From the NCBI GenBank assembly GCA_904393845.1, contig CAJFNB010000003.1, positions 1 to 44,152 on the forward strand: a stretch of 44,152 nucleotides of DNA. The letters run 5' to 3'. Both the position numbers and the translations under genes were made by a program. The stretch is from Candidatus Alloclostridium intestinigallinarum. GTDB lineage: Bacteria; Bacillota; Clostridia; Christensenellales; UBA3700. The notes below the pieces were generated by a model. The model was not told the origin of the DNA. It saw only the letters and a program-made list of their open reading frames with translations, and ran no database searches. Below are positions 1 to 44,152 of this stretch, in pieces; positions within the stretch are counted from its first letter, which is position 1; each line of letters begins with the position of its first letter.

Positions 1-253
1 CGATTTTCTCAACGACATTTCGGGCGATAATAAACTTTTATCGGCTAGTTTGGCCGATATATTGAAGGAAAAACTTATGCAGCGCGCCTGTAAAAAGGCT
101 ATCAAATCCGGTGATATACTTTCCGCCGTGCAGATAAGAAAACTTTTCTCTTCTATGGACAAGGGATTGCCCCTGCAATGCCCGCACGGCAGACCTGCGG
201 TCATAAAATTCACCCGCGCCGATTTCGATAAGATGTTCAAACGCATCGTATAA
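1..253 (+). CDS. mutL: DNA mismatch repair endonuclease MutL, C-terminal fragment (gene starts before the window)
   Basis: C-terminal MutL motifs ACKKAIK and CPHGRP, ending FKRIV; directly upstream of miaA as is usual in Firmicutes. Confidence 0.93.
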   Translation, partial: DFLNDISGDNKLLSASLADILKEKLMQRACKKAIKSGDILSAVQIRKLFSSMDKGLPLQCPHGRPAVIKFTRADFDKMFKRIV

Positions 254-277
254 TATATAATATTGATATAATATATA

Positions 278-1204
278 ATGGATAAGATAAAAATAGTAAT
301 TATAGGCGGACCGACAGCCGGCGGAAAAAGCGAAATAGCTGTTCGGGCGGCAAAACTTATCGGCGGCGAAGTTATTTCTTGCGACAGCATGCAGATATAT
401 AAAGGTATGGATATAGGCACGGCAAAGATAACGACGGATGAAATGCAAGGTGTTCCGCACTATATGATAGATATAGCCGATCCGAAGCAGGAATTCAGCG
501 TGTATAATTTTTCCGAAATGGCGGAAAAGATTATAAAAGACGTATCTTCACGCGGTAAAATTCCGGTTATAGTCGGAGGTACGGGGCTTTACGTGGAATC
601 TCTCATATATCCGCTTTCGTTTATCGCGGAAAAAGACGACGACGTCAGAGCGCGGCTTTATGACGAATATGAACGACTGGGCGCAGACCGTTTGTATGAG
701 CGGTTGAAACAGCTGGATCCCGGCGATGCGGAAAAAATTCACCCGAATAACGTAAAGAGGCTGCTCAGGGCGCTGGAAATTTATGAAATTTCAGGAAAAA
801 CCAAGACCGAATGTGCCGAGCGCGTGCCTAACCCCGCATACGACGTGGAAATTTTTATAATAAATCCGCCACGTGAAGAGCTTTATGCGAAAATAGACGC
901 ACGCGTTGAAAAAATGTTTTCAGACGGAATCACTTACGAGGTCGCCGGGCTTCTTAAAAACGGCGCTGACTGGAACGACCAAAGTATGCAGGCGATCGGA
1001 TATAAGGAATTCAGACCTTATTTTGAAAATGCGGTGCCGCTTGACGGGGTCAAAGAAGCAATTAAACGCAATACGCGCCGCTATGCAAAACGTCAGGTTA
1101 CATGGTTCAAGCGGTATAGTAACGCAAAATGGTACGGATCAAGTGAAAAAAATAAGATGTTGGACGATATAAAAACGTTTGCGGAAAGGAAAAACGATGA
1201 ATAA
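278..1204 (+). CDS. miaA: tRNA dimethylallyltransferase
   Basis: GPTAGGKS P-loop, DSMQIYKGMDIGTAK, VGGTGLY, QAIGYKE and TRRYAKRQVTWF motifs. Confidence 0.97.
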   Translation: MDKIKIVIIGGPTAGGKSEIAVRAAKLIGGEVISCDSMQIYKGMDIGTAKITTDEMQGVPHYMIDIADPKQEFSVYNFSEMAEKIIKDVSSRGKIPVIVGGTGLYVESLIYPLSFIAEKDDDVRARLYDEYERLGADRLYERLKQLDPGDAEKIHPNNVKRLLRALEIYEISGKTKTECAERVPNPAYDVEIFIINPPREELYAKIDARVEKMFSDGITYEVAGLLKNGADWNDQSMQAIGYKEFRPYFENAVPLDGVKEAIKRNTRRYAKRQVTWFKRYSNAKWYGSSEKNKMLDDIKTFAERKNDE

Positions 1205-2417
1205 ACAGATTGAAAAACTTATTGAACATGCCGAAAAATCACTCAATGCGCAGTTCGCTATTATTGACGGAAACGCCTTAAAACGTCAAAAAGACGTGCT
1301 GAACGCATTCAGAAAATTCAACGTCGGACAGCGCCACTTCGCCCCGACCAACGGGTACGGCTACGACGATATTGCACGCGATACCTTATGCAGCCTGTAC
1401 GCGGACGTATTCAATGCCGAATCCGCAATAGTTTCACCGCTTATCGTTTCGGGCACGCACGCGCTTTCGTTATGCCTGTTCGGAATTTTGCGCCCCGGAG
1501 ACACAATGCTTGCGGTTACCGGTGCTCCGTACGACACTTTGCAGGAAGTTATAAGCGGCGCCGGCAACGGATCGCTTGCCGATTTCGGCGTAAAATACCG
1601 CGAAGTACGCTTTGATAATGAAAAAATGTGTGAAATTCTACGCAGCGACAAGTCGATCAAACTTGTTTTTATGGGCAGGTCGCGCGGCTATGAATGGCGC
1701 AATGCGCTTAAACTTGCCGATATAGCCGAATTGGTGAATCAAATAAGAAGTGTCCGTAAGGACGTTGTTATCATGTGCGATAACTGTTACGGAGAATTTG
1801 TCGAAGAAGAAGAGCCAACATCTTGCGGTGTGGATATAGTTGCAGGATCGCTCATAAAAAACATAGGCGGCGGATTGGCCCCTACGGGCGGATATATTTG
1901 CGGTAAAAAGACGTATGTCGAACAAATTGCCGGCAGACTGACGGCGCCGTCAATAGGAATGGAAGTAGGTTCTTATGCCGGCAGTTACCGCAATTTTTAT
2001 CAGGGATTGTTTCTGGCTCCGCACGTGACGGCATGCGCGCTTAAAAGCGCGATGCTTTTTGCAAAAGTATTTTCCGATTTGGGATACGAAGTTTCACCCG
2101 ATCCGAACGTGATTCCCGGTGACATTATTTGCGCGGTAAAACTCGGCAGCGCGGATAAAGTTATCGAATTCGTGCGTGCTATCCAGCGCGTTTCGCCGAT
2201 AGACAGCAACGTTACGCCTTTTCCCTGGGATATGCCGGGATATACCGACCAGGTAATTATGGCTGCAGGCACGTTTGTCGCGGGCGCTTCTATCGAGCTT
2301 TCCGCGGATTCTCCCATCCGTGAACCTTACATCGTATACGTCCAGGGCGCATTTACTTATGAGCATGCCAAGATTGCCGTGGAAGAATGCCTGGAAGGGC
2401 TGTTGAATAAAGATTAA
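1197..2417 (+). CDS. PLP-dependent methionine gamma-lyase family / aluminium-resistance protein (YnbB-like)
   Basis: GYGYDD, SGTHA, GAPYDTL, DNCYGEFVE, GSLIKNIGGGLAPTGGY and IELSADSPIREPY motifs; ATG at 1197 after AAGGA overlaps the miaA end. Confidence 0.92.
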   Translation: MNKQIEKLIEHAEKSLNAQFAIIDGNALKRQKDVLNAFRKFNVGQRHFAPTNGYGYDDIARDTLCSLYADVFNAESAIVSPLIVSGTHALSLCLFGILRPGDTMLAVTGAPYDTLQEVISGAGNGSLADFGVKYREVRFDNEKMCEILRSDKSIKLVFMGRSRGYEWRNALKLADIAELVNQIRSVRKDVVIMCDNCYGEFVEEEEPTSCGVDIVAGSLIKNIGGGLAPTGGYICGKKTYVEQIAGRLTAPSIGMEVGSYAGSYRNFYQGLFLAPHVTACALKSAMLFAKVFSDLGYEVSPDPNVIPGDIICAVKLGSADKVIEFVRAIQRVSPIDSNVTPFPWDMPGYTDQVIMAAGTFVAGASIELSADSPIREPYIVYVQGAFTYEHAKIAVEECLEGLLNKD

Positions 2418-2515
2418 CCGATAGGCTCCGTGGCGCGGACCGTAATACCGGTAAAAGCAGTAAGTATCGGAACGGAATATTTATCGGATACTGCATACTG
2501 AATAAGCGATAATCA

Positions 2516-2541
2516 AAAAGACCGGCAGATGCCGGTCTTTT
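2516..2541. terminator. Bidirectional intrinsic terminator between ynbB-like gene and lexA
   Basis: AAAAGACCGGC-AGAT-GCCGGTCTTTT hairpin between convergent genes. Confidence 0.85.
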
Positions 2542-2561
2542 CCGTTTGTAATTTATCGTCG

Positions 2562-3203
2562 TCAATGGATATTATTGCGCATCAGACCTACTGCAACGCC
2601 CAAAATGGTAAAGTCATGTCCGGAATCTACGATAATGTCGTCCATATTGTCGTTTTCCGGTTTAAGGCGTATGGTATCGCCGTCTTTAAAGAATCTTTTC
2701 AAGGTAACTTCGTTGTTGTCTATCATAGCGGCGATTATCTGACCGTCGTAAGCGGTAGGCTGTTTGCGAATGAGAACCGTATCGCCGTCCAGAATACCGA
2801 CGTTTACCATGGAAGTGCCTTTGACAGTAAGCATAAACAAGTCGCCGGAAGTATTGAAAAATTCGGGAGATATGTCGATATATTCGTCGTCGGTTACGCC
2901 GGCAAACAACGGTTGACCTGCGGCGATATTACCGAGCATCGGTACGCGGCGCATTTTGCTTTCGTCGTGCGAAGCACGGATAAATTCGGGAGCTATAATC
3001 TCAAGGGTGCGGTTTTTGCCCGTATTTCGTCTTATTTTACCGCTGTCAACCAGCTTATTTATATAATATTGCGCCGAAGCCGTGGAACGGAACCCGACGT
3101 TTGCGCATATTTCGCGGACGCTGGGCGGATAGTTGAATTTACTTACGAATTCGCTTATAAATTGCAGGGTCTGCAATTCTTTATCGTCTGATTTTGTCGT
3201 CAT
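2562..3203 (-). CDS. lexA: SOS repressor LexA
   Basis: PPSVREI...GFRST HTH, IAAG cleavage site, GTSM catalytic Ser, TLKR catalytic Lys. Confidence 0.96.
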   Translation of the reverse strand: MTTKSDDKELQTLQFISEFVSKFNYPPSVREICANVGFRSTASAQYYINKLVDSGKIRRNTGKNRTLEIIAPEFIRASHDESKMRRVPMLGNIAAGQPLFAGVTDDEYIDISPEFFNTSGDLFMLTVKGTSMVNVGILDGDTVLIRKQPTAYDGQIIAAMIDNNEVTLKRFFKDGDTIRLKPENDNMDDIIVDSGHDFTILGVAVGLMRNNIH

Positions 3204-3233
3204 AGCTTTTTCCCGTATAAGTTTCTTGTTTAT

Positions 3234-3262
3234 ATTTTAGCACATATGTTTACATTTTGCAA
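3234..3262 (-). promoter_or_regulatory. sigmaA promoter of lexA with a candidate SOS box in the spacer
   Basis: Minus strand TTGCAA-17 bp-TAAAAT with extended TG; AAAC-ATAT-GTGC (3240-3251) resembles GAAC-N4-GTTC. Confidence 0.65.
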
Positions 3263-3276
3263 GCGGTTTTATAAAA

Positions 3277-4344
3277 TTAATCTTTTTTATCTTTGCGAAG
3301 ATGAACTTTTTCTGCCGCTTCCTTTTTTATCTGTTCGCTGATTGCCGCATAATGGCGTTTTGTGGTGTTTATATCGCGATGTCCGAGTATTTCCGCAACC
3401 ACGTATATATCATTCGTTTCATTATACAGACTTGTACCGAACGTGCTGCGCAATTTATGCGGAGTAATATTTTTCAAAGGCGTAACAATCGACGCGTACT
3501 TTTTGACCAGATTTTCAACTGCGCGGACGGTAATTCTGCGTTTTTGCAGAGAAAGAAACAGTGCAGGGTAGCCGTCGATAAGTTTCTGTTCTTCGCGTTC
3601 GTCCAGATAATCGCGCAGAGCCGTTATAATTTCATCGGTCATATACAAAATTGTCTGTGCGCCGCCTTTTCTTGTGACTTTGAATGCCTTGGATTTGAAA
3701 TCTATACTTGAAATGTTCAGTCCGACAAGCTCGCTTATACGAATTCCTGTACCGAGAAACAGGGTAAGAATAGCCAGATCGCGCTTTCTGGTGTGTTCGC
3801 GGAAGGAAATCATGCGCTTGGAAGACTCTGTGCTGTCGGTATCCGAATCAACGAGATCCAGAAGTTCGCCGACTTCTTCATTGTCAAGGCGTAAAATGGG
3901 CTTATCCTTTATTTTCGGAGTTGCAACTTTTGCCGCAGGATTGGCGGTTATTCTGTCCTTATTGTAGTAATATTTGAAAAACGACTTCAATGTGGACAGT
4001 TTACGCGATTTTGTTTTCAGAGAATTCGAAAATTCGCGTCCACCGTAGGTGTAAAAGGAAAGGTAATCCATGAAAATTTCTATGTGGGTGGCGTTTACGC
4101 GGTCAAGATCGGCATATGTAAAGTGATCCTTGTCGCAAAAGGCAAAATCATCTATCTGTTTGAACAAAAAATCGAAAAATACGCACAAATCCTGCGCATA
4201 TCCAAGCCTTGTAAGAGGCGTTGTATGCGTTTGAACGCCCAAAAAATACTCGTTGCACAGCCTGGGAAGCTCTTCGGCAAGCAATTTGCGTATTTTCAGG
4301 TTATTTTCCTTATCACGGTCCGCATAGTAATTTTCTTCAGCCAT
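3277..4344 (-). CDS. Tyrosine recombinase, XerS/XerC-like
   Basis: Catalytic R (GTGIRISEL), K (VTRKGG), HxxR (TPHKLRST), H (ILGH) and Y (TTKRHY); 355 aa; RKGG and PHKLR recall streptococcal XerS. Confidence 0.9.
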   Translation of the reverse strand: MAEENYYADRDKENNLKIRKLLAEELPRLCNEYFLGVQTHTTPLTRLGYAQDLCVFFDFLFKQIDDFAFCDKDHFTYADLDRVNATHIEIFMDYLSFYTYGGREFSNSLKTKSRKLSTLKSFFKYYYNKDRITANPAAKVATPKIKDKPILRLDNEEVGELLDLVDSDTDSTESSKRMISFREHTRKRDLAILTLFLGTGIRISELVGLNISSIDFKSKAFKVTRKGGAQTILYMTDEIITALRDYLDEREEQKLIDGYPALFLSLQKRRITVRAVENLVKKYASIVTPLKNITPHKLRSTFGTSLYNETNDIYVVAEILGHRDINTTKRHYAAISEQIKKEAAEKVHLRKDKKD

Positions 4345-4350
4345 GGCTTA

Positions 4351-4389
4351 ATTATATCACAAAACGTTTAAACGTGCAAATATATGTTC
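4351..4389 (-). promoter_or_regulatory. sigmaA promoter of the recombinase, with a candidate SOS box at the -35
   Basis: Minus strand TTGCAC-17-TATAAT (TGaTATAAT), 6 nt from the ATG; GAAC-ATAT-ATTT at 4378-4389. Confidence 0.6.
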
Positions 4390-4833
4390 AAAAATTATTT
4401 GGAATATATACAGGGGATATTATTAATACATATGAAAGGCGTGTGCAGCCCGAAAAGTTAATTCGGGTGACGATACGCAAAAAGCATATCGTGATATAAA
4501 CAATATTGACGGTATTTTTGCCTTATCGGCAAGGAAATATCATTATATCGCAGTAAACGGCAGACAAATATATGATATGATACAAAAGCAAGAAAACGGA
4601 CTGTAATAATGAAATCAAAGCAGGAGCATCATTGATTGCAAGCAAGCGTCAAATAAATAGCAGCCGGGAACGTTACGTGACGGCGATAACATATTTAACA
4701 AAAGCAACGCGTTGTGGAATATCCGTAATAACAATTGAAATTGAATTTGTTAAGCCTGATAAGCGGTATTGCGCGAAACAAAAAATAAGTACAGATAATC
4801 AAAAACTGCCCTATATGCTCAAATATATGCATT

Positions 4834-4865
4834 ACTATTCGCAAAAGTTGCCTTTTGCGAATAGT
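4834..4865. repeat. Perfect 14-bp inverted repeat (candidate dif-like site or RNA hairpin)
   Basis: ACTATTCGCAAAAG-TTGC-CTTTTGCGAATAGT. Confidence 0.85.
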
Positions 4866-5394
4866 TTAAGTGCCTCGAAAATACCATAATTACCCATCTG
4901 CTCTTTCACGTTAAATACATTAAATCTCATCGACAGGCGCCGTTCGTCCGCGCTATCACACCCATATATCATAACTTTTCCATACACCTGTCATTTATGC
5001 CCTGCAATTGATACGGAGCTACTGCTCTTAGATTCCGGGAAAACCTGACACATATTTCAATTGCAAAATTTCGGTATCTTCCCTATTTTTACGCATTCTA
5101 CAAGGAATAACTTTTGTTTAATCGACATATTTACTTAATTTTTTAGGAAAAAAGCTGTAAATAATATGTCAGAAAGTATGGATATGCCTATTATCACAGC
5201 GTTTGAAACACGAGCTTCAGGAGATTTTTGCGCCTTATACAAGGTATTATTACCCTGCGCATGCGGAATTGAACGCTGTGGAAAGTTTTGGCGGCAAATA
5301 CGCAGAAAAACATTTAATTATTGAGAATTTTTTATGAGAAACGGCTGATTGTTCTAAAAAAGCGGATAATTAAGAATAATTATTTTGAAAATTT

Positions 5395-5434
5395 TGTCGA
5401 ATTTATTGCATTTTACATCTTTATGATGTAAAAT
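5395..5434 (+). promoter_or_regulatory. sigmaA promoter of the PadR fusion gene with an overlapping palindromic operator and an upstream Spo0A-box match
   Basis: TTGCAT(5406)-17-TAAAAT(5429); inverted repeat ATTTTACATC-N5-GATGTAAAAT at 5410-5434; TGTCGAA at 5395-5401. Confidence 0.7.
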
Positions 5435-5440
5435 AGAATT

Positions 5441-7171
5441 ATGAAAGAAAAGGATACTCCCGATAACTCCTCTGTCAATATCGATCTGATAAGAGGTCAC
5501 ATGGATACGATTATTCTCCGTACACTCAGCGACGGGGATAAATACGGTTATGAAATTTTATCGGAAATATCCGACAAAAGCGAAGGTCTTTATTCTCTGA
5601 AACAACCAACCCTTTACAGCTGTCTGAAGCGTCTTGAAAAACAAGGTCTTGTCACGTCGTACAAAGGAGATCTTTCTTACGGCGCGCAGCGCGTGTATTA
5701 TTCTCTTACCGATATGGGCAGGCAGTTTTTGGAAAACGACCAGATTCAATGGGAATTCAGCAGAACGATTATCAATAATCTGCTTTCGGATAAGGCTTAC
5801 GATCCCGAAAAGGCGCCCAAGCCGTTCGACGTATCCTCTTTCCGCCCTCTCACCCGCCGTCAGCGCGGTGACGCGAATTATTACGCCACGGTAGATCCTT
5901 CAAAACTTTCGGAAGAAGAGTTGCAATCGGAACCCCTACCCGACGAAGACGCCGGAGAAGAGCCGTTCGATTCCGAATATAACGGAGATAACGCAGTTTA
6001 CAGTGAAGGCGCCGTTACGCCCGCGGAAATTCCCCAAACTGTACAATATTACCCTTCCGATAATGAAAACGATACGCAAGCGGAAATCGTGGAAGACGGA
6101 ATTATTCCGCCCGTGCCGGAGCCTTCCGAAGAAATTGTCGATTACGGCGAGGTTTCCCCTGTGGAAACCGCTGATACGGAATGCGGGCAGATTCCCGGGG
6201 ACTCTTTTACGGAAGAAGTTGTATCGCGTGAAGAATATGAGTTTCCCGCCCCCGTGCAGGACGGGCCGCAGGAAGAAAATCCCGAGCCGGACGGAAATAT
6301 TATGGACGGCGGACAGACTTCAGGCAACTATGCCCTGAATGAGAGCGTATATGAGCCAGTTGCCGCGGAAGAGGAAGAACCCTCTGTTGCCGAACAGCCG
6401 TTAAATTACGACACATCGGCATACGATTACGATGAAGAAGCCGCCAGATATGCCGCTAACGTGCTGTATGGCGCTCCGCCGGAGCCTGTGGAGGAAACTC
6501 CTCCCCCTCAGCCGAGACAGCCGCAGCTTCCTCCCGATTATAACGAAGCAAATTACATAGAAAGCCTTAGTAAACTTTATAACCGCCAGTCGGACGAGGA
6601 AGAATATGAAGAGGCAAAACCGGTCGAACAGCCGGCGGCGTCTTCCGTAGGCGATCCGCCTACGTTAAACCAGGTGCGTGAAGCCTTTTATATGAAGGGT
6701 TTCAATCTGAAGCCGTATACGAAGACGACGAATGCCGGATATTACATAAATAAGTACTTCTATTCCAACAGACTGCTTCGTGACTGCACTCTTATAATGT
6801 TTGCCGTTTTTGCGATTGAACTGCTTATATGCGCCATTTCCGGCGGAATTTCGTGGGGTGCTTTCGGTCTGGCGGCGGGAATATCCCTGCTCGCGCCGGT
6901 ATTTATGCTTATAATCTATATGATTGACCCGAACAGACGGAAAAAGGCCGATTACAATTTCAAGAGCGCCGCTGTGAATTGCCTAGTATTCTGTATCGGA
7001 TACATTGCCCTTGCGTTTATTCTGGGATTCTTCGTTTTCGGGATAAGGGCTGACGATGGCGCGACGTGGATTAAGCCGATAGTTATACCGCTTGTATTCA
7101 TGCTGGACGCGCCGATTGCTCTGCTGGTATATACCAAACTGTATTCTTCGAGAAAATATCACATTAACTGA
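5441..7171 (+). CDS. PadR-family winged-helix regulator fused via a long acidic, Pro-rich linker to a C-terminal ~4-TM membrane domain
   Basis: N-terminal LIRGHMDTIIL...DKYGYEI...PTLYSCLKRLEKQGLV...RVYYSLTDMG; E/D/P-rich middle; four hydrophobic segments in the last ~130 aa. Confidence 0.85.
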   Translation: MKEKDTPDNSSVNIDLIRGHMDTIILRTLSDGDKYGYEILSEISDKSEGLYSLKQPTLYSCLKRLEKQGLVTSYKGDLSYGAQRVYYSLTDMGRQFLENDQIQWEFSRTIINNLLSDKAYDPEKAPKPFDVSSFRPLTRRQRGDANYYATVDPSKLSEEELQSEPLPDEDAGEEPFDSEYNGDNAVYSEGAVTPAEIPQTVQYYPSDNENDTQAEIVEDGIIPPVPEPSEEIVDYGEVSPVETADTECGQIPGDSFTEEVVSREEYEFPAPVQDGPQEENPEPDGNIMDGGQTSGNYALNESVYEPVAAEEEEPSVAEQPLNYDTSAYDYDEEAARYAANVLYGAPPEPVEETPPPQPRQPQLPPDYNEANYIESLSKLYNRQSDEEEYEEAKPVEQPAASSVGDPPTLNQVREAFYMKGFNLKPYTKTTNAGYYINKYFYSNRLLRDCTLIMFAVFAIELLICAISGGISWGAFGLAAGISLLAPVFMLIIYMIDPNRRKKADYNFKSAAVNCLVFCIGYIALAFILGFFVFGIRADDGATWIKPIVIPLVFMLDAPIALLVYTKLYSSRKYHIN

Positions 7172-7198
7172 AAAAACCGCCGTATACGGCGGTTTTTT
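7171..7198. terminator. Bidirectional intrinsic terminator
   Basis: AAAAAACCGCCG-TATA-CGGCGGTTTTTT between convergent genes. Confidence 0.9.
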
Positions 7199-7216
7199 GT
7201 TACGCTACTATTTCTA

Positions 7217-7669
7217 TTAAAGAGTATTTCCTTTTTTGAATTTGTTGATCTCTGCCCTTGCGCCTTTGTCGCAGGCATTATTGTATTCGTTATCCGCGTG
7301 ACCCTTTACCTTCACGAAACTTACGTTGTGTTCACCCATCAGACGTATAAGCTCCTGCCAAAGATCGACGTTTTTAACGTCTTTTTTGCCGGCGGTGCGC
7401 CAGCCGTTATTCATCCATTCGGCGAGCCATCCGTTTTCGACTGCGTTGCAGACGTATGCGGAATCACTGTAAACCGCCACGTTGCATTTGAATTTCAACG
7501 CTTTCAGCCCCATGATTACCGCCATCAACTCCATTCTGTTATTGGTAGTGACGGCTTCGTGGCCGCTTATTTGCTTTTGCGCGTCGCCGTGCATGAGAAT
7601 TGCGCACCAGCCGCCCGCGCCAGGATTGCCTGAACACGCTCCGTCGGTATAAATTATGACGTCTTTCAC
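7217..7669 (-). CDS. rnhA: Ribonuclease HI
   Basis: YTDGACSGNPGAGG, TTNNRMEL, SDSAY, VKNVDLW and VKGHADNEYN motifs; GTG start overlaps the proC stop. Confidence 0.97.
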   Translation of the reverse strand: MKDVIIYTDGACSGNPGAGGWCAILMHGDAQKQISGHEAVTTNNRMELMAVIMGLKALKFKCNVAVYSDSAYVCNAVENGWLAEWMNNGWRTAGKKDVKNVDLWQELIRLMGEHNVSFVKVKGHADNEYNNACDKGARAEINKFKKGNTL

Positions 7670-8460
7670 GATTTTCCCAACTCCTTACTGCGCGCCACGC
7701 AACGCGCCATACCCTCGCGCACGGTGCCGTCAAAATCTTTTTCGTCAAAACAGTTCACAGCCTGTATGGTCGTGCCGCCCTTGGAACATACCTTATCAAT
7801 AAGCACGTCAAGACTTTCGCTGCTGCGGCGAACCATTTCCGCCGCCCCCTGAACGGTGGCGAGAGTAAGTTTCTGCGCCACGTCTTCACTCAATCCTGCA
7901 TCTGTTCCGCCACGTATCATCGAGCGAATGAAGTAATAAACGTAAGCAGGACCGCTTCCGCTTACCCCCGTGACCGCATCGAATAAACTTTCAGGAAGAC
8001 TGACCGTTTCACCGGTGGTATCGAAAATGCGTTTTGTAAACGTGTTACATTCTTCTCCTGCATCGTTTTGTGCAATTGCCGTTATGCCTTTGCCTATCGA
8101 ACAAGGGGTATTTGGCATTACGCGTATGACCTTCGCATTCTGCGGCGCGGCATCTTTTATCGTTTTTACGGCTACACCCGCCATTATACTTATAAGGCAA
8201 CGGCATTTTGCCGCCTTTACCTTATCGGTTATGGACGGAAATATCTGGGGCTTGACCGAAAGAATTACGTATTCGCAATTTTCCAAAACATTCGCCGCGT
8301 CTGCGACAATTTTCACATTGCCGAAAGACGCTTCGGGGTTGATGTCGGACATGAGAATATCGTTTTCAGTTAACAGTCCGTGCGAAAGAATGCCCGAAGC
8401 TATGGCTTTCCCCATGTTTCCGGCACCGATAAAACCGAGTTTATAAGAAAAATTTGTCAT
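7666..8460 (-). CDS. proC: Pyrroline-5-carboxylate reductase
   Basis: GFIGAGNMG, SVKPQ, RVMPNTP, SGSGPAY and VCSKGGTT motifs; start set to ATG 8460 after an AGGTGG RBS. Confidence 0.96.
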   Translation of the reverse strand: MTNFSYKLGFIGAGNMGKAIASGILSHGLLTENDILMSDINPEASFGNVKIVADAANVLENCEYVILSVKPQIFPSITDKVKAAKCRCLISIMAGVAVKTIKDAAPQNAKVIRVMPNTPCSIGKGITAIAQNDAGEECNTFTKRIFDTTGETVSLPESLFDAVTGVSGSGPAYVYYFIRSMIRGGTDAGLSEDVAQKLTLATVQGAAEMVRRSSESLDVLIDKVCSKGGTTIQAVNCFDEKDFDGTVREGMARCVARSKELGKS

Positions 8461-8498
8461 ATTCCACCTGCTTTTACGCATTAACGCCGCTTTTTTGG

Positions 8499-8527
8499 TT
8501 GACATTGACGCGCAAACATTATATAAT
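8499..8527 (+). promoter_or_regulatory. Consensus sigmaA promoter of tRNA-Trp
   Basis: TTGACA-17 bp-TATAAT ending 12 nt before the tRNA. Confidence 0.85.
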
Positions 8528-8539
8528 TACAATGCTCTT

Positions 8540-8614
8540 AGGGGAGTGGCTCAACGGTAGAGTAGTGGTCTCCAAAACCATTGGTTGCGTGTTCGAATCG
8601 CGTCTCCCCTGCCA
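8540..8614 (+). tRNA. tRNA-Trp (anticodon CCA)
   Basis: Acceptor AGGGGAG/CTCCCCT, D arm GCTC/GAGT, anticodon arm GTGGT-CTCCAAA-ACCAT, GTTCGAATC T loop, encoded 3' CCA. Confidence 0.96.
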
Positions 8615-8905
8615 AACGGCTTACCTGACAGGTAGGTCGTTTTTTTATTACGCTTTTTGGCAGGGAGACGTATCCGACACGCAAAGCTTACTCTGTAAGC
8701 ATGTTGCGTTGCACGCGATCGGCTCCAGCTGACTATGATTCAGTATTTTCAGTCCGCTCGCTGTAAGGCGAATCGCGTCTCCCCTGCCAAACGGCTTACC
8801 TGACAGGTAGGTCGTTTTTTTATTACGTTTTGGCAGGGAAACGTATCCGACACGCAAAGCTTACTCTATAAGCCGGTTGCGTTGCACGCGTTTTCCATTG
8901 CCAAA
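8594..8905. repeat. Tandem ~123-bp direct repeat (8594-8717 and 8769-8890) containing the tRNA 3' end, the terminator and an inverted tRNA 3'-half copy
   Basis: CGAATCGCGTCTCCCCTGCCAAACGGCTTACCTGACAGGTAGGTCG... occurs twice, 175 bp apart; inverted degenerate copies of 8585-8616 lie at 8656-8684 and 8829-8857. Confidence 0.92.
8614..8646 (+). terminator. tRNA-Trp intrinsic terminator (duplicated at about 8789-8821)
   Basis: AAACGGCTTACCTG/CAGGTAGGTCGTTT stem followed by a T-run. Confidence 0.75.
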
Positions 8906-8965
8906 CGTTATCAGTTTCTATTTTATTTGATTATACGCCAATTACCCGAAAAAGTAAAGCGATAG

Positions 8966-9757
8966 CTATCCCAAAGCTACGTCCAGAGTCATCATCAGGA
9001 CAAATCCTATCATTGCTCCCCAGGTGCCCAGATGCGAGTGTTCGGACAGACGGGCATCGGGAATAAGGTCTTCGACTACCACAAAAATCATAGCTCCCGC
9101 CGCAAAAGACAGCAGCCAGGGCTGTGCCGACGTAAGATTGGAAGCAAGAAAATAACCGATAACCGCAAAAACCGGTTCGACGGCTCCACTGCCGGATCCG
9201 TATAGAAAGGCTTTGAATTTGCTTCCAGTAGCGTTTTTCATGGGAAGAGATATCGCCGCACCTTCCGGGAAGTTTTGAATTGCCATGCCGACGGCAAGAC
9301 CGAAAGCCGCGGCATAGGCTCCGTGATCACCTGAAACGGCAGCCGCTCCGAATGCAAAACCTACGGCAAGTCCTTCGGGGATATTGTGGATGGTAACCGC
9401 CAGAAATAACTTCAAAGGTTTATTAAGATGGTTGTGTATGCCCTCTTCCGTTCCGGTACCGCCGTGGATATGCGGGACAAGTTTGTCGATTATCAAAAGA
9501 AACAAGCCGCCGAGAATAAAGCCGACCGCCGCTGGAACAAACGAGAATTTTCCGAAACTTTCACCTGCGCCGTCGATTGACGGAATAAGCAGCGACCAGA
9601 CGGAAGCGGCAACCATCACTCCGGAAGCAAAGCCGAGAAAGAGCGTATTCAGTTTGCCTGAAATTTCTTTCCTGAATAAGAAAACAAGCGCCGCACCTGC
9701 AGTCGTTGCCGCGAAAATTATCAAAAAACCTGCTATGGTTAAAGCCGTATTGCTCAT
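8966..9757 (-). CDS. ZIP (GufA/ZupT) family divalent metal transporter
   Basis: GFASGVM, HNIPEGLAVG, QNFPEG and FAAGAMIFVVVEDLIP motifs; His-rich loop. Confidence 0.93.
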   Translation of the reverse strand: MSNTALTIAGFLIIFAATTAGAALVFLFRKEISGKLNTLFLGFASGVMVAASVWSLLIPSIDGAGESFGKFSFVPAAVGFILGGLFLLIIDKLVPHIHGGTGTEEGIHNHLNKPLKLFLAVTIHNIPEGLAVGFAFGAAAVSGDHGAYAAAFGLAVGMAIQNFPEGAAISLPMKNATGSKFKAFLYGSGSGAVEPVFAVIGYFLASNLTSAQPWLLSFAAGAMIFVVVEDLIPDARLSEHSHLGTWGAMIGFVLMMTLDVALG

Positions 9758-9764
9758 TTAATGC

Positions 9765-10391
9765 CTATTTTTCTGCAATAGCGCATATGCGGCCGTCTGT
9801 TTCGATATAGATCTTCACGTTGGAAAAGCCTGTTTTGCCGAGAAGTCCTCTTAAAGATTCTTCATCGTAAACGGTCATATCCAGCATCTTACTTCGCTTA
9901 CCGGGAATCCACTCCGCTCCGCCGGCGTCATTGCAGATAAAAAATCTGCCGCCTTTGGCAAGCGTTCTGAAAATTTCCGAAAAAGCAACCTCTATCGGCT
10001 TCCAGAAATATATCGTTTCAAAAGCCGTAATAAGGTCGAATTTATTATCGTCGAACGCGAGTTTAGTTACGTCACCCTGCTCTACGACGCATCTACCTTC
10101 TTTTACCGCCTTTTTGTTATGTTTCAGACTTTTATTCACGCTGACTGTTGAATAGTCCAGACCGAACACCGTTGCATTCGGGCAGTTGCATAGTAAACGC
10201 GAAATATTCGCTCCGCCGCCGCAACCGACGTCCATCACCGCGCGCATTTCCGAAAGTTCGGCGTCTTTTGCAAGCAAGTCAAAACCCCATTCGGCAAGGC
10301 GGGCGTGCCCGAATCTGTTCATTCGGGAAAGAAGGAGTTTTCCGCCTAGTCCTTCCGGCTTGCGGGCATTTAAATAAAACTTGTCAAACAT
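9765..10391 (-). CDS. Class I SAM-dependent methyltransferase
   Basis: MDVGCGGG motif I, GLDYS, GDV, FDLITAFETIYFW and LAKGG. Confidence 0.9.
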   Translation of the reverse strand: MFDKFYLNARKPEGLGGKLLLSRMNRFGHARLAEWGFDLLAKDAELSEMRAVMDVGCGGGANISRLLCNCPNATVFGLDYSTVSVNKSLKHNKKAVKEGRCVVEQGDVTKLAFDDNKFDLITAFETIYFWKPIEVAFSEIFRTLAKGGRFFICNDAGGAEWIPGKRSKMLDMTVYDEESLRGLLGKTGFSNVKIYIETDGRICAIAEK

Positions 10392-10426
10392 AATTCTCCT
10401 ATGTTTATATTGCTGAACTTAGTAAC

Positions 10427-10455
10427 ATTATATTATAAAAGCGTTGAAAACGCAA
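10427..10455 (-). promoter_or_regulatory. sigmaA promoter of the methyltransferase-ZIP pair
   Basis: Minus strand TTGCGT-17-TATAAT. Confidence 0.55.
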
Positions 10456-10525
10456 GGTAAAAGTGAAAAATGTTTCAACTACGGGATTATGCCGCCTGAT
10501 ATGTATGTCCGCTGACGCGGACCGA

Positions 10526-11803
10526 TTATTTATTGGGGTTGAAGCCTGAAGACGAGCAGACATTTTTTTCTCTTCCGACCTGAACGTTGTCGCATTTAAC
10601 GTCAGTAAGCTGTGGTACGGGATTTTTTTTGGTTTCAAAGCGGTAGTCTCTGCCGAAGTTGTCGATGTGTTCGCATATGACCTTGTGCGAAGGCGCGCAT
10701 TCCGGTTTCGGCATAATTTGCTTTTGGTACGTGAAGAAAGCCGCATTGGACGGAATATCGTCAAGCAAGGCGTATTCTTCCCCTATTGAGGTATATTGAA
10801 CGGTGTTTTTGAGTATTTCACGCACATATTCGATATTTTCATGCAGGGAAAGCGGTTCGGGGAATTCGCCGTCCAGTATGACTTCGCACGCTTCTTTCTT
10901 TTCGAACTTTTTCAGAAGTTCCGCCGTTTTGTGCAGATGGGATACTTCTATCACATAATTTTTCTCCCAAAGAGCCTTTATATAGTCGTCCGTTTCAGTC
11001 ATATAGCACGACCAGTACAGATAACATTCGGTATATTCGTGCCAAAGAGCCGTCTCAAGCCAACTGCCGCAGGGATCCATCAGATCTTCGTACTGGGTAA
11101 CGTGTTCTTCTTCCACAAGCGCGATTTCGCGGTAAAGTTTGCGGGAGAGCGAATCTTTTGCGAGCGTTGTCACGTTCATATAATAATTCATCGTCTGCTG
11201 TTCGGCGGCGGTGATTATCATGGTGGCAAGTGTAGTCATAGTGTCCGCAGACTTCGAGTTTATGGGGCGGCGAACGTTATCCATCGGATGGCGGTGATGA
11301 GCTACGGTAGGACGTCCGGGCATGACCTCGGTGTATTTTCCTACCAACTGTTCGGCAAGCACTCCTTCACGCATTTCCAGCAAATCGGCGTAGCGGTACA
11401 AGTGGTCAAAATCTTCCAAAAGCGCAAAGTCGAGGGCTTTTTTGACATAAAAGTCTTTTTCGCGCTTGGCAAGTTCCGCCGTGAGGTCTACCGCAAGCTG
11501 TTCATACCCTATCGTATGTTCAAGCTGACTTTCATCTTCCGGTTTTAACAGCGATATATCCAGCTGCTGATTCTTTTCCTGCATTCTTTTTGCCGCCATT
11601 TCGCGTCGCAAATCGGTATTGTTTGTGTGGCGTGCCGCCTGGTGGCAGAACCAGTTGGCTTCAAATTCCGTACCGTTCATAAGTATAATCCTTGTTCTGG
11701 TATACGGATTAACTTCATGTTTGTTATACGGTTTGGTATAATTCTTTTCTCTGTCGGTAAACAGCGATTGAATTTTTGCGGGTTTTTCTTTGAAAGGATT
11801 CAC
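10526..11803 (-). CDS. Conserved hypothetical protein with repeated ferritin-like (ExxH) helix pairs
   Basis: EDFDH, EEEH and EVSH motifs, each preceded by a Glu-bearing helix; GGAGG RBS before the GTG start. Confidence 0.7.
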   Translation of the reverse strand: MNPFKEKPAKIQSLFTDREKNYTKPYNKHEVNPYTRTRIILMNGTEFEANWFCHQAARHTNNTDLRREMAAKRMQEKNQQLDISLLKPEDESQLEHTIGYEQLAVDLTAELAKREKDFYVKKALDFALLEDFDHLYRYADLLEMREGVLAEQLVGKYTEVMPGRPTVAHHRHPMDNVRRPINSKSADTMTTLATMIITAAEQQTMNYYMNVTTLAKDSLSRKLYREIALVEEEHVTQYEDLMDPCGSWLETALWHEYTECYLYWSCYMTETDDYIKALWEKNYVIEVSHLHKTAELLKKFEKKEACEVILDGEFPEPLSLHENIEYVREILKNTVQYTSIGEEYALLDDIPSNAAFFTYQKQIMPKPECAPSHKVICEHIDNFGRDYRFETKKNPVPQLTDVKCDNVQVGREKNVCSSSGFNPNK

Positions 11804-11835
11804 GATATTACCTCCGTTTAATTGTTTTGCAACGT

Positions 11836-11864
11836 AATTATTGCCGAAAAAATAAAAATTAAGC
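11836..11864 (-). promoter_or_regulatory. Candidate forespore (sigmaF/sigmaG-type) promoter
   Basis: Minus strand GCTTA-14-GGCAATAATT resembles the sigmaF consensus GYWTA-15-GGnnAnAHTw. Confidence 0.4.
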
Positions 11865-11907
11865 GGAGAAATCGCTATATGATTACAACCGATATGACAG
11901 ATATATC

Positions 11908-11934
11908 AAAAAAGGCGGCGCATTGCGCGCCGCC
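11908..11934 (-). terminator. Terminator of the alcohol dehydrogenase gene
   Basis: GGCGGCGC/GCGCCGCC stem with a U6 tract on the minus strand. Confidence 0.8.
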
Positions 11935-11958
11935 CATTCAGTTTGTAAAATAATCTGA

Positions 11959-13170
11959 TTAGAAGTCGATTTCCTTGTCGTAGTAAACGGCAAGCAGGAG
12001 CTTTTCCATTTCTTCCTGGGAAGGTTGACGGGGATTGGATCCCGTGCAGGCGTCGCCGATAGCGTTCTTTGCAACTTCGGGAAGCTTTGCGAGGAATTCC
12101 TTTTCGTCAATGATGGAAGCGTCGGCTTTCACGCCGCCTTCGCCGTAGTACTTGATTGCCTGGGGAATATTCAGCTGATCGTTCATGTCGCGCAGCATCT
12201 GAATGAGCGCTTTGACGAGTTCTTCCGTGCCGTTGCCTTCAAGATGCAGGAATTTTGCGATTTCCGCATATCTCTCAGCTGCTTCCGGCACCTTTGCGTT
12301 GTAAGCGATGACCTTAGGCAGATACATTGCGTTTGCGCAGCCGTGGATAATATGTCCGCCGCTGTAAGCCGCACCCGTCTTGTGCGCCATGGAGTGAACG
12401 ATACCCAGGAGCGCATTGGAGAACGCCATACCCGCCAGGCACTGTGCGTCGTGCATATTCTTGCGCGCTTCCATGTCGCCTTCATAGGAGTTCTTCAGGT
12501 CGGAAGCAATCATCTTGATTGCCCACAGCGCGAGCGGATCGGTGTAATTGCAGTGAAGCGTGGAAACGTAAGCCTCTATAGCATGGGTCATTGCGTCCAT
12601 GCCGGTATGGGCAGTCAGCTTGGGAGGCATGGTTTCGGCAAGAGCGGGATCCACGATGGCGACGTCAGGGGTAATGTTGAAGTCAGCCAGAGGATACTTT
12701 ATGCCCTTGTGATAGTCGGTAATAACCGAGAATGCGGTAACTTCGGTCGCCGTACCGGATGTGGAAGGGATAGCGCAGAATTTAGCCTTGGTACGCAGTG
12801 TAGGGAAAGAGAAAGGCTGGATAATGTCGTCAAAACTGGTGTCGGGATATTCATAGAACACCCACATAGCCTTGGCGGCATCAATAGGTGAACCGCCGCC
12901 CATAGCGACAATCCAGTCGGGCTCGAATTCGCGCATTATCTCCGCGCCCCTCATAACAGTTTCGACGGAAGGATCGGGTTCAACGTTCTCGATAAGTTTA
13001 ACGTCCATACCTGCTTGATTGAGGTAGCCGACCGCTTTGTCTACAAAGCCGAATCTTTTCATGCTTCCGCCGCCCAGAACGAGAACGGCGCGTTTGCCTT
13101 TAAGGTTGGAAAGTTCTGCCAGAGCGTTCTCGCCGTGATAGAGATCGCGAGGCAAAGTAAAACGTCCCAT
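11959..13170 (-). CDS. Iron-containing alcohol (butanol) dehydrogenase
   Basis: VEPDP, AMGGGSPIDAAK, PSTSGTATEVT, DAMTHAIE, GIVHSMAH and HGCANA motifs. Confidence 0.95.
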   Translation of the reverse strand: MGRFTLPRDLYHGENALAELSNLKGKRAVLVLGGGSMKRFGFVDKAVGYLNQAGMDVKLIENVEPDPSVETVMRGAEIMREFEPDWIVAMGGGSPIDAAKAMWVFYEYPDTSFDDIIQPFSFPTLRTKAKFCAIPSTSGTATEVTAFSVITDYHKGIKYPLADFNITPDVAIVDPALAETMPPKLTAHTGMDAMTHAIEAYVSTLHCNYTDPLALWAIKMIASDLKNSYEGDMEARKNMHDAQCLAGMAFSNALLGIVHSMAHKTGAAYSGGHIIHGCANAMYLPKVIAYNAKVPEAAERYAEIAKFLHLEGNGTEELVKALIQMLRDMNDQLNIPQAIKYYGEGGVKADASIIDEKEFLAKLPEVAKNAIGDACTGSNPRQPSQEEMEKLLLAVYYDKEIDF

Positions 13171-13186
13171 AGTTTACCTCCGTAGT

Positions 13187-13237
13187 CTGTTATTTTTTTA
13201 TCAAACATAATATACCACTTTTTCGGATAAATATCAA
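13187..13237 (-). promoter_or_regulatory. sigmaA promoter with a downstream Rex operator
   Basis: TTGATA-17-TATATT (extended TG) on the minus strand; 18-bp CTGTTA-TTTTTT-TATCAA at 13187-13204 matches TTGTTA-W6-TAACAA with 2 mismatches. Confidence 0.65.
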
Positions 13238-13365
13238 TACCCAATTATCAAAATTTTACTTAATTTACAATATTATTTTTCCCGCTTTACATATTTCGCA
13301 GTTTTATTACAATGTGTAATAAAAAAGTGCGAATCGCGGCGGTGTCGCAGCAATTTTCAAATAAT

Positions 13366-13388
13366 AAAGCGGCCTGTAAAGACCGCTT
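13366..13388 (-). terminator. Probable purB terminator
   Basis: AAGCGGCCT/AGACCGCTT imperfect stem with an A-rich flank on the plus strand. Confidence 0.55.
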
Positions 13389-13417
13389 GCGTTAACGTTT
13401 GCAAATTGATGATATCA

Positions 13418-14845
13418 TCACACGGATATATGCGATGTCGCGCCAAGGCAGTCCTTGTTCTTTTCAAGCAAGGGTTTTACCTCGTCGCGCAGATATTCGA
13501 GGGTTTGTTCCTTCGCCCTTCCGATAAAGTTTTCGGGTGCAAGCAAACCGTCGATTCTGTCTTTGATGGCGTCGAACGCGGGGTCTGCCTTGATACGGTC
13601 GATAAGGTCGTTGTCGCCGCCCTGCTCCTTCACGACGCGAGCCGCGTCCATAGAATGTTCGCGGATAAGCTCGTGCAGTTCCTGCCTGTCGCCGCCCGCT
13701 TTAACGCATTCCATAAGAATGACTTCCGTCGACATAAACGGCAGTTCAGCCATAATGTGTTTTCTTATCGTCTTTTCGTAAACGACAAGCCCGTCTGCAA
13801 CGTTGAGATACAGTTCGAGAATCGCGTCGAGGGAAAGGAAGGTCTGCGCCATAACGAGTCTGCGGTTAGCGGAATCGTCGAGTGTGCGTTCCAGCCACTG
13901 TGTACCGGCGGTGATTGCCGCGTTAACAGGCAGGGACACGGCGTAGCGCGCAAGGGAGCAAATGCGCTCACTGCGCATAGGATTGCGTTTGTACGCCATT
14001 GCCGAAGAACCTATCTGGGACTTTTCAAACGGCTCTTCTATCTCCTTCATATTCTGGAGCAGGCGAATGTCGTTGCCGAATTTGTAAGCGCTCTGGGCGA
14101 TTTGCGAAAGAACGCTCAGAATATTGTAATCGTATTTGCGGGTATATGTTTGTCCGGAAAGAGCGAATTTGTTCTTGAACCCCATCTTTTCGACGACCAT
14201 TTTATCAAGCTGTTTCACCTTTTCGTGGTCGCCGTCGAACAGCTGCAGGAAACTTGCCTGCGTACCCGTTGTGCCTTTGGCGCCGCGCAGACGGGTGTTT
14301 TCTATCGCATGGTCGAGGTTTTCAAGATCGAGCATCAGGTCCTGAATCCACAGGCTTGCCCTTTTTCCCACCGTCACCAGCTGCGCGGGCTGAAGATGCG
14401 TAAATCCGAGCGTAGGCAGACCCGCATATTTCTCGGCGAATTTGGAGAGCGCATTGATAACGTTTATCACCTTCTTGCGCAGCATTACAAGTCCGTCGTG
14501 ATATATTATGGCGTCGGAATTGTCCGTAACGTAACAGCTGGTTGCGCCCAGATGGATTATGGGCATAGCCGCGGGACATTGCTGACCATAGGCGTAGACG
14601 TAAGCCATAACGTCATGGCGCACTACTTTTTCCCTTGCCCGTGCCACGTCGAAGTTGATGTCGGAAACATGCTCCTTCATCTGTGCAATCTGTTCGTCGG
14701 TAATATTCAGTCCCAGCTCCTTTTCGCTTTCAGCAAGAGCTATCCACAGCTTGCGCCAGAGCACCATGCGGTGTTCTTCACTGAAATTTTCAAGCATGGG
14801 CTTGGTTGCGTAACGTGTTGTCAACGGATCGGTATAAGTTGCCAT
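13418..14845 (-). CDS. purB: Adenylosuccinate lyase
   Basis: RHDVMA, IHLGATS, FTHLQPAQ, GSSAMAYKRNP signature and ERTLDDSA. Confidence 0.97.
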   Translation of the reverse strand: MATYTDPLTTRYATKPMLENFSEEHRMVLWRKLWIALAESEKELGLNITDEQIAQMKEHVSDINFDVARAREKVVRHDVMAYVYAYGQQCPAAMPIIHLGATSCYVTDNSDAIIYHDGLVMLRKKVINVINALSKFAEKYAGLPTLGFTHLQPAQLVTVGKRASLWIQDLMLDLENLDHAIENTRLRGAKGTTGTQASFLQLFDGDHEKVKQLDKMVVEKMGFKNKFALSGQTYTRKYDYNILSVLSQIAQSAYKFGNDIRLLQNMKEIEEPFEKSQIGSSAMAYKRNPMRSERICSLARYAVSLPVNAAITAGTQWLERTLDDSANRRLVMAQTFLSLDAILELYLNVADGLVVYEKTIRKHIMAELPFMSTEVILMECVKAGGDRQELHELIREHSMDAARVVKEQGGDNDLIDRIKADPAFDAIKDRIDGLLAPENFIGRAKEQTLEYLRDEVKPLLEKNKDCLGATSHISV

Positions 14846-14941
14846 ATATTTTCACCTCGTAAATTTCCTGCGTATATCTTACAATATCGCGCGGGAAAAT
14901 GCAACTTATTCGCCCGATGCTCCGACATTTATATCAATTTG

Positions 14942-16081
14942 CTATCTTCCCGTCATCCATTCGGCGTAAATTCCGTAACCTTTGGTGGGATCGTCAATGA
15001 GTACGTGGGTCACCGCACCTATCAGTTTTCCGTTCTGGATAATGGGACTTCCACTCATACCCTGCACAATTCCGCCGGCTTTGGCAAGCAGTTCCCTGTC
15101 GGTAACGCGTATGACCATACTCTTGTCCAAAGGGGAATTCTGGCGTTCCGCTTTGATTATTTCTATTTCGTAAAGCCTGGGCGAAGTGCCTGAAAGCGTG
15201 GAATAGATATACGCTTTGCCTGGTTGGACGGTTTCGCGCGCACCTATTTCTATCTGAATCAGATTTTCCGTACTGCCGTTATATTCGCCGAATATGCCGA
15301 AAATATTGTCGGCGTCTATCGTGCCGATATTTCCCGTCTGTTTCGAGTATACCCCCTGCAGTTCGCCGGCTTTGCCGCGCGTGCCGGGTATAACGCCCTT
15401 TATTACGGAAGGATAGATATTTCCCGATTCGGGTTCGACCGTATTGCCGTAGGCGTCCTTCACGGGATGTCCGAGCGCGCCGTATCTGCCGCGGCTGTCG
15501 ACAAAGGTCAGCGTACCTATACCGCTTATTCCCTCCTGCAGCATTACGCCGAGTTTACGCTCGCCGTTTACGGAATCCACCGCGGGAGTTACGGTATAAT
15601 TGGTTCGGTTGCCTGCATGAGATATCGTTATCGTCACGTCGCCTTCCGACGATTTAAGAATACGGGATATATCTTCCGCGCTGCGTACCTGTTCGCCGTT
15701 GATGGCACACAGCAGATCTCCCGAAGAAATTTCAACGCCCTCAAGCGGCGTCACAACGCCGTTTGACGTAACTACACCGACCCTAGAAGTAATTATTACC
15801 CCTTGCGGTCTAATATTTATACCGAGAGGATAACCGCCCAAAAGCACCGTATTTCCACTTTGAGGAAGCGCCGCCGGCATAATTTTCACGCCGCTTTCTG
15901 CGGAATTTCCGATTGTCCCGCCGTAGTTGTAAATTTCTTCCGTTTCCGAAAAAACCGCGCTATATGGCGCGCTTTGCATAGATGGCTTAAAAAATAAACC
16001 GCCCGCCCCGATCAACATAGCGCACGTTAGCACAAGCGCGATTGCGGGGACGAGCAGCCCGGATAAAACTTTTTTGTTCAT
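14942..16081 (-). CDS. spoIVB: SpoIVB serine peptidase (S55)
   Basis: PDZ-like region, GIGTLTF, GALGH, GGIVQGMSGSPIIQNGKLIGAVTHVL and PTKGYG. Confidence 0.95.
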   Translation of the reverse strand: MNKKVLSGLLVPAIALVLTCAMLIGAGGLFFKPSMQSAPYSAVFSETEEIYNYGGTIGNSAESGVKIMPAALPQSGNTVLLGGYPLGINIRPQGVIITSRVGVVTSNGVVTPLEGVEISSGDLLCAINGEQVRSAEDISRILKSSEGDVTITISHAGNRTNYTVTPAVDSVNGERKLGVMLQEGISGIGTLTFVDSRGRYGALGHPVKDAYGNTVEPESGNIYPSVIKGVIPGTRGKAGELQGVYSKQTGNIGTIDADNIFGIFGEYNGSTENLIQIEIGARETVQPGKAYIYSTLSGTSPRLYEIEIIKAERQNSPLDKSMVIRVTDRELLAKAGGIVQGMSGSPIIQNGKLIGAVTHVLIDDPTKGYGIYAEWMTGR

Positions 16082-16098
16082 GCTGCTCTCCTTGCAGA

Positions 16099-16128
16099 TA
16101 GTGTAAGGAAATTACAGCTATTTATTCA
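16099..16128 (-). promoter_or_regulatory. sigmaG-type promoter of spoIVB
   Basis: Minus strand TGAATA-17-TACACTA matches the sigmaG consensus TGHATA-17/18-CATACTA. Confidence 0.7.
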
Positions 16129-17814
16129 TGAAAGCGATTTTTTATAGTTGTCGGCATACTCCTTCATCTCGGCGGCGTGTAAAAGAGCGTGTTTGCTGTA
16201 CTGCGCACCGCCTATCAGACGGGATATTTCTGACAGCATACCTTCCCTGTCCAGAAGTGTGAGGCCGGTAAACGTGTTACCGCCCTTTACCGATTTGGAT
16301 ATGAGATACTGTTCGTCCGCCATGGAAGCAAGCTGCGGCAGATGCGTTACCGCGAGGACCTGTTTTCCGCGCGAAATATTGTACAGCTTTTCCGCCACTA
16401 TCTGCGCCGTTTCGCCGCTGATACCCGTATCTATCTCGTCGAATATCATCGTCTGGATACCGAAACCGGAGGGAAGACTGTTTTTCATCGCCAGCATAAA
16501 ACGCGACAGCTCGCCGCCGGAAATTATCTTTGACAAAGGTCGCGGGGGCTGTCCGCTGTTCGCGGAGAACAAAAACTGCACTTCATCGCTGCCCGACTTT
16601 TCAAAACGAATCGTTTCTTTCTCCGGTACAGGCGCAAATTCGACGGTGAAAACGGCGTTCTTCATTCCGAGGCTTTTAAGCTCGCCCGTTACGCTTTCGG
16701 CAAAAGATTTAGCTGCTTTCAGACGTATAGAACTTATTTTAAGAGTATTTGCATACAGTTTATCCGTCATTACCGCAATTTTTTTATCGAATTTTTCACA
16801 TTCGGCAACCGCGTCCTCATATTTTGCACGTCTGTCTTTCAATCTGCCGAGTTCGGACAATATATCTTCGACGGAAGAGCCGTACTTGCGTTTAAGCGAG
16901 TTGATTTTCGCAATTCTCTCTTCCACGTAACGCGCTTTTTCTTCGTCAAAATCTGCGTCGTCCAGCAAAGCGTTGAGTTCGCCGGATATATCGTCGAGTT
17001 CTATTACAACCGCGTCCAGCCTTTCAATCAAAGGAGAAATTTTCGGCTCGAAATCGGTTATCCTGCCGAGTTCCTTCATTGATGACGAGGCTCGTTCAAC
17101 CGCTCCGTTTTCTCCGTCAAGATACTCGCGCGCGGCTTGGAGAGCGGTAAGATATGATTCGTAATTGTTCAGTTTCCTGCGCGTTGCGTGCAGCTCTTCC
17201 TCCTCGCCTTCTTTTAAGTCCGCTTCCTCTATTTCGTTTATCTTAAAGTCAAGATACTCCTTATCTTCGGAAGCAAGTTCCTTATACTCGGCGATTTTAG
17301 CCTTATAGCCGTAATATTCGTCGCACAAAGCTGACTGTTCGTTCAATGCTGCGGTCAGATTTTCGCCGGCAAAGCCGTCTACAACCGCCAGATGGTTTGC
17401 GGGATTGAGCAGACTTACCGATTCGTGCTGGCCGTATATGTCCGCAAGGTGTGCGGATAAGCCGCGCAGCATGGAAAGCGTAACTTTACGTCCGTTGACG
17501 CGGCAAACGCTTGCACCGTCTTCCGACATGGTGCGCGAAAGCATAAGTTCGCCCTCGTCTTCTATGCCGTATTCGTCCAAAAGTTCTCTGATTTGCGGCG
17601 TCGGTTCGTTGAAATACGCCGATACGCGCGCGGTTTTTTCGCCGTAGCGTATAAGAGATTTGTCGGCGCGCGTGCCGAGAACGAAATTTACGCTGTCGAT
17701 TATGATGGATTTGCCCGCGCCCGTTTCACCGGAAAGTATGTTCAGTCCTTTGCCGAATTCCACTTCCAGCCTGTCGATAAGCGCAACGTTTTCAATAGAT
17801 AAAGTGGTAAGCAT
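16126..17814 (-). CDS. recN: DNA repair protein RecN
   Basis: SGETGAGKS Walker A, ISGGELSR, IFDEIDTG and VTHLPQLA; long coiled coil. Confidence 0.97.
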   Translation of the reverse strand: MLTTLSIENVALIDRLEVEFGKGLNILSGETGAGKSIIIDSVNFVLGTRADKSLIRYGEKTARVSAYFNEPTPQIRELLDEYGIEDEGELMLSRTMSEDGASVCRVNGRKVTLSMLRGLSAHLADIYGQHESVSLLNPANHLAVVDGFAGENLTAALNEQSALCDEYYGYKAKIAEYKELASEDKEYLDFKINEIEEADLKEGEEEELHATRRKLNNYESYLTALQAAREYLDGENGAVERASSSMKELGRITDFEPKISPLIERLDAVVIELDDISGELNALLDDADFDEEKARYVEERIAKINSLKRKYGSSVEDILSELGRLKDRRAKYEDAVAECEKFDKKIAVMTDKLYANTLKISSIRLKAAKSFAESVTGELKSLGMKNAVFTVEFAPVPEKETIRFEKSGSDEVQFLFSANSGQPPRPLSKIISGGELSRFMLAMKNSLPSGFGIQTMIFDEIDTGISGETAQIVAEKLYNISRGKQVLAVTHLPQLASMADEQYLISKSVKGGNTFTGLTLLDREGMLSEISRLIGGAQYSKHALLHAAEMKEYADNYKKSLS

Positions 17815-18266
17815 TATTCCAGATTGCTTTCAAGTTGAATCTTGACGTTTTCCGCGTTTTCTTCCGTATCGCAGACGATCAGAATGGTGTCGTCGCCCGC
17901 AACGCTGCCCAAAACGTGTTCGTAGCTCATCGAATCGACGAAAGCGCCCGCCGTGCCTGCCGTGCCGGTCACGGTGCGGATAACGATGAGATTGCCTGCG
18001 CGTGATATCGCCACTACGGCCTGTCTGAACATCGTGCCGAATTTACCGAGAGTATTCGGACGCGCGTTTTCTACCAGAGAATACTTATAACTACCGGCTA
18101 CTGTCTGGCTTTTTATAAGCCCCAGGTCCTTGATGTCGCGCGAAACAGTCGCCTGAGTGACGTTATATCCCGACTGTTGCAGTAAGGTTACAAGCTCTTC
18201 CTGCGTGTCGATGTCGCGCTCCTTGATAAGTTCGATTATTCTGCGTTGTCTTGCATTCCTTGTCAT
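17814..18266 (-). CDS. argR: Arginine repressor
   Basis: TQEEL, VTQATVSRDIKDL and GSVAGDDT motifs. Confidence 0.96.
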   Translation of the reverse strand: MTRNARQRRIIELIKERDIDTQEELVTLLQQSGYNVTQATVSRDIKDLGLIKSQTVAGSYKYSLVENARPNTLGKFGTMFRQAVVAISRAGNLIVIRTVTGTAGTAGAFVDSMSYEHVLGSVAGDDTILIVCDTEENAENVKIQLESNLE

Positions 18267-18267
18267 A

Positions 18268-19068
18268 TCAGCTCCAATTACTCAGTTTGTGCAGAAGTCT
18301 GTTATAGAAGTTCTGCTTTGTGAATCTTATAAATTCGGCGTTTCTTTTCGCCTTGCTTATCTGTAAATTTATGCTTCCGCAACCGCTTTCCACGATAGTG
18401 CCGTCTATCACAAGATTCAGTCCTTCGCTATCGCTTTTCAACGTAATGACGCTTCCGCTGTCCACGACTATCGGACACGAGTGCAGAGAATGGGGGCAGA
18501 TTGCGTTTATTATGAACGCTTCCACTTCGGGAGACAGCACAGGCCCGTTGCAAGCAAGAGAATAAGCGGTGGAGCCGGTGGGCGTGCTTACCAGCATACC
18601 GTCCGCCCTGACCTTATCGGCAAGAGTGCCGTCTATTTCAACGGTCACTTCCGCGACACGGCAAAGCGAGCCGGTAAGAGCCGCTTCGTTAAGCGCATAA
18701 TATTTTATACCGCCGCTTTCGATTTCAAGCATTATACGCTTTTCGACAAAATATTCGCCCGCGAGCAGTTTTTCTGCGGCTTCACGCATATTTTCGCAGC
18801 CTATTTCGGTCAAAAAGCCGACCTTACCCAAATTTACGCCGAGTATCGGTATATCTTTTTCCGCACACTCGCTGACTGCGCGGAGCATGGTTCCGTCACC
18901 GCCGAAGGCTATAACCGCGTCCGGGACAAAACCGGCGCAGTCGAGCGAAAATTTCTCGCTGACGCACAGAAAATACTCCGCCTGATATTTATCAAGCAAA
19001 TCGCACAGCTCTTTCGCGTGCTTTCCTGACTTGTCCTTATGCGGATTGCTGTATATTCCTATCTTCAT
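18268..19068 (-). CDS. nadK: NAD kinase
   Basis: GGDGTML, GKVGFL, ALNE and ADGMLVSTPTGSTAYSL motifs. Confidence 0.96.
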   Translation of the reverse strand: MKIGIYSNPHKDKSGKHAKELCDLLDKYQAEYFLCVSEKFSLDCAGFVPDAVIAFGGDGTMLRAVSECAEKDIPILGVNLGKVGFLTEIGCENMREAAEKLLAGEYFVEKRIMLEIESGGIKYYALNEAALTGSLCRVAEVTVEIDGTLADKVRADGMLVSTPTGSTAYSLACNGPVLSPEVEAFIINAICPHSLHSCPIVVDSGSVITLKSDSEGLNLVIDGTIVESGCGSINLQISKAKRNAEFIRFTKQNFYNRLLHKLSNWS

Positions 19069-19094
19069 AGTATGAATATTATACTATAAAATTT

Positions 19095-19823
19095 TTATTT
19101 ATACAACAGCTTTTTGGTAAAAAGTATTAAATATTCTATATTTTTATTCTCTCTTACCGGCGCAACGGTGAAATTTTCTTCAAGTAACCCGCAGGCTGCG
19201 GCGGCGCCGCGTATTTTATCGACTGCCCTTTCTCTTTCCCGCGCGTTTACGACTATTCCGCGCTTGCTCAGCGCCTTTTTTCCGACTTCGAACTGCGGCT
19301 TGATGAGGGCGATTACGTGTCCGCCTTCCCCTATCAACCCGGCCGCCGCGGGAAGAATGAGTTCAAGCGATATGAAACTTACGTCTATGCAGACGAAATC
19401 GCATTGCCCGCCCAGATTGTCGGTTGTCAGAAAACGGGCGTTTGTCTTATCCATTACCTTTACGCGCGGATCCGTTTTGAGTTTTTCGGGCAAAGCGCAC
19501 TCCCCCACGTCCACGGCGTACACTTTCGCCGCGCCGTTCATAAGCAGACAGGAGGTAAAGCCTCCGTTGGAAGCCCCTATATCCGCACATACCATATTTT
19601 CAACCGAAAAATTAAAATCGCGTAAAGCCTTGGCCAGCTTTTCTCCGCCGAAAGAAGCATATTCGGGAAATTTTTCTATCACCACGTCGTCGCCGTCGTC
19701 AACGGACGCCGCAGGTTTTTCTGCGGTTTTTCCGTTCAGACTGACCATGCCGCGCTCTATCATCTGTTTGGCTTTGGCGCGCGTTATCCCGTGCACCGAG
19801 GAAAGATACGCGTCAAGCCTCAT
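19095..19823 (-). CDS. tlyA: TlyA family rRNA 2'-O-methyltransferase
   Basis: S4 domain (MRLD), GGEKL, DIGASNGGFT, DVSFISL and LIKPQFEVG. Confidence 0.95.
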   Translation of the reverse strand: MRLDAYLSSVHGITRAKAKQMIERGMVSLNGKTAEKPAASVDDGDDVVIEKFPEYASFGGEKLAKALRDFNFSVENMVCADIGASNGGFTSCLLMNGAAKVYAVDVGECALPEKLKTDPRVKVMDKTNARFLTTDNLGGQCDFVCIDVSFISLELILPAAAGLIGEGGHVIALIKPQFEVGKKALSKRGIVVNARERERAVDKIRGAAAACGLLEENFTVAPVRENKNIEYLILFTKKLLYK

Positions 19824-21514
19824 TGTTTCAGGGAATTTACGGCGGCTAGCAGACTTTCTTCCGTAAAACCGTTCATCTGCATGAGCTGGCTTAAAGAAGC
19901 GTGCGTAAGTTTCGAACCGTCCGCGGCTTTTATTATCATACGCGGCACGGCTATGCCGTTTGCAATATAAAATTCGGCAACTCCGCTTCCGAATCCGCCG
20001 GGCTGTACGTTGTCTTCGAGAGTTATTATCTTTTTGCCCGCTATGGATTTGAGCAACTTCTCGTCCACGGGATTTACCGACCTGGCGTTCACCACGTCGA
20101 AACCGCCGTATTTATCGTGGACGGACATGGCAAAATCGTTCATGAGCGCGCCGCACGCAAGAACGACGACTTCTTCCCCGCCTTTCGCCAGCCATTCCCA
20201 GCTGCCCGGTCTGAAAGATTCGTGTACGGAATATTTATGCACGGGAACGTATTTTGGATAACGTATTGCCAAAGGGTGGTAAAAGTGTGCCGACCATTCG
20301 AGCATATTTTCAAGTTCCTCAAAATCCTTGGGCGCAAGAATCGTCATATTTTTGACGCTTCTGAGATAAGATATATCGTAAACGCCCTGGTGCGTTTCCC
20401 CGTCGCCGGGGACAAAGCCCGCCCTGTCTATACACAGAGTTATCGCGCAGTCGTTCAGGCACATATCGTGAATTACCTGGTCGTAGGCGCGTTGGAGGAA
20501 GGATGAGTACACGGCAAAATAAGGTTTTGCTCCGCTTATCGCCATTCCGCTTGCCATACACAGGGCGTGTTCTTCCGCAATGCCTACGTCCACGAACTGT
20601 CCCGGAAGTTCGCTGCGGATTTTTTCAAGCCCGGTTCCGTCCGCCATCGCCGCGGTAATTGCGCATATCTTATCGTCTCTTTTTGCAAGTTCAAGCAGTT
20701 TTCCGCCCATACACGAGCTGAACGACCCTCCCGAAGAAGGAGAAGGAGAATAGCTGTGGTATTTGTCGGGGAATTTTTCCGCCTCGGCATAACCTTTGCC
20801 CTTTTGGGTGTGCACGTTGATTATAATGCTGTTCCTGCAATCGCGCGCATAGGTGAAAGCCTTGATAAGTTCTTCTATATTGTGACCGTCTACCGAGCCG
20901 TAATATTTTATCCCGTATTCCCTGAACGGCTGCCTTACGGAATCAAGATCGCGCAGATATTCCGCAACGCTGCCAACGTTTTTGGATATGGACATATCGT
21001 TGTTGTTGATTATAGCGATAAATTTCTTTCCGATAGCCTTTACGTCGTTGAACGCCTCGTAAATCAAACCGCCCGTCATGGCTCCGTCGCCTATCAGAGC
21101 GACTATCTGCGCGCCGTCGTGTCCGTACCTGAGCATACCGCACGCAAGCGACGCCGACGTGGAGGAATGTCCCGTATTAGCCGCGTCGTATACGCTTTCT
21201 TCACGCTTGGGGAAGCCGGCTATACCGTCTTTGGTGCGCAAAGTGGCGAATTCGTCCTTGCGGCCGGTAAGAATTTTATGGGCATAGCACTGGTGTCCCA
21301 CGTCAAGAATCAGCCTGTCTTTTTTGAAATCGAATACGTAATGCAGGGCCACCGTAAGTTCCACCACTCCCAGATTGGAAGACAGGTGTCCGCCCTTGGA
21401 AAGCACTACTTGCAAAATGAGATCACGTATTTCCCGTGCCAGCTCGTTCAGCATAGGCACGTCGAAAGATTTGATATCTTCGGGTGAATTTACCAGATCC
21501 AATAGATTGCTCAT
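19820..21514 (-). CDS. dxs: 1-deoxy-D-xylulose-5-phosphate synthase
   Basis: GGHLSSNLG, DVGHQCY, GDGAMTGG...NNNDMSI, DVGIAEEH, DRAG, GETHQG and IRYP. Confidence 0.96.
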   Translation of the reverse strand: MSNLLDLVNSPEDIKSFDVPMLNELAREIRDLILQVVLSKGGHLSSNLGVVELTVALHYVFDFKKDRLILDVGHQCYAHKILTGRKDEFATLRTKDGIAGFPKREESVYDAANTGHSSTSASLACGMLRYGHDGAQIVALIGDGAMTGGLIYEAFNDVKAIGKKFIAIINNNDMSISKNVGSVAEYLRDLDSVRQPFREYGIKYYGSVDGHNIEELIKAFTYARDCRNSIIINVHTQKGKGYAEAEKFPDKYHSYSPSPSSGGSFSSCMGGKLLELAKRDDKICAITAAMADGTGLEKIRSELPGQFVDVGIAEEHALCMASGMAISGAKPYFAVYSSFLQRAYDQVIHDMCLNDCAITLCIDRAGFVPGDGETHQGVYDISYLRSVKNMTILAPKDFEELENMLEWSAHFYHPLAIRYPKYVPVHKYSVHESFRPGSWEWLAKGGEEVVVLACGALMNDFAMSVHDKYGGFDVVNARSVNPVDEKLLKSIAGKKIITLEDNVQPGGFGSGVAEFYIANGIAVPRMIIKAADGSKLTHASLSQLMQMNGFTEESLLAAVNSLKQ

Positions 21515-22116
21515 TTGCGTAGTTCCTTATTCTTTTTGTTCTTAGGTTTGTATACGTATGACAGCGCTTTTGCGGTCATTACGACGTATTTGTCGGCATT
21601 TTTAACGGCGACGCCCTTCATGAACGCCTTTCCGCCCACGGTAATTGCCGCGACAACCGCCGAAGTAAGCGTGGGAAGTACGTTTCCGCCCGCACCCCAC
21701 TCTCTGACAAGTCCGGCTGCCAGCACCGCTCCGCAGGCTCCGCTGAGTACTCCGCATATGTCGCCGATCACGTCCGCGCATACGCTGTTCACCTTTTCGG
21801 CGTTAGAGATAAGCCCCATTGCTATTTTAGCACGCTTTGCGTCATATTGCAAAAGTTTTTTCACTTCGCCCTTATCGCACGAGGTGACGGAAACGCCTAT
21901 TCCGTCGAACACGACCGATACGAGCATCATGAACAGCAGCAGCATTATCGAAACCGTAAGATCCGTGTACGTTGTCACCGCCTGCGAAAAGATACTGCTG
22001 GCAAGCGACAGGCAAAAGGTTACCGGCGTTATTTTCAGCGCCCAGGACGTTGCTCCGGTACGCTTCGACTTTACTTTGTTTGCGGGTTTGCACCCCTCAT
22101 TACGAATATTCCGCAC
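21511..22116 (-). CDS. Conserved ~4-TM membrane protein (stand-alone CNNM-TM/DUF21-like); start uncertain
   Basis: FDGIGVSVT...KVNSVCADVIGDICGVLSG...AAITVGGKA; hydrophobic segments; stop overlaps the dxs start. Confidence 0.6.
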   Translation of the reverse strand: MRNIRNEGCKPANKVKSKRTGATSWALKITPVTFCLSLASSIFSQAVTTYTDLTVSIMLLLFMMLVSVVFDGIGVSVTSCDKGEVKKLLQYDAKRAKIAMGLISNAEKVNSVCADVIGDICGVLSGACGAVLAAGLVREWGAGGNVLPTLTSAVVAAITVGGKAFMKGVAVKNADKYVVMTAKALSYVYKPKNKKNKELRK

Positions 22117-22121
22117 GATTA

Positions 22122-22150
22122 ATTATATTTGCGGAGATATGCGATTATAC
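22122..22150 (-). promoter_or_regulatory. Candidate sigmaE-type promoter
   Basis: Minus strand GTATAAT-14-AATATAAT, the same layout as the spoIIIAA promoter. Confidence 0.35.
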
Positions 22151-23004
22151 TATTTTACCCTGCCTGCCAGATAGTCCGCAAAGCGCGTGAGTTCTTCCGC
22201 TCGCGGACCGTATTTTGCAATTGCACGCTTGCATTCGGCATTTATCCTATATGCCGCTTTCATTGCTCCATCTATACCTAGAAGCGACACATATGTGACT
22301 TTTCCGTTCTTTTCGTCCTGTCCGGCGCTCTTTCCGAGCACTTCCGCGGAAGATTGGGCGTCCAGAATATCGTCCACTATCTGGAACACCTTTCCAAGAC
22401 AGTCGGCATACAGTTCGAGAGAAGAAACGAGTTCTTCGTCCGCGCCGCATATCATTGCGCCTCCTGCGAGCGCGGCTTTGAAAAGCGCGGAAGTTTTAAG
22501 GGAATTGATCTTATCCAGCTGGCTTACCCCTTCCACTCCGGCATTGTCCGAATTGGCAAGGTCGAGGCATTGTCCGCCCACCATACCGCACATTCCGCTC
22601 TGCGTTGCGATATATCCTGCCGCTCTGCCGGCGCCGCCGATGCACTCGAACGCCAGGTTGAGCAGCGCGTCGCCCGCAAGCACCGCGGTTCCTTCACCGA
22701 ACGCCTTGTGCACGGTAGGGCGACCGCGGCGCAGATCGTCGTCGTCCATACACGGCAAATCGTCGTGTATGAGCGAATAATTATGGATAAATTCCACCGC
22801 GAGCGCAACTTTATCGGCCTTTTCAGGCTCTGCCCCCGCCATACGCGCGCCCATGTAAGCCAATGCGGGGCGCACTCTCTTACCTCCCTCAGACACCGCG
22901 TAGACTACCGCGTCCCATACTGGAGAAAACTTTACGGGGTATGCGTTCAGATAGTCGGAAAGTACGCGTTCAAACCGCTCTATATACAAATTCAGGTTAT
23001 TCAC
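22150..23004 (-). CDS. ispA: Polyprenyl diphosphate synthase (geranyltranstransferase)
   Basis: GGKRVRP, FARM HDDLPCMDDDDLRRG, GQ, KT and SARM FQIVDDILD. Confidence 0.95.
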   Translation of the reverse strand: MNNLNLYIERFERVLSDYLNAYPVKFSPVWDAVVYAVSEGGKRVRPALAYMGARMAGAEPEKADKVALAVEFIHNYSLIHDDLPCMDDDDLRRGRPTVHKAFGEGTAVLAGDALLNLAFECIGGAGRAAGYIATQSGMCGMVGGQCLDLANSDNAGVEGVSQLDKINSLKTSALFKAALAGGAMICGADEELVSSLELYADCLGKVFQIVDDILDAQSSAEVLGKSAGQDEKNGKVTYVSLLGIDGAMKAAYRINAECKRAIAKYGPRAEELTRFADYLAGRVK

Positions 23005-23215
23005 CGCCGTCCTCTCCGTCCGAAATGCGAAGTTTTTCCAGTCTTTCAGAAAGTTCGGTAACCTTACCGGAGCTTTCTTCCAGCTTCTTCATGCACTCTT
23101 CCGCAAGTTTAACGCCCTCGTCGAACAGTTTCAGACCTTCGTCCAGGGACGTGTCCTTATCCTCCATTTTATCGGCAATCTGTTCGAGTTTTTTCAAATT
23201 CTGTTCAAACGTCAT
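22997..23215 (-). CDS. xseB: Exodeoxyribonuclease VII small subunit
   Basis: MTFEQNLKKLEQI...SLDEGLKLFDEGVKL; located between xseA and ispA. Confidence 0.95.
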   Translation of the reverse strand: MTFEQNLKKLEQIADKMEDKDTSLDEGLKLFDEGVKLAEECMKKLEESSGKVTELSERLEKLRISDGEDGGE

Positions 23216-24389
23216 TTTTCACCTCTTTAACCACCGCGCTTGCCCTGCCGTCGCTGCCGGTAAGCGTGATTTCCTCACCGCACGCGAGTTCGGCAACGCG
23301 AGTGACTTCGCCTTGTTTATTGTGAATTATAAAGTATCCCCTTTTCAACATATTCTCGGGGTTGAGAATTTTCAGCCTTATTTCTTCCTGTTTCAGCTTA
23401 GCCTGCATATCTTTCAGATTAGTCTTTAACGAATAGGAAATTTTATCCGCAACGCCGAACACCTGCGACCTTGCCAAAGCTATGCTCTCACGCGAGCGTG
23501 CGCTCATGCGCATACTTAAATGAAGTAAATCCGAACGCATACGCGCTATTTTCCCTTCAAGTCTGTCTTTACAGGAATAGATTGTATCGTATATGAATGC
23601 GGTTATCTCCCTGCTGTCAAAGGCAAGCATATTGCCCGCCGCGGTGGGCGTTGCAGCCCTGACGTCCGCTACAAGGTCACACAGCGTATAGTCGGTTTCG
23701 TGTCCGACGGCGGATATGACGGGCGTCTGTGCGGCGTAAATCGCCCTGACAAGATTTTCGTCGTTGAACGGCATTAACTCTTCCATCGAGCCGCCTCCGC
23801 GCGCTATCACGATTACGTCGTATCCCTGCTTGTCCGCCCTGGCAAGCACTTCGCATATCTTTGCCGCGGCGCCGGCTCCCTGCACGGGCACGTCGGCAAT
23901 ATCTATATCGGTATACGAGTTCTTCGCCCGCATTGTTGTGACGATATCGCGTCTTACCGCTCCGGCAAGCGATGTGAGCACGCATACCCGTTTCGGGTAC
24001 GGCGGAATTTGTTTTTTATGTCCCTCGTCGAAAAAACCTTCCTCCGCAAGGCGTTTTTTCAAAAGTTCGAGTTTGAGCGCAAGCGCACCTTCGCCTACGG
24101 GTTTTATGCTTCGCGCAATGAACGAAATTTTTCCCATTTTCGGCCAGTAGTCGATACTGCCGAAAATAACCACGGCTTCGCCGTTTTTCGGCATATATAT
24201 ATTTTTAACGCCGAAACAGGTACAGGCAATCTTGCAATTTTCATCCTTTATGTCGAAAAATGCGTTGTTGCCTTTTATGGAAAAACCGCTCACTTCTCCG
24301 ACGACGGATATGTCGCGGAGAAGTTCCTCCGCGATGAAAATGTTCTTTATATAACTGTTCAGAACGGTTACGCTGAGTATGTTTTGCAT
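23205..24389 (-). CDS. xseA: Exodeoxyribonuclease VII large subunit
   Basis: GEVSGF, VQG, ARGGGSMEEL, SAVGHETD and ADVRAATPTAA; real start ATG 24389 is coupled to the folD stop (TAATG). Confidence 0.95.
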   Translation of the reverse strand: MQNILSVTVLNSYIKNIFIAEELLRDISVVGEVSGFSIKGNNAFFDIKDENCKIACTCFGVKNIYMPKNGEAVVIFGSIDYWPKMGKISFIARSIKPVGEGALALKLELLKKRLAEEGFFDEGHKKQIPPYPKRVCVLTSLAGAVRRDIVTTMRAKNSYTDIDIADVPVQGAGAAAKICEVLARADKQGYDVIVIARGGGSMEELMPFNDENLVRAIYAAQTPVISAVGHETDYTLCDLVADVRAATPTAAGNMLAFDSREITAFIYDTIYSCKDRLEGKIARMRSDLLHLSMRMSARSRESIALARSQVFGVADKISYSLKTNLKDMQAKLKQEEIRLKILNPENMLKRGYFIIHNKQGEVTRVAELACGEEITLTGSDGRASAVVKEVKNDV

Positions 24390-25234
24390 TATGACAGCCT
24401 GTTTTTCGCCGCGCTCAAAGTATTCGCCAGCAGCATAGTGATCGTCATCGGACCGACACCGCCCGGTACGGGAGTGATAAAGGAACACTTGGGTGCGACT
24501 TCTTCAAAATCAACGTCGCCCACGAGTTTGCCGTCTACCCTGTTTATGCCTACGTCGATTACGACGGCTCCCTCTTTTACCATATCGCCCTTTAAGAATT
24601 TGGGTCTGCCGATCGCCACGACCACGATGTCGGCTTTTCTCGTATAGCTTGCCAGATCTTTCGTCTTACTGTGGCAGACGGTGACGGTGCAGTTTGCATT
24701 GAGAAGCAGCATTGCCATAGGTTTTCCGACGGTATTCGACCTGCCTATGACGACGGCGTCCTTGCCCGCAAGTTCCACACCGGTGGAAGCGAGCAAATGC
24801 ATAACGCCGAGCGGCGTACAGGAAACGGTATTGGGCATATTCATGGACAAAAGTCCCGTATTGGTGGGACTGAAGCCGTCCACGTCCTTGCTGTCGGGAA
24901 TAAGCGAAAGCAGATATTTTTCGTCGTACCCTTTGGGAAGAGGCAGCTGAACCAGAATTCCGTCCACCCCGTCGTCTTCCGCAAGACTGCGGATATAGGC
25001 GGCTATCTCTTCCTGGGGAGTGCCGTTTTCGTACTTCTGACATATAGAGCGGAATCCGACCTGCGCACACCCTTTTATCTTGTTGTTTACATAGGTGTGC
25101 GACGCGGGATCGTCGCCTACGATTATTACCGCCAAAGCGGGCACTCTGCCGAATTGTCTGTTGAATTCTACGGTTTTTTCCGCCAGATCCTGCCTGATGT
25201 CCGCCGAAACCGCCTTACCGCTTATCAGTTGCAT
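24389..25234 (-). CDS. folD: Methylenetetrahydrofolate dehydrogenase/cyclohydrolase
   Basis: YVNNK, GILVQLPLP, KDVDG, CTPLG, GRSNTVGKP and TPVPGGVGPMT. Confidence 0.97.
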   Translation of the reverse strand: MQLISGKAVSADIRQDLAEKTVEFNRQFGRVPALAVIIVGDDPASHTYVNNKIKGCAQVGFRSICQKYENGTPQEEIAAYIRSLAEDDGVDGILVQLPLPKGYDEKYLLSLIPDSKDVDGFSPTNTGLLSMNMPNTVSCTPLGVMHLLASTGVELAGKDAVVIGRSNTVGKPMAMLLLNANCTVTVCHSKTKDLASYTRKADIVVVAIGRPKFLKGDMVKEGAVVIDVGINRVDGKLVGDVDFEEVAPKCSFITPVPGGVGPMTITMLLANTLSAAKNRLS

Positions 25235-25237
25235 ATT

Positions 25238-25642
25238 TTACGCCTCCAATTTTTTGTATACGCCCGCAAGTACGCCGTTTACAAACGCCGCGCTTTTTTC
25301 CGTAGAGTAACTTTTGACAAGTTCGAGCACTTCGCTGACGGATACGGGCATAGGTATATCGTCCATATATTTCATTTCATACGCCGCAAGCAAAAGCGCC
25401 GCCAGATCGGGTCTGAATATGCGCTCCGGGTTAAATCCCGTCGTGCAGGACGAAATAAGTTCAACAAGTTCGTCGAAGTGGTCGATCACCCCGTCGTAGA
25501 CCGTTTGGATATAATTTTTGTCCGCCTGGGTAATATTCGAGTCCGCACAGACGATGTCAAGCGTAAAACCGTCCCTTTCTTTGCGGAAAAGATATTCGAA
25601 AATCAACTTATACGCGCTGTCTCTTGCAATTCTTCTGCTCAT
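25238..25642 (-). CDS. nusB: Transcription antitermination factor NusB
   Basis: N-terminal SRRIARD Arg motif and FVNGVL. Confidence 0.93.
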   Translation of the reverse strand: MSRRIARDSAYKLIFEYLFRKERDGFTLDIVCADSNITQADKNYIQTVYDGVIDHFDELVELISSCTTGFNPERIFRPDLAALLLAAYEMKYMDDIPMPVSVSEVLELVKSYSTEKSAAFVNGVLAGVYKKLEA

Positions 25643-25696
25643 ACAAACCTCTTTGGTATAAAAAGCCCCGCCGCCGCTTCCGCGGCAGCGAGGAAG

Positions 25697-26053
25697 TCAG
25701 TCATTGAAAACCACACCCGCGACAAATACGTTGATAGCTTTCACCTTGTAGTAGGTGGAACTTTCCACCGCCTGCTTTATCTGCTCCTGCATATCGCACA
25801 CGACCTGGGGAATCACGTAGCCGTAATAGACGTTTATCGCAATATCGATAGTAGCCATATCGTCCATAAGCGTAACGGTGATTGCGCTGGTCCTCTTCTT
25901 TCTCGACGGCGTGAACGCAGGTCCATTGTATCCGACTTCGTACGACACGGACGCCACCCCTTCCACCTGCGAAGCCACTCCGCAGGCGATAGAGGAAATC
26001 ACGCTCTGGTAAGTATCTTTATTTGACAGATCCTGCTTATTGCTGCTTGCCAT
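25697..26053 (-). CDS. Asp23/Gls24 family protein (YqhY-like)
   Basis: VISSIACGVASQVEGV...YGYVIPQVVCDMQEQIKQAVE...INVFVAGV; usual position before nusB; start set to 26053 after a GAGG RBS. Confidence 0.88.
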   Translation of the reverse strand: MASSNKQDLSNKDTYQSVISSIACGVASQVEGVASVSYEVGYNGPAFTPSRKKRTSAITVTLMDDMATIDIAINVYYGYVIPQVVCDMQEQIKQAVESSTYYKVKAINVFVAGVVFND

Positions 26054-26141
26054 ACTTCCTCTCTCGGGCACATATTATAATAATTATACCCTTATTGTAA
26101 TAAGTTTAACACATATAAAAGAAAATTACAAGTGTTTGCGA

Positions 26142-26645
26142 TTATTCCTCGGAGTAAGGCACCACCACGACCTGTGTAGCGTTATAATCCGTTTCGGACA
26201 GTATCACCGAAAGTATGCCCGCCACCTGCTCGCTTGTAAGTTCGCTTTGGGATACGACGACGTTGATATTGTCTTCGCTCATCGTGACTACCGCGTCTTC
26301 AAAGCCCTGCGCCTTGACAAGCCCTTCCAGGACGAGTTCGCGCTCTATTACGTCGATAAGTTCGAGCTTCTTTTCGTTGGCGGAAGCGATAAGTTCTTCA
26401 GTAGAAGTATCGGAAGACAATATCGCGTCCAGAAGTGCGAATTCTTCCGCCCTTGCGGTTTCGCGCTCCGCCCTGCACGAGGTGAAGAATGTTTCCGCGG
26501 TGGTTACGGTGTTGCCGTCGTTGCCCGACTGGACTATTTTGTCGTTGAGCACGAAGTTGAGCGTGCCCGTGACGATGAGCAACGCAACCATCGAACAAAG
26601 TACGATGACTTTTTTTGCGTTTGCCGAAAGTTTTTTGATTTTCAT
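26142..26645 (-). CDS. spoIIIAH: Stage III sporulation protein AH
   Basis: N-terminal TM, FFTSCRAERETAR and LEGLVKAQGFEDAVV; last gene of the operon. Confidence 0.9.
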   Translation of the reverse strand: MKIKKLSANAKKVIVLCSMVALLIVTGTLNFVLNDKIVQSGNDGNTVTTAETFFTSCRAERETARAEEFALLDAILSSDTSTEELIASANEKKLELIDVIERELVLEGLVKAQGFEDAVVTMSEDNINVVVSQSELTSEQVAGILSVILSETDYNATQVVVVPYSEE

Positions 26646-26665
26646 ATATTTACCTCCGTTGGGTT

Positions 26666-27046
26666 TTAATTTTTCTTGTAAACCTTGATTTTACCGCCGT
26701 CGACGTTCATGAGAGTGCAGATAACGTCGATTATTTTCAGCTTCACGTTCATATCTCCCGCACCCTCCGCCGACACGACCACGCCTTCCACTCCGCCGTC
26801 TTCGCCGTACGTGACCATAACGGTACAGTCACCCACGCCCGTTATGCTTTCGAGCAGTCCTTCAAGCCGCGCTTCCTCCGATTGGCTCTGCGACTGGGGC
26901 GTATATACGGGAATTTCCGTACCGTCCTTGTTGCTCACGCCCAGATAAACCAGAATAGCTATACAGATTGCCGCCGCAAGCAGTATAAGCTCGATATGCC
27001 TGACCGTTTTCAGTTTTTCGGCAATACTTTTCAACTTCCCCTTCAT
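26666..27046 (-). CDS. spoIIIAG: Stage III sporulation protein AG (compact)
   Basis: TM followed by EEARLEGLLESITGVGDCTVMVT...VEGVVVSAEGA; start after a GAGGGG RBS. Confidence 0.88.
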   Translation of the reverse strand: MKGKLKSIAEKLKTVRHIELILLAAAICIAILVYLGVSNKDGTEIPVYTPQSQSQSEEARLEGLLESITGVGDCTVMVTYGEDGGVEGVVVSAEGAGDMNVKLKIIDVICTLMNVDGGKIKVYKKN

Positions 27047-27407
27047 TCGCGCCGCCCCTCTCCCGTTTCCAAGATTCAAGTGTGCACTTTTCAGTAATAT
27101 ATATATTTGCGGAATTTTCGGTTATGTCTGTTGACCGGGCTTCTTTTTCTTTATCGTCCTGTTTGTCCCGCAAATCTTCCAGCTTTTCCAGAAGCTCCCC
27201 GTCAGTCGTTATCGGCGTACTTTTGAAAAAGTCTTCCACCGCCGTTTCCGAATCGAGAAAAAACGGTATCGGCGCGACTATCGCCGCCACAACGAACACC
27301 GCGAGAAATCCTTTTATATATTTTGCCGTTTCCCCTTCCGGCAGCAGAATGTCCGCCAACGTGGCAAGGGCTATTACGCCCACTATTCCCATTATCCAAC
27401 CGCTCAT
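26862..27407 (-). CDS. spoIIIAF: Stage III sporulation protein AF (recognisable N-terminus; C-terminus runs into spoIIIAG)
   Basis: W...LADILLPEGETAKYIKGF...IVAPI; position between AE and AG. Confidence 0.78.
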   Translation of the reverse strand: MSGWIMGIVGVIALATLADILLPEGETAKYIKGFLAVFVVAAIVAPIPFFLDSETAVEDFFKSTPITTDGELLEKLEDLRDKQDDKEKEARSTDITENSANIYITEKCTLESWKRERGGANEGEVEKYCRKTENGQAYRAYTACGGNLYSYSGLSGREQQGRYGNSRIYAPVAEPIGGSAA

Positions 27408-28612
27408 ATTACCCCCGCGTTACACGTGCCGATTATCAGCATCACTAAAATTACAAACATAAACGCCATTCCCGCAAGCGCCGCGGTAAGCAAAGACGTG
27501 TTTTTCGATACGCCGTAAAGCAAATCGCTTATGCGTTTGTCGGAACAGATCGGTTCGCAAAGCCCCGCGGTAAGTTTAAGACCCAGCGTGAACACCGCCG
27601 TCTGGACAATCGGCACGGCGACCGCGGCGAAAAGCATTATCACGCTTACAAGCCCAAGCGAATTTTTTATGAGTATTATTCCTGTAAGGGCAAGGTCGAG
27701 CCCGTCCGACAGATACCCTCCCAATATGGGAATGTAACTTTGTACGGCGAACTTTGCTGTCTTTATCGAGATTGAGTCGGCAATTCCGCCCGCAAGTCCC
27801 TGCATTGTCAAAAAAGCGGCAAAAAGAGAAAACGCGCCCGCCAGAACGAATACCGCAACCGATTTGAAAAATTTTGTCAGTCTGCCGAGTTTTATGTTCG
27901 AGGACATATTACCCACTATGCTCAGCACGACCGCCGCCACGAAGCACGGCAGTACGAGCGACGAAATTATCGTTCCTATACCGGTGGACAATATTGCCAT
28001 AAGCGGACTGTACACCCCTGCCGCCGACGCGGAGCCGAGCGCCGTTATAAGTGTAAGTAATATAGGAAATACCGCCTGCATGAGCGAGCACATACCTTCT
28101 ATTGTTTGCTCTACCCGGACGATTATCGCGGTAATCTGAACGGATAATATAACTATAATCGCCGCATAGCACGCAAAATGAACAATTTCCCTCGTATTGT
28201 TTCTTAAAAAACCGGAAGACAGCCCCTGCATCATGCTCGTCATTACCGCAATGGCGAATATGGCGGCAAAAGCCGGAACACAGGTTTTTATTCCGCCCGT
28301 AACGGCGTTAAGGATTATAGACGTGAACTGTTCCGCACCAAGGGAAAACTCTCCGTCCAGAACCGACTGTACAAGTTCTTTTACGCCCTGCGAAAACGTC
28401 TTGTCAGTCCCGTATTCCTTCGCCCATTCTTCAAGCTCGGTGAAGTCTATCGCGTCCATGCCGTCGTTTACGTTGTTTTGCAACTCGTCGTACACTTCCT
28501 CTTCCGTAAGCCCCTGCTGCTTATCGTCTTCTTCGGCCTCAGCCGTGAACGAAAAACAGGTCAGGATTGCCGCGAAAGATATCAAAAGTAAAAACAGTAA
28601 CGTCTTTTTCAT
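27404..28612 (-). CDS. spoIIIAE: Stage III sporulation protein AE
   Basis: Signal peptide, multiple TM segments, KTAKFAVQSYIPILGGYLSD and IKNSLG. Confidence 0.93.
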   Translation of the reverse strand: MKKTLLFLLLISFAAILTCFSFTAEAEEDDKQQGLTEEEVYDELQNNVNDGMDAIDFTELEEWAKEYGTDKTFSQGVKELVQSVLDGEFSLGAEQFTSIILNAVTGGIKTCVPAFAAIFAIAVMTSMMQGLSSGFLRNNTREIVHFACYAAIIVILSVQITAIIVRVEQTIEGMCSLMQAVFPILLTLITALGSASAAGVYSPLMAILSTGIGTIISSLVLPCFVAAVVLSIVGNMSSNIKLGRLTKFFKSVAVFVLAGAFSLFAAFLTMQGLAGGIADSISIKTAKFAVQSYIPILGGYLSDGLDLALTGIILIKNSLGLVSVIMLFAAVAVPIVQTAVFTLGLKLTAGLCEPICSDKRISDLLYGVSKNTSLLTAALAGMAFMFVILVMLIIGTCNAGVI

Positions 28613-28995
28613 GAAATAAGCGCGGAAATTGCCTTTATAAGCGAAGTCACAATGGGCATAGCGGTAAGAAAAATTGTTATCTTGCCGGCGAGCGAAATTT
28701 TTTTGCCTATCGAAGCGCAGTCAAGGTCGTTGCACAGACTGACGGAATATTCCGTCAGATAACCGATTCCGATTATTTTCAGAAGAGAAGAAAACAACGC
28801 CCTGTTCAGTCCGGTCTTATCTACTATCTCTTCAAACGCCACGATAACGTCGGAAAGCGCGGAAAGAGTTATTATCAGGATCACTATTCCGGCGGCGATT
28901 ACCGCCATCGGCGCGTATTCGCTGCGCGCATGGCGGAGAAGAAGCGCGGCTATCGCGCCCACCAGCCCTATTCCTATTACTTTGATTATGTCCAT
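28609..28995 (-). CDS. spoIIIAD: Stage III sporulation protein AD
   Basis: LLKIIGIGYLTEY...LCND...KISLAGKITI...PI. Confidence 0.93.
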   Translation of the reverse strand: MDIIKVIGIGLVGAIAALLLRHARSEYAPMAVIAAGIVILIITLSALSDVIVAFEEIVDKTGLNRALFSSLLKIIGIGYLTEYSVSLCNDLDCASIGKKISLAGKITIFLTAMPIVTSLIKAISALIS

Positions 28996-29192
28996 CAGTA
29001 CAGATTAAGCAGCGAGCGCAGGCTGTCAAAAAGTCCGCCGAGCATATCTAGAACCATTACCAGCACTATGATAAGCCCTGCCAAGGTGACGAAAGTGGCT
29101 ATTTCATCCTTGTCGCTTTTCTTAAGAATAATGTTGATTATCGCGGTTAAAATGCCTACGCCGGCTATTTTGAATATAGATTCTATCTCCAT
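28995..29192 (-). CDS. spoIIIAC: Stage III sporulation protein AC
   Basis: IFKIAGVGIL...TLAGLIIVL; 65 aa. Confidence 0.94.
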   Translation of the reverse strand: MEIESIFKIAGVGILTAIINIILKKSDKDEIATFVTLAGLIIVLVMVLDMLGGLFDSLRSLLNLY

Positions 29193-29200
29193 TTTCCCTC

Positions 29201-29701
29201 CTAAGCGGCAAGTATCATGGCGGCTATTCCGAGCACCACGCCCAGCTTGAAAGCAAGCGTGCCCGTTGTTTCGTATTTCTTTTTATAGAAGTTGAGCGGA
29301 GTTTCGACCGCCGCCCTAGCTTTACGCAAATTTTCTGTCTGGGTATCCGCGTCCACTTTACCCAATCCGTAAAATACGCTTGCAATCTCCTTTCGCTGTC
29401 TTTTTTCCACGTACGGGGAAGCAAAAAGCTCGTCGAATTCCGCCCGTCCCGTTTTTCCTTCTTCAAGCATGGTGCAGTACCGCGACAGTATTTTGATGAA
29501 TTCGCCTTTTTTGCCCCTGCAATATTCGCGCGTGCTCTCAACAAGCGGAGTTTTCAGAAAGCCTATGTCTTCCTGCAGATAGTCAAGATAACCTGCATAC
29601 TGCTCGTAAATCTCTTTACGCTTTCTGTAGTACGAACGGATACCTATTCCCGTATACGCGCAACAGGCAAACAAAATTCCGCCCAGGATAAGCTCAAGCA
29701 T
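29201..29701 (-). CDS. spoIIIAB: Stage III sporulation protein AB
   Basis: N-terminal TM, IGFLKTPL, LGKVDADTQ and C-terminal LGVVLGIAAMIL. Confidence 0.88.
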   Translation of the reverse strand: MLELILGGILFACCAYTGIGIRSYYRKRKEIYEQYAGYLDYLQEDIGFLKTPLVESTREYCRGKKGEFIKILSRYCTMLEEGKTGRAEFDELFASPYVEKRQRKEIASVFYGLGKVDADTQTENLRKARAAVETPLNFYKKKYETTGTLAFKLGVVLGIAAMILAA

Positions 29702-30542
29702 TTTTCCTCCCCCTGTCGTATACGGCTCCCACTTTTCCCACGTCTTCCAGCACTACGAAATATCGCATGACCTGTAAAAGCGGACGGTATATTTCGCTTG
29801 CGTAAACTTCGTTTATTCCCCCTGCGTGCAGTGAAGCGAACACAACCACCCCGCACCGCGATATGTCGCATATGGCCCGGACTTCGCGTTCACCGAATAC
29901 CTCGTCAGTAACTATCACGTCGGGACGCATGGTTCTTACCAGGGTTTCGTATGCGGTTATCTTCGGAATATTGCACGCGACGTCGCACATATTGCCCGTT
30001 TCAACGGCTATTTTCCCTTCGTCCACGGGAATCAGTTCGCCGCGCTCGTCAAGTACCAGGACGTTCTTATCCTGCGACAGCAGTCTGGCACATTCGCGAA
30101 GCATAGTGGTCTTACCCAATCCTGGAGGAGATATTATCAACGTATTATCGGTATTTTTCAATACTTCCCCCAGTTTGTCGCAACACCCCTTTACTTCGTG
30201 CGGAAGGCGGATACACAGCGACGTCACGTTTTTCAAAGTAAACAGACTGCCGTTTTTCATCACTCCTTCTCCGCATATGCCCAGACGGTAGCCCCTGCCG
30301 CAGACAAGATAGCCGCGCGCTATGCTGTCGTTGGCGGCATATACGGAATGTCCCGTTGCCATGCCTATCGCCCTTTCGATGTCATCGGCCGTGACTATAC
30401 AGCCCTCTATCACGTTGTATCTGCCCATACACGCGTAACTTACGGGCTTGCCGACGCGCAGCCGCAGTTCGGATACCTGCTCTTCGCTTACAATTCCGAA
30501 TACGGCGTTATATATACTTTCGCTCAACAACTTGTCCAACAT
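29694..30542 (-). CDS. spoIIIAA: Stage III sporulation protein AA (ATPase)
   Basis: ELRLR, GYRLGICG, ISPPGLGKTTMLRE, LDERGE, RTMRPDVIVTDE and ASLH; ATG 30542 preferred over TTG 30566. Confidence 0.94.
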   Translation of the reverse strand: MLDKLLSESIYNAVFGIVSEEQVSELRLRVGKPVSYACMGRYNVIEGCIVTADDIERAIGMATGHSVYAANDSIARGYLVCGRGYRLGICGEGVMKNGSLFTLKNVTSLCIRLPHEVKGCCDKLGEVLKNTDNTLIISPPGLGKTTMLRECARLLSQDKNVLVLDERGELIPVDEGKIAVETGNMCDVACNIPKITAYETLVRTMRPDVIVTDEVFGEREVRAICDISRCGVVVFASLHAGGINEVYASEIYRPLLQVMRYFVVLEDVGKVGAVYDRGRKNA

Positions 30543-30551
30543 CTTCGATTT

Positions 30552-30580
30552 AATATATTTGGACAAGCGGCGGAATATGA
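30552..30580 (-). promoter_or_regulatory. sigmaE-type promoter of the spoIIIA operon
   Basis: Minus strand TCATATT-14-AATATATT; spoIIIA is an established sigmaE target. Confidence 0.65.
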
Positions 30581-30581
30581 C

Positions 30582-30884
30582 TTATGCGCCGCTTTTCACA
30601 TTCCGCCTGCGGTATAACCGCGCGTGCAGAAGAAGCAGTTTTTTGTTTTTCACCTTCCGCCCGGCTTTGGAGTAACAATAGAAAGTAAGAATGAGAAACG
30701 GAGAAGTAGGCAAAAGAGGAATCACCACACCCAGCGAACCTATACACAGAAAAAAGGTGCCGAGTACCGTCATGAAAGTATTGAAAATCCGTCTGTCGTC
30801 TACGGCGGCGGACTTTACGGGGCGATTGGCTTGCTGCGGGATTACGTCTGCGGCAAATAAAAAACGCGCGGTCACCTTCTTCAT
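30582..30884 (-). CDS. YbaN/DUF454-like small membrane protein, apparently truncated (possible pseudogene); start uncertain
   Basis: LGTFFLCIGSLGVVIPLLPTSPFLILTFYCYSK resembles the YbaN N-terminal LPxLPTTPFLLL motif; no further TM segments follow. Confidence 0.55.
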   Translation of the reverse strand: MKKVTARFLFAADVIPQQANRPVKSAAVDDRRIFNTFMTVLGTFFLCIGSLGVVIPLLPTSPFLILTFYCYSKAGRKVKNKKLLLLHARLYRRRNVKSGA

Positions 30885-30918
30885 ATTATAAAATATGAGA
30901 AGAGTCCGCGCGTTTTGC

Positions 30919-30948
30919 AAAAAAATCCGCCATAAGGCGGATATTTTT
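30919..30948. terminator. Terminator after efp
   Basis: A-run, ATCCGCC-ATAA-GGCGGAT, T-run. Confidence 0.85.
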
Positions 30949-30952
30949 CGAA

Positions 30953-31519
30953 TTAAACTCTGGACATATAAGATCCGGTGCGGGTATCTACCCTGATGGT
31001 GTCGCCTTCGTTTACGAAAAGAGGTACGTTGAGGGTATATCCCGTTTCAAGGGTGGCGGGCTTGGACGCGCCCGTTGCGGTATTGCCCTTAACGCCAGGT
31101 TCGCTGTGGACGATGGTGAGTTCCACAAAGTTGGGAGCTTCCACAGAGAAAGGACTGCCGTTGTAGAAGTTGATGGTCACTTCCCCGTTTTCGGGAACGA
31201 ACTGCAGCGCTTCCTTGCAAACTTCGCCGTTAAGCGGTATCATATCGAATGTTTCGGGATCCATGAAGTAGTACAGATCGCCGTCGTTGTACGAATAAGT
31301 GTAAGTCTTGCGTTGAATGTGTGCAGTGGGGAACTTGTCCGTAGGGTTAAACGTCTTTTCGATCACGCCTCCGGAAATAACGTTACGAAGCTTGGTGCGC
31401 ACGAATGCCGCGCCCTTGCCCGGTTTGACGTGCAGAAAGTCCACGATGGTGTAAACCTTGCCGTCCATCTCAAAAGTAACGCCGTTCCTGAAATCACCTG
31501 CCATTACGAAATCAGCCAT
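30953..31519 (-). CDS. efp: Translation elongation factor P
   Basis: [22 protein letters not shown] and KPATLETG; GGAGG RBS. Confidence 0.98.
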
Positions 31520-31539
31520 AAAAAACCTCCGATAGTAGT

Positions 31540-32598
31540 CTACTTTAATATAATAAGGGATTTATCCGACTTTGTCAAATTATCCGCGCCATCTTGTGTA
31601 ATTTTTACCATATCTTCTATGCGGATACCGAAATCACCGTCGAAATACAGTCCCGGCTCCACCGTTATCACCTGTCCCTCCCGCAACGGTTGGGAGTTGT
31701 AATACGGCTGTTCGTGGATATCTATTCCCACGCCGTGCCCCAGCGAATGGGTAAAATTCTTCTCCACGCCGCTTTCCTTGAAAAATTCGCGCACGCAGTT
31801 CTCTGCCTGTTTTCCTATTACTCCCGCACGCAGGAAGGCGATTCCGCGCCTGTTTGCTTCCAGAACCGCGGCGTAAACGTCAGCCTTCCGCCCTTCCGGG
31901 CTCTTAAAAGCTACCGTCCTGGTCATGTCCGAACAATAGCCGTGCCAGCGCGCGCCGAAGTCCATGGTGATAAAGTCGCCCTCTTTCAGCGCTCTTTCCG
32001 AGCGGTGCGCATGCGGCTTCGCGCCGTTTTCGCCGAAAGCCATTATCGTATCGAAAGCAAGCGTCGCTCCCTTTGACTGCATTATATATTCAAGACGGGC
32101 GGCAAGTTCCGTTTCGCTGACGCCTTCCTTGATAAATTTCAGAATTTCGGTAAACGCCGCGTCAGTTATCGACTGCGCCTTTTCAATACAGCCGAGTTCG
32201 TAGGCGCTTTTTACGGAACGCATTTCGTAAAGCGCGAGGGAAACGTCTTTTACGCACCCGAAAACCGTACCGGGTTTGCCCATAACGCCCAGGGCGTAGC
32301 GGTATTGATTATGCGGCATATTAAATTCCACGCCCACCCTAGCACATTTTTTCAGCAACTTGCACGCCTCCGTGATACTGCCTTCGCGGATTTCGTATTC
32401 GGCGGAAATGCGTTCGCGCGCTTCGGAAAGATACCTCTTGTCGGTAAAATAGAACGCGCCCTTTCCCGTTACGGCTATTGCCGCCTGGGTTGAAGCGTAT
32501 CCCGTGAGATATATTCTGTTTGGTTCGGTGAATATGAGCGCTCCGTCTACCTTGGCTATATCAAGAATCCGTCTGCATTCGTCAGCGTTTAACGGCAT
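31540..32598 (-). CDS. Xaa-Pro aminopeptidase/dipeptidase (M24B)
   Basis: [32 protein letters not shown] and GIRIED; usual position before efp. Confidence 0.95.
31550..31578 (-). promoter_or_regulatory. Internal sigmaA promoter for efp
   Basis: Minus strand TTGACA-17-TATTAT inside the 3' end of the upstream peptidase gene. Confidence 0.55.
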
Positions 32599-33433
32599 AA
32601 TAATACCTCCTCATAAGCCCGGCGTCGCGCGTCTGCGTACCAGCGCTTTCGCATATAACATAAGGCTGAATATTATACTCCGCAAAGACCTCCATAAGCG
32701 GCTCGTAAGGCGGTCCGAACTTTTCATCGTCGAAAGTCAGATGCCTGACTTCGCCTTTTGCGGAATACTCTATCTTGGAAAAATGGACGTGCATTATATT
32801 CGTCTTTTCTTCTCCCACTCCCTCAAGAAGTCTGTCCACCGCCCTCTTGTAATCGTCTTTGGAATAGAAAACGCCTAAATCGCGCGCGTTCAGATGCCCG
32901 AAGTCAACGCACGGGATAAAAGTTTTATCCAGCGAACACATTCTTATAACCTCGTCGAGCGTGCCGAGCTGGGCCTGCTTGCCCATTGTTTCAAGACACA
33001 GATACTTATCGTCGTAACCGTACTCGTGTTTAAGCCGCGCGACTTCTTCAAGTCTCTTCATAAGTATATCCATCGCCCTGCTTCTTTCTTCTTTAAGCGG
33101 AGAACCGGGGTGAACCACGCACCTTTTTCCGCCGAACCAGGTCAATGCCGCAAGGGAATCGAAGATATAGCGGTGGTTATTTTCCGCCTTTTCGTCTTCC
33201 TGCGTCGCCAGATTTATAAAATACGGCGCGTGTACGGATATTTCCTTACCGAATTTATCGAACTCCGCGCCTATCGCCTGCGCCGTCGATTGTTGTATCC
33301 TGACCCCTCTGCCGAAGGAGTACTCGAAGCAGTCCAGGTCGTGCGCTTCAAGCCATGCGGGCATTTCGACGGTATGGGCGTGACCTTCCGCCGTAAAATC
33401 TTCGCTGGTACCGCTTGGACCGAATTTAATCAT
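32582..33433 (-). CDS. Endonuclease IV-like TIM-barrel protein
   Basis: SVHAPYFINL, VVHPG, CLETMGK, DFGH, HVHFS, RHLTF and ICES metal ligands; start set to ATG 33433 overlapping the ribF end. Confidence 0.88.
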   Translation of the reverse strand: MIKFGPSGTSEDFTAEGHAHTVEMPAWLEAHDLDCFEYSFGRGVRIQQSTAQAIGAEFDKFGKEISVHAPYFINLATQEDEKAENNHRYIFDSLAALTWFGGKRCVVHPGSPLKEERSRAMDILMKRLEEVARLKHEYGYDDKYLCLETMGKQAQLGTLDEVIRMCSLDKTFIPCVDFGHLNARDLGVFYSKDDYKRAVDRLLEGVGEEKTNIMHVHFSKIEYSAKGEVRHLTFDDEKFGPPYEPLMEVFAEYNIQPYVICESAGTQTRDAGLMRRYYYAVKR

Positions 33434-34346
33434 TTTCAAACTTTTCACGGGCAAACATAACGTCTTTACGCAATTGCTCCGCTATTTCCTCCTTGGAATT
33501 GAATTTTACAATATCACGGATTTTGTCCATAAATTCAACGGTTATCGTCCTGCCGTATAAGTCGCCGTCGAAACCGATGATATGCGTTTCCACGTTTACG
33601 GAATAATCGCCGAAAGTTGGATGATCGCCCACGTTGGTAATGCAGGGATATTTCTTTCCGCACAGAGTTACGTTCGTATAGTATACGCCGGTTTTCGGCT
33701 TCAACTTGTCTTTTTCAAGATTTACGTTTGCCGTCGGAAAGCCTATTTTCCGTCCGTCGTGTCTGCCGTGCACAACCTTTCCCATAATTATGTAAGGTAA
33801 CGGCAAATACCGATTTACCGAACGTATATCGCCGTTTTTTACAAATTCGCGTATTTTTCTTGAAGCAATTTTTTCGCCGTTTTTATCTCTTTTAAGCTCG
33901 TACGCCTTGAAGAATATATCCTTTTTCCCGCAAAAGGCGCGCAGTGAGCCGACGTTGCCCGCGCCTTTTGCCCCGTAAGTGTAGTCTGCGCCGCAGACAA
34001 TGGCGCGAATATTGAATCTATCTGTCAGGGCGGAAAGAAACTCTTCCGGCGGCGTGGATAAAAACGCTTCGTCACACCTGACGGTAACAGCCGAATGTAT
34101 ACCCAATTCGTCCATACGGTACAGCCTTTCGCGCAAAGTGAATATCTCACCTTCGCCGCTCTTGTTCAAAAATTCCGCGGGACTTACGTCGAACGTAAAA
34201 AGTGCGGGTTCCGCGCCCAGCTTTAATCCTGCTTCCTTCGCGCCGCCGATAATTTCCGTATGCCCCAGGTGCAAGCAATCGAAAAAGCCGAGGCACAGAG
34301 CCATGGGGGTATCGCTTCCTGCCGAATAATCGTAAACTTTTACCAT
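33426..34346 (-). CDS. ribF: Bifunctional riboflavin kinase/FAD synthetase
   Basis: GFFDCLHLGH, ASRKIR, GRKIGFPTAN, GVY, VETH and DLYG. Confidence 0.95.
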   Translation of the reverse strand: MVKVYDYSAGSDTPMALCLGFFDCLHLGHTEIIGGAKEAGLKLGAEPALFTFDVSPAEFLNKSGEGEIFTLRERLYRMDELGIHSAVTVRCDEAFLSTPPEEFLSALTDRFNIRAIVCGADYTYGAKGAGNVGSLRAFCGKKDIFFKAYELKRDKNGEKIASRKIREFVKNGDIRSVNRYLPLPYIIMGKVVHGRHDGRKIGFPTANVNLEKDKLKPKTGVYYTNVTLCGKKYPCITNVGDHPTFGDYSVNVETHIIGFDGDLYGRTITVEFMDKIRDIVKFNSKEEIAEQLRKDVMFAREKFEND

Positions 34347-35251
34347 AAATTTATCCGTGCCTTCATTATGCCGCCGCTACAATGCGCTACGGCGTATTCT
34401 TTTCCGTCTATCGTAACCAGTACGTCGCCGTCCGCCCTGGCGGTGCGCACCGGTATGCCGTTTGTGAATTTCTTTATATCGTTTTGCGCAAGTTCTTCAA
34501 TATCGTAAATACCCGAAAGCGCGGTGATCACCGGTATGATATTTGCCTGCGGATTCGCCTTGGCTTCCTCAATCCCGACGGCGTTTTCCAAAGTAAAACA
34601 ACCGCTGTAAGTGCGTTTAAGTTCCGTCATCGTACCCAAAGAGCCGCACGCCAGCGCAATATCGCGGCAAAGCGAGCGAATGTATGTCCCGCCGCCGCAC
34701 TCTACCGTAAAAGCTATCTCGGATACCTTATCCGCGTCATCGTAATTTTTACCGCCGTTCACGCTGTCCAGCGTAAGGGAAAAAATATTTACTTTCACGG
34801 GGCGCATTTGTATTTCAGCGCCGCTCCGCGCCAGCTTATACGCCTTCACTCCGCCGACGGATTTTGCGCTGTATATGGGCGGAATCTGTTCAATTTCACC
34901 CGTAAAACCGGTTATCGCGGCTTTTATTTGCGCAACGGTCGGCAAAATATCCGTCCTTTCCGATACTTCGCCTTCAATGTCGAGCGTGTCCGTTTCATAG
35001 CCGAACGCCATACGCGCCGCATATCCCTTCGACTTATTCATAAGAACGTCGAAAAGGCGCGTTGCCTTGCCTGCGGCTACGGGCAGCACTCCGGTAGCCA
35101 TCGGATCCAGCGTGCCCATATGCCCGACTTTGACCTTGTATCCGACCGATTTGGAAAGCGCGCCGCGGAGAACTGCGACTACGTCGGACGAAGTCCAGCC
35201 GCGGGGCTTGTCTATACAGAAAAAACCGCTTATTCCAGATGATCCCTGCAT
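34340..35251 (-). CDS. truB: tRNA pseudouridine(55) synthase
   Basis: DKPRGWTS, KVGHMGTLDPMATGVL, QIPPIYSA and GTYIRSL. Confidence 0.97.
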   Translation of the reverse strand: MQGSSGISGFFCIDKPRGWTSSDVVAVLRGALSKSVGYKVKVGHMGTLDPMATGVLPVAAGKATRLFDVLMNKSKGYAARMAFGYETDTLDIEGEVSERTDILPTVAQIKAAITGFTGEIEQIPPIYSAKSVGGVKAYKLARSGAEIQMRPVKVNIFSLTLDSVNGGKNYDDADKVSEIAFTVECGGGTYIRSLCRDIALACGSLGTMTELKRTYSGCFTLENAVGIEEAKANPQANIIPVITALSGIYDIEELAQNDIKKFTNGIPVRTARADGDVLVTIDGKEYAVAHCSGGIMKARINLW

Positions 35252-36198
35252 GCTTTAAGCACCCTTTCCTTCACTTCCTCGTATTCGCCGAATACCCTGC
35301 ATCCGGCGGCGCGGTTATGACCTCCGCCTCCGAATACCGCCGCTATGCGGTTGGCGTCGGCTTTCTCATCGGTGCGGATACTTACTTTGTATTCGCGCAA
35401 AGCCGCTTCCGTAACGGCGACGGCAACGTCCACCCCTTCCACGTTCCTGACGTCGTTTATTATGCCCGTGGTATCCGACAGCGCGGTTCCGCTGGCGGCG
35501 AAATCGGAAGCGTTAAAGGTAATCATACCGATCCTGCCGTCTTCGAAAAATTCCGTACGCGCAAGTACGCGCGTTTTCAGCGCGTATACGGCTGGACTTA
35601 TGTCCTGCATGAAATACTCGGTTATCTTATGCCCCTGCACCCCGCAATCCAGAAGTTCTGCGGCAATTCGCAATGTTTCGCCCGTAACGGATGAAAAGGC
35701 AAAGCCGCCGCTGTCTGTGACAAGAGCGGTATAGAGCAATCCGGCAACGTGTACGTCAAGCGGTTTACCGCCCGAAATAAGTTTTATGAGTTTATACACG
35801 GGCTGTGCACAAGCCGCAACGCCGCGTTCGACGTATGTATATTTTGTATAGTCGCTGTTGCTCATATGATGGTCCACACAAGCGCTGACGCGGGCGCGCC
35901 TGATAACTCCGGCGTGCGCGGAAAGCAAATTTATGTCGGAACAATCCACGGCTATCGCAAGTTCGTAAGGCTGGTTTGGCATATCCGTGCGCAGGTTTTC
36001 CGCCCCGTAGAGAGTGCGGAGCTTTCTTCCCGGCACGTCCGAGCAGAAGATGTCGGTCTGTTTCCCCGCGCCTTTAAGCGCGTAATATAGCGCAAGCCCC
36101 GAACCGAGAGTATCTCCGTCGGGGTTGGCGTGGCATACAAGCGCGATTTTGTTCGCTTTTTTTATAAGTTCGGCTATTTTTTCCGCGTTACAGATCAT
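35230..36198 (-). CDS. nrnA: DHH/DHHA1 phosphoesterase (NrnA-like)
   Basis: HANPDGDTLGS, VD, DHH, TDSGGF, SIR and GGGGHNRAAG. Confidence 0.9.
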   Translation of the reverse strand: MICNAEKIAELIKKANKIALVCHANPDGDTLGSGLALYYALKGAGKQTDIFCSDVPGRKLRTLYGAENLRTDMPNQPYELAIAVDCSDINLLSAHAGVIRRARVSACVDHHMSNSDYTKYTYVERGVAACAQPVYKLIKLISGGKPLDVHVAGLLYTALVTDSGGFAFSSVTGETLRIAAELLDCGVQGHKITEYFMQDISPAVYALKTRVLARTEFFEDGRIGMITFNASDFAASGTALSDTTGIINDVRNVEGVDVAVAVTEAALREYKVSIRTDEKADANRIAAVFGGGGHNRAAGCRVFGEYEEVKERVLKACRDHLE

Positions 36199-36536
36199 GA
36201 ATCCTTCCTGATAGACTTGATTATCGCCTCTATTTCGGCGGCGTACTCCGCGCCTCTGTCAAGCACGAATACGAGCGCCGGCATGGTACGCATATCAATT
36301 AACTCTTTGAGCCGCGAGCGCAGAAAACCTGCGGAATGGTTTAATCCCTGCACCGCCTGTTCTCCGTCTCCGCCGTACACGCTCACGCTGATAAGCGCAC
36401 GCGAAAGTTCGCTGTCGACCTTTACGTCGGTAATTCCGATAATGCAGCCGACAACGCGCGGATCGCGCACGCTGTCTTTTATGAGTACGGACAGCCGCTT
36501 CATTATTTCGGACTGTATTCTGTCGGTTTTATTCAT
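36195..36536 (-). CDS. rbfA: Ribosome-binding factor A
   Basis: RDPRV, ITDVKVDSELS, GFLRS and RTMPALVFVLD; follows infB. Confidence 0.95.
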   Translation of the reverse strand: MNKTDRIQSEIMKRLSVLIKDSVRDPRVVGCIIGITDVKVDSELSRALISVSVYGGDGEQAVQGLNHSAGFLRSRLKELIDMRTMPALVFVLDRGAEYAAEIEAIIKSIRKDS

Positions 36537-39091
36537 CAGTTCACCTGTTTGAGCAAGTACGCCTCAATGGTATCGCCCTTCTTGATATCGCCCCACTTTT
36601 GCAGACCTACGCCGCATTCGTAGCCGTGGGCGACTTCTTTGGCGTCGTCTTTTTCGCGTTTGAGCGAATTGAGCACGCCGTTGTAGATGATGATATTGTC
36701 ACGCACAAGTCTGATTTTGCAGCCGCGCTGAAGTTTTCCGTCCGTGACATAGCAGCCGGCGATATTGCCCACGCCGGTAATTTTGAACACCTCGCGCACT
36801 TCCGCGTGACCGATGACCTCTTCTTCATAGATGGGTTCGACCATGCCGCTGAGTATATTCGTTACTTCGTCTATCGCATCGTAAATTACCGAATACGTGC
36901 GGATTTCCACGCCCGTTCTGTCAGCCATAGCGCGCGCCTTGGCGTCAGCCTTGACGTTGAAGCCGATTATGATTGCGCCGGAAGTGTCGGCAAGCATGAC
37001 GTCGGATTCGTTTATTGCGCCCGCCGCGCTGTGAATAACGCGGATCTCGATATTTTTGGACGCCATTTCTTCACCCAGTTTGAGCATTGCCTGCTTGACG
37101 GCTTCGACCGAGCCTTGCACGTCGCCCTTGATTATCATGGCAAGGCGCTTTACTTCTGAATTGTCGGAGTTCTTGAACAGTTCTTCCAAAGTACTGCGCT
37201 GGCTCACCGACTTCATCTGCTGAGCGGCTTTTTCCTTTGCAAGGCGCTCTTCCGCAACCTGTCTTGCAAGCGCGGCGTCCTTAACCGCCACGAGATTGTC
37301 GCCAGCATTCGGAACGGCGGTAAAGCCCTGCACCTGTACGGCGTAGGAAGGACCCGCCTCTTTTACGCGTTTGCCGCTGAAATCGAGCATCGCCCTTATC
37401 TTACCCACGCACGTTCCCGCAATTACGTTGTCGGAAACGCGCAGGGTGCCGTTCTGCACCAGCACGGTAGCCACGGGACCGAGCCCCTTGTCCAGCCTTG
37501 CTTCTATTATCGAACCGGTAGCCATGCAGTCTTTGTCCGCTTTAAGTTCCATAATATCGGCTACGAGCAATACGCATTCGAGAAGTTCGTGTACGCCCGT
37601 ACCCAATTTTGCACTCACGGGACAGACGTATACGTCGCCGCCCCAATCTTCGGGAACGAGACCGTATGTGCCTATCTGGTTCTTTACCCTATCGATATTC
37701 GCGCCCGGTTTGTCGATTTTATTGACTGCGATTATTATCTGGACGCCGGCGTTTTTGGCATGGTTGATCGCCTCGACCGTCTGGGGCATTATGCCGTCGT
37801 CAGCCGCCACTACGATAATGGCGATATCCGTCACCTGTGCGCCGCGCTGACGCATGGCGGTAAACGCCTCGTGTCCGGGAGTATCAAGGAATGTGATCGG
37901 CTTGCCGTCCAGATCGATCGTATACGCGCCTATATGCTGGGTTATACCGCCCGCCTCGCCTTTGACGACGTTGGTTTTGCGGATATAGTCGAGCAACGAC
38001 GTTTTGCCGTGGTCGACGTGACCCATAATCGCCACGACGGGAGGACGGGGCTGGAGATGAGCGTTCTCCTTCGCCTCGCTTTCATACTGCGCGAGTTTGT
38101 CTTCCGCCGTTACGTCGGGAACGTAAGTCAAGGTGACGTCGTAATCAATTGCGATAAGTTCCGCCGTTTCAAAGTCGATAGAGTCGTTTATCGTGCACAT
38201 TTTGCCCATATCGAACAGCTTTTTGACTATTTCCGCGGCAGTCTTACCTATTTTTTCGCTGAATACCTTGATAGGAATAATATCCGTATTCACTTCGGCA
38301 TGGTCGATTTTCGACACCGAGCGGGATACGTCGCGCTGCGCTTTGCGCTGCTTTTTATACCTTACGTCGCCGTCCTCGTCATCGCCGTCCTCGTATACAT
38401 AGCCCTTTTTGATAAGATCGCGCTTGGAAAGCGACTTCTTTTGTTCGTCTTTCTGGGCAAAACCGTTCTTCTTCTTTTTATCAGCGACGCTCTTTCCGCC
38501 GCTGACGGAGACGGGAGGAGGCATAACGGGCTGCGTTCTGCCGCCGACGCCGGGACGCCTGTCGAATCCGCCCTGTCTGCCGCCCGCAGAACCGTCGGTG
38601 CGCGGCGGGAATTTACGCTCACCCTGCGCGCCGCCCTGCATACCGCTCTGCCTTCTGCGGTCGCCGCCGTTCAAAAACTCCGGATTTATATAAGTTTTCG
38701 ATTTATCCTGGACGGGTTTTTCCCTGACGGGCTTTTCCTGGGGCTTAGACTCAATCTTTTTTTCTTCCGCCGCAGATGTTTCCGCAGTCTTGGGCGCGGA
38801 AATTTCCTCCTCGGCGGTTTCCTGTCTGACTTCCTCTTTTTCTGCAGGCAAAACGGGAGCAGGCTCTGTTTCCTTCTCCTTTTCCGCCTCTTTCTCAGCA
38901 GCCTTCGCCGCGTTTTCGGCTTTCAGCTGCTCTTCTATAATATCCCTTTTCTTTTGCTGAATCTTTTCAGTCAGGGCGGGAATGCCGGAGCGCTTCTCCT
39001 TTATATCACGGATGAGCGGGGCGACTCTCGTGCCCAGCGCGTCGGTGATGTCTTTCATTAACTTATTGATATCAATTATCTCGTTACTCAC
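36536..39091 (-). CDS. infB: Translation initiation factor IF-2
   Basis: RPPVVAIMGHVDHGKT, EAGGITQHIGAY, DTPGHEAF, NKID, DVQGS and GYECG. Confidence 0.98.
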   Translation of the reverse strand: MSNEIIDINKLMKDITDALGTRVAPLIRDIKEKRSGIPALTEKIQQKKRDIIEEQLKAENAAKAAEKEAEKEKETEPAPVLPAEKEEVRQETAEEEISAPKTAETSAAEEKKIESKPQEKPVREKPVQDKSKTYINPEFLNGGDRRRQSGMQGGAQGERKFPPRTDGSAGGRQGGFDRRPGVGGRTQPVMPPPVSVSGGKSVADKKKKNGFAQKDEQKKSLSKRDLIKKGYVYEDGDDEDGDVRYKKQRKAQRDVSRSVSKIDHAEVNTDIIPIKVFSEKIGKTAAEIVKKLFDMGKMCTINDSIDFETAELIAIDYDVTLTYVPDVTAEDKLAQYESEAKENAHLQPRPPVVAIMGHVDHGKTSLLDYIRKTNVVKGEAGGITQHIGAYTIDLDGKPITFLDTPGHEAFTAMRQRGAQVTDIAIIVVAADDGIMPQTVEAINHAKNAGVQIIIAVNKIDKPGANIDRVKNQIGTYGLVPEDWGGDVYVCPVSAKLGTGVHELLECVLLVADIMELKADKDCMATGSIIEARLDKGLGPVATVLVQNGTLRVSDNVIAGTCVGKIRAMLDFSGKRVKEAGPSYAVQVQGFTAVPNAGDNLVAVKDAALARQVAEERLAKEKAAQQMKSVSQRSTLEELFKNSDNSEVKRLAMIIKGDVQGSVEAVKQAMLKLGEEMASKNIEIRVIHSAAGAINESDVMLADTSGAIIIGFNVKADAKARAMADRTGVEIRTYSVIYDAIDEVTNILSGMVEPIYEEEVIGHAEVREVFKITGVGNIAGCYVTDGKLQRGCKIRLVRDNIIIYNGVLNSLKREKDDAKEVAHGYECGVGLQKWGDIKKGDTIEAYLLKQVN

Positions 39092-39407
39092 TTTCTACCT
39101 CCGTTATTATACCCAATTCGTCTGATTGCAATATCGCTTTCGCCAAACTTTCGCTTGTTATGGCTATCAGTCTGACATTTTCCCTATGCACCGCGCCCGT
39201 AATATAGCCGCTTTTGCACCTGATTGCGGCAATATTTTCACGTCCGGAAAAATTTTTCAGCTTTCTCAGCGTCGCCGCGCCCGTGCATGCGTCGTACAAT
39301 ATCAATTTAATTTTGCCCGCCGCACCGAAAAACGCGTCCAATCCGTAGACAACCTCTCCGCTTCTGACGGCAAAACCTATATAGGAATCAATTTTTCGAC
39401 TTTGCAT
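39084..39407 (-). CDS. ylxQ: L7Ae/L30e family RNA-binding protein (YlxQ-like)
   Basis: YIGFAVRSGEVVYG...AITSESLAKAI; located between ylxR and infB. Confidence 0.75.
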   Translation of the reverse strand: MQSRKIDSYIGFAVRSGEVVYGLDAFFGAAGKIKLILYDACTGAATLRKLKNFSGRENIAAIRCKSGYITGAVHRENVRLIAITSESLAKAILQSDELGIITEVESE

Positions 39408-39654
39408 ATTCCTTGGCTATATATTCGTACACCTCGTCGGATACCGGCGCATTCAACGCCCTGCCGATAAGTTTATGCCTGACGCATTTTTCGATACAGG
39501 CGGGATCGTCGCAGATATACGCGCCCCTGCCGGACGCTTTGCCGGTAAAGTCCAGCTTTATATTGCCGTCCTTATCGCGCACTATGCGCAGCATCTGTTT
39601 CTTTTCTTTTTCCTGCCGGCAGGCAATGCACGTTCTGACAACGGGCTTTTTCAT
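39388..39654 (-). CDS. ylxR: YlxR (RnpM) family protein
   Basis: RTCIACR, LRIVR and GKASGRGAYIC; start set to ATG 39654. Confidence 0.93.
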   Translation of the reverse strand: MKKPVVRTCIACRQEKEKKQMLRIVRDKDGNIKLDFTGKASGRGAYICDDPACIEKCVRHKLIGRALNAPVSDEVYEYIAKEYAKSKN

Positions 39655-39655
39655 A

Positions 39656-40732
39656 TTATCCCTCGAATACGTCGCCAACTATTCCGCTCACTTCGGAATA
39701 AGGCTTGACGTCTATTTTCCAATCGGTGAGTTTTGCCGCAAGGCGTACGTTCTGACCTGCCTTACCTATCGCAAGAGAAAGTTTGTCGTCGGGAACGATT
39801 GCCGTCGCCTTCTTTTCCTCTTCGTTTATCTGTACCATCATCGCCTTTGCGGGACTCAAAGCCCTGGCTATAAATTCGCTTATGTCGGAACACCATTCGA
39901 TAACGTCGATCTTCTCGCCGTCGAGTTCGTGTACGATATTATTTATGCGCATACCGCGGGGACCTACGCAGCTGCCCACGCAGTCAAGCGAAGGATCGTC
40001 GGATGTGACAGCCATTTTGGTTCTGTACCCGGCCTCGCGCACGATTTTCTTGATGACGACAAGTCCGCTTCTGATTTCGGGAACTTCCATCTCGAACAGC
40101 CTTTTGACAAATCCCGTGCACGCGCGGGAAACCATAACCTGGGGATTGCCCCTGTCGGAACTGCGCACGCTCTTGACATACACCTTGATAATGGCGTTGA
40201 CGTCGTATCTCTCGCCGCGTATCTGGTCGTTCTTCATCATGATGCCTTCCATCTGCGAGCCGCTTATTTCGACATATACGTTGTCTTTTTCCACTCTGCG
40301 AATAATGGCGGTTACAATTTCGCCCTCCTTTTCGTTCATTTCGCTGAGCACCTGGTTCTTGCGCTCGTCGTTGAGGCGCTGCATGATGACCTGCTTCGCC
40401 GTCTGCGCCGCGATACGGGAGAACAGCTTGGGTGAAAGTTCTTCGTCGATAAAGTGGTCGCCGATATTGTATATCTCCTTGACCTTACGCGCGTCTTCCA
40501 AAGAAATCTGCCTGTCGGGATCTTCAACGGTTTCCACAACGTCCCTGTAAGCAAAAACTCTTATCGTGTACTTCGAGGGATTGAGCTGTATATCAATGCC
40601 GCGGTTGAGTCCCGTTTCCTTCTTGTATGCGGAACTTAAACCGGCTTCCATCGTGGAAATAAACATATCCTGACTTACTTTTCTTTCCTTTTCAAGCTCC
40701 ATAAGCGCCTGAAAAAATTCCTTGCTGACCAT
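39656..40732 (-). CDS. nusA: Transcription termination factor NusA
   Basis: RIAAQTAKQVIMQ, FEMEVPEI, REAGYRTK, CVGPRG, ALSPA and AIGKAGQNVRLA. Confidence 0.98.
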   Translation of the reverse strand: MVSKEFFQALMELEKERKVSQDMFISTMEAGLSSAYKKETGLNRGIDIQLNPSKYTIRVFAYRDVVETVEDPDRQISLEDARKVKEIYNIGDHFIDEELSPKLFSRIAAQTAKQVIMQRLNDERKNQVLSEMNEKEGEIVTAIIRRVEKDNVYVEISGSQMEGIMMKNDQIRGERYDVNAIIKVYVKSVRSSDRGNPQVMVSRACTGFVKRLFEMEVPEIRSGLVVIKKIVREAGYRTKMAVTSDDPSLDCVGSCVGPRGMRINNIVHELDGEKIDVIEWCSDISEFIARALSPAKAMMVQINEEEKKATAIVPDDKLSLAIGKAGQNVRLAAKLTDWKIDVKPYSEVSGIVGDVFEG

Positions 40733-40741
40733 TTTATCCTC

Positions 40742-41200
40742 CTAAAATTCGATATACGGCTTTGCCGCCGCAATCTGCTTTAATTGTATTTTTATAGTTT
40801 TATCCCCGTCCTGCAGGGTTATTTCCTCATCGGTTGCGCCGCTTAGCACGGCGATGTACTTCTTTTTACCGTCCAGGGGCGCGTAAAGCGAAACTTCCAC
40901 CTTCTCCCCCAGCTTGCGGCGGTAATCGCCCGGGCTTTTCAGGGGGCGGTCCAGTCCCGGCGACGACACGTTCAGATTGTACGGCATTCCCTCCGTGGGA
41001 TCGAGTTCGTCGATGGGTGCGTCGATAGCCCTGTGTATAAGCTCGCAGTCGTCAAGGCTGACGCCGCCCGGCTTATCAATATAAATTGTGAGCGTGGGCG
41101 TACCGTACAGCTTTTTGAATTCGACTTCCACAAGCTCCATACCGTTTGCCTCCACTATCGGGCGCACTACACGTTCGGCTGCGTCTGCAATTTTTGACAT
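40742..41200 (-). CDS. rimP: Ribosome maturation factor RimP
   Basis: IDKPGGVSLDDC and YNLNVSSPGLDRPL; start 41200 after an AAGGAG RBS. Confidence 0.96.
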   Translation of the reverse strand: MSKIADAAERVVRPIVEANGMELVEVEFKKLYGTPTLTIYIDKPGGVSLDDCELIHRAIDAPIDELDPTEGMPYNLNVSSPGLDRPLKSPGDYRRKLGEKVEVSLYAPLDGKKKYIAVLSGATDEEITLQDGDKTIKIQLKQIAAAKPYIEF

Positions 41201-41219
41201 TACTTTCTCCTTTATAGCG

Positions 41220-41249
41220 TTTGAGCGACCGATTGCTCGGTCGCTCAAA
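41220..41249 (-). promoter_or_regulatory. rimP leader hairpin
   Basis: 13-bp perfect stem TTTGAGCGACCGA/TCGGTCGCTCAAA with a GCAA tetraloop on the coding strand, between promoter and RBS. Confidence 0.7.
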
Positions 41250-41274
41250 TAAATCACTTTATTCTTGCATAATT

Positions 41275-41303
41275 ATTATATCAGCATAAATATCAAAACG
41301 CAA
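41275..41303 (-). promoter_or_regulatory. sigmaA promoter of the rimP-nusA-infB operon
   Basis: Minus strand TTGCGT-17-TATAAT with extended TG. Confidence 0.7.
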
Positions 41304-41344
41304 CCGTTTTGACGCAAAATATCGGAATATCTTAAAAGATATCG

Positions 41345-42883
41345 CTATATCGTCTTCAGATTGCCGTATCTTACCAGTTCCGCGAAAAGTTTTGCCGTGG
41401 CTATGCAGTCCGCATACGCCCTGTGCGCGTTGATAAGAGGTATATGGAAATAGCGGCACAGATCGCCCAGATTGTGTTTGCACGGAATACGCAGATAATT
41501 CGCCATCTCCAGCGTATCTATCAGTTTATTCCTGAATTCCGCCCCCGCCTCCTTGAGCAGTCTGCCCAATAATATGTAGTCGTAGTTGTTGCCGTTATGC
41601 GCGATGACCGGGCTGTTTCCGATAAATTCCAGCATCTGCGGCAGGACGTATTCGATGGGAGGCGCGCCCTGGACGTCATTGTCGTATATATTGTTTTTTT
41701 CCGACGCGTCGCGCGGAATGGGAATGCCCGGATCGACGAACGTATCGAAATATTCCACTACCTTGCCGTCGGTCATTCTGGCTATGCCCACTTCTATCAC
41801 CTTGCACGCGGCGGGATTAAGTCCCGTGGTTTCGAAATCGAGCGAAACATATGTCCTGCCAGCCAGAAGCGGATTGGTTTCGGTGAGAATCTGTTCCAGA
41901 CTGTCGGCGGAATCGCTGTACGAAATGATCGGCACGGGAGTCTTGTCGAACGCCTTTTGCGGTTCGCTGTCGTCAACCGCGGAATAGTCGATATCGCAGA
42001 AAGACACTCTGTCTACTATAAACTTCCGTTTGCCGACGGTGTTGTTCTCGTCTTCGAACGAGCCGACCGTCTTTATCGTCATTCCGTCCGTAAGCGCCCC
42101 CAGCACGCCGCCTTTCTTTCTGCGCGTGAACATTATGCAGTCAAGACTGCCCGTAGTGTCGTTCAGCGTAAACGTGTGGAAGTGATACCCTTTCTTGCTC
42201 ACCCTGTCCTGCAAGTCGGATATAGTGCCGGCAACGCAGGTTTCAAATGCGTTTTCCGGCAGACGGGATATATACAGCGCGGAATCCGTGATCGGCTTGC
42301 CCACGAGTACCGATTCCCCGGAAATTGAGTGAAAGTACTGCTTTGCCTGGACGGCTTCCATTTTCGGCGCGGAATCGTCGATTTTGAAAGCGTCTGCCGC
42401 GTGCCTGGTTACGGTGACTTTTGACTGTGTGCCGTAAAGTTCGTCTATATAATCCGCTATCGCCTCGGGAATCTCCGCCGCCGTAAAAGCCCCCGCAAGA
42501 TAATCGGGCACGTCTACGTTTATAAGCGGAACGCCGTTTTCGATATCGGCGGTAACTGCGTCCTGCGATATCTGGGAGCAGTACGCACCGTATTGCTCGG
42601 CAAGGAATTTTTCCGTAAGGCGTTTGATGATGTCTGCATTATAATACACTTTTTTGTATATTACGCTTACGGGCATAGTGACGCCCTCTTCCATGAAGAT
42701 TTCGGATATTGCGGAAGATATTATCTCCGTTTCACCGCCGGAAGTCAGCCCGTCGTATACGTCGTAAGGCACGGAAACGGTAACGCTTACGCTTCCCGCA
42801 CGCTTGTCCACGGAAACGTCTTTGAAGCGGATAAACGGATATTTACCCCCTGTTTTATCTTTAAACTTCTCTTCAAGTACCAT
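41345..42883 (-). CDS. PolC-derived protein: PolC-like N-terminal region, OB fold and DEDDh 3'-5' exonuclease; no PHP or polymerase domain
   Basis: Exo I LDFETTGL, Exo II AHNGNNYD and Exo III HRAYAD; OB-like VAGTI...SKKG...FTLNDTTGSL; occupies the ispG-polC-rimP position. Confidence 0.8.
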   Translation of the reverse strand: MVLEEKFKDKTGGKYPFIRFKDVSVDKRAGSVSVTVSVPYDVYDGLTSGGETEIISSAISEIFMEEGVTMPVSVIYKKVYYNADIIKRLTEKFLAEQYGAYCSQISQDAVTADIENGVPLINVDVPDYLAGAFTAAEIPEAIADYIDELYGTQSKVTVTRHAADAFKIDDSAPKMEAVQAKQYFHSISGESVLVGKPITDSALYISRLPENAFETCVAGTISDLQDRVSKKGYHFHTFTLNDTTGSLDCIMFTRRKKGGVLGALTDGMTIKTVGSFEDENNTVGKRKFIVDRVSFCDIDYSAVDDSEPQKAFDKTPVPIISYSDSADSLEQILTETNPLLAGRTYVSLDFETTGLNPAACKVIEVGIARMTDGKVVEYFDTFVDPGIPIPRDASEKNNIYDNDVQGAPPIEYVLPQMLEFIGNSPVIAHNGNNYDYILLGRLLKEAGAEFRNKLIDTLEMANYLRIPCKHNLGDLCRYFHIPLINAHRAYADCIATAKLFAELVRYGNLKTI

Positions 42884-42884
42884 T

Positions 42885-43916
42885 TTACAGTTTATCTATC
42901 TCCGTAAGAAGCGCCTGCATAAGCTCTTCGTTGGGCACTGTCCTGAGTATCTTTCCGTCCCTGAACAGCGCGGATTTTTCTCTGCCTCCGGCAACGCCTA
43001 TATCGCAATGGGAGGATTCGCCTATACCGTTCACCACACAGCCCATTACGGCTATCTGTAAATTTTTATTCACTCCCGACGTATATTCTCTCACTTTTTC
43101 GGCAAGCCCTTTTACGTCTATTTCCGTCCTGGCGCAGGTGGGACAGGAAATTATCTCCACGTACGGTTTGCCGTAAAGGTTGATTGCCTTCAATATCTCG
43201 CAGGCGGCGTCCACCTCCTTTACCGGGTCGTCGGTGAGGGATACGCGTATCGTATCGCCGATACCGTCGAGCAAAAGACTTCCTATACCTATCGCGGATT
43301 TTACCAGTCCCTGCGTATATAACCCCGCCTCGGTCACGCCCAGATGCAGAGGATAACCGCACCTTTGCGACAGCAGACGGTTACAGTCCACCATATCCTT
43401 CACGCAGGAAGACTTTACCGACACCACTATATCGTAAACGCCGTATTTTTCCAGCATGGCGCAATATTCCAGCGCGCTTTCGCACATAGCTTCCGCGGGC
43501 GGAAGCGCGGCGTACTTTTTATCGAGAGAGCCGCCGTTTACCCCCACCCTTACAGGTATACGGTGTGCTTTCAGGCAATCGGCAACCGCCCTAAGATTGC
43601 TTTCACCGCCGAGATTGCCGGGATTTATCCTGACTTTCGCGGCGCCGTTTTCTATGGCGGCTATCGCCAGCTTGTAGTCGAAGTGAATATCCGCGACCAC
43701 GGGAAGCGGCGATTTTTCGCAGATTGTCTTAAACGCTTTTGCGGAAGCGGAGTCGGGCACGGACGAGCGCACTATGTCGCAGCCGCGCGCGGCAAGCTCC
43801 GCTATCTGTTCAAGCGTGGCTTCCGCGTCGGATGTGGGGGTATTCGTCATTGACTGGACGGCAATTCTCTCTCCGCCGCCTATCGTTACTTTTCCTATTC
43901 GTACTTTCTTACTCAT
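42885..43916 (-). CDS. ispG: (E)-4-hydroxy-3-methylbut-2-enyl diphosphate synthase
   Basis: VQSMTNT, ADIHF, RINPGN, PLHLGVTEAG, GIGDTIRVSLT, CPTCAR and MGCVVNG. Confidence 0.98.
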   Translation of the reverse strand: MSKKVRIGKVTIGGGERIAVQSMTNTPTSDAEATLEQIAELAARGCDIVRSSVPDSASAKAFKTICEKSPLPVVADIHFDYKLAIAAIENGAAKVRINPGNLGGESNLRAVADCLKAHRIPVRVGVNGGSLDKKYAALPPAEAMCESALEYCAMLEKYGVYDIVVSVKSSCVKDMVDCNRLLSQRCGYPLHLGVTEAGLYTQGLVKSAIGIGSLLLDGIGDTIRVSLTDDPVKEVDAACEILKAINLYGKPYVEIISCPTCARTEIDVKGLAEKVREYTSGVNKNLQIAVMGCVVNGIGESSHCDIGVAGGREKSALFRDGKILRTVPNEELMQALLTEIDKL

Positions 43917-43917
43917 A

Positions 43918-44152
43918 TTATGCCAAGAAGTGTACCAGATCGAGAATTACCGCCAACGCGAGCAGAACTATCAGTCCGGCAAAGTGTATTATATTTTCTA
44001 CTTTTCTGTTAATAGGCTTTCCCCTCACCCACTCGATCAGCGTGAAAATTACCTTACAGCCGTCAAGCGCGGGGAAAGGAAGTATGTTCATTATCGCCAC
44101 CGAAGCCGACAACACGCATACCCCGTACATTATCGCATAAAATCCGAATTGT
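43918..44152 (-). CDS. rseP: RIP metalloprotease RseP/RasP (M50), C-terminal fragment
   Basis: MNILPFPALDG motif and EWVRGKP...ENIIHFAG; located upstream of ispG. Confidence 0.92.
   Translation of the reverse strand, partial: QFGFYAIMYGVCVLSASVAIMNILPFPALDGCKVIFTLIEWVRGKPINRKVENIIHFAGLIVLLALAVILDLVHFLA

Follow-up and report, generated by a model that had tools for sequence, protein, structure and literature searches.

What is the gene that stands between ispG and rimP in Candidatus Alloclostridium intestinigallinarum, and what would its product do there? In the window, that is, the whole stretch of 44,152 nucleotides analysed here (GenBank assembly GCA_904393845.1, contig CAJFNB010000003.1), this place is taken by an open reading frame (ORF) of 512 codons, which a preliminary description made from the sequence alone regarded as a PolC derivative that has lost its polymerase and that may have been repurposed as an epsilon-like proofreading subunit acting in trans with DnaE. 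No published description of a polymerase-less PolC was found; fragments of this kind, or Clostridia with DnaE1 alone, may be listed in the supplements to PMC3919608 and PMC12926913. Database names of the homologues are limited to "exonuclease domain-containing protein" and "epsilon subunit family exonuclease". The protein and its homologues are called short forms below.

The ispG-rimP locus

The 512-aa ORF was confirmed with an ATG start on the minus strand (Table 1), and the three exonuclease motifs quoted in the preliminary description, DFETTG, HNGNNYD and HRAYAD, translate exactly as given there. The gene order around it is ispG-[polC slot]-rimP-nusA-infB, and the slot is filled by full-length polC in relatives, which makes the gene the positional orthologue of polC, as had been proposed. 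Its close coupling to ispG was also correctly recognized, given the distance between the two genes. On the other side, the conserved rimP ATG at 41200 leaves 144 bp between the genes, close to the 145 bp estimated earlier, and the promoter and leader of rimP that had been placed there find their counterparts in a promoter-like site and a hairpin, both of them consensus matches.

An independent DNA run yielded a 10,843-nt contig that spans positions 40700-44000 and differs from the window there by 28 substitutions and no gap; the 512-aa ORF is therefore no assembly artefact. In RNA libraries, which can contain DNA, the ORF is covered as well (contigs in three libraries, two studies), and one of these contigs, of 1,009 nt, bridges the junction between ispG and the ORF, although contigs cannot show a transcript. 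Positions 41105-41306 have no cover in one RNA run, which proves nothing.

Table 1. Features of the ispG-rimP locus, in window coordinates
Feature	Position	Strand	Basis or remark
Polymerase-less PolC derivative (NTD-OB-Exo)	41345..42883	(-)	512 aa + stop; ORF translation, profile searches, hhalign
ispG, upstream neighbour	42885..43916	(-)	Stop codon one base before the ATG of the 512-aa ORF
Spacer between 512-aa ORF and rimP, 144 bp	41201..41344	(-)	Promoter-like TTGATA-16-AATTAT and hairpin; consensus matches only
rimP	40742..41200	(-)	First of the rimP-nusA-ylxR-infB block, which comes after polC in relatives
N-terminal subdomain I, residues 1-79, alpha/beta KH-like	42647..42883	(-)	AlphaFold pLDDT ~93; type-II KH-like fold matches, Z <= ~6.5
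N-terminal subdomain II, residues 80-165, second KH-like alpha/beta fold	42389..42646	(-)	Z <= 8.7, common fold
Flexible linker, residues 166-186	42326..42388	(-)	pLDDT < 50 over residues 164-179
OB fold, residues 187-298, homologous to PolC OB	41990..42325	(-)	hhalign E 1.3e-16
OB-to-exonuclease linker, residues 299-340	41864..41989	(-)	Position of the first PHP half in PolC; no HxH; ...SADSLEQIL...
DEDDh 3'-5' exonuclease, residues 341-512	41348..41863	(-)	Nearest relatives are PolC-embedded exonucleases
Motif ExoI, DFETTG (D349, E351)	41822..41839	(-)	Translation, alignment of 56 members
Motif ExoII, HNGNNYD (N430, D435)	41579..41599	(-)	Translation, alignment of 56 members
Motif ExoIII, HRAYAD (H487, D492)	41408..41425	(-)	Translation, alignment of 56 members

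Domain architecture

Judged by profile and structure comparison of its translated sequence, the 512-aa protein begins with the PolC N-terminal domain pair and the PolC OB fold, which a linker of 42 aa joins to a DEDDh exonuclease. The exonuclease is the part most readily recognized, with a Pfam match to RNase_T (PF00929) at residues 346-500 (E 1.7e-22, 81.2 bits against a gathering threshold of 24). Its best solved relatives are the exonucleases of PolC itself (2p1j, E 1.3e-22; 9qpc, E 8.5e-20), and PolC 9qpc is likewise the top Foldseek match, over 398 columns; the fold matches also include ExoX, ExoI and TREX. The OB fold is matched weakly by Pfam at residues 203-276, and Pfam OB families match 50 of the 56 family members. 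Among NCBIfam models the best is that of PolC, NF001688, through model positions 407-585 and, weakly, 188-311, the latter falling on the OB region with E 6.8e-5; the 140 bits obtained do not reach the whole-protein cut-off of 873.

As the earlier reading had it, both PHP halves and the polymerase are missing: Pfam and NCBIfam searches of the ORF gave no match to PHP (PF02811) and none to the Pol III alpha core (PF07733, fingers, HhH). The protein stops at the last exonuclease helix, with at most about 7 residues beyond it, at the point where the second PHP half would have to follow. The linker between the OB fold and the exonuclease, described before as short and free of an HxH motif, is both, but its length is 42 and not about 50 residues; it contains no histidine at all, and the PolCs of the order carry ...RVELHLHT... 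at the same place.

The N-terminal domain (NTD) is modelled by AlphaFold with a pLDDT of 93.2. Its two halves match KH-like domains such as those of S3 KH, Era, RbfA, DnaA domain I and DciA, with Z of 6-8.7, which is the range of a common fold; tau domain V and PolC are absent among the best 50 structural matches listed, all of them with Z <= 8.7. The PolC NTD has been predicted to be a tau-domain-V-like or type-II KH-like pair (PMC3919608, PMC12926913), and, according to PMC12592400, it is not resolved in the 2025 cryo-EM structures 9QRN/9QPC, so that there is no solved PolC NTD with which to compare it. The Pfam models of the PolC N-terminus nearly all failed to match (PF11490 in 1 of 56 members, PF14480 in 0 of 56), for which reason the homology of this region was demonstrated by profile-profile comparison, as described below. 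As a separate lead, the ESM Atlas assigns residues 1-165 to PolC-NI/NII clusters with a score of 0.85.

Descent from polC

When 22 short forms were compared with 16 PolCs of the order by hhalign, the two profiles were collinear over residues 15-295 (probability 99.5%, E 3.7e-23), which upholds the PolC homology claimed for the N-terminal and OB part, and the NTD alone matched the PolC NTD with E 1.3e-9. Furthermore, an HMM built from residues 1-330 matches the N-termini of five out of six PolCs. The genomic setting agrees with the profiles: all 12 short-form loci have the order ispG-X-rimP-nusA-infB, and polC comes directly after ispG at 6/6 PolC loci.

The short forms constitute one clade (SH-aLRT 100, with a stem of 1.43 changes per site) nested among the PolCs of the order, in a tree to which 7 outside PolCs were added and which included 17 of the 22 short rows and omitted two long-branch PolCs (L038, L042). 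The same genomes are separated by a single branch, with support of 100, in the DnaE1 tree. All trees were quick searches. The short form almost certainly has a single origin: an ancestor shared by a large branch of the order (probably Christensenellales) lost both PHP halves and the whole polymerase, leaving an NTD(I+II)-OB-linker-DEDDh exonuclease.

Distribution and selection

Short forms of about 505-580 aa are present in 83 of the 201 genomes sampled in the order, distributed over 16 of 42 families (hand count), and none of full length was found in 40 genomes sampled outside the order. The carriers are animal-gut Clostridia. In a family whose genomes have only 0.8-1.1 Mb, the gene is kept in all seven genomes sampled. 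Close relatives with a full-length polC at the locus, which would point to a recent deletion, do not exist within the family of the window's genome (0/24), and such genes are present only in other families of the order.

Between relatives, dN is 0.13-0.16 and dS at least 1.6, giving an omega of about 0.08, and the NTD, the OB fold and the exonuclease taken separately give values of 0.05-0.13; all of these are approximate because dS is saturated, exceeding 1 in every pair available, and no dS could be estimated for two short segments of linker. The architecture is conserved across the clade and, with a dN/dS of about 0.1 in every domain, is under purifying selection.

The preliminary description took the locus for a clean excision rather than a decaying gene. 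With a draft assembly in 108 contigs (97.75% complete), one could imagine a locus that was misassembled, recently cut short by a deletion or a pseudogene in decay, but the occurrence in 83/201 genomes, the dN/dS of about 0.1, the invariant catalytic residues and the independent contig with 0 gaps refute this explanation, whose probability is practically negligible, and uphold the clean excision.

DNA polymerases of the short-form genomes

The genome from which the window derives encodes one DnaE1 (1243 aa; NF005298 1415.7 bits against a cut-off of 1260), and PF07733 matches in it are found only on contigs C24 and C1. The second alpha match is a divergent DnaE in a replication module like those of mobile elements. 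This protein, on C1, was considered as a hidden replicase and rejected, as it falls below every equivalog cut-off; its neighbours encode a PD-(D/E)XK nuclease, a primase-helicase fusion and NrdD, resembling a mobile-element replication module.

A further polC elsewhere in the genome, which the preliminary description had left to be looked for, was found neither here nor in the short-form relatives: none of 29 short-form genomes, one of them a single contig, contains a PolC above the cut-off. With no PolC-type polymerase in this genome and its 28 short-form relatives, DnaE1 is the only candidate left and hence the chromosomal replicase, and it evidently suffices for chromosome replication in short-form genomes.

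The same searches bear on the idea of a split PolC, in which the polymerase half would be encoded elsewhere and the two halves would reassemble. Exo-less PolC genes occur in 16 of the 27 PolC-positive genomes sampled in the phylum, so a separation of exonuclease and polymerase does occur in the group, but not one of the 29 short-form genomes has an exo-less PolC or any other PolC polymerase, and the alpha matches of the window's own genome comprise just the DnaE1 above its equivalog cut-off and the mobile-element DnaE. A split PolC is thus very improbable. The descent of the short form from polC, its clean architecture and single origin, its maintenance by purifying selection and the absence of a PolC-type polymerase that leaves DnaE1 as replicase are, taken as one claim, close to certain.

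The exonuclease and its possible partner

D349, E351, D435, H487 and D492 are invariant in 56/56 aligned family members, an alignment that leaves out the divergent forms of one genus (g52) discussed below, and a 3'-5' exonuclease activity of the 512-aa protein is predicted from this complete set of catalytic residues. In the proposed mechanism, a replisome running on DnaE1 alone has the short form as an accessory subunit. Single-stranded DNA or the primer-template junction would be held by the OB fold, and protein contacts would be made through the KH-like pair at the N-terminus. Mismatched 3' ends would be excised in trans by the exonuclease, which would add a second proofreader to the PHP site that DnaE1 itself has. 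The chances that the short form works in this way, as a replisome accessory 3'-5' exonuclease co-proofreading for DnaE1, appear about even; descent from polC and this accessory mechanism, taken together as the best explanation of the whole, are held with a confidence slightly on the favourable side of even.

A simple epsilon-like reading is complicated by three circumstances: DnaE1 has a complete PHP domain, the features of E. coli-type epsilon are missing, and the exonuclease of genus g52 is dead. The PHP proofreading site HHDHEHCDH of DnaE1 is complete in 21/21 genomes checked, and a proofreader in trans is therefore not obviously required. In addition, contig C19 encodes a separate DEDDh exonuclease of 190 aa, which could do the proofreading in place of the short form.

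A link to the beta clamp is suggested by the linker. It contains a Qxx[LMI]F sequence in 34 of 56 members and a relaxed form of it in 6 more, the consensus for clamp binding being QL[S/D]LF, with positions 1, 4 and 5 described as the most important (PMC3919608). Qxx[LMI]F is missing from the linker of the window protein and of the 8 cluster representatives nearest to it (0/9), and all 34 carriers are among the other 47 members; the DnaE1 of the window's clade keeps a clamp motif, QMSLF. The full PolCs of the order carry this type of motif at the extreme C-terminus (11/16) and never in the region corresponding to the linker (0/16). In a co-fold prediction made without controls, residues 296-509 of one short form (G012, with QQNMF) and the DnaN of the same genome, each supplied as an alignment, gave ipSAE values of 0.31/0.26 against a mark of 0.32, which speaks neither for clamp binding nor against it. 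The motif may tether the protein to the clamp in most lineages, though not in the window's genus.

The same motif is relevant to a different reading, in which the short form is a free-standing 3'-5' single-stranded DNA exonuclease of repair or recombination, like ExoI or ExoX, with its OB fold holding single-stranded DNA, no specific tie to the replicase and a place next to rimP merely inherited from polC. The combination of an OB fold with a DEDDh domain would suffice for such a task, the fold matches include ExoX, ExoI and TREX, DnaE1 already has its PHP proofreader, and the clamp-like motif is missing in the window's clade. On the other hand, the motif is present in those 34 members, the N-terminal pair, specific to PolC, has been kept under constraint, the gene persists in all seven of the small genomes, and catalytically dead forms would be useless as repair nucleases. 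This reading is considered rather unlikely.

The dead forms come from genus g52, where the slot between ispG and rimP holds, in all four genomes, an orthologue of 545-548 aa that has lost every DEDDh residue to substitution; mutual identity among these orthologues is 40-66%, and the genomes have no PolC. As g52 keeps a protein with a dead exonuclease, the conserved function must be at least partly non-catalytic. The short form could then be mainly a structural subunit of the replisome, a scaffold in which the N-terminal pair works together with the OB and exonuclease folds, coupling DnaE1 to the clamp, the clamp loader or the helicase, for example, or holding the template strand, and with a chemistry that is secondary and can be lost. 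Besides the persistence of intact but diverged orthologues in g52, the constraint on the NTD and the OB fold, which is as strong as that on the exonuclease (omega 0.05-0.13), is in favour of such a scaffold, as is the resemblance of the NTD subdomains to the protein-interaction modules DnaA domain I and DciA, within the limits of a common fold (Z <= 8.7). The invariance of the five catalytic residues in the 56 aligned members, g52 excluded, argues instead that catalysis is selected, and a mainly structural role is given a low probability, comparable to that of the repair nuclease.

A broader interpretation, put forward tentatively and regarded as possible rather than probable, is that the PolC front end, made up of the KH-like N-terminal pair, the OB fold and the exonuclease fold, is an autonomous replisome-organising module, whose selected job would be to dock on DnaE1 and/or the clamp at primer ends. 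The front end would, with the same tentativeness, have outlived the loss of the polymerase throughout one branch of the order and, in one genus, also the loss of the exonuclease chemistry.

Implications

The short form is a natural dissection of PolC, in which the N-terminal domains and the OB fold are selected without the polymerase, and it offers a direct handle on their roles. Such proteins are easily overlooked: a survey of C-family polymerases is described as discarding fragments without a polymerase active site (PMC3919608), and truncated sequences were, by its own account, dropped from another (PMC12926913), so that short-form genomes would have been scored as plain DnaE1-only and the accessory missed.

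Which enzyme replicates the chromosome in Clostridia that have both PolC and DnaE1 is posed as an open question in PMC3919608, and the short-form genomes, in which DnaE1 evidently suffices, bear on it. If the front end is indeed an autonomous module, DnaE1 would be the true replicase in these organisms, and PolC would give them something essential beyond bulk synthesis. Moreover, short-form Clostridia offer no PolC polymerase to drugs such as ibezapolstat, a PolC-directed compound (PMC12592400), which matters for predicting the commensals that are spared.

Comparison with known systems

Full-length PolC has the same N-terminal pair, OB fold and DEDDh exonuclease, in the same order and in the same slot between ispG and rimP-nusA-infB. 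In contrast to it, the short form has neither the PHP halves nor the palm-thumb-fingers, the HhH and the C-terminal clamp motif, and it cannot polymerise. The exo-less PolC of Clostridia, noted in PMC3919608, is likewise a natural PolC variant in which exonuclease and polymerase are separated, but it is the reciprocal case, retaining NTD, OB, PHP and polymerase and losing the exonuclease.

The epsilon subunit (DnaQ) of the E. coli type is similar in being a DEDDh 3'-5' exonuclease encoded apart from DnaE1, and by analogy the short form may proofread in trans. It differs in that the short form scores far below the epsilon models (TIGR01406, 61.8 bits against a cut-off of 222.7; NF004316, 52.1 against 196), has no alpha-binding C-terminal extension and has 340 extra N-terminal residues derived from PolC, while the candidate partner DnaE1 has an intact PHP site. 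Another parallel is the non-canonical mycobacterial DnaQ, which is reported to bind the clamp and to co-proofread with the PHP domain, with a clamp motif that its antimutator function does not require (PMC11348249). It, too, is an additional DEDDh exonuclease beside a PHP-proficient DnaE1, and the dispensability of its motif has a counterpart in the motif that is present in most short forms and lost in the window's genus; unlike it, the short form is derived from PolC and has an NTD and an OB fold in addition, and its clamp binding is putative. Lastly, the PolC exonuclease of B. subtilis is described as proofreading the errors of DnaE in a DnaE-PolC-template complex (PMC5627055). The correction of errors of a DnaE-type polymerase is, by analogy, the very activity that may survive here, but the B. 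subtilis exonuclease belongs to a complete PolC and has DnaE3 as its partner, whereas the short form is a stand-alone remnant whose partner would be DnaE1.

A polymerase-less PolC derivative between ispG and rimP

The open reading frame (ORF) between ispG and rimP encodes a polymerase-less PolC derivative, as the preliminary description had proposed, and this is confirmed by the uninterrupted 512-aa frame, by domain searches and by an independent DNA run, in which one 10.8-kb contig covers ispG, ORF and rimP in full, gap-free and with 28 substitutions. The close coupling to ispG and the promoter-bearing spacer of about 145 bp before rimP, both noted at first reading, hold as well, the promoter and hairpin as consensus matches only. 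On its 3' side the ORF is followed by rimP, nusA, ylxR, an L7Ae-like gene and infB. Several studies of chickens and other animals yielded gut metagenomes that contain DNA nearly identical to window positions 40700-44000 (sampled-word share 0.77-0.81), which marks the organism as a commensal of the animal gut.

Features of the ORF, its surroundings and related genes of the same genome
Feature	Position	Strand	Basis or remark
ORF, 512 aa, ATG start, uninterrupted	41345-42883	-	ORF reading
ispG, ends one base before the ORF's start codon	42885-43916	-	gene neighbourhood
Spacer from ORF to rimP, 144 bp, promoter-like site and hairpin	conserved rimP ATG at 41200		consensus matches only
Alpha/beta subdomain I	residues 1-79		AlphaFold model
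Alpha/beta subdomain II	residues 80-165		AlphaFold model
Disordered stretch	residues 164-179		AlphaFold model
OB barrel, then linker, then exonuclease	OB residues 187-298		AlphaFold model
OB fold, weak match	residues 203-276		Pfam
DEDDh RNase_T domain	residues 346-500		Pfam, E 1.7e-22
DnaE1	C24:22705-26436 (locus L011)		profile search
Divergent DnaE	C1:44000-54000 (locus L012)		profile search
Stand-alone DEDDh exonuclease, 190 aa	C19:24389-24961 (L013:4390-4962)		

The three exonuclease motifs first reported are exact translations of the window DNA, and D349, E351, D435, H487 and D492 are invariant in 56/56 aligned family members. PolC (NF001688) is the top NCBIfam model, but its match is confined to model positions 407-585 and reaches 140 bits where the cut-off is 873. 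When the whole genome was searched, the OB part also gave a weak, collinear match to model positions 188-311 (E 6.8e-5). Pfam and NCBIfam searches gave no match to a PHP or Pol III alpha domain in the ORF, and the link between OB fold and exonuclease, put earlier at some 50 aa, has 42 residues and no histidine, in agreement with the described absence of both PHP halves and of the polymerase; the protein ends directly behind the last exonuclease helix. The AlphaFold model (mean pLDDT 87.8) has a pTM of 0.44, which fits a predicted beads-on-a-string layout. When the N-terminal domain (NTD) is modelled alone (pLDDT 93.2), each half resembles type-II KH-like domains with Z values of 6-8.7; this is in line with the published KH-like prediction for the PolC NTD, but values of that size are commonplace for such a fold.

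Descent from polC

A profile of 22 short forms (orthologues of about 505-580 aa from the order Christensenellales) aligns collinearly with a profile made from 16 full-length PolC N-termini of the order (probability 99.5%, E 3.7e-23), with profile residues 15-295 on PolC columns 19-315; aligned separately, the NTD reaches E 1.3e-9 and the OB fold E 1.3e-16. An ordinary HMM built on residues 1-330 matches 5/6 PolC N-termini, so that the proposed homology of the N-terminal/OB part to PolC is borne out. In 40 genomes sampled from the phylum's other families, most NTD-part matches of the family model, all the strongest included, share long PolC frames, and two weak OB-only matches lie in ~1140-aa frames. 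The top Foldseek match of the ORF model is E. faecium PolC (9qpc, 398 columns, E 7.4e-17).

Orthology with polC is settled by synteny: the order ispG-X-rimP-nusA-infB is found in 12/12 short-form loci examined, and full-length polC directly follows ispG in 6/6 polC loci, with rimP-nusA-infB next in three of the six within the fetched stretch. The ORF is a PolC derivative and more than a mere DnaQ homologue; its protein belongs to the DEDDh/RNase_T superfamily and is PolC-derived but not a PolC, because it has neither PHP nor polymerase and scores below the cut-off. Descent from polC and the architecture described are, in our judgement, close to certain.

Distribution, age and selection

Among 41 relatives, PolC scores above cut-off in 12 (frames of 1416-1474 aa) and in none of the other 29, which comprise four genomes from other families and the full set of 25 from the window's own family, a single-contig genome among these. 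All 29 have an exonuclease match in a ~510-550-aa frame (one exception, 363 aa) and a DnaE1-sized frame. A full-length polC at the locus in close relatives, which would have spoken against the initial reading, is absent throughout the 25 and is seen only in other families of the order. Of 201 genomes sampled in the order, 83, spread over 16/42 families, carry the full-length short form (counted by hand, family alignment as query, E 7e-100 or better), including 7/7 sampled from a family with genomes of 0.8-1.1 Mb; outside the order it was seen in 0/40 sampled genomes.

Quick tree searches on the shared NTD, OB and exonuclease columns place the short forms in one clade (SH-aLRT 100, stem of 1.43 changes per site), which is nested among the order's PolCs once seven PolCs from other families are added; a further tree had no outgroup. 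An equally quick DnaE1 tree, built from 12 short-form genomes and 9 with PolC, separates both groups at one branch (support 100). These topologies fit one ancient truncation that was then inherited vertically. Comparisons inside the genus give dN of 0.13-0.16 and dS of at least 1.6, and so an omega of ~0.08 that is only rough because dS is saturated; similarly rough values of 0.13 or less for NTD, OB and exonuclease each resemble those of the adjoining ispG and rimP and point to purifying selection on the architecture. The protein nevertheless evolves fast, with 58-59% identity to the orthologue in the relative G001 vs 88% for DnaE1.

The replicase of the genome

In the window's own genome (completeness 97.75%), a search for polC, dnaE and dnaQ returned two Pol III alpha homologues, neither of PolC type, on contigs C24 and C1, and a stand-alone DEDDh exonuclease on C19. 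The first is a 1243-aa DnaE1 (NF005298, 1415.7 bits vs a cut-off of 1260) with PHP, polymerase, fingers, HhH and OB domains, the clamp motif QMSLF and the full nine-residue PHP site HHDHEHCDH (mapped by motif context), the pattern that defines an 'active' PHP in passages of PMC12926913. This pattern recurs in 21/21 DnaE1s checked, from 12 genomes with the short form and 9 with PolC, and Qxx[LMI]F in 19/21. The second, a DnaE of 1069 aa, is divergent and misses every equivalog cut-off, and its neighbours (a PD-(D/E)XK nuclease, a Zn-ribbon/Toprim/DnaB_C primase-helicase fusion and an NrdD-type reductase) indicate that the locus is probably a replication module of a prophage or other mobile element. 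DnaE1 is thus the chromosomal replicase, and its PHP site already supplies a proofreader.

DnaE1 of this genome also has a Lys/Glu-rich N-terminal extension of ~50 residues before the PHP HxH; it measures 19-105 residues in 6/7 other family genomes checked vs 6-24 in PolC-bearing genomes, lengths that are uncertain as start codons were picked mechanically. In the draft assembly dnaX lies on two contig ends (the N-terminal 65 model positions on C41, positions 135-355 on C33), which is an assembly break and no feature of the gene.

Possible functions of the PolC remnant

On the reading we favour, the PolC remnant would act in trans as a second proofreader or 3'-end processor for DnaE1, a mechanism to which we give an even chance. 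A role as replisome accessory exonuclease is supported by three features: the invariant catalytic residues, the retention under selection of the OB fold and of an N-terminal pair specific to PolC, and a clamp-binding-like linker peptide, Qxx[LMI]F, found in 34/56 members (a relaxed form in six more) where PolC's first PHP half stood. The clamp consensus is QL[S/D]LF, with positions 1, 4 and 5 mattering most, according to a section of PMC3919608. In full PolCs of the order the motif stands at the extreme C-terminus in 11/16 and in the corresponding linker in 0/16, so the linker motif looks newly acquired, presumably after loss of the C-terminus. Precedents are described in parts of PMC5627055, where B. 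subtilis DnaE errors are fixed by the PolC exonuclease within a DnaE-PolC-template complex, and of PMC11348249, where a clamp-binding mycobacterial DnaQ shares proofreading with the PHP domain, its clamp motif being dispensable for the antimutator effect.

Several observations argue against the simple epsilon-like role suggested at first. The DnaE1 PHP site is intact; the ORF protein falls below every epsilon equivalog cut-off and, unlike E. coli epsilon, has no post-exonuclease tail able to bind alpha; the clamp-like motif is absent in 9/9 members of the window's clade, where the linker reads ...SADSLEQIL...; and the separate C19 exonuclease is another candidate proofreader. Most telling is one genus of another family (g52, family f42), in which 4/4 genomes (loci L132-L135 in G190, G168, G065 and G096) lack PolC and carry in the ispG-rimP slot a 545-548-aa orthologue with every DEDDh residue replaced (ExoI motif e.g. 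LHVNSTGL), an intact frame and an RQ[MI]xF-type linker peptide. Because this dead form stays intact across 40-66% mutual identity, it implies a non-catalytic function, and a scaffold role of the remnant therefore stays a serious rival to the trans-acting exonuclease.

The C19 exonuclease matches PolC-type exonucleases best (133.8 bits to NF001688), lies beside genes for glutamate dehydrogenase and a YbaK-like editing protein, and similar frames of ~200-290 aa recur elsewhere in the genus. DnaN of the window's genus (L059, L068-L075) is 36-38% identical to that of G012 (L058) from the same family, vs 45-50% for the family's other genera, an unusual divergence of the clamp in the very genus whose PolC remnant has lost the clamp-like motif; DnaE1 there still carries QMSLF.

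Comparison with known systems

Homologues are named in databases as 'exonuclease domain-containing protein' or 'DNA polymerase III epsilon subunit family exonuclease', with some source names suggesting Christensenellales. A phrase search of the literature found no account of a truncated or polymerase-less PolC, and no description of the remnant was found in main-text passages of PMC3919608 or PMC12926913; passages of the latter, a 2026 survey, state that truncated sequences were dropped and stand-alone DnaQs assigned conservatively.

The exo-less PolCs of Clostridia, treated in part of PMC3919608, are the reciprocal case. They are the commonest form in our phylum sample (16/27 PolC-positive genomes, loci L095-L111), with frames of ~1141-1279 aa that the PolC model matches only over ~605-1444, so that the exonuclease segment (~409-604) is skipped; in 13/16 the frame is matched by the short-form NTD/OB profile too, though not by its exonuclease. 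Frames of ~930-980 aa, possibly DinG-type fusions, often hold the best exonuclease match of these genomes. The PolC remnant is a clade-wide natural dissection of PolC, through which one can test directly what the PolC front end does and how labour is divided in PolC+DnaE1 replisomes.
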